This document shows, piece after piece, positions 1-64,000 of a stretch of 64,000 nucleotides of DNA (within the stretch, counting starts at the first letter, position 1; every line of letters starts with the position of its first letter). The stretch comes from an uncultured Candidatus Saccharibacteria bacterium (lineage in GTDB: Bacteria > Patescibacteriota > Minisyncoccia > Phycocordibacterales > UBA5272), in the NCBI GenBank assembly GCA_964348515.1, contig CAYGDA010000001.1, forward strand, positions 11,357 to 75,356, given 5' to 3'. Position numbers and translations under genes: made by a program. The notes under the pieces are model-generated. The model was not told where the DNA came from. It made no database searches and saw only the letters and a program-made list of their open reading frames with translations.

Positions 1-129
1 AAATTCAACTTCCCGTCTCCAAAGACAACCTCCGAAACGAAAGCCGCTTAGTGTCTCATTTGCGGGTTGTAACATAACGTGGAACAAATCCGCGTTTTTT
101 TAATTTACTATGTGCGGTATAATTTCCGT

Positions 130-1329
130 ATGGGAATTCTTTCCAAGTCCTTTTCTTCTGCGGGTAATTCTCTTCTCATTGACATAGAAAGCGGCGCCGT
201 TACTTTCGCTGTTTATTCCGAGGAAGCACTAAAAAAACGTTCAAAAGACGCGGTTCTTTTCGTTCGCCGTGTTTTTATACCGGAAGAAAAAATTTTTGAC
301 AGAACCAAAGTGGAAGAGGAAATGAACTCGGCTATGGCCGCATGCCGCGAAGGGACAGAGAAATTCGGCAAATTGTCCAACACTTATGTAAGCGTTGGTG
401 CGCCATGGGTATATGTAAAGACCGTTACCGCTTCAAAAACATGGGAAACCCCGGTGGAAATAACAGATGATATTGTAAAGAATGTCCTGCAGGAAGAAGG
501 GGAGAAAAAAACTCCATACCATGAATATTTCCGTAATTTTTTCGGCAACATAGTGGAACCGGTGCGTACTCTCCGCTCGTCAAAAGAGCAATATTTTATA
601 AACGGGTATCCTTTTCCGACTTATCATTATAAAAAAGGACGCGAACTTACGGTAGTTGAGGAAGATTATGTTTTTATTCAGTGGATTTTGAAACTTATAG
701 AGAAGGAATGCGAACGGTATAATTCTGCACCGCCGTTTATATTGTCTTATAACGCAATCATCCCGTTTTTTGAAAAGGAACTGGAATATTTGTTTGTAAT
801 GATGGGAGCTTACACGACGGAAGTCGGATACATAGACACTGTTTCCAGATCCGTGCGCTTTTTGGAGGAGTTTCCTATAGGTGAAAAGACCCTCGTCAAT
901 GCTGTTGAGAGGAGCGGTAAAAAAACAAGCGCTGAAGCTGAATCATTGATAAATATGCATGTAGAAAAAAGGCTGGATACCCAGTTATCTCCCGAAGACC
1001 GCCGGATATTAAGCAATGTAGAGGGGGAATGGGTTAAAGAATTTGAGAAAATACTCCATAAGTTTTCAGAAGAAGCTGAGATGCCCGCTACGGTGTTCGC
1101 CGTGCCGTTCGAGAGAGCCGGATGGCTCAATACACTAATTCGTTCGGAGTCTTTTACACAGCCCCGATTACCTGAAAAAGCCTTTAATGTTATACTAAGC
1201 GAAGCGTTCCAGGGAGACGAACTAACCTTTTTGGCGAACGTTCCGTATCCGCGCCTGGCTCTCCTGTTTATGTATTTGGCGCAGACGCTCCGGTCTTCAA
1301 TTTTGTCTGTACGCATTTATGGCTCCTGA
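130..1329 (+). CDS. hypothetical protein (possible actin-like ATPase fold, FtsA/PilM-like N-terminus)
   Basis: ORF 79..1329 (GTG at 79). The first in-frame ATG at 130 lies 7 nt downstream of a perfect TATAAT (118-123), suggesting a leaderless mRNA. N-terminal 'LLIDIESGAVTFAV' resembles the phosphate-1 motif of actin-like ATPases. No firm family assignment. Confidence 0.4.
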   Translation: MGILSKSFSSAGNSLLIDIESGAVTFAVYSEEALKKRSKDAVLFVRRVFIPEEKIFDRTKVEEEMNSAMAACREGTEKFGKLSNTYVSVGAPWVYVKTVTASKTWETPVEITDDIVKNVLQEEGEKKTPYHEYFRNFFGNIVEPVRTLRSSKEQYFINGYPFPTYHYKKGRELTVVEEDYVFIQWILKLIEKECERYNSAPPFILSYNAIIPFFEKELEYLFVMMGAYTTEVGYIDTVSRSVRFLEEFPIGEKTLVNAVERSGKKTSAEAESLINMHVEKRLDTQLSPEDRRILSNVEGEWVKEFEKILHKFSEEAEMPATVFAVPFERAGWLNTLIRSESFTQPRLPEKAFNVILSEAFQGDELTFLANVPYPRLALLFMYLAQTLRSSILSVRIYGS

Positions 1330-2602
1330 AGAAAAGAAAACAATACGCGATATACAAATTAAGCACAAAACGTCCAAGGATGGCGGTCGTTCGTTCTCTT
1401 TCTATGCACCCGGGGGAGGGATCCGCGAGGACATTGAACCAGTGGTATCCTCTACAGACAGGGACATCACCCCCCCAAGAGAAAAACGAAAACGAGGGCT
1501 TCTTTTTTACGCAGGGATTCCTCTTTTGGCGGTTGTTGCGATAATTATTGCGTTCACTTATTTTTTTGCCAGCGCCACTCTTACGGTCACCCCGCTCTCG
1601 GCAAAAGCTCCGCTTCAGGACTCTTTTGTTTTTTCAGCGGATGAAAAAGCTCTGCAAAAAATAACGGTTCAGGTGGAAGGAGAGAAAAAACTGGCGCGGA
1701 CGGTAATTAATAAGGTTGAAAAAAAAGCGTCCGGGACCATAACCATATACAATATTTATGACAACAAGTCCCAACGTTTGGTAAAAAATACCCGTTTTGA
1801 AACTGAAGACGGCAAAATTTACAGAATAGATTCGTCGGTTGTTGTGCCTCCAATGCGGGTAGTCCAAGGTGAAAAAATTCCGGGAACAGTTGATGCAGTG
1901 GCACACGCCGATACCGTGGGGGAAGCCTACAATATAGGGCCTTCAAAATTTACCATTCCTGGATTTAAGGGCACACCGAAATATACCGGTTACTATGGAG
2001 AATCAAAAGAATCAATGACGGGAGGTGCTTCCAAGGATAAATTGGTTGTTGCGGAGGAAGATTTTAAAAAAGCCGCAGCGGAAATAGACGCTAAACTTAA
2101 TGCGGATATAAAGAATTCTCTTATGGCAAAAGTCCCCGATGGATTTATCCTTTACGACAACGGGATACATTACTCTTTCGGCGGAAATGAAAATGAAGTT
2201 AATCAAAACGATTCTCTGCCTTACAAACGCACAGCTGTTGCCACAGCTTATGTATTTTCAAAAGATGCCCTTGCCCGCCTTATTGCCGCAAAGGTTTTGG
2301 AAAAATACAACAACGAGCCCGTAAATATAAAGAATTTGGCAAATCTTACATTTGCTTACGGACGCGAACCGGATTTTGTTAAAGATGACAGCGTTTCCGT
2401 TCTTCTTACGGGAACTGCAGAGGTCGTCTGGATTCCGGACACAAAAAAATTTATAGAAAATGTCGCCGGTAAACCAAAAAGCATAGTTCCTTCAATAATG
2501 AACACATTCCCTTCAATAAAGGAGGTCAAAGTCAGCCTTGTTCCATTTTGGAAAAGTGATTTTCCGGAAGACGTTTCCGACATAAAGGCGGTGGTGGAAT
2601 AA
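1319..2602 (+). CDS. hypothetical membrane-anchored protein (one N-terminal TM helix, large extracytoplasmic domain)
   Basis: 427-aa ORF whose start overlaps the upstream stop (ATGGCTCCTGA). Basic N-terminus, then hydrophobic helix 'LLFYAGIPLLAVVAIIIAFTYFFA'. No recognisable catalytic motif. Confidence 0.5.
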   Translation: MAPEEKKTIRDIQIKHKTSKDGGRSFSFYAPGGGIREDIEPVVSSTDRDITPPREKRKRGLLFYAGIPLLAVVAIIIAFTYFFASATLTVTPLSAKAPLQDSFVFSADEKALQKITVQVEGEKKLARTVINKVEKKASGTITIYNIYDNKSQRLVKNTRFETEDGKIYRIDSSVVVPPMRVVQGEKIPGTVDAVAHADTVGEAYNIGPSKFTIPGFKGTPKYTGYYGESKESMTGGASKDKLVVAEEDFKKAAAEIDAKLNADIKNSLMAKVPDGFILYDNGIHYSFGGNENEVNQNDSLPYKRTAVATAYVFSKDALARLIAAKVLEKYNNEPVNIKNLANLTFAYGREPDFVKDDSVSVLLTGTAEVVWIPDTKKFIENVAGKPKSIVPSIMNTFPSIKEVKVSLVPFWKSDFPEDVSDIKAVVE

Positions 2603-2618
2603 ACAATAATTTTTAAAT

Positions 2619-2647
2619 TTGACCAAAGAGGCTAAAGCTATTACTAT
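2619..2647 (+). promoter_or_regulatory. sigma70-like promoter upstream of infA (TTGACC-17 nt-TACTAT)
   Basis: TTGACC at 2619-2624, 17-nt spacer, TACTAT at 2642-2647, about 11 nt before the infA ATG. Predicts a very short leader. Confidence 0.35.
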
Positions 2648-2658
2648 AAAGCGACCAA

Positions 2659-2874
2659 ATGAGTAAAGAAAATAAAGAAGATCTGGCGGAAGGAAGGGTT
2701 ATAGAAGCCTTACCGAGCACTCTTTTCCGGGTGGAAACTGGCAGCGGGGAAATCATACTTTCATACTTAAGCGGTAAGATGAGGATTCATAGAATCAAAA
2801 TCCTTATAGGAGACAAGGTTGTCATAAAAAAAGACCCTTATGGGGGCAAAGGGCGCATAGTGAAGCGCCTATAG
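2659..2874 (+). CDS. infA: translation initiation factor IF-1
   Basis: 71 aa; '...TLFRVETGSGEIILSYLSGKMRIHRIKILIGDKVVI...GRIVKRL' is the IF-1 S1-like fold signature. Sits at the head of the rpmJ-rpsM-rpsK-rpsD-rpoA-rplQ cluster. Confidence 0.9.
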   Translation: MSKENKEDLAEGRVIEALPSTLFRVETGSGEIILSYLSGKMRIHRIKILIGDKVVIKKDPYGGKGRIVKRL

Positions 2875-2979
2875 GGGCCGGTGAGAATAGGCAGGCGGAA
2901 AAGGCCTTGCAATTTGTTTGCTTTCTGGTAGAGTCTTTACCTATGTGAGGCACACCCCTCATCTGTTTTTCTTTTGTAT

Positions 2980-3093
2980 ATGAAAGTACGATCTTCCGTT
3001 AAAAAAATATGCAGCAAATGCAAGCTTGTAAAGCGCAAGGGTGTGCTTCGTGTTATATGCATTCGGCCCAAGTGTAAACAGCGCCAGGGCTAA
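2980..3093 (+). CDS. rpmJ: 50S ribosomal protein L36
   Basis: Manually translated 37-aa ORF '[37 protein letters not shown]' with the C-x2-C...C-x-x-x-x-H-like L36 zinc-ribbon pattern. Canonical position between infA and rpsM. Below the 60-aa cutoff of the ORF track. Confidence 0.85.
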
Positions 3094-3112
3094 ATAAAAC
3101 CCAAATAAATCA

Positions 3113-3493
3113 ATGAGAATCGCAGGTATAACCATCCCGGATAAGAAACGCATAGAAATAGGCTTAACCGCCGTTTATGGAATAGGACGGGTACGTGCCA
3201 AGGAAATATTGAAAAAAGCCGGCGTTGACGGCGGGAAAAAACCGGCTGATTTAGGAGCTCAGGAAGAAAATGCCATACGTAAAGAAATTGAGAGTTTCAA
3301 GACCGAAGGCGATTTACGCCGCGAAGTAGCGCAAAACATAAAGCGTCTCAAAGATGTTAAGTGTTACCGCGGGGTGCGTCACCTGCGCCGTCTGCCAGTA
3401 CGCGGACAGCGTACGAAGACAAATTCCCGTACAGTGCGCGGGAACGTGAGGAAGACTATGGGCAGCGGACGCCGTAAGTTGGAAAAAACATAA
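3113..3493 (+). CDS. rpsM: 30S ribosomal protein S13
   Basis: 'MRIAGITIPDKKRIEIGLTAVYGIGRVRAKEIL...' is a classic S13 N-terminus. Conserved operon position. Confidence 0.95.
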   Translation: MRIAGITIPDKKRIEIGLTAVYGIGRVRAKEILKKAGVDGGKKPADLGAQEENAIRKEIESFKTEGDLRREVAQNIKRLKDVKCYRGVRHLRRLPVRGQRTKTNSRTVRGNVRKTMGSGRRKLEKT

Positions 3494-3497
3494 AATT

Positions 3498-3932
3498 ATG
3501 GGAAAGAAACGAATTATAAAAAAGAATGACTCGGGAGTAGACCAAGGACTAAAAAGCCGCTCTCTTTCGAAGATTTTCAAGAAAAAAATAGCTGCCGGCA
3601 CTTTGTATGTTGAATCGACATACAACAACACCAGGCTTTCTTTGTCTGACAAAAACGGAAACGTGTTGGCTTGGTCATCCAGCGGGGCATTGGGATTCCG
3701 CGGAGCGAAAAAAGGAACTCCATTTGCTGCCTCCAAAATAGGAGATTTGATGGGGGAGAAAGCCTCGGCTGCAGGCATTAAAGAAGTTGACGTTGTGGTC
3801 AAGGGGGTCGGTTCTGGGCGTGAATCAAGTATTCGTTCGTTTTCCGCACGCGGCATTGATGTAACTGCAATCCGGGACATGACTCCCGTTCCGCATAATG
3901 GTCCTAAAGCGAAGAAACCCCGTCGCATCTAA
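3498..3932 (+). CDS. rpsK: 30S ribosomal protein S11
   Basis: '...GTLYVESTYNNTRLSLSDKNGNVLAWSSSGALGFRGAKKGTPFAA...' is the S11 signature. Follows rpsM. Confidence 0.95.
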   Translation: MGKKRIIKKNDSGVDQGLKSRSLSKIFKKKIAAGTLYVESTYNNTRLSLSDKNGNVLAWSSSGALGFRGAKKGTPFAASKIGDLMGEKASAAGIKEVDVVVKGVGSGRESSIRSFSARGIDVTAIRDMTPVPHNGPKAKKPRRI

Positions 3933-3960
3933 TTTTTTATATTAAATTACACTAAACATT

Positions 3961-4581
3961 ATGGATGCCAAATGTAAAATTTGCAGACGTGCCGGAGAGA
4001 AGCTCTTTTTGAAAGGGGACCGTTGTTTTACGCCAAAATGCGCAATGGTTAAGCGCCCTTATGCCCCGGGTAAACTTGATTCCGAAAGGAAGCACAAGTC
4101 ACAGGTTACTGAATATGGCCTTCAGCTTCGTGAGAAGCAGAAGGTTCGTAACATATACGGAGTTTCCGAGAAACAATTCCGTAATTATGTGGATAAGGCC
4201 ATGGGGCACAAAGGTGTGGAGACTACGGGTCTTCTTTTTGAAAGCCTGGAAAGCCGTCTTGATAACGTGGTTTTTAGACTCGGCTTTGTACCGTCACGCG
4301 CTTTAGCGCGCCAAAGCGTTTCCCACGGCCATGTGTTAGTTAACGGAAAGAGAACAACTGTACCTTCATACAAGGTGCGCGTTGGAGATACAATCTCTTT
4401 CCGCGAGGGGAGCAAAGTAAGCAAGTTGTTCGCATTAGCAGCCGAGCGCGTAAAAAATATTACACCTCCGACCTGGCTTTCCCTGGATAAGGAAAAAATG
4501 GTCGCCGAGATTAAAGGGAAGCCCAAAGATACGGAAATTGTTTACAATCTTCAGTCTGTTGTGGAGTTCTATAGCAGATAA
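3961..4581 (+). CDS. rpsD: 30S ribosomal protein S4
   Basis: N-terminal Cys cluster 'CKICRRAGEKLFLKGDRCFTPKC' plus an S4 RNA-binding domain. Follows rpsK. Confidence 0.95.
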   Translation: MDAKCKICRRAGEKLFLKGDRCFTPKCAMVKRPYAPGKLDSERKHKSQVTEYGLQLREKQKVRNIYGVSEKQFRNYVDKAMGHKGVETTGLLFESLESRLDNVVFRLGFVPSRALARQSVSHGHVLVNGKRTTVPSYKVRVGDTISFREGSKVSKLFALAAERVKNITPPTWLSLDKEKMVAEIKGKPKDTEIVYNLQSVVEFYSR

Positions 4582-4650
4582 AAGATTGTCAATATTGCCA
4601 TAGAGCAAAAAGTAATGTAAGATTATAACCCTATTTTCCATAAAACAAAC

Positions 4651-5601
4651 ATGTCGCATTCAATACTTTTACCTTCGAAGCCGAGGGTGGTCAAAGAGGA
4701 GGGAAACACCGGTATCTACGAGATAGACGGGCTTTACCCCGGATATGGGCACACGCTCGGTAATTCACTGCGCCGTATAATTCTTTCTTCCATACCGGGG
4801 GCAGCTATCACTTCGCTTAAAATTGACGGGGTAAGTCATGAATTTTCAACTTTGCCAGGAATTGAAGAGGACGTAATCACCCTTCTTTTAAATCTCCAGA
4901 AGATACGTTTTCGTCTGTTTAGTGAAGAGGCTCAAAAAATTACCCTTTCGGTGAAAGGTGCTCGCGAAGTAACGGCTAAGGATTTAAAATGCCCTAGCCA
5001 GGTCGAAGTGGTAAACACAGACCAACATATAACAAACCTCACCGGCAAAGAGGCTTCTCTTGTTATTGAAATGACAATCGAAAAGGGCCTTGGTTATGTT
5101 CCAAAAGAAGCGCATTACAAAGAGAAGGTGGAGGTTGGGACTATCGCGCTTGATGCTTCCTTTACTCCCATCAAGCGCGCGAACTACGAAGTCGAGAATA
5201 TGCGTGTTGGAGACAGAACTGACCATAACCGCCTCAGGCTCTTCATAGAAACTGATGGTACAGTATCCCCGCGCGAAACCCTGGAACACTCCATAGGGCT
5301 TATGATTAAACAACTTCAGGCAGTTGTAGGTTTTAAAGAAACAGCTATAGAAACTAAGGAATCCTCCGAGGAAAAAGCCGAGTCTGTTCAAAAAGAAGAG
5401 GTGGATTTGGGTAAAGTAAAAGTGGAGGAACTATCTCTTTCAACCCGGACCCTTAACGCTCTTACGGAGGCCAGCATTAAATCTTTGGCCGGACTCGCCA
5501 GAAAAAAAGAGGAGGATCTCCTCGAGCTTGAAGGCCTGGGAGAAAAGGGTATTCAGGAAATAAAGAGGGCCTTAAGCAATTACGGACTAACGCTCAAATA
5601 A
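4651..5601 (+). CDS. rpoA: DNA-directed RNA polymerase subunit alpha
   Basis: '...[37 protein letters not shown]...' is the alpha NTD. C-terminal '[22 protein letters not shown]' is the helix-hairpin-helix CTD. Confidence 0.95.
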   Translation: [316 protein letters not shown]

Positions 5602-5631
5602 TATTAAGGGTCGTTACAGGAATTACTGAAA

Positions 5632-5988
5632 ATGAAACACCACAAGTCAACAAGAAAATTCGGAAGAGAAAAAGATGTTAGAAACGCGCTTATAAAAGGC
5701 TTGGCTCTCTCGCTGATAATTCATGGCGGAATAAAAACGACGGAAGCAAAGGCTAAGGAACTGCGTCCTTTCATAGAAAAACTTATCACCAGGGCAAAGA
5801 AGGATTCCGTGGCAAACCGCCGCATTGTGGCGGCTCACCTCGGTAACCGTTCGGAAGAAATCAAAAAACTCTTTGAGGAGATAGCGCCGTCTTTCAAGGA
5901 ACGCGCCGGCGGATACACACGTATTTTGAAATTCCCGGCTCGTAAAAGCGACGGAGCGAGCCTTGCCGCCATTGAATTTGTGCAGTAA
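5632..5988 (+). CDS. rplQ: 50S ribosomal protein L17
   Basis: 'MKHHKSTRKFGREKDVRNALIKGLALSLIIHGGIKTTEAKAKELRPFIEKLIT' is the L17 signature. Follows rpoA. Confidence 0.95.
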   Translation: MKHHKSTRKFGREKDVRNALIKGLALSLIIHGGIKTTEAKAKELRPFIEKLITRAKKDSVANRRIVAAHLGNRSEEIKKLFEEIAPSFKERAGGYTRILKFPARKSDGASLAAIEFVQ

Positions 5989-5999
5989 AACTAACCACC

Positions 6000-6344
6000 A
6001 TGAAATATACCATTGACGCAAAGGAAAAAAGTTTGGGAAGAATTGCCAGCGAAGCGGCCTCGGTTCTCCTTGGAAAGAAAACAATCCCTTTCAAAAAAAA
6101 TGTTGTCGCTGATATCGAGGTGGAAGTGATAAACGCGTCAAAAGTTAAAATAACTGGTAAAAAATTGGACCAAAAAAACTATGTGCGCTACTCGGGACAT
6201 CCGGGCGGATTGAAATCAGAAAAGATGAAAGTTTTGGCGGACCGTAAGGGATTTTCTGAAGTAATCAAAAACGCCATAAGCGGGATGTTGCCAAAAAATA
6301 AATTGCGTACCCCAAGATTGCTCAGGCTAAAAATTACCGAATAA
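6000..6344 (+). CDS. rplM: 50S ribosomal protein L13
   Basis: '...AKEKSLGRIASEAASVLLGKKTIPFKKNVVADIEV...' shows L13 family similarity. Forms the rplM-rpsI pair. Confidence 0.93.
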   Translation: MKYTIDAKEKSLGRIASEAASVLLGKKTIPFKKNVVADIEVEVINASKVKITGKKLDQKNYVRYSGHPGGLKSEKMKVLADRKGFSEVIKNAISGMLPKNKLRTPRLLRLKITE

Positions 6345-6348
6345 TATT

Positions 6349-6753
6349 ATGGAACCAAAAGCAAAAAATTACATAGAAACAATAGGTCGCCGCAAAAGCG
6401 CCACTGCCCGTGTCCGCATAACTCCTTCCGCCAAGACTCAAATTACGGTAAATGGCGATTCTTCCGACGATTATTTTAAAACCGGAGAGCTGAGGGCCAT
6501 CACCAAAGAATCAATCGAGAAATCGGGAATTCCCCAGAAGTTTATTGTGACAGCCAAAGTTTTAGGAGGCGGTACCCACGCTCAGGCTGAAGCAATACGG
6601 CTCGGCATTGCCCGCGGAATTGTGAAGCATGATCCGGAAACTAAAACCGCCCTTAAAAAGGCCGGGTTTCTCAAACGTGATTCGCGTAAAGTTGAACGTA
6701 AGAAGTTTGGTCTCAAAAAGGCCCGTAAGGCTCCGAAGTGGAGTAAACGCTAA
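6349..6753 (+). CDS. rpsI: 30S ribosomal protein S9
   Basis: '...IETIGRRKSATARVRI...' with the basic C-terminal tail '...KKARKAPKWSKR' ending in the S9-typical KR. Confidence 0.95.
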   Translation: MEPKAKNYIETIGRRKSATARVRITPSAKTQITVNGDSSDDYFKTGELRAITKESIEKSGIPQKFIVTAKVLGGGTHAQAEAIRLGIARGIVKHDPETKTALKKAGFLKRDSRKVERKKFGLKKARKAPKWSKR

Positions 6754-6832
6754 TTTATCGGCTCTTTTTCCGTGTTTGGTGCTTCCCTAAATCTTAACGC
6801 GCTTTGTTTTAAGGTGAGCGAATCAGTAATAT

Positions 6833-7429
6833 ATGAGCCCTCATCACTCCAAAAAAGAAGAAAATCCGAAAGAAACTAATGAAAGCAATGAGGTTGATTT
6901 TGAATTTGAAGGAGTTTCAGAAGACGGCGGTCTGGAATATGCCGAAAAACTTAAAAAATTAAGAGATAAGTTAAAGGAAACGGAGAGAGAAAAAGCTGAG
7001 TATCTTCTGGGGTGGCAAAGAGCCAAAGCTGACGCAATAAACCGGGAAAAGGAAATAGCCAAAGAAAGGGAGGTAGTCCGCCGTTTTGCCTCCGAGAATC
7101 TTATACTGGAAATCCTTCCGGTTCTGGACAGTTTTGAGATGGCTAAATCAAACGAAACGGCCTGGAACGCGGTAGACCCGTCATGGAGAAAGGGTATTGA
7201 ACATATTTTCGGGCAATTGTATACTACCCTCGCCGCAAATGGACTGAAACGATTTGGAGCTGTCGGAGAGAAATTTGATGTTACGCGGCATGACGGAACT
7301 GAAGAAGAAATAGTCACCGAACCTGATAAAGATCACATAATTACGCGAGTTTTAGGAAGCGGTTACGAGTTGGGGGGCAAAGTTATAAGGGGGGCCAAAG
7401 TATGCGTTGGTATTTATAAGAAAAACTAA
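6833..7429 (+). CDS. grpE: nucleotide exchange factor GrpE
   Basis: Acidic N-terminus, coiled-coil '...[37 protein letters not shown]...' and C-terminal beta domain '...[23 protein letters not shown]'. Immediately upstream of dnaK. Confidence 0.9.
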
Positions 7430-7445
7430 TCAGAACTTAACAATT

Positions 7446-9302
7446 ATGGCTAAAATCATTGGAATTGACTTAGGTACGACTAACTCTGCGGTTGCCATCA
7501 TTGAATCAGGCAATCCTAAAATAGTGGAAAATGTGGAAGGGGCGAGAACTACACCTTCCATTGTTGCTATGGCAAAAAACGGAGAGCGTCTTGTCGGGCT
7601 TTTGGCAAAACGCCAGGCTGTTACTAATCCTGAAAATACAATTTCCGGAATCAAGCGCTTTATGGGGCACAGGTTTGATGAGAAAGACATAGAAAAAGAC
7701 CGCGGAGTGGTTCCATTTAAGATACTACGCGGAAATGACGGCGGAGTTGAGGTTACAATGAGCGGAAAAGAATACCGCCCCGAAGAAGTTTCAGCGATGA
7801 TTCTGCAGAAAATTAAGCAGGATGTGGAGGCCAAACTCGGAGAAAGCGTCACGGAAGCAGTTATTACCGTCCCCGCATATTTCAACGACGCCCAGCGCAA
7901 GGCTACAAAAGACGCCGGGAAAATTGCCGGACTTGATGTTAAGCGCATAATAAACGAACCTACGGCTGCCGCACTAGCCTACGGTTTTAATAAAAAGAAG
8001 AACGAAAAAATAGCAGTTTACGATTTTGGAGGAGGAACATTTGATATTTCCATTTTGGAAGTAGGGGAAGATGTTGTTGAGGTAAAATCCGTCGACGGAG
8101 ATTCCCACCTGGGTGGGGAAGACATAGACCAGGTAATTGTCCGGTGGATTGCCGATGAGTTCAAAAAAGAGTCCGGAATTGATGTCACAAAAGACGCATT
8201 GGCTCTTCAGCGTCTGAAGGAATCCGCCGAGAAAGCAAAACACGAACTTTCCACCACACTGGAGACGGAAATAAATATTCCGTTCATCACCTCCGATGCA
8301 TCCGGACCAAGACACCTCCTCTTAAAAATGTCGCGGTCAAAACTGGAAAATCTGGCGAAGGAATTTATCGACCGCTCAATAATGATTACCAAGCGCGCCC
8401 TGGAAAATTCACCATTCAAAAAGGATGAAATACAGGAAGTGGTTATGGTCGGAGGACAGACCAGAATGCCGGCCATAATAGAAGCCGTAAAAACTTTCTT
8501 TGGTAAAGAACCTAACCGCTCCATAAATCCCGACGAAGTTGTCGCTTTGGGAGCGGCGGTACAGGCCGGAGTGCTCCAGGGAGACGTCAAAGATGTTCTA
8601 CTCCTGGATGTCATCCCTCTTTCCCTTGGGATTGAAACTTTCGGCGGAGTTGCCACAAAACTTATAGACAAGAACACCACTATCCCCACATCACGCAGCC
8701 AGGTATTTTCCACCGCGTCTGATAACCAAACCTCTGTTGAAATTCACATCACTCAGGGAGAACGCCCCATGGCCGCCGACAATAAAAGTCTGGGGAGGTT
8801 TATCCTGGACGGAATTCCTCCCGCCAGGCGCGGTATGCCCCAGGTCGAAGTGACTTTCGACGTTGACGCAAACGGAATTTTAAGCGTAACGGCAAAAGAC
8901 AAAACTTCCGGTAAAACCCAGTCAATCCGGATTGAAGCAAGTTCCGGTCTTACGGATAAAGATATAGAAAGAATGACCAGTGACGCCGAGATTCACGCTG
9001 AAGAGGATAAAAAGAAGCAGGAATTGGCTGAATCCAAAAACGCAGCACAAATGCTTATTTACACTGCTGAGAAAGCCCTGAATGACAGCAAGGACAAAAT
9101 AAGTGACGCTATAAAAGCTGAAGTAACCGAGAAAATAGAAAAAGTTAAATCAGTGCATCATGGCACCGACGCCGAAGCTATTGAAAATGCAAATAAAGAG
9201 CTGTCTGAGTCTATGCAGAAGATTGGAGAAGAACTGATGAAAAAGGGCGGGGGGGAAAACACGGAACCGGCACCGGAAGAACCAAAACCTGAAGGTAACT
9301 AA
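7446..9302 (+). CDS. dnaK: molecular chaperone DnaK (Hsp70)
   Basis: '[17 protein letters not shown]...' and 'DLGGGTFD' Hsp70 signatures. Start taken at the MAK ATG (7446) rather than the upstream in-frame ATG at 7407. Confidence 0.97.
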
Positions 9303-9375
9303 GACGACGGTAGCTCTCATTTGTCGTTCAAGATTCTTTCTGTTAAAGTTTCTATCCTAGCGTCTGACTTAAAGC

Positions 9376-10455
9376 ATGGCTACGAAAAACTACTACCAAA
9401 TATTGGGTGTTCCCAAGAGCGCTTCCAAGGATGATATAAAAAAAGCCTTCTATAAACTTGCTCATAAATATCATCCCGACAAAAAAGACGGCGACGAGGC
9501 AAAGTTCAAAGAAGTAAATGAAGCCTACCAGATACTTTCCGACGACCAAAAGCGCAAAGAATACGATACTTACGGGCAGACATTCAGCGGAGCGGGTCCC
9601 GGCGCAGCGTCGGGATTCCAGGGATTTGAAAATGTTGATTTCGGAGATTTTGATTTTGGAAATCTCGGCGACATCTTTTCCGAATTTTTCTCGCAGGGTG
9701 CGGGAGGGCCGGGGTTCGGACGCCGCGAAAGGCGCGGCCGGGATATGTCTCTTGAAATTGATATATCTTTCAAGGAAGCGATATTTGGCGGAGAAAGACG
9801 TGTGCTTATAAACAAACTTTCAAAATGTTCCGCTTGTCACGGTTCAGGCGCCAAAGAGGGAAGCAAAGTAATTCCCTGTACGCGCTGCAACGGCCAGGGG
9901 AAAATTCACGAAACGAAAAAATCATTTATGGGGGTATTTTCCGCCGTGCGTCCGTGTGATGCCTGCGACGGTACCGGCAAGGTTCCGGAAACATCCTGTA
10001 GCCCGTGTAAAGGAGCGGGGACTGTCAAAAAAAGCGAAGAGATTGTCATCAAAATTCCTCCGGGAATTGAGAACGGGGAAATTATCCGCCTTAGCGAAAT
10101 GGGAGAAGCAAAAGGACGCGGCGTTTCCGGCGATCTTTATATAAAAGTTTTTGTTTCGCCACACCCCGTCTTCAAGCGTGAAGGCCTTAATTTATCAATG
10201 ACAAAAAACATAAAGCTTTCTGACGCTCTCTTGGGCGGCTCTTACACAATTGAGACTCTGGACGGCGATATGACCGTAAATATTCCCGCGGGCACTTCTT
10301 CAGGAGATGTAATAAAATTGAAAGACCGCGGGGTTCCTGACCAATCACGCAGCCGCCGTGGCGACCTTTTAATACGTGTTGAAGTAAAAACTCCAAACAA
10401 ACTTTCCAAAAAAGCCAAGGATTTGGTTGAGGAACTGAAAAAAGAAGGATTGTAG
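9376..10455 (+). CDS. dnaJ: molecular chaperone DnaJ
   Basis: J-domain with HPD ('KYHPDKK'), G/F-rich region, and four CxxCxGxG zinc-finger repeats ('CSACHGSG', 'CTRCNGQG', 'CDACDGTG', 'CSPCKGAG'). Confidence 0.95.
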
Positions 10456-10463
10456 AAAAAAAC

Positions 10464-11897
10464 ATGACTGTACTAGGATCATCAGTACTTTTATATCTCG
10501 TGCTAATGATTCCGATAAGTTTTTATGCTTCACGCTTCGTAAAAAATTCGGCGGATTACGTGCTCGCGGGCCGCAACCTGCCTTTTTACATGGCCATGGC
10601 CACAGTCTTTGCAACGTGGCTCGGTTCGGATTCCATACTGGGAGCCAGTTCAAAAATGGCTGAAGGGGGATTCCTGAATGTCATGGCGGACCCTTTCGGC
10701 GCGGGGTTGTGTCTTATACTGATTGGCTTCTTTTTTGCGCCAAAACTTTATGCGCTAAGACACCTTACTTTGGGGGATTATTTTGAGGAACGCTATAACA
10801 GGACAATATCAGTGCTTTTAAGCATTGCCATAACTATTACTTATTTCGGATGGGTGGCCGCCCAATTCGTGGCTCTGGGACTTGTAATGCAGTACGTTTT
10901 CCACATGCCTTTCCTGTACGGAATTTTGATATCCGCGAGCATAGTTGTTATTTATACGTACATAGGGGGAATGTGGTCAGTCGTCATGCACGACCTGATA
11001 CAAACAACAATAATAGTATTGGGACTCCTGTTTATTTTTGTTGAAGTTTTGTATCAGGTTGGAGGAATGGGGCAAATAATCGCCCAGACTCCGCCGGAAT
11101 ATTTTAAACTTGTTCCTCCTCCTTCAGTTAAAGAGTGGCTACTATACATAGCCGCGTGGATAACGATGGGGCTCGGTTCAATCCCTCAACAGGATGTGTA
11201 CCAACGCGCCATGTCTGCAAAATCAGCGACTGTTTCCAAATGGGCATCGGTAGGCGGGGGAATTTTTTATTTCACAATTGTACTTATTCCTCTTTTCCTG
11301 GGATTAGCCGCCAGAATAATCCACCCGGAACTTTTGGCGGACGGAGCTGACTCGCAAATGCTCATACCAACTCTTGTCGGAGAGAACACTAACGTATTTG
11401 TGCAGGTAATGTTTTACGGGGCGTTGCTCTCGGCAATTATGTCCACCGCAAGCGCGGCAATTCTTGCCCCGGCGACCTTAGTGGCGGAAAACATAGTAAA
11501 ACCTTTTTATCCCCGTGTCTCCGACCGACGCCTTGTGCACCTTATTAAAATTTCGATATTGGGGGTTGCAGCAGGGGCAATTTTTTTAGGAATAAAACAG
11601 GGTAATATATATGATCTTGTCGGCAGTTCATATTCAATCACTCTGGTTTCCGCGTTTGTGCCTCTTGCCGCCGGGCTTTACTGGAAAAAGGCCAACAATT
11701 TGGGAGCAATGCTTTCAATTCTTTTTGGAGCTCTTGTTTGGCAGGGAATGGAACAATTGGCCCCGGAATCTTTCGTGGTACCGTCAATTATCGCGGGATT
11801 TTTGGCCAGCATTGCCGGTATGATTTTGGGGGTTTTCGCCATTCACGTGCATTCGAGAATAAAAAAAACAACTCCGGCTCCGGCCAGGATAGGGTAA
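10464..11897 (+). CDS. sodium:solute symporter family transporter
   Basis: Polytopic membrane protein. N-terminal 'YVLAGRNLPFYMAMATVFATWLGSDSILG' matches the SSF/PutP-type signature region. Confidence 0.75.
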   Translation: MTVLGSSVLLYLVLMIPISFYASRFVKNSADYVLAGRNLPFYMAMATVFATWLGSDSILGASSKMAEGGFLNVMADPFGAGLCLILIGFFFAPKLYALRHLTLGDYFEERYNRTISVLLSIAITITYFGWVAAQFVALGLVMQYVFHMPFLYGILISASIVVIYTYIGGMWSVVMHDLIQTTIIVLGLLFIFVEVLYQVGGMGQIIAQTPPEYFKLVPPPSVKEWLLYIAAWITMGLGSIPQQDVYQRAMSAKSATVSKWASVGGGIFYFTIVLIPLFLGLAARIIHPELLADGADSQMLIPTLVGENTNVFVQVMFYGALLSAIMSTASAAILAPATLVAENIVKPFYPRVSDRRLVHLIKISILGVAAGAIFLGIKQGNIYDLVGSSYSITLVSAFVPLAAGLYWKKANNLGAMLSILFGALVWQGMEQLAPESFVVPSIIAGFLASIAGMILGVFAIHVHSRIKKTTPAPARIG

Positions 11898-11958
11898 GAA
11901 AATTTACACTTACGCCTCCACAACCGACTAAAATAAAGGTACAATTAGAATTTAAAGA

Positions 11959-12645
11959 ATGATTCAGGCCGTTACCCCATATATTCTCCAGAACCTAATC
12001 TGGATACCAACACAGTTTTTTTTGAGAATATTCGCCCGTTTCGACGTGCGCGGCATTGAAAATCTGAAAGAAATCCGCGGTGGAGTAATTTTTGTCTCCA
12101 ACCATACAAGTGAACTCGACCCGATTCTCCTTCCGGCATCATTTTCGTTGTTTTCCCGTTTTTTACCGATGTTTTACGTTTCCAGGGAAAAATCGTTCTA
12201 TAACCCGACTTTTCTGAAACGCCTTTTCTATGGCGGGTTTTTCTTTGAATTATGGGGCGCGCATCAAACAGACGCGGGTCTGAACAACTACAAACTTTCC
12301 CTGAAAAATCACATTGAAATACTCAGGCGGGGAAATTCACTCCTGGTTTTTCCGGAAGGGGACAAGAGTTTTGACGGCAGTCTCCATGAATTTAAGGGGG
12401 GAGCGGCTTATCTTTCCCATACCACGGGTTCCCCCATTGTTCCGGTGGCAATAAAGGGTGTATTTAACACGAGCCCCGGCAGTTTCTTTACGCTTAAACA
12501 CAGAGTTACGCTCTCTTTTGGAAAGCCTATTTATCCGAATGATTTTTTTACAGGAAAAACAACAATTGAACCGCATGATTATAAAATTGCGATGAACCAA
12601 GTCGTAATGAAAGAACTTCGGACTCTTCTGGCTTCCTCACACTGA
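11959..12645 (+). CDS. plsC: 1-acyl-sn-glycerol-3-phosphate acyltransferase (lysophospholipid acyltransferase, PlsC family)
   Basis: H-x4-D catalytic motif 'NHTSELD' and 'FPEGD' acceptor-binding motif. Confidence 0.75.
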   Translation: MIQAVTPYILQNLIWIPTQFFLRIFARFDVRGIENLKEIRGGVIFVSNHTSELDPILLPASFSLFSRFLPMFYVSREKSFYNPTFLKRLFYGGFFFELWGAHQTDAGLNNYKLSLKNHIEILRRGNSLLVFPEGDKSFDGSLHEFKGGAAYLSHTTGSPIVPVAIKGVFNTSPGSFFTLKHRVTLSFGKPIYPNDFFTGKTTIEPHDYKIAMNQVVMKELRTLLASSH

Positions 12646-12736
12646 AATCCGGGGGGATATCATAAGGTGGGCACGTGAGACTTTAGACAAAAATCCTAGA
12701 AAATACCGCTTATTTGAAGTATACTTATATTCATAA

Positions 12737-13627
12737 GTGCGCCTTATGCGAAATATAATAACAGACAGCGATCCCAATATTGGTTACGAAACTAACGGGG
12801 CACTAAAAAGTGTTTTCAATGTTTTCTTCATACCGTTGTTGAACTCGTTGCCGTCCGGACTCCGTGAATTTGTAAAAAAAACCAACCAGCCCGCCAAGGA
12901 ACTTATAGAAAAAGCCACAAGCCACGCGGCCATAGAAATTCTTTACCAACGGGGGCAACCGCACAAAGTAAGGAATTTTTTGCAAAGATTTTTTCATTAT
13001 GTTTGGTTTAGTACCAATAATCCCAAAGCTGTGCGAAACAGGCTACGCCTGGTTGAACGGGAATTGATTAAGGCCATAAGAGAAAGTGTTTCAAATGAAG
13101 ATGAAATAAGTATTTTAAGCGTAGCTTCCGGATCAGCCAGAGCAATAATAGATTCAGTTTATAATCCTGAATTTTTGGATAGAAAAATTTCCGTCTCTTT
13201 TCTTGATAAAAACCCGCAGGCTCTGGAGTACAGTAAAAAACTGATATCGGATAAACATTTTCCCGATAATTATTCGTTCAGGTGGATTGAGGATTTGGCC
13301 AAAAAATTTCACACACATTACGAAGGTATTTCTCACCCAAATATTATAGAGACAGTCGGGCTGATGGATTATTTTGACGATCAGGCCGTGCTGGAATTTT
13401 TTTCGCACGTTTATACATATTTACGCCCAGGGGGGGTTTTTATTACGGCAAACATAGCCGACAACCCGGAAAGAAAATTTGTCACTAATTTAGTCGGCTG
13501 GAAGATGATTTACAGGCAACCGGAAGAATTTTATGAAATAGCCGTAAAGGCAGGCTTTAAAAAAGATAATATAAAAATATTGCTTGAACCTTTAAAAGTT
13601 CATTTTGTCATGATAGCTAAAAAATAA
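12737..13627 (+). CDS. putative class I SAM-dependent methyltransferase
   Basis: Glycine-rich 'ILSVASGSARAIID' (motif I-like) and 'YLRPGGVFI' (motif post-II/III-like). Weak assignment. Its stop lies 3 nt before the histidine kinase start. Confidence 0.4.
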   Translation: MRLMRNIITDSDPNIGYETNGALKSVFNVFFIPLLNSLPSGLREFVKKTNQPAKELIEKATSHAAIEILYQRGQPHKVRNFLQRFFHYVWFSTNNPKAVRNRLRLVERELIKAIRESVSNEDEISILSVASGSARAIIDSVYNPEFLDRKISVSFLDKNPQALEYSKKLISDKHFPDNYSFRWIEDLAKKFHTHYEGISHPNIIETVGLMDYFDDQAVLEFFSHVYTYLRPGGVFITANIADNPERKFVTNLVGWKMIYRQPEEFYEIAVKAGFKKDNIKILLEPLKVHFVMIAKK

Positions 13628-13629
13628 AC

Positions 13630-15234
13630 ATGTCCGTAGAATTATTCGCCTCATCAGGATTAATAAACTTTTTGGTGGCTGTAAGTCTTGGGGTGTTGGT
13701 TGCCTTTAAAAACTGGAGGGAACCAAGCAACAGATTGTTTTTTTATATGATAACGGCTTTTGCCGTATGGTCTTTTTCTTATTGGCGCTGGCTTTTGGCT
13801 ACAAACGCCGATTCGGCTCTTTATTGGGTTCATCTGCTTTCCCTGGGTTCTATCTTTATACCGATATTCTTTTTCCACTGGGTTGTTCACCTGACAAACA
13901 ATTTAAACCGTTATAAATTACTTATCTGGATTTCATACATTATTGGCCTGACAACGCTCTGTTTCAGCTTTTCACCTTCTTATGTCGTCGGAGTTACGCC
14001 AAAATTGTTTTTCCCGTATTGGCCAATACCCGGATTACTGTACACGATTTACCTTTTCGTTTTGTATATCTTTCTCATAGGCACATCTCTGGTTATATTG
14101 ATTAATAAGTACTTAAACCCGGTTTCTTTTGACCAAAAAGGACAGTTTCTCTATATAATTTTAGGAGCCGTAATCGGTTTTGGAGGGGGACTGACGAATT
14201 TTTTCCTGTGGTACGACATTCCATTCCCTCCGTATGGGAATTTCCTTGTGGCTGCCTTTCCGTTTTTCCTCGGATACTCAATAGTAAGACATCATCTTTT
14301 TAACGCCAAAGGAATTGCCACTGAAATTTTAGTTTTTTTTATTTCCGTAGCATCACTTGCGCAAACAGCCCTCTCAACGAGCTCCATAGAATTATTTTTA
14401 AGAGGGCTGTTCTTTACGGCCGTTGTTATTTTTGGATTTTTGATTATCAGAAGCGTGTATGGGGAAGTGGAACAACGGGAGAAAATAGAAAAATTAGCTT
14501 TGGAACTCGAGACCGCCAACGAAAGATTAAAAGTACTTGATAAACAAAAATCAGAATTCGTTTCTATCGCCTCTCATCAGCTAAGAAGCCCCCTTACCGC
14601 CATAAAAGGGTATTCTTCCATGTTGCTTGAAGGTTCTTTTGGAAAGCTAAGCGGTAAAACCAAGGGGGCCGTAAACATAATAATGGAATCAAGCGTACAC
14701 CTGGTGAATATAATTGAAGATCTTTTGAACATAACACGCATAGAACTCGGAGGAATGAAATATGAATTTGGGCCGGTTGATTTAAAAAAAATAGTGCAGG
14801 ATTTGCTGGCACAGCTAAAACCAAATGCAGACCAAAAACATTTGGCTTTGCTTTTCAGCGATGACGGTTCTTCGCAGTTTTTCGTACGGGCTGATCAGGA
14901 AAAAATACGCCAAGTCGTTATGAATCTTATAGACAACGCAACAAAATATACAGAAAAGGGATGGGTAAAGGTAACTCTCGGGAAAAGTTCCCCAAAGACA
15001 ATCAGACTTTCCGTGGCAGACACAGGCATAGGAATAACAAAAGAATTGGCGGGACGCCTCTTTGAAAAATTCAGCCGCGGAACAAACAGCACAAAATACC
15101 ACGCAAACAGCACCGGTCTTGGACTTTATGTGGCCAAGGAAATAGTTAAGGCTCATGACGGCCAAATCTGGGTCGAGTCGGAAGGGGATGGGAAGGGCTC
15201 TGTTTTCCAGCTGGAACTGCCGACTGTACATTAG
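13630..15234 (+). CDS. sensor histidine kinase with multi-pass membrane N-terminal sensor domain
   Basis: About 8 hydrophobic helices N-terminally. H-box 'SIASHQLRSPLTAIKGY', N-box 'MNLIDNATKYT', G-boxes 'DTGIGI' and 'GTGLGLYVAKEIV'. Confidence 0.85.
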   Translation: MSVELFASSGLINFLVAVSLGVLVAFKNWREPSNRLFFYMITAFAVWSFSYWRWLLATNADSALYWVHLLSLGSIFIPIFFFHWVVHLTNNLNRYKLLIWISYIIGLTTLCFSFSPSYVVGVTPKLFFPYWPIPGLLYTIYLFVLYIFLIGTSLVILINKYLNPVSFDQKGQFLYIILGAVIGFGGGLTNFFLWYDIPFPPYGNFLVAAFPFFLGYSIVRHHLFNAKGIATEILVFFISVASLAQTALSTSSIELFLRGLFFTAVVIFGFLIIRSVYGEVEQREKIEKLALELETANERLKVLDKQKSEFVSIASHQLRSPLTAIKGYSSMLLEGSFGKLSGKTKGAVNIIMESSVHLVNIIEDLLNITRIELGGMKYEFGPVDLKKIVQDLLAQLKPNADQKHLALLFSDDGSSQFFVRADQEKIRQVVMNLIDNATKYTEKGWVKVTLGKSSPKTIRLSVADTGIGITKELAGRLFEKFSRGTNSTKYHANSTGLGLYVAKEIVKAHDGQIWVESEGDGKGSVFQLELPTVH

Positions 15235-15274
15235 AAACCTTTTTTTGAAAGGTTTTTTTTGCTAATATGCCAAT

Positions 15275-16246
15275 ATGGCGAAAGAAACCCTTATTTCCGG
15301 CATAAAATCAACCGGAACTCTCCATATTGGCAACTATTTCGGCGCTATGCGTCAATTTGTTGAGCTCCAAAATGACTATGAATGTTTTGTGTTTGTGGCT
15401 GACCTTCATGCTTTAACCACGCTCCAAAACGCGGAAAAAATGCGGGAAACAATAACAGAAACGGTGGCCGGCTATATAGCCGTCGGACTTGATCCAAAAA
15501 AGGTGACGCTTTATAAACAGTCGGACGTACCTCAAGTAGCCGAACTCGCGTGGATATTCAACTGCCTTACCACCATGCCTTATCTTATGCGCGCGCATGC
15601 ATTCAAGGATGCGGAAGCAAAAAACAAAGAAATAAACGTCGGCATTTTTGATTACCCGATGCTTATGGCGGCGGACATACTTATACAAAAAGCGAATATT
15701 GTGCCTGTCGGTCTTGACCAAAAACAGCATATAGAAATTACCCGCGACACGGCGCTCAAATTCAACCGAATATTTGGGGACGTTTTTGCCCTGCCTAAAG
15801 AACGCATCCAGGAAGAGATGCAAACTATTGTTGGGACAGACGGGGAAAAAATGAGCAAGAGCCGGGGGAATATAATTCCCCTCTTTGCAGGTGACGAAGA
15901 AATTGACCGCTTGGTGCGGGGAATCGCGACTGATTCAAAGGGAATTGACGAACCAAAAGACACGGAAAACAATGTGCTTTTTTCATACCACAAACTTTTT
16001 AGCGTAAAAGATTTACCGGAACTGAAAAAACGTTACGAAAAAGGAGGCATAGGCTATAAAGAATCAAAGGATATACTGATAAAAAACATGATTGAAATGC
16101 TTTCTCCCATGCGTGAAAAATATCTTAATCTGATGAAGGACAAAAAGGCGATTATAGAAATACTGGACGACGGAGGGCAGCGCGCCCGCGAACGGGCCGA
16201 GGAAACAATTATGGAAGTCCGCAAAAAAGTCGGAGTAATTTTATAA
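15275..16246 (+). CDS. trpS: tryptophanyl-tRNA synthetase
   Basis: Class I HIGH-like 'TLHIGNYFGA' and 'KMSKSRGN'. Length typical of TrpRS. Confidence 0.93.
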   Translation: MAKETLISGIKSTGTLHIGNYFGAMRQFVELQNDYECFVFVADLHALTTLQNAEKMRETITETVAGYIAVGLDPKKVTLYKQSDVPQVAELAWIFNCLTTMPYLMRAHAFKDAEAKNKEINVGIFDYPMLMAADILIQKANIVPVGLDQKQHIEITRDTALKFNRIFGDVFALPKERIQEEMQTIVGTDGEKMSKSRGNIIPLFAGDEEIDRLVRGIATDSKGIDEPKDTENNVLFSYHKLFSVKDLPELKKRYEKGGIGYKESKDILIKNMIEMLSPMREKYLNLMKDKKAIIEILDDGGQRARERAEETIMEVRKKVGVIL

Positions 16247-16254
16247 AAACAATC

Positions 16255-16563
16255 ATGCCCAAAAACCCAGAAATCCAAGGTTCGCCGTTTTTGCCGGAAC
16301 AGCCTTACCGGAGCAGTTATCACAATGCCATGCAAGTGTCGTTAGCCAGCGAATATTACGATTTTGATGAAAAAACCCCGGAAGAGGAAAGGGACGCGTC
16401 CATGGACAGGTGGGTAAAAGAACACGCTGAAGGATACAGAAACGCCGTAGAAATACTGCGTGCTGTTTTTGCCGAAGATGGCCGTAACTTTGACGAATGG
16501 ATGGAGATGGAAGAAAACGTGGCAGAAGCCAGAGTGCTGATTAAAAAACAAATGGCCAGTTAA
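16255..16563 (+). CDS. hypothetical small acidic protein
   Basis: 102-aa ORF tightly packed between trpS and aspS. No recognisable motif. Confidence 0.45.
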   Translation: MPKNPEIQGSPFLPEQPYRSSYHNAMQVSLASEYYDFDEKTPEEERDASMDRWVKEHAEGYRNAVEILRAVFAEDGRNFDEWMEMEENVAEARVLIKKQMAS

Positions 16564-16572
16564 AATAAAAAA

Positions 16573-17961
16573 ATGGAAAGAACACTGATAAAAGATTTGG
16601 ATAAGCACACGGGAAAGGAGGTAAGTATCTCCGGCTGGGTTGATGTAAGGCGCGACCAGGGAAAACTTATCTTCTTTGATTTCCGTGATATGACAGGAAA
16701 GGTCCAAGGCGTTGTTCTCCCCGCATCTGCCGCGATGGAAACAGCCAAAGGAATCCGGGACGAATTTGTGGTTACCATAACCGGAAAAGTTAATGAGCGC
16801 CCAGAAAAAAACAGGCAGGCAGACAAACTGAACGGAGGCATTGAACTTGAAATTTTAAATATAACGGTTTTAAACACGGCTGAACCAATGCCGTTTGATA
16901 TACACAACGACACGCGCCAGATAAACGAAGAGGTCAGGCTTAAATACAGATATCTTGATTTGAGAAGCGAACGCATGCAAAAAAACATAAGAATGCGCGA
17001 CAAGATTATTTCATTTTTCCGTGAATACATGCACAAAAATGATTTTGTCGAAATTGAAACGCCGATGCTCATGAAAGGAACTCCGGAAGGAAGCCGTGAA
17101 TACGTTATTCCATCCAGGCTTCATCAGGGAAAATTTTACGTATTACCCCAATCACCGCAGCAATTCAAACAGCTTTCAATGGTGGCAGGATTTGAACGTT
17201 ATTTCCAAATCGCGCGATGTATGCGCGACGAAGACCAGCGTGGTGACCGCCAGCCGGAATTTACTCAACTGGACTTTGAGATGTCCTTCGTCGAGAGGGA
17301 AGATGTTCTTTCATATACCGAAGCAATGTTTATTGAGCTGGTCAAAAATCTCTACCCGGAAAAAGAGATAACGGAAACTCCCTTCCCGCGCCTTACATAC
17401 AAAGAATGTATGGAAAAATACGGAAACGACAAACCGGACATGCGAAAAGACAAAAATAATCCGAATGAACTGGCCTTTGCCTGGATTGTGGACTTTCCTA
17501 TGTTTGAAAAAACCGAAAACGGCGAGATACAGGCGGCGCATCACCCGTTTTGTTCCATCAACCCTGAAGACATGGAAAAATTTATGACGGGAAAAGACAT
17601 TTTTTCCATACGCGCGAACTCTTACGATTTAGTATTGAACGGATATGAATTATCTTCCGGATCTATCCGCATCCATGAGTCCGCTGTCCAAAAGAGAGTA
17701 TTTGAACTTTTGGAAATAAACGAGGAAAAACAACGCGCTAAATTTGGGCACATGCTTGATGCGTTCAAGTATGGAGCACCCCCGCACGGCGGCTTTGCCC
17801 CCGGAATAGACCGCATAGTCATGCTTCTGCAAAATGAGCCGAATATCCGCGAGGTAATAGCTTTCCCGAAAACGGGAGAGGGGAAAGACCTTATGATGAA
17901 CGCCCCGTCGGAAATAGAAGAAAAGCAGCTGAAAGAACTGGGACTTTCCGTCAAAAAATAA
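16573..17961 (+). CDS. aspS: aspartyl-tRNA synthetase, short (archaeal/eukaryal-like) type lacking the bacterial GAD insertion
   Basis: N-terminal OB anticodon-binding domain. 'RYLDLR' and 'FFQIARCMRDEDQRGDRQPEFTQLDFEMSF' (class II motif 2). Motif 3 'GGFAPGIDRIVMLL'. At 462 aa it is too short to contain the GAD domain. Confidence 0.88.
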   Translation: MERTLIKDLDKHTGKEVSISGWVDVRRDQGKLIFFDFRDMTGKVQGVVLPASAAMETAKGIRDEFVVTITGKVNERPEKNRQADKLNGGIELEILNITVLNTAEPMPFDIHNDTRQINEEVRLKYRYLDLRSERMQKNIRMRDKIISFFREYMHKNDFVEIETPMLMKGTPEGSREYVIPSRLHQGKFYVLPQSPQQFKQLSMVAGFERYFQIARCMRDEDQRGDRQPEFTQLDFEMSFVEREDVLSYTEAMFIELVKNLYPEKEITETPFPRLTYKECMEKYGNDKPDMRKDKNNPNELAFAWIVDFPMFEKTENGEIQAAHHPFCSINPEDMEKFMTGKDIFSIRANSYDLVLNGYELSSGSIRIHESAVQKRVFELLEINEEKQRAKFGHMLDAFKYGAPPHGGFAPGIDRIVMLLQNEPNIREVIAFPKTGEGKDLMMNAPSEIEEKQLKELGLSVKK

Positions 17962-17962
17962 A

Positions 17963-18676
17963 ATGGAAGCCGGATACACTGTAAAAACGGAAATATTCGA
18001 AGGACCGTTCGAGCTTTTACTGGAGCTGATAGAAAACCGTAAACTTTCCATAAATCAAATTTCGCTCTCTGCCATAACCGATGAATATCTTTCTTCCGTT
18101 AAAGCCATGGAAAATCTTCCAATCAAAGATTTATCGGCTTTTATTTTGGTGGCGGCGACACTCATGCTTATAAAGTCCAAGACACTCATTCCGGAACTTC
18201 CCATAACCGAAGAAGAAAGCGTGGATATGCGCTCACTGGAAGAGAGGCTTTTACTTTTCCAGAAGTTTCAGGCTTTGCAGCCAAACATCACCCGCGCCTT
18301 CAATAAAAACACCATGCACGACAAATCCGGAATGAAAGCGCCACCGGTTTTTTCTCCTGACCATAAGGTAACCAAGGAGACTTTAAAAGAAAATCTGGCT
18401 ATGGTTTTGGCGCTCGTCCCCAAAAAAGAAAAACTGCCGGAAACAGTGATAAAAAAGATGATACGAATTGAAGACATTATAGCTTCGCTTCTGACCAGGG
18501 TAGAAGCGGGAATGAGAACTTCTCTGCGCGAATTTTCCGGTGACAGAGAGGAAAAAAAGACTTATCTCATCGTGGGATTTCTTGCTATACTCGAACTTGT
18601 AAAACTGGGGAGTCTTTCGGCAGAACAGGAAGGCGACTTCGGTGATATTTTTATAGAAAAACAACGCCATGCTTAG
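17963..18676 (+). CDS. scpA: segregation and condensation protein A
   Basis: 'FEGPFELLLELIENRKLSINQISLSAITDEYL' is the ScpA N-terminal signature. Overlaps scpB start. Confidence 0.85.
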   Translation: MEAGYTVKTEIFEGPFELLLELIENRKLSINQISLSAITDEYLSSVKAMENLPIKDLSAFILVAATLMLIKSKTLIPELPITEEESVDMRSLEERLLLFQKFQALQPNITRAFNKNTMHDKSGMKAPPVFSPDHKVTKETLKENLAMVLALVPKKEKLPETVIKKMIRIEDIIASLLTRVEAGMRTSLREFSGDREEKKTYLIVGFLAILELVKLGSLSAEQEGDFGDIFIEKQRHA

Positions 18677-19199
18677 TCTTGCCGCACAAATTGAAGCTCT
18701 ACTTTTCTTCAGAGGTGACCCCGTCTCCATTTCCTGGCTTTCGAAGACTTTGCGCGTCCACGAAAACAAAATAGAACAGGCTTTGGATGAACTGTCAGAA
18801 GCCCTTGAGGGTCGCGGCGTAACGCTTGTCCGTTCTAAAGAATCAGTGACAATGACTACCCGTAAAGAAATGGCCGTCGTATTCGAAGAAATAAGGAAAG
18901 GAGAACTCGAAGAGGATTTGACGAAGGCGGCGGTTGAAGTTCTTTCTGTCATTATGTACTCCGACGGCGCGACAAAAAAAGAAATAGATTACGTGCGCGG
19001 AGTAAATTCTCAGATAAGTCTGCGCAACCTCGCATCCCGGGGATTAATACGGCGCGGGGAAGAGGGAAGGGGAACAAAATATGAACCGACCACAGATCTT
19101 CTCCGTTTCCTTGGCATATCGGAACTGAAGGAACTGCCTCAATTTGACGAATTTAATGCCGGAATAAAAGAAGCTGTCAGAATACAAATTCATGAATGA
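18669..19199 (+). CDS. scpB: segregation and condensation protein B
   Basis: 'QIEALLFFRGDPVSISWLSK' winged-helix ScpB signature. Immediately downstream of scpA. Confidence 0.85.
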   Translation: MLSLAAQIEALLFFRGDPVSISWLSKTLRVHENKIEQALDELSEALEGRGVTLVRSKESVTMTTRKEMAVVFEEIRKGELEEDLTKAAVEVLSVIMYSDGATKKEIDYVRGVNSQISLRNLASRGLIRRGEEGRGTKYEPTTDLLRFLGISELKELPQFDEFNAGIKEAVRIQIHE

Positions 19200-20121
19200 A
19201 AAACAATACCCCGTAATTAAAGAGCTCCCCGCGCTTCTTGTGGCAACGTCACTTCTTGCAGTTTTCTTTCTTATAGAAAATACCATGTCTCTCATGCGTT
19301 CACTGCCGGAAGAATCCCAGTCCAAAACCGCAGACCAGACCGTTTTCAACAATCTTGAACTGGAAGCGACCAGTTACTATGTGTACGACATTCTGCATGA
19401 AGAAAAAATTTCCGGATTAAATGAAGACAAACCTTTACCGCTCGCGTCAATCACCAAATTGATGACTGCCGTGGTTTCGCTTGAATCTTCTCCCGAAAAC
19501 ACAAGCGTAGCCGTACAGTCTGAAGAGTTACCAATACCAAAAAAGAAAAGTTCGTGGAGATGGAACTTGTCTGAACTTTTAAAGCTGACTCTCACAAACT
19601 CATCAAACGCAGGAGCTGAAGCAATCGCGGCGGCCGTAGGTTCTCAGGATTCTTTTGACCCTGAAAACCCCAAAGAATCATTCGTGAACGCGATGAACAA
19701 AAAAGCCGTAGAACTGAGCCTTAAAAGCCTCACTTTCTTTAACGCTTCGGGACTTGATTTGAATACAGATGAAGCCGGAGCCTACGGCGGGGCCAGAGAC
19801 GTTGCTCTTCTCTTCGGCTATGCCTGGAAAAAATACCCAGAAATAATAGACGAAACAGCAAGAAACAGTATCTCTGTTGCACCGGAAAACGGGCCGTCGT
19901 ATCTCATAAAAAACACCAACCAAAACATAGAATCGTTTCCCGGAGCACTTGGTTCAAAAACAGGATTTACTGATTTGGCTCCCGGCAACCTTGTGGCGGG
20001 GTTTGAACTTGAGCCCGGATGGCCGATTGTAATTTCAGTCCTTGGTTCCTCTAAAGAAGGACGCTTCACTGATGTTGAAAAGCTTTATACGGCAACCAGA
20101 AGCGCACTCTCTTCAAAATGA
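19192..20121 (+). CDS. D-alanyl-D-alanine carboxypeptidase (S11 family, PBP5/DacA-like)
   Basis: Signal/TM segment, SxxK 'SITKLMTA', SxN 'NSSN' and 'KTGFT' KTG motif. Confidence 0.75.
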   Translation: MNEKQYPVIKELPALLVATSLLAVFFLIENTMSLMRSLPEESQSKTADQTVFNNLELEATSYYVYDILHEEKISGLNEDKPLPLASITKLMTAVVSLESSPENTSVAVQSEELPIPKKKSSWRWNLSELLKLTLTNSSNAGAEAIAAAVGSQDSFDPENPKESFVNAMNKKAVELSLKSLTFFNASGLDLNTDEAGAYGGARDVALLFGYAWKKYPEIIDETARNSISVAPENGPSYLIKNTNQNIESFPGALGSKTGFTDLAPGNLVAGFELEPGWPIVISVLGSSKEGRFTDVEKLYTATRSALSSK

Positions 20122-21215
20122 AAAGTTTTTTTTCGATAGATAAACAATTTCTGGCGGCCCTTTTGTCTCTTTTGGTTCTGGGGCTTTTTTTCTTTTCTTC
20201 AGCGGCGCTAGGAATCCTGGCCAGGGAAGAAACAAAATTTTACAACATTCTCTTAAACCAGCTTATCTTTGCTTTTTTTGCAGGAATAGCCGCTTTTATA
20301 ATAGGCAGCTTTATCCCTTACAAAAAATGGCGCCAGTTCGCATATTTTATTTTTTTCTTAACCGCCGCCGCTACTCTCCTGGTTTTCATAAAAGATTTCG
20401 GTTTTGCCCACGGCGGAGCAAGACGCTGGATTTATATTTTCGGGATATCAATACAGCCGGGAGAATTTTTAAAATTTGGCACCATAATCCTTTTGTCGGC
20501 CTGGTTCGCCACCTACCGGCATAAAATAAACAGCTTTACTTACGGACTTTTTCCATTTCTGGCCATAGTGGGAATTCCGGCCGCGATATTCATGATGCAG
20601 CCGGATACCGGTACATTCCTTGTAATACTTGGTGCGGCAATAATTTTATATCTGGTATCCGGCGCGCCGTATTCTCACTTCTTTTCTTTGTCCGCCCTCT
20701 CCGTGGGTGGAATTCTCATACTGAGCGAATTGCGTCCGTACCTTAAAACGCGCCTCATGACTTTTTGGGACCCCACACAAGATCCATTGGGGGCGTCGTA
20801 CCAAATACAGCAATCATTGATTTCAATAGGTTCCGGCGGAATTTTTGGCCGTGGTTTTGGACAAAGTATACAAAAATTCAGTTATCTGCCGGAGCCGGTG
20901 GGTGATTCTATTTTTGCCGTAATAGGAGAGGAGGTTGGCCTTATAGGGGCGCTCTTCGTAATTACTCTTTTTATTTTTTTTGCCATGCGTTGCGTAAATA
21001 TAAGCAAAAATTCTCCGGACACGTTCGGGGCATTTCTCTCTCTGGGACTCGGAATGCTCATAACGGTGCAGGCCTTTCTCAACATAGGTTCAATGCTGGG
21101 GGTTACCCCCCTTACGGGAGTCCCGCTGCCATTCATAAGCCACGGGGGAACGGCCCTTCTCATGAATCTTTTTGAGGCCGGCGTTATTGCCAATGTTTCA
21201 AAGCATATTTCCTAA
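20118..21215 (+). CDS. ftsW: SEDS-family peptidoglycan polymerase FtsW/RodA
   Basis: 10-TM SEDS architecture, 'IQPGEFLKFGTIILLSAW' and 'PLPFISHGGTALL' conserved segments. Upstream of murG. Confidence 0.88.
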   Translation: MKSFFSIDKQFLAALLSLLVLGLFFFSSAALGILAREETKFYNILLNQLIFAFFAGIAAFIIGSFIPYKKWRQFAYFIFFLTAAATLLVFIKDFGFAHGGARRWIYIFGISIQPGEFLKFGTIILLSAWFATYRHKINSFTYGLFPFLAIVGIPAAIFMMQPDTGTFLVILGAAIILYLVSGAPYSHFFSLSALSVGGILILSELRPYLKTRLMTFWDPTQDPLGASYQIQQSLISIGSGGIFGRGFGQSIQKFSYLPEPVGDSIFAVIGEEVGLIGALFVITLFIFFAMRCVNISKNSPDTFGAFLSLGLGMLITVQAFLNIGSMLGVTPLTGVPLPFISHGGTALLMNLFEAGVIANVSKHIS

Positions 21216-21248
21216 TTTACGTTAAAATTGTTATAGTATAAGGGCTTT

Positions 21249-22394
21249 ATGAAAATCGCTTTCACCGGTGGGAACAGCGGCGGTCATTTTTTTCCCATAA
21301 TAGCCGTCGCCGAAAAAGTAAATGAAATTACAGATGAAAAGAAGCTTTTACGGCCAAGTCTGTATTATTTTTCAAATTCTCCATACAACAAAAAACTGCT
21401 TTTTGAAAATGATATGCATTTTGTGCAGACTCCTTCCGGAAAACTGCGTCGTTCTCCGGGATTAGGCGGCATATTATTAAACATATGGGACATGTGGAAA
21501 ACTATCGTAGGAGTAATCCGCGCTGTTCTTTCGCTGTTCTTCGTTTACCCAGATGTTGTTTTCGGTAAGGGCGGGGGAGCCAGTTTCCCGACTTTGTTCG
21601 CCGCCCGTATTTTAAGAATACCAGTAGTGGTGCACGAATCCGATTCACACCCCGGACGCGTGAATCTGTGGGCGGGAAAATTCTCCAAGCGGGTAGCCGT
21701 ATCATTCCCGGAAGCGGCTCAGTACTTTAACAAAGAAAAAGTGGCCGTAACCGGGCAGCCGGTCCGTAAGGCGCTCACGCACCCGCTCAAAGAGGGAGCT
21801 TTTGAATACCTTAAATTAGAGGCTGGCGTACCGGTAATTTTAATTCTTGGCGGCTCCCAGGGAGCAAAAACAATAAATGACATCCTGATAGAAGCGCTTC
21901 CCCAACTTGTCGAAAAATACCAGATTATCCACCAGACGGGCGCCAATAACCTAGATGAAGTTCAAAAACTGTCCGGGGTTGTTTTGGAAGGCTCAGGACA
22001 CGTGTCCCGGTACCATGTGTTTGGTTTTCTGGATGATCTGGCAATGCGAATGTCGGCTGGAGCGGCAACGCTTGTGATATCGCGCGCCGGATCGGGAATT
22101 TTTGAACTTGCCTTGTGGGGTATTCCGTCAATTGTAATTCCTATCTCAGACTCCCACGGCGACCACCAAAGAAAAAACGCCTACAATTTCTCGCGCAGTC
22201 ACGCCTGCGTTGTTATTGAAGAGAAAAATCTGACTCCAAACCTGCTTGTTAATGAAATCGGACGGCTTATACAAAACCCGACGACTCTTGAAACAATGGG
22301 AAAGGCCGCCAAAGAATTCGCCAAAGATACTTCCACCGCTTCGGAAACAATTGCCCGTGAGCTTATAAATATTTGTCTACAACATGAGCGCTAG
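21249..22394 (+). CDS. murG: undecaprenyldiphospho-muramoylpentapeptide beta-N-acetylglucosaminyltransferase
   Basis: 'IAFTGGNSGGHFFPIIAV' N-terminal G-loop. GT28 C-terminal domain '...GGSQGAKTIN...'. Confidence 0.9.
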   Translation: MKIAFTGGNSGGHFFPIIAVAEKVNEITDEKKLLRPSLYYFSNSPYNKKLLFENDMHFVQTPSGKLRRSPGLGGILLNIWDMWKTIVGVIRAVLSLFFVYPDVVFGKGGGASFPTLFAARILRIPVVVHESDSHPGRVNLWAGKFSKRVAVSFPEAAQYFNKEKVAVTGQPVRKALTHPLKEGAFEYLKLEAGVPVILILGGSQGAKTINDILIEALPQLVEKYQIIHQTGANNLDEVQKLSGVVLEGSGHVSRYHVFGFLDDLAMRMSAGAATLVISRAGSGIFELALWGIPSIVIPISDSHGDHQRKNAYNFSRSHACVVIEEKNLTPNLLVNEIGRLIQNPTTLETMGKAAKEFAKDTSTASETIARELINICLQHER

Positions 22395-23448
22395 CATTCT
22401 TTCCATACATTTTGCCAAGATTTTTTTCCCGGCCGCGCTTGCTTTTATTTTCGGAATATTAGCCACTCCGGGCTTCACCCATTTTTTCTACAAATATAAA
22501 ATGTGGAAAAAGGTATCACGGATATCGGGTGATAAAAGTGACGACTTCAAACAAGTTCATAACGAAACTGAAGAACTGCGGACTCCGCGCGTTGGAGGAA
22601 TGATAATCTGGACCAGCGTGATATTCATTACGGGAATTTTTGCCTTGGCTTCCGATTTTTTTCCGTCCTCTTTCGCGGAAAAAATGTCCTTCCTAAGCAG
22701 AAACCAAACATTGCTTCCTTTTGGAACACTTATAGCCGGAGCGGCCATAGGTTTGTTTGATGACTTCATGCAGATATTCAGCACGGGAGAATATTCAAAT
22801 GACGCCGTAGAAAACCGCTACATCAAAATCGGAGTTTTAGTGGCTTTGGGGGCGGCTGTCGGATTTTGGTTTTTTTCAAAACTGGATGTGCATTCAATCC
22901 ACATACCGTTTGTAGGACCTTTAGAATTGGGAATACTCTTTGTACCTTTTTTTGTAATCATAATGTTAGCGGTATTTTCGACAAGTGTCATAGACGGCAT
23001 AGACGGACTTTCCGGCGGTGTTCTTTCCTCTATTTTTGCGTCGTACTCGCTCATCGCTCTTTCCCGAGACCAAATAGACCTGGCGGCTTTTTGCGCCGTC
23101 ATAACCGGGGCAATTTTGGCATTTCTGTGGTTTAACATTCCGCCGGCACGTTTTTACATGGGAGAAACAGGGATGCTTTCTTTAACACTGACTCTTTCCA
23201 CAATAGCCGTGCTGACCGACACCATCCTTCTTCTTCCGATAATTGCTTTCCCGCTTGTAATGACATCTCTTTCCGTCATAGTACAAATGACTTCCAAAAG
23301 ATTCTTCGGGAAAAAGGTCTTCCGCGTAGCCCCTATACATCATCATTTTGAAGCAATCGGCTGGCCTCCGTACAAAGTCGTCATGCGCTTCTGGGTGCTT
23401 TCTGCAATGTGCGCAATAATAGGTTCTCTTGTAGCGATAGTAAGCTAA
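22384..23448 (+). CDS. mraY: phospho-N-acetylmuramoyl-pentapeptide-transferase
   Basis: Polytopic. 'DDFMQIF', 'VIDGIDGLSGG', 'FYMGETGMLSL' are MraY/WecA family motifs. Overlaps murG stop. Confidence 0.88.
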   Translation: MSASILSIHFAKIFFPAALAFIFGILATPGFTHFFYKYKMWKKVSRISGDKSDDFKQVHNETEELRTPRVGGMIIWTSVIFITGIFALASDFFPSSFAEKMSFLSRNQTLLPFGTLIAGAAIGLFDDFMQIFSTGEYSNDAVENRYIKIGVLVALGAAVGFWFFSKLDVHSIHIPFVGPLELGILFVPFFVIIMLAVFSTSVIDGIDGLSGGVLSSIFASYSLIALSRDQIDLAAFCAVITGAILAFLWFNIPPARFYMGETGMLSLTLTLSTIAVLTDTILLLPIIAFPLVMTSLSVIVQMTSKRFFGKKVFRVAPIHHHFEAIGWPPYKVVMRFWVLSAMCAIIGSLVAIVS

Positions 23449-23449
23449 T

Positions 23450-24817
23450 ATGAAAAACTCCGTAATCACACGTTTTGCTCCATCACCCACAGGACTCTTC
23501 CACGCCGGAGGTATACGCTCGGCTCTTTATAATTATCTTTTTGCCCGCAAACACGGGGGCACTTTCATATTGCGCTGCGATGACACTGATTCCGCCCGCT
23601 CAAAAAAAGAATATGAGGATTATTTTTTGGAAGTATTCAACTGGCTTAACCTTGAATACGACTCATACTTCCGGCAATCAGAACGTAAGCCCCTATACAG
23701 AACGTATCTTGAAAAAATGATTAAGGACGGGACTGCTTACATCTCTAAAGAAATTGAAACCGCGGAAGGGGAACGGGAAGAAGTTATACGCTTTAAAAAT
23801 CCAAACAAAAAAATTTCGTTTAAAGACGAAGTCCTGGGGGACATAACTTTTGATACCAAAGAACTAGGGGATTTCGTCATTGCCCGCGAAATGGATGATC
23901 CCTTGTACCATTTCACAACCGTTGTGGATGATTTTGAAATGAAAATAACCCACATAATCCGCGGACAGGAACATGTATCCAACACGCCAAGGCAAATCCT
24001 AATTCAGGAAGCCATAGGCGCACCGCGTCCGATTTATGCCCATGCCTCAATAATTTTAGACAAGGAACGCAAAAAACTTTCTAAACGGGATCCGAACGTT
24101 TTTCCCGTGCTTGAATACAAAAAGCTAGGGTATCTGCCGGACGCTCTCCTTAATTTTATGGCTCTCATAGGATGGAACCCCGGAACTGAACAGGAAATAT
24201 TTTCCAAAAAGGATTTAATTAATGCATTCAGCCTTGAAAAACTCCAAAAAGCCGGCGCTATTTTTGATCCGCAAAAACTGGAATGGGTAAACAGGGAACA
24301 CATAAAACTTCTTACAAAAGAACAGCAGATAGACATCAGTCTGGGATATTTCCCTAAAGAATTTTCAGAACATCCGTTATGGAACAATGAACTTGGAAAA
24401 AATTTAGCTTCACTCGCGCTTGAGCGCATACACCATTTTGGAGAGATAGAAATTCTGGCCGGGGAAGGGGAGTTCTCTTATTTTTTGGACGAGCCTAAAT
24501 ATGATACGGAACTTTTATACTGGAAAGGTGATAAGGAACTCGATGAAAGTAAAAAGAAAAACAAGACGAAACAGATATTAGAGTCTGTCAATACGCTGGT
24601 AAACGAATTAGAAGACGAAGCATTCAACTCTCCTGATGCCATAAAAGCCCTAATTTGGCCCCTTACAGAAGACTTAGGACGGGGAGACGTCCTTTGGCCG
24701 CTCCGCGTGGCTCTTTCAGGTAAAGAGCGTTCTCCTGATCCTTTTACTCTGCTTTTTATACTGAAAAAAAAGCGCTCTTTGGAGCGGATTGAACAGGCAA
24801 CTAAACTTTTAACATAA
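23450..24817 (+). CDS. gltX: glutamyl-tRNA synthetase
   Basis: 'RFAPSPTGLFHAGGIRSALYNYLFA' (HIGH region) and 'KLSKRD' (KMSKS). Confidence 0.9.
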   Translation: MKNSVITRFAPSPTGLFHAGGIRSALYNYLFARKHGGTFILRCDDTDSARSKKEYEDYFLEVFNWLNLEYDSYFRQSERKPLYRTYLEKMIKDGTAYISKEIETAEGEREEVIRFKNPNKKISFKDEVLGDITFDTKELGDFVIAREMDDPLYHFTTVVDDFEMKITHIIRGQEHVSNTPRQILIQEAIGAPRPIYAHASIILDKERKKLSKRDPNVFPVLEYKKLGYLPDALLNFMALIGWNPGTEQEIFSKKDLINAFSLEKLQKAGAIFDPQKLEWVNREHIKLLTKEQQIDISLGYFPKEFSEHPLWNNELGKNLASLALERIHHFGEIEILAGEGEFSYFLDEPKYDTELLYWKGDKELDESKKKNKTKQILESVNTLVNELEDEAFNSPDAIKALIWPLTEDLGRGDVLWPLRVALSGKERSPDPFTLLFILKKKRSLERIEQATKLLT

Positions 24818-24820
24818 GTC

Positions 24821-26155
24821 ATGCCCCAGAAACAGAAAACATTGGAGTATAAAATAGTTTTATTTACCGCTTTGGCATTTTTTGTTTTTCCGGGCATCTC
24901 CACCGCGCAAGACATTCAACCCGCAGACCCTGATGCTTCCGCCACAACCACTGATGAAGACATCATCCGTTTCAAAATAGATCTGCGAAATACCCAGATA
25001 AAAAACCTGCAGGAAGAAATAGATAAAAATCAAAAAGAACTTGATGCTTTGGGAAAAGAAAAAAATACTCTTCAAACTGCGGTTCAAAGATTGATTACCA
25101 CGCAAAAGAAACTTTTAAACGAACTCAAACTTACGCAGAAAAAACTTACAACCACGAACACGGCAATTTTAACCCTTGGCGAATCTATAGCCGACAAACA
25201 AAGCCGTATTGACGTAACGGAAGGAGCCCTAAGTAAAAGTATCCGCGAAATGCATCTTATAGACAGCTTTTCCATGCCGGAACTGATTCTCTCCAAAGAA
25301 AAACTGTCCGACGTCTGGATGGAAAAAGAACTGCTGAAAGGTTTCGGAAGCCGTCTTTCCGAACATGCCAAAGAGCTTTTAGCGGCAAAAAAAGACCTGG
25401 AACAGACAAAGGGAATGTATGAAGGCGCCAAAAAAGAGCTCAACACCCTAAATACGGAGCTGAAAGACCAAAAATACCTTGTGGATCAAAACACAAAGGA
25501 AAAAAATAAACTGCTCAAGGAAACTAAAAATAAAGAAACGGTCTACCAAAAAGAACTTGAAACTAAACTTGTTATAAAAAACTCCCTAGAAGATGAAATA
25601 CGCGAATATGAATCACAGTTAAAATTCACCCTTGATCCGAGCACTTTGCCTCCGTCAGGTTCACGTCCGTATTCCTGGCCTCTCGATTACGTAAAAATTA
25701 CCCAATTATTCGGCAAAACCGGGGCATCCGGGCGTCTCTACGCCAGCGGTACACACAACGGAGTTGATTTCAAAGCATCGGCCGGCACGCGCGTAAAATC
25801 AATGCTTTCAGGCATGGTTATAGGCACCGGAGACACGGATGTCACTTGTCCGGGCGCCTCTTTCGGCAAATGGATACTCATACGCTCATCGAACGGCTTG
25901 GCCGCCACATACGGACATCTTTCTCTCATAAAAGTCCGGGCCGGAGACACTGTTTCAACCGGACAAGTTATAGGGTACAGCGGGAATACAGGCTATTCTA
26001 CAGGTCCGCATCTGCATATTTCCGTTTATGCAGCGGGGGCCGTATCCGTGCAAACCCGCCCGAGTAAGACCTGCGGGGGCAGAATTTTCACCATGCCTAT
26101 AGCAGCCATAAACGCCTATCTGGACCCGATGCTTTATTTGCCTCCGTATAAATAA
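24821..26155 (+). CDS. M23-family peptidoglycan endopeptidase with N-terminal coiled-coil (EnvC-like)
   Basis: Signal peptide, about 230 aa of heptad-rich coiled coil, then M23 motifs 'HNGVDF' and 'GPHLHISVY'. Confidence 0.85.
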   Translation: MPQKQKTLEYKIVLFTALAFFVFPGISTAQDIQPADPDASATTTDEDIIRFKIDLRNTQIKNLQEEIDKNQKELDALGKEKNTLQTAVQRLITTQKKLLNELKLTQKKLTTTNTAILTLGESIADKQSRIDVTEGALSKSIREMHLIDSFSMPELILSKEKLSDVWMEKELLKGFGSRLSEHAKELLAAKKDLEQTKGMYEGAKKELNTLNTELKDQKYLVDQNTKEKNKLLKETKNKETVYQKELETKLVIKNSLEDEIREYESQLKFTLDPSTLPPSGSRPYSWPLDYVKITQLFGKTGASGRLYASGTHNGVDFKASAGTRVKSMLSGMVIGTGDTDVTCPGASFGKWILIRSSNGLAATYGHLSLIKVRAGDTVSTGQVIGYSGNTGYSTGPHLHISVYAAGAVSVQTRPSKTCGGRIFTMPIAAINAYLDPMLYLPPYK

Positions 26156-26175
26156 TACTAAAAAAACAAAATTAT

Positions 26176-28014
26176 ATGTGCGGAATAATCGGATATTTGG
26201 GAAATAAGAAAGAAAACAACGAAACCGTCACACGCGTGATGGCCCGGGCCATCACGCACCGCGGTCCGGATGATGAGGGATTTTTTACGCACGAAAAATT
26301 CAGTCTCGGCATGCGCCGTCTTTCAATCATTGATATTGAGGGAGGAAAACAGCCAATCATTTCAGAAAAAGGAAACGTCATTGTATTCAACGGCGAAATC
26401 TACAATTACAAAGAACTGCGGGCGGAACTAAAAGGCTATAATTTCAAGACCGAAAGCGACACAGAGACAATTTTGGCTCTTTACGAGACTGAAGGGATCG
26501 AATCAGTCAAAAAACTGCGCGGTATGTTTGTTTTTGCAATATATGATGCTAATACAGAAAAAATTTTTGTGGCACGTGATTATTTTGGTATAAAACCTGT
26601 TTACTACGCGGGTGACGGCAAAAAAATAATCGGTTTTGCTTCTGAAGTAAAAAGTCTTTTAAAAATTCCCGGATTGAGAAGGGAAGTGAATCCGGCCGCT
26701 TTCTATAACTATTTGAGCTATCAATACAACCCGCTGGAAGAAACTTTCTTTAAGGGAATTTACTCGCTTCCGCCGTCGACTTATCTGACCATAAACCCAA
26801 ATGATAATTCATTCACAAAAACAGAATTTTCTCATTTCAGCATAAGCCCAAACGAAAACATGGAGGAGAAATCCGGCGCTGAAGAGGCCCTTAAAATAAT
26901 TACAGACTCCGTAGAACATCACATGATAAGCGACGTGCCTGTCGGCGCGTTTTTAAGCGGCGGAATTGACTCGGCTTCCATAGTATCCCTGATGCAAAAA
27001 ATTTCAGGCGAAAGAAAAATAAAAACATTTACCGTTGGATTTGAAGGATTTTCAGAAGGGAATGCTTCAAAGGAAACGGCGGATATGCTTCAGACAGACC
27101 ACACGGAATATACTGTAAGTAAAAAGGAGTATTTCAGTGTTTTGAGCAACGCGGCATATCATTTTGACGAGCCCGTGGGAGACCCTTCGGCTATAGGGCT
27201 GTATTTTCTGGCTAAGGAAGCCCGAAAAAAAGTAAAAGTTGTGCTTTCCGGCGAAGGCGCCGACGAACTTTTTGGCGGGTACACCGTATACCGGGAAGCC
27301 TTGTCACGGGCAAATTTTGAGATGTTTACACCCAAATTAATCCGCACGGTCCTTAAATCATTTCTCCGCGTGCCGTTCGAATTCAAAGGAAAAAATTTCT
27401 TGCGGCGCTTTTTCACTCCGCTTGAAGAAAGATACATAGGCAACGCCAGAATCTTCACCGGGGACGAGCTTTCTGAATTATGGAGAGCCAAACCCGAAAC
27501 CAAGCATTCGCTAAAACATCTTTACGAAAAAGTGAAAAATCTTTCCGATATGGCCAAAATGCAGTACATAGACATACAAACCTGGCTCATCGGAGATATT
27601 CTCGCCAAGGCTGACAAAATGACAATGGTTCATTCATTGGAGCTGCGTGTGCCGTTTCTCGACAAGAAAGTCGCTGAGTTTGCATGTTCCATACCGGATT
27701 CGCTTAAATTCAAAAATGGCACCACAAAATACCTTTTGCGCGAAGCCATGAGCACATTAATACCTGAATCAACCCGTAAAAGACGAAAATTGGGCTTCCC
27801 GGTACCTTTAGCAGACTGGCTTAGAGAAGACGCCGGGAAAGCTGTTTTTGACGAAATTCGGGGAAGTGGTTTCCTAAAGGAATACCTGAATACAAAACAA
27901 ATAGAAAAACTTATAGACGAACACAAGCGGGGAAAAGATAACGCAAGAAAAATTTACGTGCTGTACCTGGCGCATCTTTGGTATCAGGTCTATTTTGTAA
28001 ATATTGATAAGTAG
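26176..28014 (+). CDS. asnB: asparagine synthetase B (glutamine-hydrolysing)
   Basis: 'MCGIIGYLG' Ntn-hydrolase N-terminus and PP-loop 'FLSGGIDSA'. Confidence 0.92.
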   Translation: MCGIIGYLGNKKENNETVTRVMARAITHRGPDDEGFFTHEKFSLGMRRLSIIDIEGGKQPIISEKGNVIVFNGEIYNYKELRAELKGYNFKTESDTETILALYETEGIESVKKLRGMFVFAIYDANTEKIFVARDYFGIKPVYYAGDGKKIIGFASEVKSLLKIPGLRREVNPAAFYNYLSYQYNPLEETFFKGIYSLPPSTYLTINPNDNSFTKTEFSHFSISPNENMEEKSGAEEALKIITDSVEHHMISDVPVGAFLSGGIDSASIVSLMQKISGERKIKTFTVGFEGFSEGNASKETADMLQTDHTEYTVSKKEYFSVLSNAAYHFDEPVGDPSAIGLYFLAKEARKKVKVVLSGEGADELFGGYTVYREALSRANFEMFTPKLIRTVLKSFLRVPFEFKGKNFLRRFFTPLEERYIGNARIFTGDELSELWRAKPETKHSLKHLYEKVKNLSDMAKMQYIDIQTWLIGDILAKADKMTMVHSLELRVPFLDKKVAEFACSIPDSLKFKNGTTKYLLREAMSTLIPESTRKRRKLGFPVPLADWLREDAGKAVFDEIRGSGFLKEYLNTKQIEKLIDEHKRGKDNARKIYVLYLAHLWYQVYFVNIDK

Positions 28015-28211
28015 GGGGCCCTCCACCGTATGTCCTTATTTAGAGGTGTATAGAGTCGCAAAAGATATATTGTGCGACGTTATGTATCCTTTTAAATAAG
28101 GCCCGCCGTGTCACGCACCGTTACTCCCCCTACCGCGGCTGCGGCAGTTTTACACGAAAAAGAAACATCTAAAAATTAGAAAATTCCCCCGGAAAATTCT
28201 CCGAGGCAAAA

Positions 28212-28748
28212 TTATTTTTTATCAGAGTAAATAAAATATTCCACCATCCCGCGCACCAACCCGCTTTGGTTGGCTTTTTCAAAACTTCTCACTAATTCCC
28301 CACCGAGAGACTCCGGTACTCTGCGGCTCGCGGTATTTTCCTTAACTACAGGATAAATGAGGTAATCATAATCAATATTTTTATCCGCCCAATCTTTTAA
28401 AGCGTGAATTGCTTCTTGCCCGTATTTGTAGCCATGCGCGCCTTTCTTTAACCAAATACCGATTTCCGGTGTTTTAGTATCTATGTGGTGAAGCCCGCAA
28501 CACCCAAGGAATTCACTGTTTTCTTTTTTGAGTATAACAGTAACTATCTCTTCCTTTTTTTGAACTTTTTCTAAAGTGGCCCGTATAAATTCTTCTGTTT
28601 CTGAAATTTCCTTTGGAGTGGACGGAAACATATAAAGAGTTATTTCATCCGTAAACTCCCTAAAAATAACTTCTTTATATTCCTGAGAAATAGGAACGAG
28701 AACAATCCTTTCCGATTCAATTTTAAAGTCTTCAATTTTTTGGACCAT
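28212..28748 (-). CDS. GNAT-family N-acetyltransferase (RimJ/RimL-like)
   Basis: 'LGCCGLHHIDTKTPEIGIWLKKGAHGYKYGQEAIHAL' is an acetyl-CoA-binding core typical of RimL-type GNATs. Confidence 0.7.
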   Translation of the reverse strand: MVQKIEDFKIESERIVLVPISQEYKEVIFREFTDEITLYMFPSTPKEISETEEFIRATLEKVQKKEEIVTVILKKENSEFLGCCGLHHIDTKTPEIGIWLKKGAHGYKYGQEAIHALKDWADKNIDYDYLIYPVVKENTASRRVPESLGGELVRSFEKANQSGLVRGMVEYFIYSDKK

Positions 28749-28836
28749 AGTAATGCAAATACTACTCCTTCAATTGAAATATTCCAGCCCGAAAAGAAGT
28801 TATACGAAACAGGTTCATTTTAGGTCAGGAGCAAAA

Positions 28837-29379
28837 ATGCCGAAACAAACACCGGAAAAAATCCTCATTCGCCGTGCCGAAGAGGACGATCTCAAAACTA
28901 TAGCCGCAATAAACTCCACCGTTTTTATAGGTGACCGTGACAAAGAAGAAAGTGCGGGCGAGTGGGTGAAATGCTGGTACAAAGCCTTCCCTCTATACCA
29001 GTACTTCGTTATCTTAGTGGACGACGTAGTTGCCGGCTACGCCGGCTGGCAAGTCCACGGTGGATTCCGCCGGGCAGAACCGGCCATTGAACTGGACCAA
29101 ATCGGCATAGACCCCGCCTTTCAGAAAAAAGGTCTCGCCCCCCTTCTTATGCGAAAGTGTATCCATGAACTTACAACATGGATACAGAATAAAAATGACC
29201 GCATAGAAAGTCATGTGACATTTGTCGTTTGGGTTTACACATTTAACTTCAACGCAATGAATGTCTACGCTCAACAATTTGGCGACGGGGTCTTGGGCTT
29301 CCGTACGCAGTTTGGAAACCGCGCGGAAAGCATGCTCCGCTTGCGCATGCCCATCATCCGCCCTGTACGCGACTACTAA
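28837..29379 (+). CDS. GNAT-family N-acetyltransferase
   Basis: 'QIGIDPAFQKKGLAPLLMRKCIHEL' is GNAT motif A (Q/RxxGxG/A-like). Start taken at the MPKQ ATG rather than the ORF-track ATG at 28753. Divergent from the other GNAT. Confidence 0.65.
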   Translation: MPKQTPEKILIRRAEEDDLKTIAAINSTVFIGDRDKEESAGEWVKCWYKAFPLYQYFVILVDDVVAGYAGWQVHGGFRRAEPAIELDQIGIDPAFQKKGLAPLLMRKCIHELTTWIQNKNDRIESHVTFVVWVYTFNFNAMNVYAQQFGDGVLGFRTQFGNRAESMLRLRMPIIRPVRDY

Positions 29380-29399
29380 TCCCCTTTCCGGGGATTTTT
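29380..29399 (+). terminator. intrinsic terminator hairpin (TCCCC-TTTCC-GGGGA + T5)
   Basis: Perfect 5-bp GC stem followed by TTTTT immediately after the GNAT stop. Sits between convergent genes. Confidence 0.5.
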
Positions 29400-29409
29400 A
29401 ATTTAACTA

Positions 29410-31254
29410 TTATTCTTCCTCATCACTTACTTTTTCTTCCACCACTTCATCATCAGCCAAAAATCCGCCGGCTTGAAGATTCCAAAGCTTGTTATACAAA
29501 CCTCCTTCACGTGTAGAAAGCTCATCATGTTTCCCGTCTTCCACAACTGTACCGTTATCCAACACCAATATGCGGTCCATTTTACGGATTGTAGAAAGAC
29601 GGTGAGCAATGACGATTGAGGTCTTCCCTTCCATCAGTTTATCCAGCGCGTCCTGAATCAAATACTCGGAATGCGAATCTAAGCTTGATGTGGCCTCGTC
29701 CAAAATAAGAATAGGCGCGTTCTTTAAAATGGCGCGGGCAATGGCAATACGCTGGCGTTCCCCTCCGGAAAGCTTAATCCCCCTCTCGCCAACATACGTT
29801 TCGTAACCATATGGGAGTCCTTTTATAAATTCATCGCAATGCGCCAAATCCCCCGCCCGTTTTACTTCTTCGTCAGTCGCGTCTCTGCGTCCATATCTTA
29901 TGTTTTCCAAAAGCGTACGGTGAAAAAGAATGGGGTCCTGCGGCACAAGGGCAATATTACCGCGTAGCGATTCCAAGGTGACGCTTTTTATGTCCTGCCC
30001 GTCAATTTTAATTTTACCGCCGGAGACATCATAAAGGCGCATAATAAGGCGCACGATGGTGGATTTACCGGAACCGGACGGTCCCACAAGCGCTGTTTTC
30101 TCACCTCCACGAATTTCCAAATTAAAACTTTTCAGCACTTCCCTGCCTTTCTTAAAAGTGAACGCGGCATCTTCAAAATACATATTCCCTTTAAATATTT
30201 TTAAAGGGCTTGCCTCCGGGGAATCTTTTATCTCCTGCGGCAAAACCAAAACATCCACCATTTCCTTGGCGTCGGCAAAACTCTGGTACAGATCGCGTAT
30301 TATCCGCGAAAAATCCCAAAGCTGCCCCCCTAAACTTATTATATAAGCTTGTATAAGCACAAATGTCCCAACAGTAAAAATACCGGCCTGCCAATATTTT
30401 ATGGAAAAGTAAAAAAGCGCAAGCTCGGCCACAATAAGAAAACCCGCCTGTACTGAGTCGGTAATTCCGTGTAAATTCCAAGTGAACCTGGTAATACGCG
30501 CCTGCTCTCCCGTTACTTCCCTGAAGTAATCCGTTTCCGCTTTCTCACCGTTAAAAAGCTGGACTGTGTTGTGATTAGTTATGGCATCAGAAAGCACGGC
30601 CGTGCTGAATGAATCGGCTTCAGCCCGTTCTATTTCATATTTAAGTTTCCAGCGCGTAAAAAAGTAATTAAAAATCATAAAAGCAAACACCAGCGCGATT
30701 ATGGAAAAAGTTATTACCGGTTCTATGAACCAAACGACTATACTCATCCCCGTTATGCGCACACCGAGCGGGATAATGCTCCAGAGAAGTCTGTCCGCTA
30801 GAACTTCAAAGCTTCTGGCGAAACGGTTAACTCTCTGGACAAGCGAACCGGTAAACCGACTGGCAAAAAAAGAATAGGAATGACCCAAAAGGTATTCAAA
30901 AGAAATCCTCTTTAAACCGGCCATAACTTTTGTCTGAAATCCGGCATTTACAAAACTGGCGCTCCGGAAAGCGGCCCATGACACTGCGTTTAACGCAAAA
31001 ATATAAAAAATAGTTTTAACAAGAACAGGGGTCGCCTGTACTTTGTTGTCTGAAGATGCGGTAAGCACATCAAAAAATTGTTTGTAAAAAACCGGAGTGA
31101 AAATACTTACCAGCCCCGTAATAACCAGAGCGGACGCGACAAAAACAGCCGACCAAACATGTGGATGTATGGCTTTCCAATATTCTTTTAGCACTTGGGT
31201 CTTTGTTGAGAGAGTTTCTTCCCTGTGTCTGGTTTTTTTATGCATTTTTTGCAT
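29410..31254 (-). CDS. ABC transporter, fused permease/ATP-binding exporter (MsbA/ABCB-like)
   Basis: Six-TM domain followed by Walker A 'GPSGSGKST', signature 'LSGGERQRIAIARA', Walker B 'ILILDEATS'. Start chosen at MQKMHKK. The long upstream in-frame extension is unlikely. Confidence 0.85.
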   Translation of the reverse strand: MQKMHKKTRHREETLSTKTQVLKEYWKAIHPHVWSAVFVASALVITGLVSIFTPVFYKQFFDVLTASSDNKVQATPVLVKTIFYIFALNAVSWAAFRSASFVNAGFQTKVMAGLKRISFEYLLGHSYSFFASRFTGSLVQRVNRFARSFEVLADRLLWSIIPLGVRITGMSIVVWFIEPVITFSIIALVFAFMIFNYFFTRWKLKYEIERAEADSFSTAVLSDAITNHNTVQLFNGEKAETDYFREVTGEQARITRFTWNLHGITDSVQAGFLIVAELALFYFSIKYWQAGIFTVGTFVLIQAYIISLGGQLWDFSRIIRDLYQSFADAKEMVDVLVLPQEIKDSPEASPLKIFKGNMYFEDAAFTFKKGREVLKSFNLEIRGGEKTALVGPSGSGKSTIVRLIMRLYDVSGGKIKIDGQDIKSVTLESLRGNIALVPQDPILFHRTLLENIRYGRRDATDEEVKRAGDLAHCDEFIKGLPYGYETYVGERGIKLSGGERQRIAIARAILKNAPILILDEATSSLDSHSEYLIQDALDKLMEGKTSIVIAHRLSTIRKMDRILVLDNGTVVEDGKHDELSTREGGLYNKLWNLQAGGFLADDEVVEEKVSDEEE

Positions 31255-31299
31255 AGTTTTTCTTTTCCGCCATAAACGGACACTCCCCGCCTTTTGGGC

Positions 31300-31324
31300 G
31301 AGGATATGATAGGGCATTATCCTC
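31300..31324. promoter_or_regulatory. inverted repeat GAGGATA-N11-TATCCTC in divergent promoter region
   Basis: 7-bp perfect inverted repeat between the ABC exporter (-) start and the 31409 (+) gene. Candidate regulator binding site. Confidence 0.25.
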
Positions 31325-31408
31325 CTTTTCTCCCAAAAAGAAAAGATAATTGCCACATAATACTTTTTGTTGTAGAAAATATTAAGACAAACATACCGAG
31401 GGGGCGAA

Positions 31409-31918
31409 ATGTACTTCAAAAGAGGTTCCAGCCGTCTTGTTCTGGTGGCCGGAAACACCGCGGTAAAGTTTGCGATGTTCCGCGGATTTTATTTTGTCCG
31501 CCGGTTTCTTTACTGGAAAAAACAGGGTCTGGTGTGGAAACGCATGCAAATGCACAACCCAAATATCCCTTTAGCCATACTGAAAGGGTTATTTTCCGGC
31601 ATCGTCGCGAATTTGACCGAATGGAAAATCAGCAGAGAACATCCGGACCTTCCTCTGGCAAAAACGCTTTTTTCGCTGGGATTGGTAAATATCCAGGAAC
31701 GGCCACTAAGAATGATCATGTCTCCGGAACTTCCCGACTGTCCGTTCAGAGAACTCCGGGATTGCCACACCAACACCGTGGATCTGAACAAACCGGAACA
31801 TTTTGGATGGCTCGGCGGCCGCATAGTTCTTGTTGACTACGGGACAGGTGAATTCAAACGGGCCCTGGGTGAACATTACCCGGAGGAAAACAGAGCGAAA
31901 GTTTTTTCACCACGCTAG
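31409..31918 (+). CDS. hypothetical protein (moderately GC-enriched)
   Basis: 169-aa ORF with strong SD 'GAGGGGG' 5 nt upstream and its own hairpin terminator. No recognisable family ('HFGWLGGRIVLVDYG' region is distinctive). Confidence 0.55.
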   Translation: MYFKRGSSRLVLVAGNTAVKFAMFRGFYFVRRFLYWKKQGLVWKRMQMHNPNIPLAILKGLFSGIVANLTEWKISREHPDLPLAKTLFSLGLVNIQERPLRMIMSPELPDCPFRELRDCHTNTVDLNKPEHFGWLGGRIVLVDYGTGEFKRALGEHYPEENRAKVFSPR

Positions 31919-31920
31919 AC

Positions 31921-31957
31921 GCGCAGCCAAGTTGGCTGCGTTTTTTAATTAAAAAAC
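31921..31957. terminator. bidirectional intrinsic terminator
   Basis: CGCAGCCAA-G-TTGGCTGCG hairpin followed by TTTTTTAATTAAAAAA. Usable on both strands between convergent genes. Confidence 0.55.
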
Positions 31958-31999
31958 AGCGCCATTTGTATTGGTACTGTTTGCCTCTCAGTCGAAACA

Positions 32000-32629
32000 C
32001 TACGAAGGCTTCATAAGACGCACAACCGCTTCCCCTCCGAGAACGACAACCATGTCCTGATTGCGGGCTTCGACAGAAAGGGTGACCCTTCTTTTTTCGG
32101 CATCGAGACCGGTCACTGTAACACGCGTGGTTATCCTGTCCCCGATGAAAACCGGGGCCTTGAAAAGGAAAGACTGGGACTCGTAGAGTGTCCCGGCGCC
32201 GGGTAATTCCTTGGACAAAAGCGCCGAAACGAAAGAACCGACGAGCATCCCATGGGCAATAGGACGCTTGAACCTGGTGCCGGCCGCATGAGCCTCGCTG
32301 AAATGCAGGACATTCCAATCGTCGCTTGCCCGTGCAAAATAAAGCAAAAGCTCCGGCTTTATCTCGGTCAGAGAAGAAGCCGTGTCCCCTATCCTCAGAA
32401 TGTTGAAAGGACGCGCGGGGCGGCTATCCTGGAAATACGGAGGAAAAGTCCTGTAGGCGACTTTCCCGACGAGGTCGGCGTGCAGCTCTATTGCCGCACG
32501 TCCAAATTCCCTTCCAAGCAACTGCGGGAACCCCCAGAAAGCGGCCCAAGCCGAGGCAACCAAATCTTCGGCACCGGGGCTGTCTGTTTGGGGAACTTCT
32601 GGAACTGTGGCACTTCCGGACTGGGTCAT
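32000..32629 (-). CDS. MaoC-like (R)-specific enoyl-CoA hydratase/dehydratase (hotdog fold)
   Basis: 'DDWNVLHFSEAHAAGTRFKRPIAHGML' is the MaoC hydratase motif (D-x-N-x2-H...A-H-G). Very GC-rich coding sequence with a 'GGGAGG' SD. Confidence 0.8.
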   Translation of the reverse strand: MTQSGSATVPEVPQTDSPGAEDLVASAWAAFWGFPQLLGREFGRAAIELHADLVGKVAYRTFPPYFQDSRPARPFNILRIGDTASSLTEIKPELLLYFARASDDWNVLHFSEAHAAGTRFKRPIAHGMLVGSFVSALLSKELPGAGTLYESQSFLFKAPVFIGDRITTRVTVTGLDAEKRRVTLSVEARNQDMVVVLGGEAVVRLMKPS

Positions 32630-32717
32630 GACGACCTCCCTTCAAGTAAAACTTACAAAATGCAGGAACCTCCTCTCTATATCGTACTCCGATAAAAATA
32701 AAACCCTAAGTGGATAA

Positions 32718-33098
32718 CTACTTCTTAAGATCTTCCCACCATTCGTACGTAGCGGCCATAAAAAAAGAGGTGATGAAATAAACCGGCCACAATATCACAT
32801 ATAAAATAGTAATTTTTCCGTTCAGCCCCTGCCACCATTCATTAGTGAAAGCCAAAAAGAAGGCCAGCGGAACATAGATGGGAAAAAGAACGGCATAAAC
32901 AGTTTTTCTCACTATCGGTAAAGAGTCTGTGCGGAACAAATGCCTGTGGTGGAACCACACGAAATCATGCCTGCCTACGGCCACGCTCAGTACCTTGCCG
33001 GTGCCATTCAGAATCTTCTTTGAATACCTGCGGCGTCGGCTTCCGGATTTTCCTCCCAGACGGTTTGCTGTTTTTTCAATTAAAAATCGGCGGAACAT
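32718..33098 (-). CDS. hypothetical small membrane protein with duplicated TM-'EWW' module
   Basis: Two hydrophobic helices each followed by 'NEWWQGL' / 'YEWWEDL'. Basic N-terminal tail. Start uncertain. Confidence 0.35.
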   Translation of the reverse strand: MFRRFLIEKTANRLGGKSGSRRRRYSKKILNGTGKVLSVAVGRHDFVWFHHRHLFRTDSLPIVRKTVYAVLFPIYVPLAFFLAFTNEWWQGLNGKITILYVILWPVYFITSFFMAATYEWWEDLKK

Positions 33099-33128
33099 AA
33101 TTGCAATCTTTATATTCTATCAAAAATA

Positions 33129-34367
33129 TCATTCATACCTAAGAGCTTCTATCGGACTCTTCCCCGCCGCTTTTCGGGCCGGGTAAATTCCAAATATAAG
33201 ACCCACGGCGCTGGAAACTCCTATGCCTATAAGCGCCGCATTGATGGGAAAACTGAATGTCCAGGCCAATCCGTACACATTACTTATTGCAAAAGAAATG
33301 GTAAAGGAAAGCAGGGCACCCAAAAGAATGCCTATTATTCCCCCAACCCCTGTTAACATAACCGCCTCAAAAAGAAACTGCGCAAGTATGTCCCGTCTTG
33401 TCGCCCCGATTGCTTTGCGCAAACCTATTTCCCTGGTTCTTTCCGTGACGGAAACGAGCATTATATTCATAATACCTATGCCCCCGACAAAAAGAGAAAT
33501 CGCCGCAACAAGCGCCAAAAACATTGTAAGAGTGGTCAGAATGGTGCCGACTGTCTTCATCGCGTCGGCCTGAGTTTCAATACCAAAATCATCTTTAGAC
33601 GGGTCGGTGATGTTGTGCATGGTGCGCAAAGTTGTTTTGATGTCTTCCACCGTCTGCAGGACGTTAGCTTCTGAATCCGCGCGCACGACTATGCGGTTAA
33701 AATGTTTTATACCGAAAATATAATTCTGTGCCGTCGTGTATGGAACCATAGCCAACTCGTCAAAATTCAAAAACGAAGATCCTCCCTTTTTTGGAAGCAC
33801 TCCTATGACAAGAAAACTGCGCCCTTTCATTTTTATACGCTGTCCCAAAATATCGCCGCCCGGATACAATTCCTCCGCAACCTTTGAACCCAAAATGGCC
33901 ACATCGGCCGACCCGCGCACATCATCTTCTGTTATATTGCGGCCACGTTCCGGAAAGGCGTTGTATATCTCCGCCATAAGTCCGGTTCCTCCGATAATAG
34001 TAAGCCTGTAAGTCTGACCTTCAAAAGAACTGCTTTCACTCCCGAAGACAACAGGCATAATATCCTGCGCGTACGGAACATTCTCCTTGCGGCTCAAAGC
34101 ATCCAAATCGCGCTGTTTCAAAGAAGCCGTTAGGGTTGCCAAAATATCCGTCGGTCCTTTCGGTTGTCGTCCCGGCACAATCCCTACAACTTTGGAGCCG
34201 ATGCTCTGTATTTCTCCCAAAATCAGATTCTGCGCCCCTTGCCCCAAAGAAACCACCATTATGATTGCCGTGACTCCTATGACTATGCCGAGCGTTGTCA
34301 AAGCTGAACGCGTTTTATTTGTTTTAAGTCCTGTTAATGCTGTGCGGATTGTGTGTCGGAGTGTCAT
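33129..34367 (-). CDS. ABC transporter permease, MacB/FtsX family
   Basis: N-terminal TM, large periplasmic domain, C-terminal FtsX-type 3-TM bundle. Starts 1 nt after the ATPase stop. Confidence 0.85.
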   Translation of the reverse strand: MTLRHTIRTALTGLKTNKTRSALTTLGIVIGVTAIIMVVSLGQGAQNLILGEIQSIGSKVVGIVPGRQPKGPTDILATLTASLKQRDLDALSRKENVPYAQDIMPVVFGSESSSFEGQTYRLTIIGGTGLMAEIYNAFPERGRNITEDDVRGSADVAILGSKVAEELYPGGDILGQRIKMKGRSFLVIGVLPKKGGSSFLNFDELAMVPYTTAQNYIFGIKHFNRIVVRADSEANVLQTVEDIKTTLRTMHNITDPSKDDFGIETQADAMKTVGTILTTLTMFLALVAAISLFVGGIGIMNIMLVSVTERTREIGLRKAIGATRRDILAQFLFEAVMLTGVGGIIGILLGALLSFTISFAISNVYGLAWTFSFPINAALIGIGVSSAVGLIFGIYPARKAAGKSPIEALRYE

Positions 34368-34368
34368 A

Positions 34369-35085
34369 TTATTTTTCAAAAATGCCGCCGGTCCGGCGAT
34401 TCGCGACCTTTGTGTCGCTCTCCACCGACCCGTCATAGATACGCACAATGCGTTCCGCGTATTCAGCCGTGTAGGTTTCGTGGGTAATCAATATGATAGT
34501 GTGGCCCTTTTCCGCATTCAATTTTTGGATAATCTTCATAATCAGGTCACCGGATTTTGAGTCAAGATTGCCCGTTGGTTCGTCGGCAAAAATGACCTGG
34601 GGGTTATTTACAAGAGCCCTGGCAATAGCCACGCGCTGTTTTTCACCGCCGGAAAGCTGAGAAGGCTCAAAATCCAGACGGTGAGTAAGCCCCACCGACT
34701 CAACGGCGTCGCGCGCCATTTTGTCCCACTCTTCCTCCCTAACACCGGAGTATACAAGCGGAAGTTTTACGTTTTCCAAAACCGTGGTACGCGGCAAAAG
34801 GTTGAATGATTGAAAAATAAAACCGAATTTTTTATTACGCACGCGCGCAATCTCTTCCTCTGAATATTCTTCCAGAGCCTTGCCTTCAAAGCGGTACTCC
34901 CCTCCCGTTGGCTTATCCAAAAAACCCAAAATATGAAGTATGGTGGATTTGCCGGAGCCCGACGGCCCCATAATGGCTATAAACTCTCCTTCATTTATGG
35001 AGAAAGTTACCTTCTTTAAAACATCCGTAGCCACCTGCTCATCATGATAAGTCTTCTCGATATTTTTAAGTTCTAAGAGAGGCAT
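34369..35085 (-). CDS. ABC transporter ATP-binding protein (MacB/LolD-type)
   Basis: Walker A 'GPSGSGKST', Q-loop, '[14 protein letters not shown]', Walker B '[11 protein letters not shown]', H-loop 'ILITHE'. Confidence 0.92.
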
Positions 35086-35101
35086 TTTTGAAATCTTTAC
35101 C

Positions 35102-36631
35102 TTACTCGCTTTTTACCATTTCTCCTTCGGATAGACCGCTTAAAATTTCAACATTGCCGTTTGAACCGCGCAGTCCGGTAGTAATCGTAACTTCGCGGAC
35201 AGATTCCCCTTCCACTACCGTAACGGTCTTTACGCCGGCTTTTGCCGTTATCACGCGTCCCGGAATGAAAAGAACGTCCTCTTTTTTCTCTCCGGCAATA
35301 TCTGTGTTGGCCGTCATACCGGACTTTATCCGCGGGTCATTTTCTTTGAACTGCAATTTTGTCGTGTAAGTCGGAACCCCGTCTATAACAGTTTCCGCCG
35401 GATTGATTTCGGTTATAACCGCCGTGAAGGCAACATCGCTTCCGTAAGCATCCAAAGTAACGCGCGCCAAGTATCCGATTTTTACTTTGGCAATATCGGC
35501 CTCGGGTATATTTGCCTCTATCTCATACAAAGCGTCGGAAATAACCGCAACCAAGGGAACGGCCGGGGAAGCAATTTCCCCGCGCTTGGCATCCTGTTTT
35601 GTCACAATCCCCAAAATAGGCGAACGGATAATTGTTTTGGCAAACTGAGCCTCCAAATTTGATACGCTGGCTTGCGCCGCGTCCAATCCGGCCTCCTGCG
35701 CCTTTATCTGATCAGCCGTTGAACCGGCAACTTTCAGAGATAATTTTGAGTTAGCGTTTGCCAATTTTTCTTCCGATGCTGAAATCGTACCCAAAGCGGT
35801 TGTTACGTTTGTTCTGGCCGTGCTTATGGCGGCTTTGTATGCGTCTATGGTGGTTTGGGAAAGAGTCGAACTTGTTGTGAGAGCATTAACTGCAAACGCC
35901 ACTTTATCAAGAAAAGCCTGGACTGAACGCAGGTTTGTTTTTGCCTCGATTATAAAACGGCTTACATCCGAAGTACCATTCAGCGCTGAAACTGAAGTTT
36001 TCCATGAAGTTAAAGTCCCTTCCAACATAAGACGGTTGCTTTCAATATCCGTCTTCAGTTGAAAATCATTAACGGCAAAAGAAAGCTGGGGGGTCGAACT
36101 GCGCGGATTAAGCATAAACTGGTCAACTTTGTTTCGTATTGCGTCATCTGCGCTCTGATAACCGTTCTTTATGTCATTGGTCGCGTCGTTCACCGCATTC
36201 TGCACTTCTGTGCGCGATATCTGCAGGTCTTCCTGGCGTGTTCCGCTCTTTAGCTCGGAAAGCTTTGCTTCTTCAGCCCTGACTATGGCTTTGGCCTGCG
36301 CCAGCTGCGCAGAAATATCTCCGTTTTCCAAAGCAACCAACGCCTCTCCGGCTCCCACCCTGTCTCCCACGCGGTGATAAACCATCGCTATGCGCCCCCC
36401 TTTTTCAAACGATAATTTGGCATCTTTTGCGGGTTTTACTTTCCCGGTCACAGAAACTGTCTGTTCGACGGTTCCCCTTATTACCTCTACTGTTTTAATT
36501 TCGGCTGTTTTGTTTGTCCCCCAGAAATACCAGCCGCCGGCCGCTAAAATTAAAGCTATAAAAGCTGAAACCCAAGGGCTCCCGGACACGAATGATTTAA
36601 TTCCCGTAAAAATTTCCGATATTTTTGCCAT
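35102..36631 (-). CDS. periplasmic adaptor subunit (HlyD/MacA family) of tripartite efflux system
   Basis: N-terminal TM anchor, lipoyl-like half '...RIAMVYHRVGDRVGAGEALVALE', long alpha-helical hairpin, beta-barrel C-terminal domain. Co-operonic with MacB-type ATPase and permease. Confidence 0.8.
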   Translation of the reverse strand: MAKISEIFTGIKSFVSGSPWVSAFIALILAAGGWYFWGTNKTAEIKTVEVIRGTVEQTVSVTGKVKPAKDAKLSFEKGGRIAMVYHRVGDRVGAGEALVALENGDISAQLAQAKAIVRAEEAKLSELKSGTRQEDLQISRTEVQNAVNDATNDIKNGYQSADDAIRNKVDQFMLNPRSSTPQLSFAVNDFQLKTDIESNRLMLEGTLTSWKTSVSALNGTSDVSRFIIEAKTNLRSVQAFLDKVAFAVNALTTSSTLSQTTIDAYKAAISTARTNVTTALGTISASEEKLANANSKLSLKVAGSTADQIKAQEAGLDAAQASVSNLEAQFAKTIIRSPILGIVTKQDAKRGEIASPAVPLVAVISDALYEIEANIPEADIAKVKIGYLARVTLDAYGSDVAFTAVITEINPAETVIDGVPTYTTKLQFKENDPRIKSGMTANTDIAGEKKEDVLFIPGRVITAKAGVKTVTVVEGESVREVTITTGLRGSNGNVEILSGLSEGEMVKSE

Positions 36632-36715
36632 AAATTAAGAGACAGGTTAGTTTTAATCCTTGAACTGAATTATAACATTTTTTGCGTTTTTTTCATCCGG
36701 CAATACAATGGGGAT

Positions 36716-37915
36716 ATGAAGACCTCTTTCACCGCCCTTGATACCTACGGAGTCTGTCCACTCAAATATAAATTTCAGGAAATAGAAAAGCTTGAAACAC
36801 CCAAACGCATAGATGCCGTATTTGGAACGCTCATCCATTCCGCGCTTAAATATATGTTCGAAGCAAGTCCCCTCTTCCCGGCCGAAGACGAAGTTGTAAA
36901 TTTTTTCTCCTCAAAATGGAACGACCGGAGAGGTACGGTCGTTTGGTCCGATGAATCGCGCAAGGAAAAAGAAGAAAAACTGTATTACGAGGAGGGCGTA
37001 AAGCTACTCAGAAATTTTTACCAAAAAAACCAGCCCTGGCGTTTTAATCCGGTGGCGCTGGAAAGCAGATTTTGGCTGGAACTTCCGGACGACAAAACCG
37101 GAGAAACACACACCATAGCCGGAGTGATAGACCGAATAGACAAAAACCTAACCGACGATTCTTTTGAACTAATAGACTACAAAACTGGGAAAAGGCTTCC
37201 GTCGCAGGATATGGTTAATGAAAACCTTCAACTTGGACTTTACGAGCTTGCTTTGGTTGATCGCTGGCCGGAAGCGGGTAAAAAAACGATACACGCGTCT
37301 CTTTTTTTCCTGAAACATAATGAAAAAATAACCGCCGCACCTACGGAATCAAAAGAAGAACGCCGAGCCCGGACACGGCAGACAATTCTGGAGAAAATCC
37401 GTGAAATAGAAATGCGTAAGGAAAAAGGCGACTTCCCTCCCCAACCGGGACCGCTGTGCGATTATTGCGGATTTAGAGCGATGTGCCCCATGTGGTCGCA
37501 CGAATACAAAAAGAAAGAAGGAGCAACCGAAGAAGAACTGAAGAAAGCCGTAGAACAATTTTTTGAATCAAAAAAAGAAGAAAGCGGGCTAAAAGAAAAA
37601 ATATCTGCAGCCAGGGATATTATTCTTGAATACATGGAGCGCGAAAATGTCGGACGCGTTTTTGGAGACGCCGGATTTCTGACTAAAACCGTAACTGAAA
37701 AAAGATCCTTCGACCTGGAAAAAGCAACCCCGCTTCTGGAGAAAGCCGGACTTATTCAAAAAATCTTGGAACCGGACGAAAAGAAACTGGCGGAAATTTA
37801 TGAGACTCTGCCTCAGGACGTTAAAGAATCTCTTTCCGTGGCAATAAAACAGAAAAAAACCACTATGCTAAAAGCAACCAAAAAAACAGGTAGCGAGGAC
37901 GACTCCGCGGAATAA
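36716..37915 (+). CDS. PD-(D/E)XK nuclease family protein, Cas4/AddB-like with 4-Cys Fe-S cluster and K/E-rich C-terminal tail
   Basis: 'YGVCPLKYKF' (first Cys, motif I), 'IDRIDK...FELIDYKTGK' (motifs II/III), 'LQLGLYELAL' (QxxxY) and 'CDYCGFRAMCP' (three C-terminal Cys). Confidence 0.75.
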   Translation: MKTSFTALDTYGVCPLKYKFQEIEKLETPKRIDAVFGTLIHSALKYMFEASPLFPAEDEVVNFFSSKWNDRRGTVVWSDESRKEKEEKLYYEEGVKLLRNFYQKNQPWRFNPVALESRFWLELPDDKTGETHTIAGVIDRIDKNLTDDSFELIDYKTGKRLPSQDMVNENLQLGLYELALVDRWPEAGKKTIHASLFFLKHNEKITAAPTESKEERRARTRQTILEKIREIEMRKEKGDFPPQPGPLCDYCGFRAMCPMWSHEYKKKEGATEEELKKAVEQFFESKKEESGLKEKISAARDIILEYMERENVGRVFGDAGFLTKTVTEKRSFDLEKATPLLEKAGLIQKILEPDEKKLAEIYETLPQDVKESLSVAIKQKKTTMLKATKKTGSEDDSAE

Positions 37916-37924
37916 AACCGGTGC

Positions 37925-38383
37925 TTACTTAACGCAGGAAGACGCCGGATGATACCCGGCGTTTTCAGCCTCTTCCTTAGAATTAAAATACACGCGGTTT
38001 TTTTCCTTTATTCTATTTACCCCGCTACACCATGAAAAATAATAGGAACGGGTCGTTCTTGTGCCGGTTATAGCCGCCCCTGCTCCTGCCGCTGAAGCCG
38101 TCTGGTTTACTGAGCCCTCGCCGGAGATATCCGCCGCCGGGGACAGATAAACATCGCTTGAAGTCGCCATTGTTATAACAACAGGCGGGCGCGGCGCCAG
38201 AACAGAAACCCTTCCCAGACCGAACGAGAAAAGCGCCGTTCCTATAAGGACCAAAACGACAAAAACATCGCGGGTTGTGGCATTTTCAAGCCCGGAGGCA
38301 AAAGATGCCAAATTACCCGTCCAACTCTTGATTTTTAAGCTAATCTTATGTAGTATGTCTGCCACATATAGATTATAGAACAT
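37925..38383 (-). CDS. membrane-anchored protein with C-terminal Ada-like metal-binding domain
   Basis: TM helix 'VFVVLVLIGTALFSFGLG'. C-terminal 'TTRSYYFSWCSGVNRIKEKNRVYFNSKEEAENAGYHPASSC' aligns with the Ada N-terminal Zn-binding domain (TTGIYCRPSC...NVxFFxSxxEAxxAGFRPCKRC), but only 2 of the 4 Cys are retained. Start uncertain; the ORF-track start would overlap rpmA. Confidence 0.45.
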   Translation of the reverse strand: MFYNLYVADILHKISLKIKSWTGNLASFASGLENATTRDVFVVLVLIGTALFSFGLGRVSVLAPRPPVVITMATSSDVYLSPAADISGEGSVNQTASAAGAGAAITGTRTTRSYYFSWCSGVNRIKEKNRVYFNSKEEAENAGYHPASSCVK

Positions 38384-38654
38384 GGCAACAAGAAAAGCGG
38401 CAGGAACCGCGAAAAACCTAAGGGATTCAAACCCGAAATATCTGGGAACCAAGCTTTACGCAGGAGAAGTGGCTAAAGCCGGTTCTGTTATTGTCCGCCA
38501 GCGCGGAACCAAGATTTTGGCCGGTAAAAACGTGGCCGTCGGAAACGACCACACTCTCTACTCTCTCAAGGCCGGAACGGTACAATACACGCACAAAAGA
38601 AAAATCCGTTTTGACGGAACAAAGGCAGTCCACAAAGTGGCAAACGTAATATAG
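38382..38654 (+). CDS. rpmA: 50S ribosomal protein L27
   Basis: '...VIVRQRGTKILAGKNVAVGNDHTLYSLKAGTVQY' is the L27 signature. Confidence 0.93.
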   Translation: MATRKAAGTAKNLRDSNPKYLGTKLYAGEVAKAGSVIVRQRGTKILAGKNVAVGNDHTLYSLKAGTVQYTHKRKIRFDGTKAVHKVANVI

Positions 38655-38660
38655 CTCCGA

Positions 38661-39101
38661 CTAAATCCCCTCAATGACGAGGGTGATTTTTTTATCCACC
38701 CCTCCGCGCTTTATCCTGAGTTCGTGTTTCCCCGTTTCCTTAACGTGCCCGGTTATTTCCAATTCTTCGGGGTTTATATAAATACCGCGCCTCTCAAGAG
38801 TTTCAATTATTTCCTTAATCGAAATGGCCGCGAACAGATGACCCTTTTCATTGGCTTTATGTTTCAAAATAAGCGGTGATATCTCCAGGGCGGAAAGCGC
38901 CAAAAGCAGAGATTCATTTCCTTCCGCTTCCTTCATTTTTCCGGCTTCTTTTGCCTTGGCAATTTCCGCAACGACTTTGTCGCTGGCCTCGCGCGCCAGT
39001 TTGCGCGGAATAAGAAAATTAAGGGCGTACCCGTCTGATACTTCTTTTATTTCCCCTCTGCGCCCTATGCGCGCTACGTCCTGTAAAAATATTACTTTCA
39101 T
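38661..39101 (-). CDS. rplI: 50S ribosomal protein L9
   Basis: '[36 protein letters not shown]' L9 N-domain. Start taken at MKVIFL. Confidence 0.88.
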
Positions 39102-39154
39102 CCCGATATCTTGCACCAAACAAGGCCGTGCGCGCAACCCCGCGCCGATAATCT

Positions 39155-40390
39155 TTATTTCCAGTTGTTCAAAATTTCAAACGCTTTCTTTTGCTGAGGG
39201 TCAAGTTCCTTTTCACCTTCCTTTGCGGGGGCAACGACAGTATCAGGAATAATTCCGCTCTCTGAAATAGAAACGCCGTCGGGAGTGAGCCATCTGGCTA
39301 TGGTGATTTTGAGCGATGTGTCGTCCGTCACCGGAACAAGTTCCTGCACCGAGCCCTTGCCGAAAGTTTTTTCACCCACAAGCTTAGCCCTGCCGTGTTC
39401 ATGCAATGCTCCGGCTAAAATTTCAGACGCCGAAGCGGAACCCCCGTTAACCAAAATAACCATCTTCAAATTATCGCCGAAAATATTGTAACCCTTGCTT
39501 CTGTAAATTTCTTCAGGCCTGTCTTTAAACGATTCACGGACAATTGTTTTCCCCGCCGGCAAAAACCAGCTGGCCATATCCACCGCCGCCTCCAGATAGC
39601 CGCCCGGATTTCCGCGTAAATCGAGTATTAGTTTGTCCGTCTTCGCTTCTGTAAACTTTTGCAGGGCAGCACGGAAAAGGTCCGGGGACTGGGCGGTGAA
39701 GCTGTAAAGGCGGACAATGAACACCCCGTCTTTGACTTCAGTATCAATTGTAGGTATCTGTATTATGTCGCGCACTATTGAAATATCGAATGGTTCTTTC
39801 CTGCTTTCACGGTAAAGGTTCAGCGTAACAGTGGTTCCCTTCTTGCCGCGGATGCGTTCAACAGCATCCTCAACCGAAAGATTCGCCGTCGTTTCTTTAT
39901 CTATCTTCAAAATTTTATCTCCGACTTTAACGCCGGCGAGTTCCGAAGGAGAACCTTTGAGCGGGGCTATGACGGTCAGTATTCTGTCGCGCATTCCCAC
40001 TTCCATCCCTACTCCGCTGAATTCCCCGGCTATGCTTTCCTTGAAAGATTTATTTTGTTCCGGCGGAAAGAAAACCGTGTAAGGGTCTCCCAAAGAACCG
40101 GCCAACCCCTGTATGGCTCCCCATACTTTTTCCTGATCCGTCACGGGCTTTGTTGAGGTGGCTTTTGCCGACGCGAACTTCTGGTCAAGCAGAGCCCAGG
40201 CATTCCAGAATGGGGCAAAGTCAGCCTGGGTCACCGGAAAAGCGGCGTCCTGATTTTTTATGGTAGGAGCATTTAAAATTATCGTGCTTTTTTTATGCCC
40301 CAGAGTATAACCGCCGATAAAGGCCCCTCCGACGGAGACAATAAAAAACACGGACAAAAACAAAATATGGAGGGGCTTTCTCTCTTGCAT
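39155..40390 (-). CDS. carboxyl-terminal processing protease (S41 family, CtpA/Prc-like)
   Basis: PDZ domain ('[12 protein letters not shown]'), 'LDLRGNPGG', catalytic '[14 protein letters not shown]' and 'TFGKGSVQ'. Confidence 0.9.
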
Positions 40391-40464
40391 TGGACAATTT
40401 TCTCATGAGAGAGCTTTCGCCGCAAGTTATTTTTTAAATTACGACGTGATATTATGTAATTATT

Positions 40465-41391
40465 ATGATATCAACCTATACCCACGACGGCCTGACCTGG
40501 ATAGATATAGAGTCTCCAACCCTGGACGAAGTAACTCCATTAATTAAAAGCCACAAAATACATCCGATTGTAAGTAACGAGATTTTATCCACAACTTTTC
40601 ATTCAAAAGTCGACTACTACAAAAATTACGTCTACCTTGTCCTGCACTTCCCGATGATTTCGGGACAAAACAGAAGCAGCAACGGAAACGACCCCACGGA
40701 CGAAATAGATTTTATAATAGGCAAAAACTTCCTGATTACGACTCATTTCGGGCGCATTCCCGCAATAGATATCTTTCGCAAATCCCTTGAGGCCTGCTCC
40801 GTTTTGGAACGCGGCTGCGGTTTCGACCACGCCGGCGCCCTTTTCTTTTATCTTCTGCGTGAACTCTACAAAGAAGTGGAAGCTCATCTGGCCATAACCA
40901 ACAGGCACCTGAAAATTGCCGAGGAAAATATTTTCAACGGTAAAGAAGGCGAGATGGTTACCACCATTTCTGAAATAAACCGCCAGCTTCTTGATTTCAA
41001 GGAGGTCACCCGCTTCCACAAGGAAGTTCTGGAATCATTCCAAAATGAGAGCAAGTCGCTCTTTGGAAAAGAATTCGGTCTTTATACTGAATCCCTTTTG
41101 AGCGATTATTACAAAATCTGGAACATAATAGAAAACCAAAAAGAAACTGTTCTTGATTTGCGGGAGACAAACGATTCCCTGCTTACAAGCAAGACCAACC
41201 GCTCGGTAAAAGTACTGACAGCCATAACAGCCATTCTTCTTCCGGCGGCGCTGGTGGTTGACGTATTCGGGATTAATTCAAAATTTATTCCGTTTGCCAA
41301 CAGCCAAAATGAATTCCCGATAGTGGTGAGCTTTATGATTCTCTCCGCTGTTCTGACTTACCTGATTTTAAGAAAATACGACCTCATCTGA
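40465..41391 (+). CDS. CorA-family divalent cation transporter
   Basis: Cytoplasmic alpha/beta domain, then two C-terminal TM helices 'LTAITAILLPAALVVDVFGINSKFIP' (GMN motif variant GIN). Confidence 0.65.
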   Translation: MISTYTHDGLTWIDIESPTLDEVTPLIKSHKIHPIVSNEILSTTFHSKVDYYKNYVYLVLHFPMISGQNRSSNGNDPTDEIDFIIGKNFLITTHFGRIPAIDIFRKSLEACSVLERGCGFDHAGALFFYLLRELYKEVEAHLAITNRHLKIAEENIFNGKEGEMVTTISEINRQLLDFKEVTRFHKEVLESFQNESKSLFGKEFGLYTESLLSDYYKIWNIIENQKETVLDLRETNDSLLTSKTNRSVKVLTAITAILLPAALVVDVFGINSKFIPFANSQNEFPIVVSFMILSAVLTYLILRKYDLI

Positions 41392-41392
41392 T

Positions 41393-42733
41393 ATGGACCT
41401 GCGTTTTTACAACACTCTGACCAGGCAAATAGAACCATTCACACCGCTTATTCAGGGCAAAGTGTCCATGTACCACTGCGGTCCAACCGTCTATGACTAC
41501 ACGCATATAGGCAACTTGCGCTCTTTTCTTCTGTCCGACCTTTTGCGCCGTGCCTGCGAGCTCTCCGGGCTTGAAGTTAAACAGGTAATGAATATAACCG
41601 ACGTGGACGACAAGACCATACGCAGAAGCCGCGAAGAAGGTGTGACCCTCCAGGAGCTCACGGAGCGCTATTTGAACGCCTTTATTTCCGATATCGGGTC
41701 AATGAACATACAAAGCGCCAAGCAAATGCCGCGGGCAACGGACAACGTCAATCTGATGATTTCCCTCATAGAAAAACTTCTGGAAAAAGGCTTTGCCTAT
41801 CAGGGAGAAGACGGTATTTATTTTTCAATAGAAAAAGACCAGCATTACGGAGTCTTGGCCGGACTCACTCTTGACCGCGAAATGCGCGAACGCATAAAAA
41901 ACGACGAGTACGACAAGGACAACCCGCAGGATTTTGCCCTGTGGAAATTTTACTCGGAAGAAGACGGGACTGTAGTTTGGGACGCTCCTTTCGGCCGGGG
42001 ACGTCCGGGTTGGCACATTGAGTGTTCAGCTATGTCCATGGATGCTCTCGGAGAAACTTTTGACATACACACCGGCGGAGTGGATTTGATATTTCCACAT
42101 CACACAAACGAAATCGCCCAGTCCGAATCGGCGACCGGAGTACCGTTTGTCAAAACATGGCTGCATAATAATTTCATACTTGTGGACGGAAAAAAGATGT
42201 CCAAGTCTCTCGGAAATATTTTGACTCTCCGCGAACTCGGCGAAAAAGGTTTTTCTCCTCTTTCCTACCGCTACCTTCTTTTGACAGCCCACTACCGCAC
42301 ACTTCTCAACTTCACGTGGGAATCATTGGAGGCCGCAAACAACGCCCTCAGTAAACTGACCGCGACATCCGCACAGCTTCCCGACGAAGGCGCCGTTGAC
42401 CTGACTTACAAAACAAACTTTGAACATTTCATGGGAAATGACCTGGACACACCAAGAGCAATCGCCCTGATGTGGGATATGCTAAAAGACGAAAATATTT
42501 CCCTGCCTGATAAAAAAGCTACTCTGCTTTATTTTGATAAAATTTTTGGTCTTAGTCTGCACAGCGCCCGCAAGCCTGAGATACCGGAAGAAATCCTTGA
42601 GCTGGCCCAAAAACGCGAACATGCCAGAAAATCAAAAGACTGGGCTCTTTCAGATGAACTGCGTGAAAAAATAGAATCCGCCGGTTATTCCGTACGCGAC
42701 ACTGACAATGGTCCGAAAGTTGATAAAAGATAA
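41393..42733 (+). CDS. cysS: cysteinyl-tRNA synthetase
   Basis: '[16 protein letters not shown]' (HIGH), Zn ligands, 'KMSKSLGN'. Confidence 0.95.
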
Positions 42734-42766
42734 TCTTATCCCCCGCTTCTCCCCATACTATTCCAC

Positions 42767-42792
42767 AAAACCCTTTAAAATAAGGGTTTTTT
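42767..42792 (+). terminator. intrinsic terminator after cysS
   Basis: AAAACCCTT-TAAAAT-AAGGGTTTT followed by TT. Located 34 nt after the cysS stop. Confidence 0.5.
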
Positions 42793-42821
42793 GATTACTT
42801 GCATATGGTACAATAACCCCC

Positions 42822-44210
42822 ATGGCAAACGATCCTCTTTACGCAGCAAGCAGAATACCCCCGCAAAGTCTCGACTCCGAGAAAGCACTTTTGGGTTCCA
42901 TAATGCTACGCCCCGAAGCAATCTTCGACATCATCGACCTAATCCGTCCGGAATCTTTTTACGCCGAAAAGCACAGAATTATTTTTCAAAATATGCTTGA
43001 GCTCGCCAACAAGCGCGAGCCGATTGATTTGCTTTCACTCTCCACCAAACTGCGCGAGAAAAAACAATTGGACATGATAGGCGGCGGCGGATACTTGGCT
43101 GAACTCGTTAACTCAGTTCCTTCAGCCTCAAACTTAAGCTATTACGCCGATTTAGTTTTTAAAAAATCTGTACTGCGAAGCCTAATTGAAGCGGCAAACC
43201 ACATAGGCGAACTCGGATACAGCGAAGAACGCGAACTTGAGCACATTCTTGAAGAAGCACAGAAAAAAATTTATAACGTCACAACTTTAAGCAAGGGGCA
43301 GAAATTCCAGGAGATGAAAGACTTGCTCCACGATGCCTGGGAGCGCATAGACAAGCTTCACAAAGCGGGAGCGGAACTGCGCGGCGTACCGACAGGCTTC
43401 CCGGAATTGGACAACAAACTATCCGGCCTCCAAAAATCGGATCTTATAATTCTGGCGGCGCGCCCTTCAATGGGAAAGACTTCCCTGGCGCTCGACATTG
43501 CCCGCCACGCCGCGACTCAAAATAATATACCTGTCGGCGTGTTCTCTCTTGAAATGAGTTCGCAACAGCTTGTTGACCGCATGGTCTCGGCAGAGTCGCG
43601 CGTTGATGCCTGGCGGCTGCGCACGGGACGGTTGAATCTTGACGACGAATTTACAAAGCTCGGCGAAGGAATAGAGAGATTAAATAAAGCGCCTCTTTTC
43701 ATAGACGACCAGCCGGCAAGTTCGGTACTCCGCATGCGAAGCATTGTCCGCCGCTTTCAGGCGGAACAAGGCAAAGAAATCGGACTCATTGTCGTTGATT
43801 ACCTTCAGCTTATGTCCACTTCCCGTATCTACGACTCAATGGTAAACCAGGTCACCGAAATTTCCCGCTCTCTGAAAGGAATGGCCAAGGAGTTTAATGT
43901 CCCCGTTCTTGCCCTCTCCCAGCTCTCCCGCGCAGTGGAAGCGCGCGGAGGCAAACCCCGCCTCTCCGACCTCCGCGATTCAGGTTCCATTGAACAGGAC
44001 GCCGACGTTGTTATGTTCATACACCGCGAAGACAAATATCAGGACAACCCGGACAAACCGAATGTGGCGGAAATAATGATTGAAAAGCACAGAAACGGTC
44101 CGACCGGAAAAGTTGAACTTTACTTTGACGATAAAAAATCAACATTCCTCTCCATCGAAAAAAGTGAGTTCGGAGATTTTACTCCGCCTTCTTTAGCCCA
44201 GGATTTTTAA
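42822..44210 (+). CDS. dnaB: replicative DNA helicase DnaB
   Basis: N-terminal DnaG-interaction domain ('SEKALLGSIMLRPEAI'), Walker A 'ARPSMGKTS', Walker B 'LIVVDYLQLM'. No intein. Confidence 0.95.
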   Translation: MANDPLYAASRIPPQSLDSEKALLGSIMLRPEAIFDIIDLIRPESFYAEKHRIIFQNMLELANKREPIDLLSLSTKLREKKQLDMIGGGGYLAELVNSVPSASNLSYYADLVFKKSVLRSLIEAANHIGELGYSEERELEHILEEAQKKIYNVTTLSKGQKFQEMKDLLHDAWERIDKLHKAGAELRGVPTGFPELDNKLSGLQKSDLIILAARPSMGKTSLALDIARHAATQNNIPVGVFSLEMSSQQLVDRMVSAESRVDAWRLRTGRLNLDDEFTKLGEGIERLNKAPLFIDDQPASSVLRMRSIVRRFQAEQGKEIGLIVVDYLQLMSTSRIYDSMVNQVTEISRSLKGMAKEFNVPVLALSQLSRAVEARGGKPRLSDLRDSGSIEQDADVVMFIHREDKYQDNPDKPNVAEIMIEKHRNGPTGKVELYFDDKKSTFLSIEKSEFGDFTPPSLAQDF

Positions 44211-44228
44211 ACAACCGCACCAAAACCG

Positions 44229-44834
44229 ATGGACAGTTTCAACAAACTTGTAGAATTTTTTAAGCAGTTTCCCGGCACGGGACCGCGCCAGGCGCGCCGT
44301 TTTGCTTATTTTCTGCTTGCCCAGGACAAAGAAACCCTCAGCCGTTTCTCCAAGGAAATAGAAACCCTCAAAGATTCGGTTTCGCAGTGTCCCGATTGTT
44401 TCCTGTATTTCACCCGTAAAAACGGTCCGCTGTGCGCCGTATGCTCCGCCAGTTCAACCGACCGCAAGACATTAATGATTGTGGAGAAAGACGTTGACCA
44501 GGAAGCGTTACGTAAAAGCGACACATACAAGGGACTTTATTTCATACTGGGCGGGCTGCTCCCTATTCTTGAAAAAGATCCGGCGGAGAAAATCCGAATC
44601 CGCGAACTTGTGGCAAGAATTAAAAAACTGTCTGAAAACGGACTGACCGAAATAATAATAGCCCTCTCCGCCAATCCCGAAGGCGAAAATACGGCGGAGT
44701 ATGTGCGCAGAACTATCGCCCCGCTCGCCCCTAAGGTCAAAATAACGACTCTGGGACGCGGTCTTTCCACGGGCACGGAACTTGAGTACTCCGACTCCGA
44801 TACTCTCTCCCACGCCCTGAAAAACCGCGGATAA
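44229..44834 (+). CDS. recR: recombination protein RecR
   Basis: HhH 'FPGTGPRQARRFAYFLL', C4 zinc finger 'CPDCFLY...CAVC', Toprim domain. Confidence 0.93.
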   Translation: MDSFNKLVEFFKQFPGTGPRQARRFAYFLLAQDKETLSRFSKEIETLKDSVSQCPDCFLYFTRKNGPLCAVCSASSTDRKTLMIVEKDVDQEALRKSDTYKGLYFILGGLLPILEKDPAEKIRIRELVARIKKLSENGLTEIIIALSANPEGENTAEYVRRTIAPLAPKVKITTLGRGLSTGTELEYSDSDTLSHALKNRG

Positions 44835-44845
44835 AACCGCCAATG

Positions 44846-44873
44846 AAAAATCCCGGCTTGTTCCGGGATTTTT
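44846..44873. terminator. bidirectional intrinsic terminator between recR and rplU
   Basis: AAAAATCCCGG-CTTGTT-CCGGGATTTTT. Perfect 11-bp stem flanked by A-run and T-run. Confidence 0.65.
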
Positions 44874-45270
44874 ACTTTATCGAAACTATTTCCACTTTAA
44901 AGAATGGCTGGCGATGGCCGCGTTTCTTGTAATAACGGCTCTTGGCTTTGTATTTAACAACGGTAACTTTGGCCTCCCTTCCTATTTCCTTCAGTTTGGC
45001 CTCTATTTTCGCGCCGGAAATGTACGGAGTGCCGATGGAAGTATCGGTGCCGTTGTCCACGAGGAGTACCTTATCAAACTCGATTTTGTCGCCAACGGTG
45101 AAAGCACCCTTTATTTTCTCAACGGAAACCGTTTCGCCGGGAGAAACCTTATATTGCTTCCCTCCGGTCTCAAAAATAGCGAATTCGTCGGCAATTACCT
45201 TGGCTTTCGGTTTCGCCTTAACTTCTTTAGCTACTTTGGTCTCTTTAGTTGTTTTCTTGGTTGTGGCCAT
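44872..45270 (-). CDS. rplU: 50S ribosomal protein L21 with lysine-rich N-terminal extension
   Basis: 'FAIFETGGKQYKVSPGETVSVEKI' L21 core, preceded by about 30 aa of K/T-rich extension. Start taken at MATTKK. Confidence 0.88.
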   Translation of the reverse strand: MATTKKTTKETKVAKEVKAKPKAKVIADEFAIFETGGKQYKVSPGETVSVEKIKGAFTVGDKIEFDKVLLVDNGTDTSIGTPYISGAKIEAKLKEIGREAKVTVVKYKAKSRYYKKRGHRQPFFKVEIVSIK

Positions 45271-45373
45271 AAACAAAACCTGAGCCTCTTAGGCTGGTTA
45301 TACCCCACATATTAACCTACTTCCCGTAAAAAGCAACGTTTTTAACCCCTTTACGGGAGTGCCGGCAAACCCA

Positions 45374-45402
45374 TTGACTTTTCACTCTAAATATGCTTTA
45401 AT
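45374..45402 (+). promoter_or_regulatory. sigma70-like promoter of GC-rich cassette A (CATTGACTTT -35 box, 17-nt spacer, TTTAAT)
   Basis: TTGACT 45374-45379, TTTAAT 45397-45402. Then the CCGG-ATTT-CCGG hairpin (45426-45437), the GAGGAGAAT SD (45463-45471) and the ATG at 45476. Same scaffold as at 53557. Confidence 0.5.
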
Positions 45403-45475
45403 GAGGGTCGCTGTATAGGGGTAGTCCGGATTTCCGGCCTGCCATTGAAATACTTTTTCCAAGAGGAGAATTCTG

Positions 45476-46078
45476 ATGAACGCAGTCATCTCGGAAGTGC
45501 CCGGCCTCAGCCTGCAGGGTCAAGACCAGTTTCTGGTGAAGTTTTTTTTCACCAACCCGAAGCATATCCCCGACGGTATCCCGTCGGTGGAACGCAAAGC
45601 CGAGGGCATCATCGCCGGAACCCACAAGCTCCAGGCGATGAAAGCCGGTCAATCCGACCTGGCGGAAACCGGCCGCGTGCGCAACGGCATGACGGACACC
45701 GGCACGATGGTGTACCAGAACATCGAAGCCTGCCACGCCGGCTTCATACGCCGCGGCCTCGTCAATTCCGGCTTCGCGCTGGAATCGTTGCACCACTACG
45801 TGCAGCGCAAGGAAGACCGCGCGCCGAAGTTCGTGGTCGTGCTTTCGTTCGTCCGCGGCGCCAACAAGCTGCCTCTTCCCCGCAAGGTGGACGAGGCGCT
45901 GCGCGCCCTGGCGAAATCCACGTGGTTCGGCCATGTCTGGGACAACTCAGCCGTGGGCAATCCCGCCACGATTAACTTCGTGGGCAAACAGGAGCGCCAG
46001 CCCCTGAACGCCCTCGTCGTACGCGGCGGCCGCCTGGAAGTGGTCATCGCAAGCCAGTCGACCATCGACGAAGCCTGA
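45476..46078 (+). CDS. hypothetical protein, GC-rich foreign-looking cargo gene
   Basis: 200-aa ORF in an island of about 60% GC with promoter, SD and terminator. No motif I recognise. Antisense and alternative-frame ORFs here are GC artefacts. Confidence 0.6.
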   Translation: MNAVISEVPGLSLQGQDQFLVKFFFTNPKHIPDGIPSVERKAEGIIAGTHKLQAMKAGQSDLAETGRVRNGMTDTGTMVYQNIEACHAGFIRRGLVNSGFALESLHHYVQRKEDRAPKFVVVLSFVRGANKLPLPRKVDEALRALAKSTWFGHVWDNSAVGNPATINFVGKQERQPLNALVVRGGRLEVVIASQSTIDEA

Positions 46079-46110
46079 ACGCCTTCTCCCCTTCGCGGAC
46101 TCATTTCCGC

Positions 46111-46143
46111 ACCCCCGCCTTTCGACGGGGGTTTTATTTTTGT
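46111..46143. terminator. intrinsic terminator (ACCCCCG-CCTTTCGA-CGGGGGT + TTTTATTTTTGTTT)
   Basis: 7-bp GC stem plus T-rich tail directly after the 45476 gene and 1 nt from the truD (-) stop. Confidence 0.6.
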
Positions 46144-47580
46144 TTAGTTTTCTTCGCCGATTAACTTTTCAAAAATATTATCTCTTTTTGTATGAAGCAC
46201 TTCTTTGAAAAATTCTATGGCGCTTTCCGAACTTCCCTCTCCTAAAAGCGATTTTGTGTCCACAACTATATCAGGAATTTCTTCCGGCGGTTTTCCCGAA
46301 AGCAAAACAAAAAGATGCGCCAGAAAAGTCGTGGCGTATTGTCCTTTGTCCAAAGTGAAAGAAAGAGCCACTCCTTCATTTGTAATTTTTACGCTGTGCA
46401 TTTTTGCGTCAACTTTTGTGTCCACGGTTCTGTGCATAAGGCGGATTGCCGGAAACGGTTTCAGATTGCGGAAAGGAGGCGGATACATATGGTTGTCCTC
46501 AAGAATGTTCCTGTACGGTTCCAAATCTTTTCTGTCAAAACTAAGAAACAGAGGAAGTTCTTTGGGCAAAGGTCCGCCGACTTGGGCGTATATTGAAAGT
46601 TTTTCGTTGAAAAGCCATGAAGAGACAGCGTAGACCCAAAGCATTATCTGCTCGGGAATTTGCTGAAGCGCCCCCACATAATCCCCTTCGTGATTCAAAA
46701 GATGGCGCAGAATCCTGAGTTCGCAGTCAAAAAGCACCGGGAACGGTTCAAAATATTCTATGCACTCCCGCCATGAACCCCATCTGGCCAAAACCTCATT
46801 GCGCAAAAATTGAACATAAGGAAGTTCGTTGGGAGAACTCTCGGTCAGATATTGCTTTACCGCTTTTCCGTAATCGCCCTTGATAATGCTGTACGCCCAG
46901 CGGAAGTTTGAGAGACGCGGCGTGCCGAAACGCTGAAGATAATAAAAATTATAAACCTCGCCGTGGGTCACCCGTTCAACGGCCTGCATAAAAATATCTT
47001 TCTTCTCAGTTTTCTCAAGAGGCGCGGGCAAGCGCATAAAAATGGTGAAGCGGTTTCCTGTCAGCTTTCCGCGGTCCATAACGCCAACACCCGCGGTAAC
47101 GTCTTTCAGAAAAAAGTGCGCGGAGGACGCGGAGCGTATTTTCTCCGGGGATACTCCCTTTATTGAAATGCGCTGGGCGGTAATGGCGTCTTTATCTTTT
47201 ATCCCGGCGTAACGGATATTTTCTTTCGGGCAGTCCAGCAATTCCGCCAAATCCCGTATGGCTTCTTCAGTCTGAATACCGCATTTAACGAGAGTGGCAA
47301 AATAACTCTGCGCTTCGGGCAAATCAGCTTCCGAAGCCAGATTTCTGCGTTCAATCGTGCAAACCTCGCCTTTTTCGTCCACTTCCTCAACAATGAAATC
47401 CGACGGAGTGAATTTCAAAAATCCCTGAGGCAAAACATCTTTGTACGGAATGCGTATACCAAGCGGCTCCAAGAGTTCGGCGTCTTCAACAAAAGTGTGG
47501 AGTTTAAACAAATCCGGATGGGTTGAATAAACTTTTGCCAAATTCCGGATTTCAATTTCCTTGTCCTCTACTCGGGTCAT
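46144..47580 (-). CDS. truD: tRNA pseudouridine synthase TruD/Pus7 family
   Basis: 'FLKFTPSDFIVEE' N-terminus and catalytic-Asp motif 'AGIKDKDA'. Confidence 0.82.
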   Translation of the reverse strand: MTRVEDKEIEIRNLAKVYSTHPDLFKLHTFVEDAELLEPLGIRIPYKDVLPQGFLKFTPSDFIVEEVDEKGEVCTIERRNLASEADLPEAQSYFATLVKCGIQTEEAIRDLAELLDCPKENIRYAGIKDKDAITAQRISIKGVSPEKIRSASSAHFFLKDVTAGVGVMDRGKLTGNRFTIFMRLPAPLEKTEKKDIFMQAVERVTHGEVYNFYYLQRFGTPRLSNFRWAYSIIKGDYGKAVKQYLTESSPNELPYVQFLRNEVLARWGSWRECIEYFEPFPVLFDCELRILRHLLNHEGDYVGALQQIPEQIMLWVYAVSSWLFNEKLSIYAQVGGPLPKELPLFLSFDRKDLEPYRNILEDNHMYPPPFRNLKPFPAIRLMHRTVDTKVDAKMHSVKITNEGVALSFTLDKGQYATTFLAHLFVLLSGKPPEEIPDIVVDTKSLLGEGSSESAIEFFKEVLHTKRDNIFEKLIGEEN

Positions 47581-47587
47581 TTATTTT

Positions 47588-48658
47588 TTAATCGTCGCTT
47601 GCGGGTTTATCAAGCAAATTAGGTTCGTAGCCGAGACCGTCGGTTCCCGTAATTTTTATAATATCTTTATCAACCTTCTTCAGTTCCTTGGAAGCCAAAT
47701 TGTACTGATTGACCGTAGTGCCTAAGGCATTACCGACTTTGCTGAAATAGCTTTCATACGCATTCAAATGCTTCATCAATTCCCCTACACGCTGGCCTAT
47801 TTCCACCGCCTTCTCTTCAATTTTGAAAGCTTTGAAACCATACAAAACGGACTGCAGGTATGCCGCGAAAGTCGTAGGGGAAACAATAACAACTTTCTTT
47901 TCGTTGTAAGCGTAGTCCAGAAGGCTTCTGGTATTTACCTTAACAGCCCCGACTTCATTTATAAGCAGATCATAGTAAATGCCTTCTGCCGGAATAAACA
48001 TAAAAGCAAACGGCAGAGTCCCCTCTTCGGTGCGTATATATTTTGCCGTCTCGTCTATGCGCTTTTTCAAATCGTTCCTGAAATCTTTTTCCAAATCCGC
48101 TTTTCTGTCTTCGTCTTTCTCATTAATTATGCGGTTGTAATTGTCCAGAGAATATTTTGCGTCAACGGGTATAATCCCCTCTTTGGTGACAATCACCGCG
48201 TCCACCGCGTCGCCGTTTGTAAACCTGTGCTGAATTTTGTAAGCTCCCGGCGGAAGAATATTTGAAAGAATAAGTTCAAGCGATGCCTCGCCCAAGTTCC
48301 CGCGCTGTTTCTGGTGCTTGAGCACTTTCTCAAGATTCTGCAATTGTTCGGTTATTGAAAAAACCTGCTTGTTGGACTCGTTAACTTCGGTCAGTTTCTC
48401 CGTTATATCCTGAATGAGTTTCTGCGACTCGGAGAACTGTCTATGTACCTGCGTTTGCATATCACGGTTTGATTCCGCGAATTTTGAGTCCAGACGGGTA
48501 AGATTGTGGTCAAAACGGTTGGCGATTGATTCCAGCTGGTGCTGAATCATAAGTATCGTGTCGGTCTCTTTCCCGCCACCCTTTCCCCGCAATACAAAAA
48601 ATATAACGGCGACCAATACCGCGCCTATTAAAACGCCAACAATTATTCCCGTATACAT
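47588..48658 (-). CDS. rmuC: DNA recombination protein RmuC
   Basis: N-terminal TM, long coiled coil, '...KQRGNLGEASLELILSNIL...' and C-terminal '...MFIPAEGIYYDLL...' RmuC conserved region. Confidence 0.85.
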   Translation of the reverse strand: MYTGIIVGVLIGAVLVAVIFFVLRGKGGGKETDTILMIQHQLESIANRFDHNLTRLDSKFAESNRDMQTQVHRQFSESQKLIQDITEKLTEVNESNKQVFSITEQLQNLEKVLKHQKQRGNLGEASLELILSNILPPGAYKIQHRFTNGDAVDAVIVTKEGIIPVDAKYSLDNYNRIINEKDEDRKADLEKDFRNDLKKRIDETAKYIRTEEGTLPFAFMFIPAEGIYYDLLINEVGAVKVNTRSLLDYAYNEKKVVIVSPTTFAAYLQSVLYGFKAFKIEEKAVEIGQRVGELMKHLNAYESYFSKVGNALGTTVNQYNLASKELKKVDKDIIKITGTDGLGYEPNLLDKPASDD

Positions 48659-48691
48659 ATTAGAGATTATAACACAGCACTAAACGCCCAT

Positions 48692-49486
48692 TTACCCGAA
48701 GAGAGTCTGGATTTTTGGAGGTTCGCCTTTGCCTGTTTTTTTCTCAACCGCCGACACGGCCTCCCTGTAATTGCAATAATCACAATCTTCACTTTGCTCC
48801 GGAATCTTATCCGAGTCTAAAGTTTCCTTAATTTTGAAAAGTACCGGCTCTACCCAATCGGAATTGCCTGTGTAAGGAATTATTTTTATATCAAACTCTA
48901 GCTTGGCATCAAACGCTTCCCTGTCGGAATCCGCGTTGGCATAAACAAAATACCCCGTGTCGGAAACATCAAAGCCATTACGGCGGAAAAGCCACTGATA
49001 AACTTCCATCTGCCTCTTGTAACCGTCCTGCCACTCGGCGTCCAGATTTACTTCCGTCTTTTTGCTCGTCGCTTTGTAGTCGGCAATGATAATTTTGCCG
49101 TCAGCCCCCTTCCACACATCATCAACCCCACCGCGCACCAGAAACCCGGTCGGTTCGTGCAGAAATTGTATTCCATGCCGAAGCGAGTCGCGCCAAGCAT
49201 CCAGTTCTTCATGCGAAAACGGCACAGCGTCAATCCCATATTCTTTCATCAGCGGATGCGCCTCGCCTTTTGCCCTGTGCACATCAAACTCGCGCTTCAA
49301 AAGCTCATCAACGGCGCTGTTTAAGTTAAAGGGAAATCCCGGCGGGCGCGCCACCCCAAGCTTATTGTCCGTATAAAAACACCGCGGACACTCCATAAAA
49401 AGATCTATCTTTGAACGGCTCAGGCGGAAATTTTTTCCTCCGTAATTCCAGTCGGGCTTCCTGTTTGGCTTGTAATACTGCGACAT
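48692..49486 (-). CDS. PD-(D/E)XK nuclease family protein, Cas4-like with 4-Cys cluster (paralogue of 36716..37915)
   Basis: 'CPRCFY' N-terminal CxxC, 'GGVDDVWK...IIIADYKATSKK' (motifs II/III), 'YKRQMEVYQW' (QxxxY), 'CDYCNYR' C-terminal CxxC. Start uncertain (MSQYY at about 49486, or upstream ATGs up to 49546). Confidence 0.7.
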   Translation of the reverse strand: MSQYYKPNRKPDWNYGGKNFRLSRSKIDLFMECPRCFYTDNKLGVARPPGFPFNLNSAVDELLKREFDVHRAKGEAHPLMKEYGIDAVPFSHEELDAWRDSLRHGIQFLHEPTGFLVRGGVDDVWKGADGKIIIADYKATSKKTEVNLDAEWQDGYKRQMEVYQWLFRRNGFDVSDTGYFVYANADSDREAFDAKLEFDIKIIPYTGNSDWVEPVLFKIKETLDSDKIPEQSEDCDYCNYREAVSAVEKKTGKGEPPKIQTLFG

Positions 49487-49534
49487 AATTCTCTGCATCC
49501 TACCACGAAACGGCCGTGTTATAATAACCCGCAT

Positions 49535-49990
49535 ATGACAATACAAGAGAAAATAAAAGAAGATTTAAAGGAAGCGATGAAAGCCAAGGATGAAATCAGA
49601 ATGCTTACCCTGCGGGGACTTATTTCCGGATTCACGAACGAACTTGTGGCTACAAAACGCATGCCAAACGAGTCTATTCCCGACGAGGACGCCTTAAATG
49701 TAATACGCCGTGCCACAAAACAGCGCAAAGACGCCATAGAACAGTTCACCGCCGGCGGGCGTCCCGAACTTGCCGACAATGAACGTAAAGAGTTAGCGAT
49801 TCTTGAAGTATATCTGCCGAAAATGATGAGCGAGGACGAGGTCATGGCTTTTGCCGAAAAGAAAGTGGCCGAACTCGGCGGGGATAAATCTAAAGCGGGA
49901 CTTATAGTAGGCGCTTTAATGAAAGACTTAAAAGGCAAAGCTGACGGAGCGGTTGTAAAGGCTGTGGTTGATAAGCTGTTGACAAACTGA
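49535..49990 (+). CDS. yqeY: GatB/YqeY domain-containing protein
   Basis: 'IKEDLKEAMKAKDEIRMLTLRGLISGF...' and '...AGLIVGALMKDLKGKADGAVVKAVV' are the YqeY family signature. Confidence 0.85.
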   Translation: MTIQEKIKEDLKEAMKAKDEIRMLTLRGLISGFTNELVATKRMPNESIPDEDALNVIRRATKQRKDAIEQFTAGGRPELADNERKELAILEVYLPKMMSEDEVMAFAEKKVAELGGDKSKAGLIVGALMKDLKGKADGAVVKAVVDKLLTN

Positions 49991-50028
49991 CAAACGTTGT
50001 AGAATTATAAACAGAACAGTACCAAGAC

Positions 50029-50610
50029 ATGAATCAGCCCCCAAACCCAATCGAGGAGCCAAATATGGACGAGAGACCGGTTCCTCCCTTGGAAGCTTAC
50101 CAGGAGGAATCAGAAAGGTTAGAAAGCCAAAACCCGGCGAAGAGACCCCCGGAAAGTTTCGGCGTACCCACTCTGCCAATGCCTGATACAACGGGTATGC
50201 CGGAATCTATGAAGGAGATAATCCGCAAGCGCCACGCCCCGCCGGTTGATGTCGGGAGTCTTCCAATGCCCGAACCACTTCCCGATGAAGCTTGGGCAGA
50301 CTCTGCGGGAAATCTTTTTCCCCCGGAGAACGACGACCCCCACCAGGGCGAACCCGAAGGATTAGAAGGTACGCCTGCGGGAATGGAGCACACCGTGGCT
50401 ATAGCGGAAGAAGCCGCCCATCCTACCGAGAGTGTCCGCCAAGCGCTTCCCAATCGTGAAGGCCGGAAAGCCGAGAGAGCCCACGAAGCGGCCAAAGCCG
50501 AAGACCCGACAAAAGGCACCCGGCTGTGGTGGAAAGAGCAGGAGGAACACGAGGACGAAACCGCCGAATTGAGAAAGAGAGCGGAAGGAAGCGGAAAGTC
50601 CGGATCATAA
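50029..50610 (+). CDS. hypothetical acidic, Pro/Glu-rich intrinsically disordered protein
   Basis: 193-aa ORF with low-complexity P/E/A composition in a moderately GC-enriched segment. No TM and no motif. Confidence 0.4.
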   Translation: MNQPPNPIEEPNMDERPVPPLEAYQEESERLESQNPAKRPPESFGVPTLPMPDTTGMPESMKEIIRKRHAPPVDVGSLPMPEPLPDEAWADSAGNLFPPENDDPHQGEPEGLEGTPAGMEHTVAIAEEAAHPTESVRQALPNREGRKAERAHEAAKAEDPTKGTRLWWKEQEEHEDETAELRKRAEGSGKSGS

Positions 50611-50890
50611 CGCGAGGGATTCCCCCGAGCGTTTTTTAATTACAGGAAGGACAACTTATTAAAAAAGCCGCTTTCAAAAGTGGCTTCGCCGTCAGTTATT
50701 TCAGGTTCTGTTTCTTTGCGTCAGGATTGCTTGAGCTTGTTACCTTTTTTCCACCGGTGAAAATCGGTTCAATAAGGGACCACGCCCAATCATCAAACCT
50801 GTCCAGAAGCTTTTTCAGTATTTGCATGAATAACCCTCAAGGCCGGAAAATCAGTCAAAAAGAATTTTCTGCCGTCAGTCTATCCTATTT

Positions 50891-51151
50891 TTAAGATTGA
50901 ACAAATCTAGCCCCCTCATTTTTCAATAATTCCATTTTCTGTTTCATCCCTCTGTTGTAATCCCCTATTTTTCCGTCAGAACGCACAACCCTGTGGCACG
51001 GAATTTTCGGGTCGTAGTTTTTATTTAAAATATTCCCGACCGCCCTGTAAGCATTAGGCTTCCCGGCTTTCTTAGCAACTTCCTTATAAGTTAAAGTCTT
51101 ACCCCTGGGGATTTTACGGACGACCGCGTAAACTTTTTGGGAGAAGGTCAT
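50891..51151 (-). CDS. stand-alone methylated-DNA-protein-cysteine methyltransferase (Ogt/MGMT C-terminal domain) protein
   Basis: 86 aa. HTH 'TYKEVAKKAGKPNAYRAVGNIL' and active-site 'PCHRVV' motif of O6-alkylguanine alkyltransferases. Confidence 0.75.
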   Translation of the reverse strand: MTFSQKVYAVVRKIPRGKTLTYKEVAKKAGKPNAYRAVGNILNKNYDPKIPCHRVVRSDGKIGDYNRGMKQKMELLKNEGARFVQS

Positions 51152-51330
51152 TTATTACGGAAATCAGCCCAGAGGGAAATTATGCCTAGAGCCAGGAAAA
51201 GAGCGGATTCAATCCAGTTCCCTTTTTGGAATGCTTCTATAAGGGCTATTCCGAAAAAGATTACGAATACTGTGAGGTTTGGAAAAGATATTTTTTGCAT
51301 GTATGTCTTTACATATACTCTAACATTCAG

Positions 51331-51359
51331 TTCAATTTTTGAAAAAATGGTGTTAGAAT
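51331..51359 (+). promoter_or_regulatory. putative tRNA promoter (TTCAAT-17-TGtTAGAAT, extended -10)
   Basis: TTCAAT 51331-51336, TG at 51351-51352, TAGAAT 51354-51359. Predicted TSS about 6 nt before the mature tRNA 5' end. Confidence 0.35.
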
Positions 51360-51371
51360 CGGCCTGTTTAA

Positions 51372-51443
51372 GGCCCTATCGTCTAACGGTTAGGACGAGA
51401 GCTTCTCAAGCTCTAAATCCGGGTTCGATTCCCGGTAGGGTCA
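51372..51443 (+). tRNA. tRNA-Glu (anticodon CUC)
   Basis: 72-nt cloverleaf folded by hand. Acceptor GGCCCTA/TAGGGTC, D-arm GTCT/GGAC, anticodon stem AGAGC/GCTCT with loop TTCTCAA, T-arm CCGGG-TTCGATT-CCCGG, discriminator A. CCA not encoded. Confidence 0.85.
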
Positions 51444-51489
51444 CAAGTTGCTAATCTGGCACGTTTCCACGACTAGACAACAAAAATTA

Positions 51490-52020
51490 ATGAAGCATCG
51501 AGAACTAACAGATCATATAAAAGGTTCCTTTTTGAAAAGACAATACCTAGAAGCTTTCCTTGTTCAAAGTGCATATATAGAAAGTCTTCTGAAACTATCA
51601 GCAGATTACAGCTTCTTTTTGGCTACATCGAAAGTTAGGAAACCTTCTCCTCCCAAAATTCTTGAAGTAGTAAGTAGAAACTTAGAACGAATGGCTCTTA
51701 ATGATTTAATCAATTTTCTGTACAAAGCTGAGGTAATTACAAAAAAACAGAAAGATCTATTAGACGAATACAGAATAAGGAGAAATAAAATGCTTCATGA
51801 TCTTATTACTGAAATTCAGAAAGATAAATTTGAGGTTGAGTTGAGGGAAATTTGTGAAAAAGGTACGTTGATAATTGAGGATCAAGCATTTATTGAAATG
51901 GCGGATTTGATTGATTTTTTGGAGAAGCCACAATCTACTGAAAACGTAGACCAGACTTCTCAAGCTAAACTACCCGCTGTCCCCAATATTGAAAATAATA
52001 GAAATAAAGAAACTACCTAA
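51490..52020 (+). CDS. hypothetical alpha-helical protein with canonical HEPN motif (R-N-x3-H)
   Basis: 176 aa from the ATG at 51490 (the ORF track starts at a TTG at 51448). 'YRIRRNKMLHDL' contains R-N-K-M-L-H, the R[NHQD]xxxH HEPN RNase signature. AT-rich (about 32% GC) and directly 3' of the tRNA. Confidence 0.5.
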   Translation: MKHRELTDHIKGSFLKRQYLEAFLVQSAYIESLLKLSADYSFFLATSKVRKPSPPKILEVVSRNLERMALNDLINFLYKAEVITKKQKDLLDEYRIRRNKMLHDLITEIQKDKFEVELREICEKGTLIIEDQAFIEMADLIDFLEKPQSTENVDQTSQAKLPAVPNIENNRNKETT

Positions 52021-52059
52021 GAATCTCTTAAGGTCTGAATGTAATCTTCGCTCAATTTT

Positions 52060-52278
52060 CTACTCATCCTTCATATCCCACCTCCGCTTATTGATTTCCT
52101 CCATTTGTTTGTAGGAATGGACGTATTTCTTCCGGTGCTTACTCTCCCTAATCTCTTCCAACTGCTCCTTTGTTAGTAAGGGTGTTTTCAGTTTGCCAAT
52201 CTGTTTAAGAAGACTCTTGGCGAAAGTTCGAGGTCTGTCCCGATACGGTTCACAAATGGAAATCTCATAATTAACAAA
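52060..52278 (-). pseudogene. degenerate C-terminal fragment of a tyrosine recombinase/integrase (no start codon)
   Basis: Stop-to-stop frame translates to '...RDRPRTFAKSLLKQIGKLKTPLLTKEQLEEIRESKHRKKYVHSYKQ...'. This resembles integrase box II (R-H-T-F-A-x-x-L-L ... G-H ... R-Y-x-H) with the Tyr about 35 aa after the Arg. No ATG near the 5' end. Confidence 0.3.
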
Positions 52279-52330
52279 TTACAAAAACTTGACTTACAAA
52301 TGTTTTATTATAGTCTGAGGGAAAAGAAGC

Positions 52331-52933
52331 ATGACTAGTGTCTCCACAACCACACAATTATTATTGCTCCAACAGAAAATTGATTCTTTTGATTGGATAA
52401 TCACTGAAACCACCTTAACCCTGACTTTTTTAATTGCGTTATTTGTGGCCATTCAATTTGTTTACTCACGCAAACTTCAAGTAAAGGACATCGAAAAACT
52501 TAAATTAAATCTTACTAATTTCATTACTAACAAGGTAGATGATAAAGCGCTCGATTTACAGTCGCTAATTAGACAAACTACAGAGGAGTTGAGATCAAAC
52601 ATAAAGGAAGACCAAATCACCCTAACGGCCGAAATTTCAAGAAGTTATGCCCTTCATAACGAACAACTAGGGGCCTTCGAAAATGCCTTTGAATGGTGGT
52701 TAAAGGCCGCAAGATTTTACAAAGAATCAAAAGAAGAAGACCTATTCCGGATATCGTTTGATTCCGCGCTTGATTCTATTACTAAGCTCGATATTACCAA
52801 TAAAGGCGCCTTAAAACTTTTACTCAAACACATGCCTGTTATAGAAGGGTACTTAAATTTTTTGAGACCTTTCAATAAGATTGAAATAGAGATTTTAGAA
52901 AAAAAACTAAAAGAAAAATTAGAGACTCTCTAA
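52331..52933 (+). CDS. hypothetical membrane-anchored helical protein (island gene)
   Basis: 200 aa. One TM helix 'WIITETTLTLTFLIALFVAIQFVY', then helical/coiled-coil. AT-rich. Confidence 0.5.
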   Translation: MTSVSTTTQLLLLQQKIDSFDWIITETTLTLTFLIALFVAIQFVYSRKLQVKDIEKLKLNLTNFITNKVDDKALDLQSLIRQTTEELRSNIKEDQITLTAEISRSYALHNEQLGAFENAFEWWLKAARFYKESKEEDLFRISFDSALDSITKLDITNKGALKLLLKHMPVIEGYLNFLRPFNKIEIEILEKKLKEKLETL

Positions 52934-53517
52934 CTTACTTGGTTAAAAAAACGCCCCCGGAATGTAAGCGCCGCAATGACGGAGGAACCTATAATTGTGT
53001 AAACAGGAAAAAGCAGATTGTAAGCGGTAAAATCTGTAGTCGCCACAACTTCCGAAGTGACCCCCACAACGTATAAAACCCAAAGCGTGGAAGGTTCTGA
53101 TGTCGGGTCTTGGTAAGTTTTAACGATTGTCGGAACCGTCACGGATAAATCGGCAATCATACTGAATATAATTGCCGTTAACGGTTCTCTGGTAATGGCC
53201 CAAAGAGTAATAGCCAGTATGCCAAGCACAATGCATATGCCGTCGGCACGAGTCCACACCGCACGCCCCAAACGCAGTGCCGTGAAAGCTATGATGGTCG
53301 TACTAAGTGTTGAAATAAGAGGCACCGCGAGCGACCAGTCTATTCCTTTAGAAGCTTGCGCAACTGTGGCTATGGCAAACAAAAGCGCCCAACCAAACCA
53401 CGACACAGCGCTTGGCCTGGTGGTGCTGGAAATAATGCTTTTTATATAGGGAACGATAAGCGCAAGCAATAATATGCTTGCGCCGGTTCCAAGCCACACG
53501 TGCCAGTCAAAATTCAT
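52930..53517 (-). CDS. hypothetical polytopic membrane protein (about 6 TM)
   Basis: 195-aa ORF of host-like composition. Six hydrophobic segments. No motif. Confidence 0.5.
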   Translation of the reverse strand: MNFDWHVWLGTGASILLLALIVPYIKSIISSTTRPSAVSWFGWALLFAIATVAQASKGIDWSLAVPLISTLSTTIIAFTALRLGRAVWTRADGICIVLGILAITLWAITREPLTAIIFSMIADLSVTVPTIVKTYQDPTSEPSTLWVLYVVGVTSEVVATTDFTAYNLLFPVYTIIGSSVIAALTFRGRFFNQVS

Positions 53518-53556
53518 ATATGTTTTAAGGATATCATTTCAGTACCAATATTATCA

Positions 53557-53585
53557 TTGACTTTCCTACTTTTTTGTAGTATAAT
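53557..53585 (+). promoter_or_regulatory. consensus sigma70 promoter of GC-rich cassette B (CATTGACTTT ... 17 nt ... TATAAT)
   Basis: TTGACT 53557-53562, 17-nt spacer, perfect TATAAT 53580-53585. Then the GGGG-ATTT-CCCC hairpin (53612-53623), the GAGGAGAAT SD (53649-53657) and the GTG at 53661. Confidence 0.6.
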
Positions 53586-53660
53586 ACGTGTCAGAAATTT
53601 AGAGAAGATTCGGGGATTTCCCCTTAACTAAACCCGCAGTACATTAACGAGGAGAATCAC

Positions 53661-54461
53661 GTGATTGGATCCCCCATCAGCCTGGCGGAAATGCGCGAAA
53701 TTGGCTATCTGGCAGGCGGAATCATGAAGACCTACTTCACCCACTTCGGGATGGAAAGGGTCGTCAAAACCGACACCACCCCGCTTACCAAAGCGGACAC
53801 CGAAATCAACGACATGGTCATCGAGCACGTTCGGCGCATAGCGCCGGAAATCGACATCATCGGCGAAGAGCGCAGCGCCCGCCTGAACAGCCCCTGGCAA
53901 ATCGTCTGCGACCCCGTGGACGGCACTTTCCCCTACTCTTGGGGAATGCCTGTGGCAACGTTCATGCTGGGAGTGCTCTACAAGCACCAGCCTATGGCGG
54001 GCGTCATCTACGACCCGTTCACCGACAGGATGTATTCGGCGGAGGTCGGCAAAGGCGCCTGGATGAACGACAAGAAGCTCAGGGTTTCCAAGGTCAGCAA
54101 AAAGGAAGACCGTCCCATCGTCGGCTACGTCTCCTGGCCGGGCTGCCCGTTTAACGTCATCGGGGCATGCGCGTTTCTGGAGTCGCGGGGAGTTACGCTC
54201 GTGAACATCTGTTCCATCGGCTACCTCGAAGTGGCGGTGGCAAACGGAGAATTCGCGGGTACGATTTTCCCCGGCACGGCATACCACGACACGGCTCCGG
54301 GACACGTCATCGTGGAGGAAGCCGGCGGACTGGTCACTGACATTCTGGGAAACCCCCTCAAGTACGAGGACGGAAAAATCCAGGGCCACATCATGTCCAA
54401 CGGCAGGATTCACGAGCTCCTGGTGAGCGGTATGAGGATTGCGCAGTCGCACACACGCTAG
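53661..54461 (+). CDS. inositol monophosphatase family protein (IMPase/SuhB/CysQ-like)
   Basis: 'DPVDGT' metal-binding motif, 'IDIIGEE' and 'HDTAPGHVIVEEAGG' (WDxAAG-like) motifs. GTG start. About 60% GC. Confidence 0.82.
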   Translation: MIGSPISLAEMREIGYLAGGIMKTYFTHFGMERVVKTDTTPLTKADTEINDMVIEHVRRIAPEIDIIGEERSARLNSPWQIVCDPVDGTFPYSWGMPVATFMLGVLYKHQPMAGVIYDPFTDRMYSAEVGKGAWMNDKKLRVSKVSKKEDRPIVGYVSWPGCPFNVIGACAFLESRGVTLVNICSIGYLEVAVANGEFAGTIFPGTAYHDTAPGHVIVEEAGGLVTDILGNPLKYEDGKIQGHIMSNGRIHELLVSGMRIAQSHTR

Positions 54462-54472
54462 AGGCTTGCGCG

Positions 54473-54513
54473 GGCGCGGACGGTTTCAACAAACCGGACG
54501 CGCCTTTTATTTT
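54473..54513 (+). terminator. strong intrinsic terminator (two-tier hairpin GGCGCG-GA-CGGTTT-CAAC-AAACCG-GA-CGCGCC + TTTTATTTT)
   Basis: Perfect 12-bp interrupted stem followed by a T-rich tail, 12 nt after the IMPase stop. Lies inside the 5' extension of ORF 54439, so that extension is not coding. Confidence 0.7.
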
Positions 54514-54528
54514 GCCTTTAAATTGGCT

Positions 54529-55563
54529 ATGCTTTCCCTAACAAATAAACACGAAATGGCTTACTCGCAAAAACCTCTTATAGATTTGATGAAAAAAGGG
54601 CAAGTCCCGGGAGAAAGCGGAATCCCCCGCCACATTGAAACCGTGATTTCAAATGTTTTTCTTTTTGACAAAAACGCCTACAAAATCTACAAAAACGATA
54701 ATGATTTTTTCAACAAAGAGTTCCGCGACATTTCAGGCAAAGAGGAGCGCTTCACCTTCACCCGCGGAGACTTCGCATGGAACAACAAACTCAGTCCGTC
54801 CATCTATTTAAAGCTTATGGGGATACGCGTAGCCGCCGGAGAAATAGAATTCCTTGAACCTGTGGACGAAGCCGATGACCTGGTCATTTTTATGAACCGT
54901 GTTGATTCAAAAGATTTCCTGGTTGAAAAACTTATGCGCGGCGAAATCACAGAAAAAGACGCCTTCTCCATAGGCAGACAGCTTGGAGAAACTTTGGGTC
55001 ACTTAAAGGCGCCGAAGGTGGAAGGGCAAAATTATTACGAACTTTTTGAGAGCAGGATTAAAGACATGCGGGAATGGATAAAGATGGTGAACGAATATAT
55101 AAGCGAGGAAGAATCCGGCGCGTACTGTGATTTTCTGGAAAATTTCCGCAACAAAAACAAGGGTCTGCTTGAAGGCACGATGAGCGATGAACTCGCCCAC
55201 AGCGGAGATTTGCACAGCCATAACGCGGTTTTTACGGGCGGAAAGCTTCACCTGGTGGACACCTTCCCTCCCAAAGAAGAATGGCTCATACAGCACCGTA
55301 TGATATCAGTGTACAGAATGGGTTCGGACATCTGGGCTTTAAGCGGAGACAAAAACCTGTTTGAGTCTTATATAAAAGGATACGAAGAAGGGAGCGGGAT
55401 AAAAGTGGACAGAAATCTTGATGTTCCGTTTGTTATATACGCTTCTTCTATAATGGTTTCTTATTTGTATATGCTCCAGAGAACCGACCCTAAAAACAAA
55501 GAATCGGCTCTGCGCTTCCACAAATTCATACGCGAATATTTCGCGGAGGTAAAAAATAAATAA
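54529..55563 (+). CDS. putative phosphotransferase of the protein-kinase-like (APH/choline-kinase) fold
   Basis: 'SGDLHSHNAVF' (HGDxxxxN catalytic loop-like) and 'LHLVDTF' (DFG/DxE-like). Start placed after the terminator (MLSLTNK at 54529 or MAYSQ at 54556). Confidence 0.5.
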   Translation: MLSLTNKHEMAYSQKPLIDLMKKGQVPGESGIPRHIETVISNVFLFDKNAYKIYKNDNDFFNKEFRDISGKEERFTFTRGDFAWNNKLSPSIYLKLMGIRVAAGEIEFLEPVDEADDLVIFMNRVDSKDFLVEKLMRGEITEKDAFSIGRQLGETLGHLKAPKVEGQNYYELFESRIKDMREWIKMVNEYISEEESGAYCDFLENFRNKNKGLLEGTMSDELAHSGDLHSHNAVFTGGKLHLVDTFPPKEEWLIQHRMISVYRMGSDIWALSGDKNLFESYIKGYEEGSGIKVDRNLDVPFVIYASSIMVSYLYMLQRTDPKNKESALRFHKFIREYFAEVKNK

Positions 55564-55572
55564 ATCCCCGGT

Positions 55573-57285
55573 TTATCTGTCGGGCGGGATTTCGTAATAA
55601 TTCAGGAGGAACTTTGTGATTTTTAAAAACGGGTCGGTGAGAGTCTCGGACGAATAGCGCGCCCCTTTTGGATATACCTGATAAAGGAACACCATAAACC
55701 TCGGACTGTACGCGGGGAAATAGCCAAAGAATGAGTGCAGGAACCTGTCTTCATAATAGTTGCCTCCTGGACCGACGATTTGCGCCGTGCCTGTCTTTGC
55801 CGCAACGCTGTATTTGGGAATGTTGTGCCCTCCGCCGGCAAGCGCGGTATCAACCACGTTTACGAGCATTCTGGTCACGGCTTCCGTGCTTTCCGGCTTC
55901 AAAATCTGCACGCCGTCATCAGGCACGATTTTCTTGGAAAATCCGCCCTTATATTCAATACGGCTGACAATGTACGGGTTAACGAGTTTTCCTCCGTTGG
56001 CAAGCGAAGACAAGGCCCGCACAGTGGCAATAGGCGTCATAGCTATGCCCTGCCCGAAAGCCGTAGTCGCCCAGTCAACATCCACGACACTGTCCAAATT
56101 CTTCACTAACCCCGGAATTTCCCCGGGCAAATCAATCCCCGTTTCCTCTCCCCAGCCATAACCCCTCATATATTTTTGAAATTTCTCCCGCCCGAGGCTT
56201 TGCGCCACAAAAACTGAACCGGTATTGAGCGACTGCGCAAGAATTGTCTGCATATCAACATAACCGCGGCCTTTACCGTCAAAATTTCTGACCTTTTTCC
56301 CCGAGAGCATCACAAACCCTTCGTCATTGTATTTGGTGGTTGGCTTAACCGCACCCCCGTCAATTCCCGCGGCCATTGTAAGCGGCTTTATGATAGAACC
56401 CATTTCATAGATACCTTCAACTAGCGGATTTCCGTATACATGCGGATTCTCCACAGACCCGAAAGCGTTCAAATCAAAACTGGGAGACGTGCCAAAACCG
56501 TAAATACGGCCGTCTCTTGTATCCATAATAATCCCGCCGACAAGGTCGCTCCCCCATTTCGCCCTGACTTCATCAAGCGTATCCTCCAGGTATCTCTCAA
56601 CGTTCGGTTCAATGGTAAGCACCAGGTCTCCGTCGCGTTCGCGGGAATTTGAAAAAATATTTTTACTCAGGTCAGAAAACACCTCGGCAAAGAAATTCGT
56701 ATAGACAGACGACGGGTCGCGGGAAAGGACGTCGTTGTAATAACGCTCCAGGCCGTAGCGCCCCATGAGATCGTTGCCGTTATAGGCCACGAATCCGATT
56801 GTTTGCGCCGCCAAATTTTTATAAGGATATGAACGCCAGCGTTCCTGAGAAACGGAAACTCCTGGAATCTTAAGCGCGCTTATTTTCTTTCCGTCTTCAT
56901 CGCTTATTCGGTGGATTATTTCTTCGTATGTATCATTCTTGCGCGCGGCTTTATCCAGAAAAGTTTTTTCGTCAATTTTTACTATGTTGTTTAAATCGCC
57001 GTAAGCTTTTTGCGCGTCTGTTATTTGTTTCGGATTGATTGTGACAAAAGCGCCGGTCGCCAAACCCGCGGCAAGACTCGTGTTCCCCTCCTTATCCTCA
57101 AGGTAAATGGAACCGCGGTCAAAAGAAGATTTTACCGGCACGCTGTACTGTCTGTCCGCCAGAGCTCTATATGTGTCATTGTGATATACCTGGAGATAAA
57201 CAAGCCGCAGCCCGAATATAACGAAAACGCCCCCTAAAAAGAGGGGTAGTACCCACGAACGAAAAAGTTGATTCTTTCTCGACAT
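55573..57285 (-). CDS. ftsI: penicillin-binding protein, class B transpeptidase (FtsI/PBP2-like) of the mraZ cluster
   Basis: N-terminal TM, dimerisation domain, 'GSIIKPLTMAAGI' (SxxK), 'SLN' (SxN) and 'KTGTA'. Confidence 0.88.
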   Translation of the reverse strand: MSRKNQLFRSWVLPLFLGGVFVIFGLRLVYLQVYHNDTYRALADRQYSVPVKSSFDRGSIYLEDKEGNTSLAAGLATGAFVTINPKQITDAQKAYGDLNNIVKIDEKTFLDKAARKNDTYEEIIHRISDEDGKKISALKIPGVSVSQERWRSYPYKNLAAQTIGFVAYNGNDLMGRYGLERYYNDVLSRDPSSVYTNFFAEVFSDLSKNIFSNSRERDGDLVLTIEPNVERYLEDTLDEVRAKWGSDLVGGIIMDTRDGRIYGFGTSPSFDLNAFGSVENPHVYGNPLVEGIYEMGSIIKPLTMAAGIDGGAVKPTTKYNDEGFVMLSGKKVRNFDGKGRGYVDMQTILAQSLNTGSVFVAQSLGREKFQKYMRGYGWGEETGIDLPGEIPGLVKNLDSVVDVDWATTAFGQGIAMTPIATVRALSSLANGGKLVNPYIVSRIEYKGGFSKKIVPDDGVQILKPESTEAVTRMLVNVVDTALAGGGHNIPKYSVAAKTGTAQIVGPGGNYYEDRFLHSFFGYFPAYSPRFMVFLYQVYPKGARYSSETLTDPFLKITKFLLNYYEIPPDR

Positions 57286-57293
57286 TTCGCGTT

Positions 57294-57641
57294 CTAGCGC
57301 CTCACGTACGCGACGTTTTCAGAACTGCGGGAGACAAAAGCCTGCGGATCCGTTTCCTTAAAACCAAGTCTGGTTCCCTCCGCCGAAAGAGCCGAGGCAA
57401 GATTCAGATATTGCGCTTCCTTCTCGGACAGAATACCTGAAACTGTCTTTATTTTGCCCTCGTAGCTTTTGCGCTCAACTATATTGCTTATGGTCGCGAC
57501 AACAGTATATAAATAAATTCCAAAAGAAAGCGCCACCATGAAAAACGCCGCCTCCGTAAGCCGTTCGCGGAAAGAGTCAGCCGCGTCTCCTGAAATTGTT
57601 CTGGTCCCTGTTCCTCTCGTGATGCTTATTGTTCTTGACAT
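57294..57641 (-). CDS. ftsL: FtsL-like small bitopic cell-division protein
   Basis: 115 aa with a single TM 'AAFFMVALSFGIYLYTVVATI'. Conserved position between rsmH and the PBP. Confidence 0.55.
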   Translation of the reverse strand: MSRTISITRGTGTRTISGDAADSFRERLTEAAFFMVALSFGIYLYTVVATISNIVERKSYEGKIKTVSGILSEKEAQYLNLASALSAEGTRLGFKETDPQAFVSRSSENVAYVRR

Positions 57642-57649
57642 GGTGATGC

Positions 57650-58552
57650 TTAATTAATTCTTTTAATAATTCTCAATTTGGCGCTGCGGGCGCGTGGATT
57701 ATTTTTTGTTTCTTCGCGGCCGGGCACAATCGGTTTTTTGGTCAGGAGTTCAAAATCTCCCTCCCTGCACAATTCCTGAAAATATCTCTTGGCTATGCGG
57801 TCTTCAAGTTCGTGGAAAGAAATCACGGCTATGCGGCCTTTTGGACGAAGCAGCGTTGCCGCCGCTTTCAGCCCTTCTGTTTCCGCCCCGAGTTCATCGT
57901 TTACGGCAATGCGTATGGCCTGGAAAGTCTTTGTAGCCGGATGGATTTTGCTGTATCCGAATTTCGGACTGGCCTTCTTCACTATTTCCGCCAATTCCAT
58001 GCTTGTTTTAATCGGTTTGAGCGCGCGGGCTTCAACTATCGCTTTAGCTATGCGGCGGGCGTTTCTTTCCCCTCCGTAACCCCAGATGATGTCTGCCAAC
58101 GTTTTTTCCTGCCAAACATTTACGATGTCCGCGGCTGTGACGGAATCCTCTGCCGGCGCGGAATTGAGCGTCATAAGAAGAGGTTCATCGCGCATAAAAC
58201 TGAATCCCCTTCCTGATACTTCCAATTCCTCGCTGCTTATTCCAAGGTCAAACAGAATCTTGTCGGCGCCGTCGATGTGCAGCGTTTCCAGAAGATTTTC
58301 AATGTTGCGGAAATTTTCCTGACAAAGATGTATTTTCGGACGTACGGCTTTCGGTATGGCAAAAAGTTTTTCTTTCGCTTCTTCAAGCGCGGTGCGGTCA
58401 AGGTCCAGGCCTATGTAAGTTCCTTTGGCCCCCGCCTGCGTGGCAAGAGTTACACCGTGACCGGCGCGGTTTACTGTGCAGTCAAGCACTGTTTCCCCCG
58501 GGGAAACGCTCAATCCTTCCGTTATTTCTTTTAAAAGAACAGGTTCATGCAT
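57650..58552 (-). CDS. rsmH: 16S rRNA (cytosine1402-N4)-methyltransferase RsmH (MraW)
   Basis: 'HEPVLLKEITEGL...VLDCTVNRAGHG', 'DLGISS' and 'ISFHELEDRIAK' are RsmH signatures. Confidence 0.9.
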   Translation of the reverse strand: MHEPVLLKEITEGLSVSPGETVLDCTVNRAGHGVTLATQAGAKGTYIGLDLDRTALEEAKEKLFAIPKAVRPKIHLCQENFRNIENLLETLHIDGADKILFDLGISSEELEVSGRGFSFMRDEPLLMTLNSAPAEDSVTAADIVNVWQEKTLADIIWGYGGERNARRIAKAIVEARALKPIKTSMELAEIVKKASPKFGYSKIHPATKTFQAIRIAVNDELGAETEGLKAAATLLRPKGRIAVISFHELEDRIAKRYFQELCREGDFELLTKKPIVPGREETKNNPRARSAKLRIIKRIN

Positions 58553-58556
58553 GATG

Positions 58557-58991
58557 CTAGAGAAGGCCGGCACTGCTTAGCTTTTCCGCCAGAGTGTCAG
58601 CTTCCCCGCTCACTTTCCTCGTGTACGCTTTCCAACGCGCCTCGTCCCAAATCTCAACGCGGTTTTGTACGCCGGCCAAAACAACTTTCTCTTTCAATCC
58701 GGCGAATTCTTTCAAAAAATCCGGTATGAGAATGCGTCCGGCGGAATCAACTTCTGTTTCTTCTGCTCCGGAGAGTATGAAGCGGTTGAAATCGCGGGTG
58801 TTGGGACTCCCAATTCCCAAACCTCCCAATCCTTCGGCAAACTTTTCCCATTCCTCTTTCGCGTAAACGAAAATACATTGATCAAGACCATTAGTAAGAA
58901 CAACTTTCTTACCAAGTTCCTTCCGGAACTTGGCTGGCAGCGAAAGACGTTTCTTGGGATCTAAGGTGTGGAGGTGTTGACCTATTAGCAT
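58557..58991 (-). CDS. mraZ: transcriptional regulator MraZ
   Basis: Duplicated SpoVT/AbrB-like halves 'DPKKRLSLPAKFRKEL' and 'DSAGRILIPDFLKEF'. ATG at 58991 with an AAGGAAA SD. The track start at 59015 is a TTG. Confidence 0.88.
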   Translation of the reverse strand: MLIGQHLHTLDPKKRLSLPAKFRKELGKKVVLTNGLDQCIFVYAKEEWEKFAEGLGGLGIGSPNTRDFNRFILSGAEETEVDSAGRILIPDFLKEFAGLKEKVVLAGVQNRVEIWDEARWKAYTRKVSGEADTLAEKLSSAGLL

Positions 58992-59084
58992 GTGATTGAT
59001 TTCCTTAGTGAGCAAAGCGAACTTTTGGAAATCATCATCCCGCTTTTTGCAAAAAGACGGGGCGAAACTTCACTTTTTTTATAT

Positions 59085-59131
59085 TCCACTTTGTCCCACT
59101 TAAACTATATTGTACTCCACTTTGTCCCACT
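59085..59131 (-). promoter_or_regulatory. tandem MraZ-box operator (two 16-nt direct repeats, each TGGGA-N5-TGGAG/A)
   Basis: On the coding strand of mraZ, 'AGTGGGACAAAGTGGA' occurs twice (59116-59131 and 59085-59100). The internal TGGGN-5 nt-TGGN periodicity matches the 10-bp-spaced TGGGN MraZ boxes described for E. coli. The first copy occupies the promoter spacer. Confidence 0.5.
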
Positions 59132-59137
59132 TTCCAA
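59109..59137 (-). promoter_or_regulatory. putative mraZ promoter (TTGGAA-17-TACAAT)
   Basis: Minus-strand TTGGAA (59132-59137) and TACAAT (59109-59114). The 17-nt spacer is the first MraZ box pair. Predicted leader about 110 nt. Confidence 0.4.
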
Positions 59138-59220
59138 AAGTGGAGTTATCCACACCCGCCAAACTTACCCGCGGTACCCCAAAGGGCAAAACCCGGCCCA
59201 AAAAACGCTCAAAAACCCAA

Positions 59221-59245
59221 ACAAAAAAGCCCTTTTACGGGGCTT
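59221..59245 (-). terminator. intrinsic terminator after the 59235..59558 gene
   Basis: Minus strand AAGCCC-CGTAAAA-GGGCTT followed by TTTTTTGT. Overlaps the stop codon. Confidence 0.5.
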
Positions 59246-59558
59246 GGTTGGCGGTTCCTCCGGCGGCTCCGATGATGGAGTTAATCGCCTCATTGGCCAC
59301 TTTCTCGAATGCCTGGAAGAGGCGCTCGCATTCTTCGCCGAGTTCCGCTTCCGGCTCGACAATCTTCCTCTCCGTCGCAAAACAGGCGTTGTGCGCGTGG
59401 ACTATCACTTCCACGTAAAGGTCCCTGATTCCCTTCTCCCTGATGAAAATACGGGGCAGGATGTTCGTGGGACCGAGCGGCTCAATTGCGGCCAGTTCGC
59501 AGTGCAAAAGCGCCATGAGAAGGCACGTGACCTTCTCATCAAGTTCCGAAACTTTCAT
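59235..59558 (-). CDS. hypothetical protein (GC-enriched; co-transcribed with lysS?)
   Basis: 107-aa ORF with 'AGGAGGG' SD. Sits 13 nt after lysS and is followed by a terminator. No motif. The overlapping 204-aa plus-strand ORF was rejected. Confidence 0.55.
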   Translation of the reverse strand: MKVSELDEKVTCLLMALLHCELAAIEPLGPTNILPRIFIREKGIRDLYVEVIVHAHNACFATERKIVEPEAELGEECERLFQAFEKVANEAINSIIGAAGGTANQAP

Positions 59559-59571
59559 CGTTCGAACCCTC

Positions 59572-61038
59572 CTAGCTTTTCGGTTTTAACGTCGGAAACA
59601 ATATAACTTCTCTTATGTTTTTAACATTAGTTAAGAGCATTGTCAAGCGGTCTATTCCTATACCCACACCGCCCGCCGGCGGTATTCCGTATTCCATACA
59701 TTCCAGAAAGTCCTCATCAAGCGATTGTGCCTCTTTGTCCCCCAGTTTCTTGCTCTTCTCCTGTTCCTCAAAACGCGCGCGCTGGTCTATTGGGTCATTA
59801 AGCTCGGAAAAAGCCTTTACCATCTCCATTCCGCCTATAATAAGCTGAAAAGCGTCAACGAGTTCGGGATTATCAATTTTTCTCTTGGCGAGCGGGAGCA
59901 TTTCTGCCGGGTAATCTATGATAAATGTCGGTTGTATCAGTTTCGGGCGGCAATGTTTTTTGTAAATATTATCCAAAATTTTCATTGCGTTATCCCCCGG
60001 GGCAACTTCGGCTCCCAGACGCTTGGCCTCAACTTCCAGTTCCGCCTGCTTCATCTTTTCCGCCGAGTTCAATCCGGCAAATCTTTTAAACAAATCAAAA
60101 TAAGAAACAACCGCGAACTTTTTGCTGAAATCTATTGATGTATCTTCAAACTTCACCTGCGTGTTTCCCAATACTTTTTTCACAATGGTCTTCAGCATTT
60201 TCTCGACAAAGACCCTCTCTGAATCCGCCGTCTCATATGCCGCGTAAAACTCCAGCATAGTAAATTCCGGACTGTGGGTAACATCTATCCCCTCATTCCT
60301 GAAATTGCGGTTTAATTCAAAAACTTTAGGCATACCTCCGGCCATAAGGCGCTTTAGATAGAGTTCAGGGGAAATACGCAGATAAAAATCAGTTTCAAGG
60401 GCCTTGTAATGAGTTGTGAAAGGAACGGCCGACGCGCCTCCATAAAGAGGCTGGAACATAGGAGTTTCAACTTCCACAAACCCGTCCTTTTCCAGGAATT
60501 GTCTGATGCCGGAAATTATCCGGGAACGAACAAGGAAGCGTTCTTTCACTTCCCCGTCCATGACCAAATCAAGATAACGGCGGCGGAATCTTTCTTCGGT
60601 ATCCTGAAGGCCGTGCCACTTGTCCGGAAGCGGGCGCAGACTTTTTACGAGCATCTTCCAGCGTTTTACAAGAAGCGTCTTTTCTCCGCGCTTAGTCAGA
60701 AAAAGCGAACCTTCAGCCTCTATAAAATCGCCAACGTCGGCCGACTCCGCAAATGAGGAAAGTGCCTCTTCGGGCGTATCTCCTTTCTGGAGGGCCCCCT
60801 GAAAACTTCCCGTTCCGTCATCAAGATTAAAAAAGATAAGACCGCCCTGCCCGCGTATGGCGCGTATTCTGCCTGAAAGTATTATCTTCTTTTTTTTCTG
60901 CAATTTTGACCACAAAGACAGAAGCTCACTTACGGTGTGAGTTCGTGATGTTTCAGAAGGATACGGATTTTCTCCTTTTTGGCGGAGAGCCTCCGCTTTT
61001 TGTAATCTAAGGGCCCTTAGTTCTTCAAGTGAAGCCAT
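59572..61038 (-). CDS. lysS: lysyl-tRNA synthetase (class II)
   Basis: OB-fold N-domain, 'RRRYLDL', motif 2 'FRNEGIDVTHSPEFTMLEFY', motif 3 'GGVGIGIDRLTMLL'. Confidence 0.93.
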   Translation of the reverse strand: MASLEELRALRLQKAEALRQKGENPYPSETSRTHTVSELLSLWSKLQKKKKIILSGRIRAIRGQGGLIFFNLDDGTGSFQGALQKGDTPEEALSSFAESADVGDFIEAEGSLFLTKRGEKTLLVKRWKMLVKSLRPLPDKWHGLQDTEERFRRRYLDLVMDGEVKERFLVRSRIISGIRQFLEKDGFVEVETPMFQPLYGGASAVPFTTHYKALETDFYLRISPELYLKRLMAGGMPKVFELNRNFRNEGIDVTHSPEFTMLEFYAAYETADSERVFVEKMLKTIVKKVLGNTQVKFEDTSIDFSKKFAVVSYFDLFKRFAGLNSAEKMKQAELEVEAKRLGAEVAPGDNAMKILDNIYKKHCRPKLIQPTFIIDYPAEMLPLAKRKIDNPELVDAFQLIIGGMEMVKAFSELNDPIDQRARFEEQEKSKKLGDKEAQSLDEDFLECMEYGIPPAGGVGIGIDRLTMLLTNVKNIREVILFPTLKPKS

Positions 61039-61057
61039 TTCCCTATTCTACCCCCTA

Positions 61058-61513
61058 CTATTCAATACTGCGAATAATATACTGGACGACTCCTTTAGGG
61101 GTTTTAATGTTAACTTTGTCTCCTTTCTTTTTTCCGAGAAGAGAGGAGCCTATCGGCGACTGGTGAGAAATTTTTCCCTCTTTCATGTTTGATTCTTCAG
61201 AACCGACAATTTGGTACTTTTGTTCTTTCCCTGAACCGTCTTTTTCTATAGAAACTGTCACTCCGACTTCAACAATTCCGCCCGTGTGCTTGCCCACAAC
61301 TTCAGCCCCTTGGAGTAATTTTTCAAGTTTGCTTATGCGGTCTTCGGTCCTGGCCTGATCTTCACGCGCCTGATTATATTCGGCGTTTTCGGAAATATCC
61401 CCCAAAGCCTTGGCGTATTCAAGCTGTTCCGCTATCTCTTTGCGCTTTTTGGTTTTAAGCTCTTTGAGCTCTTTTTGCAGTTCTTCGTACTTTTCTTTTG
61501 AAACGTATTCCAT
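61058..61513 (-). CDS. greA: transcription elongation factor GreA
   Basis: N-terminal coiled-coil with 'DISENAEY' acidic tip. C-terminal FKBP-like domain '...VNIKTPKGVVQYIIRSIE'. Confidence 0.9.
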   Translation of the reverse strand: MEYVSKEKYEELQKELKELKTKKRKEIAEQLEYAKALGDISENAEYNQAREDQARTEDRISKLEKLLQGAEVVGKHTGGIVEVGVTVSIEKDGSGKEQKYQIVGSEESNMKEGKISHQSPIGSSLLGKKKGDKVNIKTPKGVVQYIIRSIE

Positions 61514-61583
61514 AAATAGTCAGGAAACTATAACATGCATTGGCTATCTGATAAAGTGTTCATCTGTTTGACAAAAACCATTC

Positions 61584-63338
61584 TCATTGTGTTTTTGAAG
61601 TGCTTGTGGCGGACGTTGTTGTGGCAATCATAGGCTGTCCGGTGTATTCCCTTTTTTCTTTTATGAGGTACCACAAGAGCGGCTGTACGGCGAACTGCGC
61701 GCCTTCGGTATTTTCCGGAGACCCTTGCTCCAAAACCACCGCAAACGCGTATTTTGGCTCATCATAAGGGAAATAACCGGTAATCCAGGAGTTCACATAT
61801 TGTTTGCGCGCCCCCACCTGCGCGGTACCGCTTTTTGCCGCCACCCGGAACCCCGGTATGGATAATCCCTGAACTGTGCCTTCCGTTACAGCTTTGCGCA
61901 TTCCTTCGCGTACGACTTTGAGATTGTTTTCTTTAAATGTAAGAACTACCGGCTTTTCCCCCGTGTCTGGGGCGGAGAGATTTACCCGCGGGGTTAAGAG
62001 CTTTCCTCCGTTTGCAATCGCCGCCACAGCGCGCACGAGTTCAATCGGAGTCATTTGGAAACCGTACTGACCGATTGCCGTGTGGTACGTATCACCAACA
62101 AGCCACTGCTCGCCGTCAAACATTTTTGCCTTCCACTCTTCGCCGGGGATTGTCCCCGAAGATTCACCGGGTAAATCAACTCCGGTTCTTTGACCAAAAC
62201 CAAACATCGTTGAATATTGCTCCAGTCTCTTTATTCCAAGACCTTTCTGGTCTTTGTAACCGCCTCCGATTTCATAGAAATAAACATCGGACGACACGGC
62301 TATTGCCTGTCTCATGTTTACCAAGCCGTGCGCTTTCCAATCTTTGAAAATGGTTTCCTCTCCTTTCTTGAAAGGATTGGGTATGGAAATTTGACCAGTG
62401 CTCAAAATCTGTTTTTCCGGCGTTATTACATTTTCTTCAAGCGCCGCCAAGGCAAAGAACGGTTTAACCACCGAACCCGGAGTGTATAGCCCCGCTATGG
62501 CGCGATTTATGAACGGTTTACTCTTGTCGGCAAAAGGATCAACTTTTTTGATTTTGTATGACTTGAATGAGTTGTCGTATTCGGGAAAACTGGTGAGCGC
62601 CAAAATCTCGCCCGTGTTCACGTCCATAATGACTCCGGCACCGCCGGAAAAACGCGCGCGTTCAGCCAGCGCTCTTATGTCTCTGTACAGTTCCTCCTGC
62701 ACGCCGGCATCTATGGAAAGAGTAAGAGTCTCCCCGTCACGCGGGTAAGTAACTGTATTTTCCGAAACAATTCCGCCGGAAGCATTTGTTTCAATCAGAC
62801 GGCGCCCCGATACCCCTTTCAAATATGAGTCATATGTTTTTTCTATCCCATCCTTCCCTATGTAATCGTTCTGCCAAAAAAATCCTGAAGAGTCGCGCTT
62901 GGGATAACTCACATATCCGAGAATGTGAGAAAAGCCCGGGCGGTCATAGTAGACACGTTCCGGCGGAGCGTGTTCGTCTCCTTCCACGAGTTCATTCGAA
63001 ATCAATACCGTTTTGTTTCTGTCGTAAACAATGCCCCGGTTGCTGAAAATCGGCTCCTGACGGACATGGTTAACCCGGCTGCGCTCCGCATAAACCGCGC
63101 CACTTATAACCTGGAGATAAAACGCCCTACCGACATACCCCAAAAAAAGACACCCAAAAATAAACCCGACAAAAATCAAAGCCCCGCGTTTTATGGGTTT
63201 TTCAAAGCGCCCTTCAAACTGCTGATTATCAAATTTTGGGATATTAGATGAATCCAAAAATATCTCATCCGGATCCAAATCAAAAAGCGACGGTTTACGC
63301 GACATACGAATAAAGCATTCTTCGTTTAAAAAACTCAA
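61584..63338 (-). CDS. mrdA: penicillin-binding protein 2 (elongasome transpeptidase, MrdA-like)
   Basis: TM anchor, 'TPGSVVKPFFALAAL' (SxxK), 'SSD' (SxD variant) and 'KSGTAQ'. Immediately downstream of mreC-mreD. Exact start uncertain because it overlaps mreD. Confidence 0.85.
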   Translation of the reverse strand: MSFLNEECFIRMSRKPSLFDLDPDEIFLDSSNIPKFDNQQFEGRFEKPIKRGALIFVGFIFGCLFLGYVGRAFYLQVISGAVYAERSRVNHVRQEPIFSNRGIVYDRNKTVLISNELVEGDEHAPPERVYYDRPGFSHILGYVSYPKRDSSGFFWQNDYIGKDGIEKTYDSYLKGVSGRRLIETNASGGIVSENTVTYPRDGETLTLSIDAGVQEELYRDIRALAERARFSGGAGVIMDVNTGEILALTSFPEYDNSFKSYKIKKVDPFADKSKPFINRAIAGLYTPGSVVKPFFALAALEENVITPEKQILSTGQISIPNPFKKGEETIFKDWKAHGLVNMRQAIAVSSDVYFYEIGGGYKDQKGLGIKRLEQYSTMFGFGQRTGVDLPGESSGTIPGEEWKAKMFDGEQWLVGDTYHTAIGQYGFQMTPIELVRAVAAIANGGKLLTPRVNLSAPDTGEKPVVLTFKENNLKVVREGMRKAVTEGTVQGLSIPGFRVAAKSGTAQVGARKQYVNSWITGYFPYDEPKYAFAVVLEQGSPENTEGAQFAVQPLLWYLIKEKREYTGQPMIATTTSATSTSKTQ

Positions 63339-63555
63339 CAGTAATTATAATGACGGCGCACAATAAAGCGTAGCGGAAAGAAAAAAGGGCGTTGATTCCG
63401 GCAAAGCCGTACCACCCATCCGCAAAAAATCCTATTGCTATCCCTTCCCAATACGCCGGAAAAACCACGGCAAAAACGATGACGCAGGCAAGCGCTACGT
63501 TTGGCATGTACCAAAACAAAGTAAGAAGTACAAAAAAAGAAATCAGACGTTTCAT
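63295..63555 (-). CDS. putative rod shape-determining protein MreD-like small membrane protein
   Basis: 86 aa with three hydrophobic helices, sandwiched between mreC and PBP2 as in mreBCD-mrdA loci. Assignment by context only. Confidence 0.4.
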   Translation of the reverse strand: MKRLISFFVLLTLFWYMPNVALACVIVFAVVFPAYWEGIAIGFFADGWYGFAGINALFSFRYALLCAVIIITVEFFKRRMLYSYVA

Positions 63556-64000
63556 TGATGCTTCAATATAAAAACCTGACGCACGGCCACCGGGTCAATC
63601 AACCCGCCTATAAAAATCGTTTTAAACGGATCCTGCGGACTCTCCGTCAAATCAACAACTTTTCCAACAATACCCTCGCTGTCTGTTGAAAGAACCACGG
63701 TTTCCCCCGTCACAACAGGCGTATCATGGGGAATTTTTACAAAAAAACCATTTGGACCGAGTCCGGTTATTTTTTCTATGAATTTTGATTCCGTGAAATA
63801 CGCTTCCGTCTCAGCGTACGGAGACGACAACAGTTCCACGGTGGATGTTTCCGACGAAACTTCTTTAACCACGCCTACGGCGCTCCGCGTTCCGGCATAA
63901 ACAATATCCCCCGCGGTAATCCCCGCCGTACCGCCGGCGTCTATTACAAAGGAGTGATAAAGGGAAAGACGCGGGGAAGAAATTATCCGCGCCATAATCG
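63552..64000 (-). CDS. mreC: rod shape-determining protein MreC (C-terminal part; gene runs off the window edge)
   Basis: 'AGDIVYAGTRSAVGVVKEV...GETVVLSTDSEGIVGKVV' are the beta-barrel domains typical of MreC. The reading frame stays open to position 64000. Confidence 0.6.
   Translation of the reverse strand, partial: IMARIISSPRLSLYHSFVIDAGGTAGITAGDIVYAGTRSAVGVVKEVSSETSTVELLSSPYAETEAYFTESKFIEKITGLGPNGFFVKIPHDTPVVTGETVVLSTDSEGIVGKVVDLTESPQDPFKTIFIGGLIDPVAVRQVFILKHQ

Follow-up and report, generated by a model that had tools for sequence, protein, structure and literature searches.

The noncoding DNA directly upstream of mraZ in the 64-kb stretch analyzed here (the window) very likely serves as the promoter through which a short mraZ-rsmH-ftsL-ftsI operon is autoregulated, with four GTGG boxes on the sense strand as putative binding sites of MraZ. 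This kind of element is already known, as E. coli, Bacillus, and Mycoplasma are established cases of MraZ autoregulation via GTGG repeats, and its presence in a CPR bacterium would mainly extend a known rule to a little-studied lineage. What is new, judging from the sequence, is the layout. The candidate operator is split into two pairs of boxes around the -10 hexamer, in contrast to the three to four contiguous boxes of the characterized operators. Also new is its neighbor, a conserved 9-mer that resembles a binding site of the replication initiator DnaA.

The boxes are located directly upstream of mraZ, which is the first gene of its mra/dcw operon. The gene order is mraZ, rsmH, a small membrane protein gene, and a PBP gene, and the region upstream is limited by a terminator:

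58557..58991, minus strand: mraZ coding sequence, 144 aa, start MLIGQH, ATG at 58991 (Pfam MraZ, E 2.3e-33)
57650..58573, minus strand: rsmH, rest of the likely operon
57294..57641, minus strand: FtsL-like small membrane protein, 115 aa, in the FtsL position, rest of the likely operon
55573..57285, minus strand: FtsI-type PBP, rest of the likely operon
59217..59245, minus strand: intrinsic terminator found by terminator scan, AAGCCCCGTAAAAGGGCTT plus a run of T, belonging to the 107-aa ORF upstream

The mraZ regulatory region is bounded upstream by the terminator at 59217..59245. The 107-aa ORF (59235-59558, minus strand), directly upstream of the mraZ promoter, had no Pfam match, and the terminator overlaps its stop codon. 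In the closest relative (L082), a 136-aa gene, also with no Pfam match, is situated between a class II aminoacyl-tRNA synthetase gene (D/K/N type) and mraZ. Other genes of the division and cell wall cluster, ftsW, murG, and mraY, were found at 20–23 kb on the other strand, about 35 kb from mraZ, in keeping with the original prediction that the dcw cluster is fragmented in this organism.

The cognate MraZ has the features expected of a protein that reads such boxes. It aligns residue for residue, from residue 1 and over its whole length, with the MraZ of M. genitalium (PDB 9qlr, 9qlg), and both DXXXR motifs are present, as D11-P-K13-K-R15 and D82-S-A-G-R86. Residues K13, R15, S17, and R86 are all kept in the window protein and were invariant in 34 relatives.

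The repeat that drew attention to this region is a 16-mer, TCCACTTTGTCCCACT, which had been described as occurring twice, 31 bp apart. There are indeed exactly two perfect copies in the 64-kb window, at 59085-59100 and 59116-59131, whose starts are 31 bp apart and which each read AGTGGGACAAAGTGGA on the minus strand. Three or more matches to TCCACTTTGTCCCACT at up to three mismatches were obtained in none of 100 dinucleotide shuffles of the window. The sole other TCCACTTTGTCCCACT-like match in the window, at 34715 with two mismatches, lies within a coding region and was dismissed as chance. Although the repeat is exact, the element was found to consist not of two tandem copies but of four boxes, two on each side of the -10 hexamer. 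On the mraZ strand the GTGG boxes start at 59130, 59120, 59099, and 59089, at spacings of 10, 21, and 10 bp, and are 95–139 nt upstream of the mraZ ATG:

59127..59130, minus strand: MraZ box 1 (putative), core GTGG, context AAAGTGGGAC, inside the promoter spacer; GTGG in 66–67 of 67 loci
59117..59120, minus strand: MraZ box 2 (putative), core GTGG, context AAAGTGGAGT, 10 bp downstream of box 1, separated from the -10 hexamer by 2 bp
59096..59099, minus strand: MraZ box 3 (putative), core GTGG, context TAAGTGGGAC, covering about +1 to +5, 21 bp downstream of box 2
59086..59089, minus strand: MraZ box 4 (putative), core GTGG, context AAAGTGGAAT, 10 bp downstream of box 3

Read on the mraZ strand, the whole region is TGTGGATAA-CTCCACTTT-TGGAA-A-GTGGGACAAA-GTGGAG-TACAAT-ATAGTTTAA-GTGGGACAAA-GTGGAAT. 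The four GTGG boxes make up a series of more than three direct GTG(G/T) repeats on the sense strand, and the pair GTGG-N6-GTGG occurs just twice in the 64 kb on both strands, each time upstream of mraZ. No such pair, and hence no further candidate MraZ target, was present in the window outside the mraZ upstream region. The earlier reading of each copy as TGGGA-N5-TGGAG/A, a TGGGN architecture, was right about the 10-bp period of the boxes, but the conserved core is GTGG, and TGGGN is the E. coli reading of it. Nor is the period contiguous across the array, since it holds within the pairs while the pairs themselves are 21 bp apart. By its sequence, we read the array as in phase with one skipped slot, that is, as a variant layout of the MraZ operator.

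The position of the skipped slot coincides with part of a predicted promoter. A promoter scan of the minus strand gave the candidate sigma-70-type hexamers TTGGAA (59137..59132) and TACAAT (59114..59109), separated by a 17-nt spacer and matching at 9 of the 12 hexamer positions:

59132..59137, minus strand: -35 hexamer TTGGAA, from the promoter scan
59109..59114, minus strand: -10 hexamer TACAAT, at box 2 +6..+11, in the gap between the box pairs
59100..59102, minus strand: predicted transcription start site (TSS), 7–9 nt after the -10 hexamer
59137..59146, plus strand: inverted copy of a box, AAAGTGGAGT on the plus strand, pairing with box 2 and its flank (59114-59123)

The first copy of TCCACTTTGTCCCACT, which holds boxes 1 and 2, takes up 16 of the 17 bases of the spacer between these hexamers, and the second copy begins no more than about 2 nt from where transcription is expected to start (~59102-59100). 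Both placements had been proposed in the original prediction and agree with it. The same prediction pointed to an additional inverted repeat overlapping the first copy. This repeat exists and is perfect over 10 nt (ACTCCACTTT / AAAGTGGAGT, 59114-59123 and 59137-59146), but it is specific to this genome: the aligned relatives had no counterpart, bar a loose resemblance in L076, and the repeat therefore offers no evidence of a function. A second promoter, using the TATAAA that follows box 4, was considered and rejected because conservation past box 4 extends to just +7 in the relatives, which leaves no conserved second -10 hexamer.

Comparison with related genomes provides the strongest data on this layout. 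Homologues of its MraZ place the organism in the Paceibacteria/Parcubacteria (Patescibacteria, CPR). The comparison set was from Paceibacteria and comprised 80 genome loci whose MraZ is 58–75% identical to that of the window, together with the two closest relatives available (78% and 73%). The noncoding DNA upstream of mraZ is otherwise unalignable among these loci, and the box module is nearly always shared. Four GTGG boxes at offsets 0/10/31/41 matched at 15 or more of 16 positions in 67 of 81 upstream regions, whereas the same register reached at most 12 matches in coding controls (the last 450 nt of the loci) and at most 13 in shuffles. When the spacing was left free, the pattern GTG(G/T)-NN-TAnnnT-N7-10-GTGG-N6-GTGG was found in 74 of 83 Paceibacteria mraZ upstream regions. 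A search for the repeat upstream of mraZ in relatives had been put forward as a check on the prediction, with absence counting against it; the repeat is instead present, in a fixed register, at those 74 loci, and controls never came near.

Counts per position in the 67 aligned loci showed that GTGG is nearly invariant in all four boxes and that TAnAAT is likewise nearly invariant at box 2 +6. The fourth base of the box was G in every one of the 67 loci for boxes 1 and 3, and in 55 of them for box 2. The six bases at box 2 +6..+11 were TATAAT, TAGAAT, TACAAT, TATACT, or TATAGT in 62 of 67 loci, a conservation that equals that of the boxes themselves. The -35 hexamer is weakly conserved, matching at four or more of its six bases in 24 of the 67, and the true geometry of the promoter might therefore depart from the predicted one. 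Boxes 2 and 3 lay 21 bp apart at 64 loci and 20 bp apart at 10.

Departures from the common layout were seen in the closest relatives of the window genome (L001-L003, L082, and L083). These have kept box 2, the -10 hexamer, box 3, and box 4, while their box 1 is degenerate and their middle gap is 20 bp and contains a partial box in the middle slot (cTGG, aTGGGA). This indicates that the 2+2 layout with a 21-bp gap is dominant, not universal. At L082 (660-720) and L083 (200-290) the -10 hexamer runs into the partial middle box (TAAACTGG, TACAATGGGA), giving a nearly contiguous, E. coli-like array, and the two may represent a transitional state between the contiguous and the split type of operator. 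A variation of another kind was observed in a large subclade (L007, L015, L019, L033, L040, L042, L053, L056, L062, L074, and others), where box 3 reads GTGGTGGGAGATA and thereby contains two overlapping GTGG. In that subclade a short conserved hairpin (GTGGTATACTnnGAAAnnAGTATA) comes after box 4, ahead of a long leader hairpin with CTCCAC; these features, which the window does not have, look on sequence grounds like a conserved leader structure.

In characterized MraZ operators the boxes are contiguous and number three in most bacteria, with some Mycoplasma having four (PMC12957436), and they are grouped either to one side of the core promoter or across it. In the E. coli operator, which we read from the genome, TTGACA-18-TAAACT is followed by aGTGGGaaat-tGTGGGgcaa-aGTGGGaata, and these boxes of Pmra are reported to mediate autorepression (Eraso et al. 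2014). The window region resembles Pmra in having GTGG-type boxes on the sense strand (GTGGG in E. coli), in their 10-bp period, and in their overlap with the start region. It differs in the number and placement of the boxes: the three of E. coli form one contiguous series downstream of the -10 hexamer, whereas here there are four, split 2+2, two of which fill the spacer between -35 and -10. In B. subtilis, repression requires three GTGG[A/T]G repeats located in the -35/-10 region of Pmra, and the multi-box array is unique in the genome (bioRxiv 10.1101/2022.02.09.479790). Box 2 (GTGGAG) and box 4 (GTGGAA) are similar to that repeat, although the B. subtilis repeats are three in number and contiguous, unlike the split operator of the window. 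The Mollicutes MraZ motif is AAAGTG[T/G], a form (AAAGTGG) also seen in three of the four boxes here.

The most detailed comparison is with M. genitalium. There, cryo-electron microscopy of an opened MraZ ring has shown that four adjacent subunits use K13, R15, and R86 to contact four GTG(G/T) boxes separated by 6-nt spacers (Nat Commun 2026, PMC12957436). Repression falls stepwise as boxes are mutated, binding is cooperative, and removal of the middle boxes or lengthening of the spacers makes binding weaker without abolishing it (PMC12957436). The window operator has in common with that of M. genitalium the number of boxes, the 6-nt spacers within pairs, and a TSS (here predicted) at or in a box. 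The difference is that the four boxes of M. genitalium are in a row with the -10 hexamer upstream of them, whereas here the -10 hexamer is in the middle of a five-slot array, in a gap of 21 bp (20 bp in a minority of loci).

Taken together, the conserved layout, the match to boxes of proven function, and the conservation of the DNA-contacting residues K13, R15, and R86 provide good support for autorepression by promoter occlusion, and thus for the proposal, made in the original prediction, that MraZ represses its own promoter. Boxes 1 and 2 lie within the -35/-10 spacer and boxes 3 and 4 over about +1 to +15, so that an MraZ oligomer on the boxes would cover roughly -30 to +15 and exclude RNA polymerase. 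Such occlusion would place mraZ and the division genes behind it under negative feedback.

How MraZ might be arranged on a split operator is of interest in its own right. The -10 hexamer appears to take the slot of a fifth, middle box, with the pairs two helical turns (21 bp) apart, and the two-turn gap would place both on the same side of the helix. A single opened MraZ ring, or else two neighboring pairs of subunits, probably holds the boxes. In the former case the oligomer might extend over all five slots, with its central subunit bound unspecifically. That an MraZ oligomer could skip one slot is plausible by analogy, because in M. genitalium the loss of the middle boxes or longer spacers weakened binding and did not abolish it. 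The split 2+2 operator, whose nearly fixed two-turn gap holds the -10 hexamer, would serve as a natural test of whether an opened MraZ ring can skip a slot. At stake is the cryo-electron microscopy model in which adjacent subunits of the opened ring read consecutive boxes.

A second conserved element was noted upstream of the boxes:

59146..59154, minus strand: DnaA-box-like 9-mer, TGTGGATAA on the mraZ strand and TTATCCACA on the plus strand, a perfect match to the consensus TTATNCACA

This TGTGNATAA 9-mer is about 20 bp upstream of box 1 and ends 8 nt upstream of the -35 hexamer. It matches the DnaA box TTATNCACA in full, a consensus that may not be that of Paceibacteria themselves. Among the 67 aligned loci the 9-mer was exact in 46 and had at most one mismatch in 56, a level reached by about 1% of shuffles; three exact matches were found elsewhere in the 224 kb of fetched loci. 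Its orientation was constant and its distance to box 1 was 19–24 bp across the loci. An unbiased census of 9-mers in the 45 nt upstream of box 1 had TGTGGATAA (26 of 67 loci) and TGTGTATAA (16 of 67) at its top, and these, as well as TGTGCATAA, match TTATNCACA exactly when read on the opposite strand. Position 5 of the 9-mer, the N position of the consensus, varied (G36/T16/C6) and the other eight positions were 88–100% fixed; these counts are somewhat circular, as they come from sites chosen at no more than two mismatches, and the unbiased census agrees with them. The 9-mer is thus conserved at the orthologous position with variation where the DnaA box allows it. Extra copies further upstream, in either orientation, were seen in, for example, L003, L051, L073, and L074.

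Two readings of this 9-mer were weighed. We tentatively consider it, at slightly less than even chances, to be a Paceibacteria-wide DnaA box about 8–10 bp upstream of the -35 hexamer and beside the split MraZ operator, which would bring DnaA and MraZ together on one compact promoter. The other reading, that TGTGGATAA is a fifth, outlying MraZ box that extends the array upstream of the -35 hexamer, is possible and seems to us unlikely. It draws on the presence of GTG(G/T) in 52 of 58 cases of the 9-mer, on the many loci that have an extra GTGG between the 9-mer and box 1 and so form a near 10-bp series (e.g., TGTGTATAACTGTGGTTGCTGGTGGG), and on the closest relatives, where the 9-mer is in exact 10-bp register with two more GTGG upstream. 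However, the fourth base of that GTG(G/T) is the variable one, while the T-...-ATAA flanks are nearly invariant, which is the reverse of the pattern in MraZ boxes and fits the logic of TTATNCACA. The range in the distance to box 1 also contrasts with the fixed 10 bp and 20–21 bp between boxes, and extra copies in either orientation are unsuited to a protein that binds direct repeats. The free fourth base, the loose distance, and the two orientations of the extra copies favor a different protein, most simply DnaA.

Promoters controlled through DnaA boxes include those of dnaA and nrdAB in E. coli, sda in B. subtilis, and ftsZ and gcrA in Caulobacter, and DnaA is known to modulate promoters from sites just 5' of the -35 hexamer, around -45 to -53. 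The mraZ promoter is similar to these in having a TTATNCACA 9-mer at this position, here as a single box. DnaA bound at TGTGNATAA might then add replication-linked control to the mraZ promoter. If the DnaA reading is true, the state of replication initiation would be coupled directly to the expression of division and septal wall genes, a coupling of note in bacteria with tiny genomes and few regulators or transcription factors. The hypothesis is concrete and cheap to test.

The 9-mer at 59146-59154 is the sole intergenic one of four matches to TTATNCACA in the window. The others (4188, 40585, and 46431) are inside rpsD, corA, and truD and give no support for a DnaA regulon. A scan of the intergenic regions of the window for TTATNCACA at up to one mismatch, with the mraZ upstream region masked, returned nothing relevant, and neither dnaA nor oriC was found within the window. 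No DnaA-like box was visible in the E. coli mraZ upstream sequence. Literature searches gave no report of a DnaA box at an mraZ promoter and nothing relevant on MraZ or DnaA boxes in Patescibacteria.

Boxes 3 and 4 lie at the start of the predicted transcript, and their RNA could pair with a segment of the leader beside the ribosome binding site:

59004..59021, minus strand: leader 18-mer TTCGCTTTGCTCACTAAG, abutting the Shine-Dalgarno sequence and complementary to box 3–4 RNA (59084-59100)
59002..59006, minus strand: Shine-Dalgarno sequence AAGGA, adjoining the 18-mer TTCGCTTTGCTCACTAAG

Pairing between the box 3–4 RNA and TTCGCTTTGCTCACTAAG closes the predicted 5' UTR of ~110 nt into one structure, with a fold of -30.7 kcal/mol (z -2.4); the duplex of boxes 3 and 4 with 59021..59007 had a z of -4.3. 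We accordingly weighed whether the repeats act mainly as RNA, with boxes 3 and 4 closing the leader in control of mRNA stability or translation and MraZ binding being secondary. Besides the folded leader and the pairing next to the Shine-Dalgarno sequence, this is favored by L032, in which all 18 bases of TTCGCTTTGCTCACTAAG are identical even though its MraZ is just ~63% identical, and by the leaders of L032 and L060, which close in a like manner. Related versions of the 18-mer were also seen in L048, L060, and L037. We nevertheless regard a mainly RNA-based role as very improbable. Boxes 1 and 2 are upstream of the predicted TSS and yet equally well conserved, and the sequence, period, and orientation of the boxes match DNA sites proven to bind MraZ. 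The leader-closing helix is also not general among the relatives: it was significant in few loci, and most have short leaders that lack a pairing partner. A search of 58900-59300 against Rfam gave no match. A perfect 11-nt inverted repeat (ACTTTTGGAAA / TTTCCAAAAGT, 59021-59031 and 59131-59141) was also noted between the -35 region and the part of the leader just 5' of the 18-mer.

Returning to the boxes as DNA sites, MraZ might bind them but activate, or control a promoter other than the predicted one. The weak -35 hexamer of most relatives could create a need for an activator, and overproduction of MraZ in M. gallisepticum has been associated with raised FtsZ (Fisunov 2016). Against this, the boxes overlap the spacer and the start site, which is typical of repressors, and MraZ represses in E. 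coli, B. subtilis, and M. genitalium. As for another promoter, the TAnAAT between the pairs is the only hexamer conserved as strongly as the boxes, and conservation is lost beyond +7 past box 4. Repression from the predicted promoter thus remains our reading, and we think it very improbable that either variant is correct. Finally, the repeat might be a young tandem duplication of 31 bp that regulates nothing and resembles MraZ boxes by chance, as the 77% identity of the head-to-tail units 59067-59097 and 59098-59128 and the identical 16-mer cores could suggest. This reading is effectively refuted by the conservation of the same layout in 74 of 83 loci whose MraZ is 58–78% identical and whose flanks are unalignable, and by controls that never reach such scores.

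The wider window offered some further observations. Its GC skew is positive over 1–20 kb and negative from ~28 kb on, and tracks a switch in gene orientation. This change could reflect a replication terminus or origin-like switch, or simply the strand bias of the genes. A location of mraZ near oriC was rejected given that the window has no dnaA, that the skew changes sign at ~20–28 kb and not at ~59 kb, and that there is one DnaA box. In one relative with a near-complete genome (L033; JACKGF010000001.1, a contig of 997 kb), the record begins 309 nt upstream of mraZ, which is probably an arbitrary start point.
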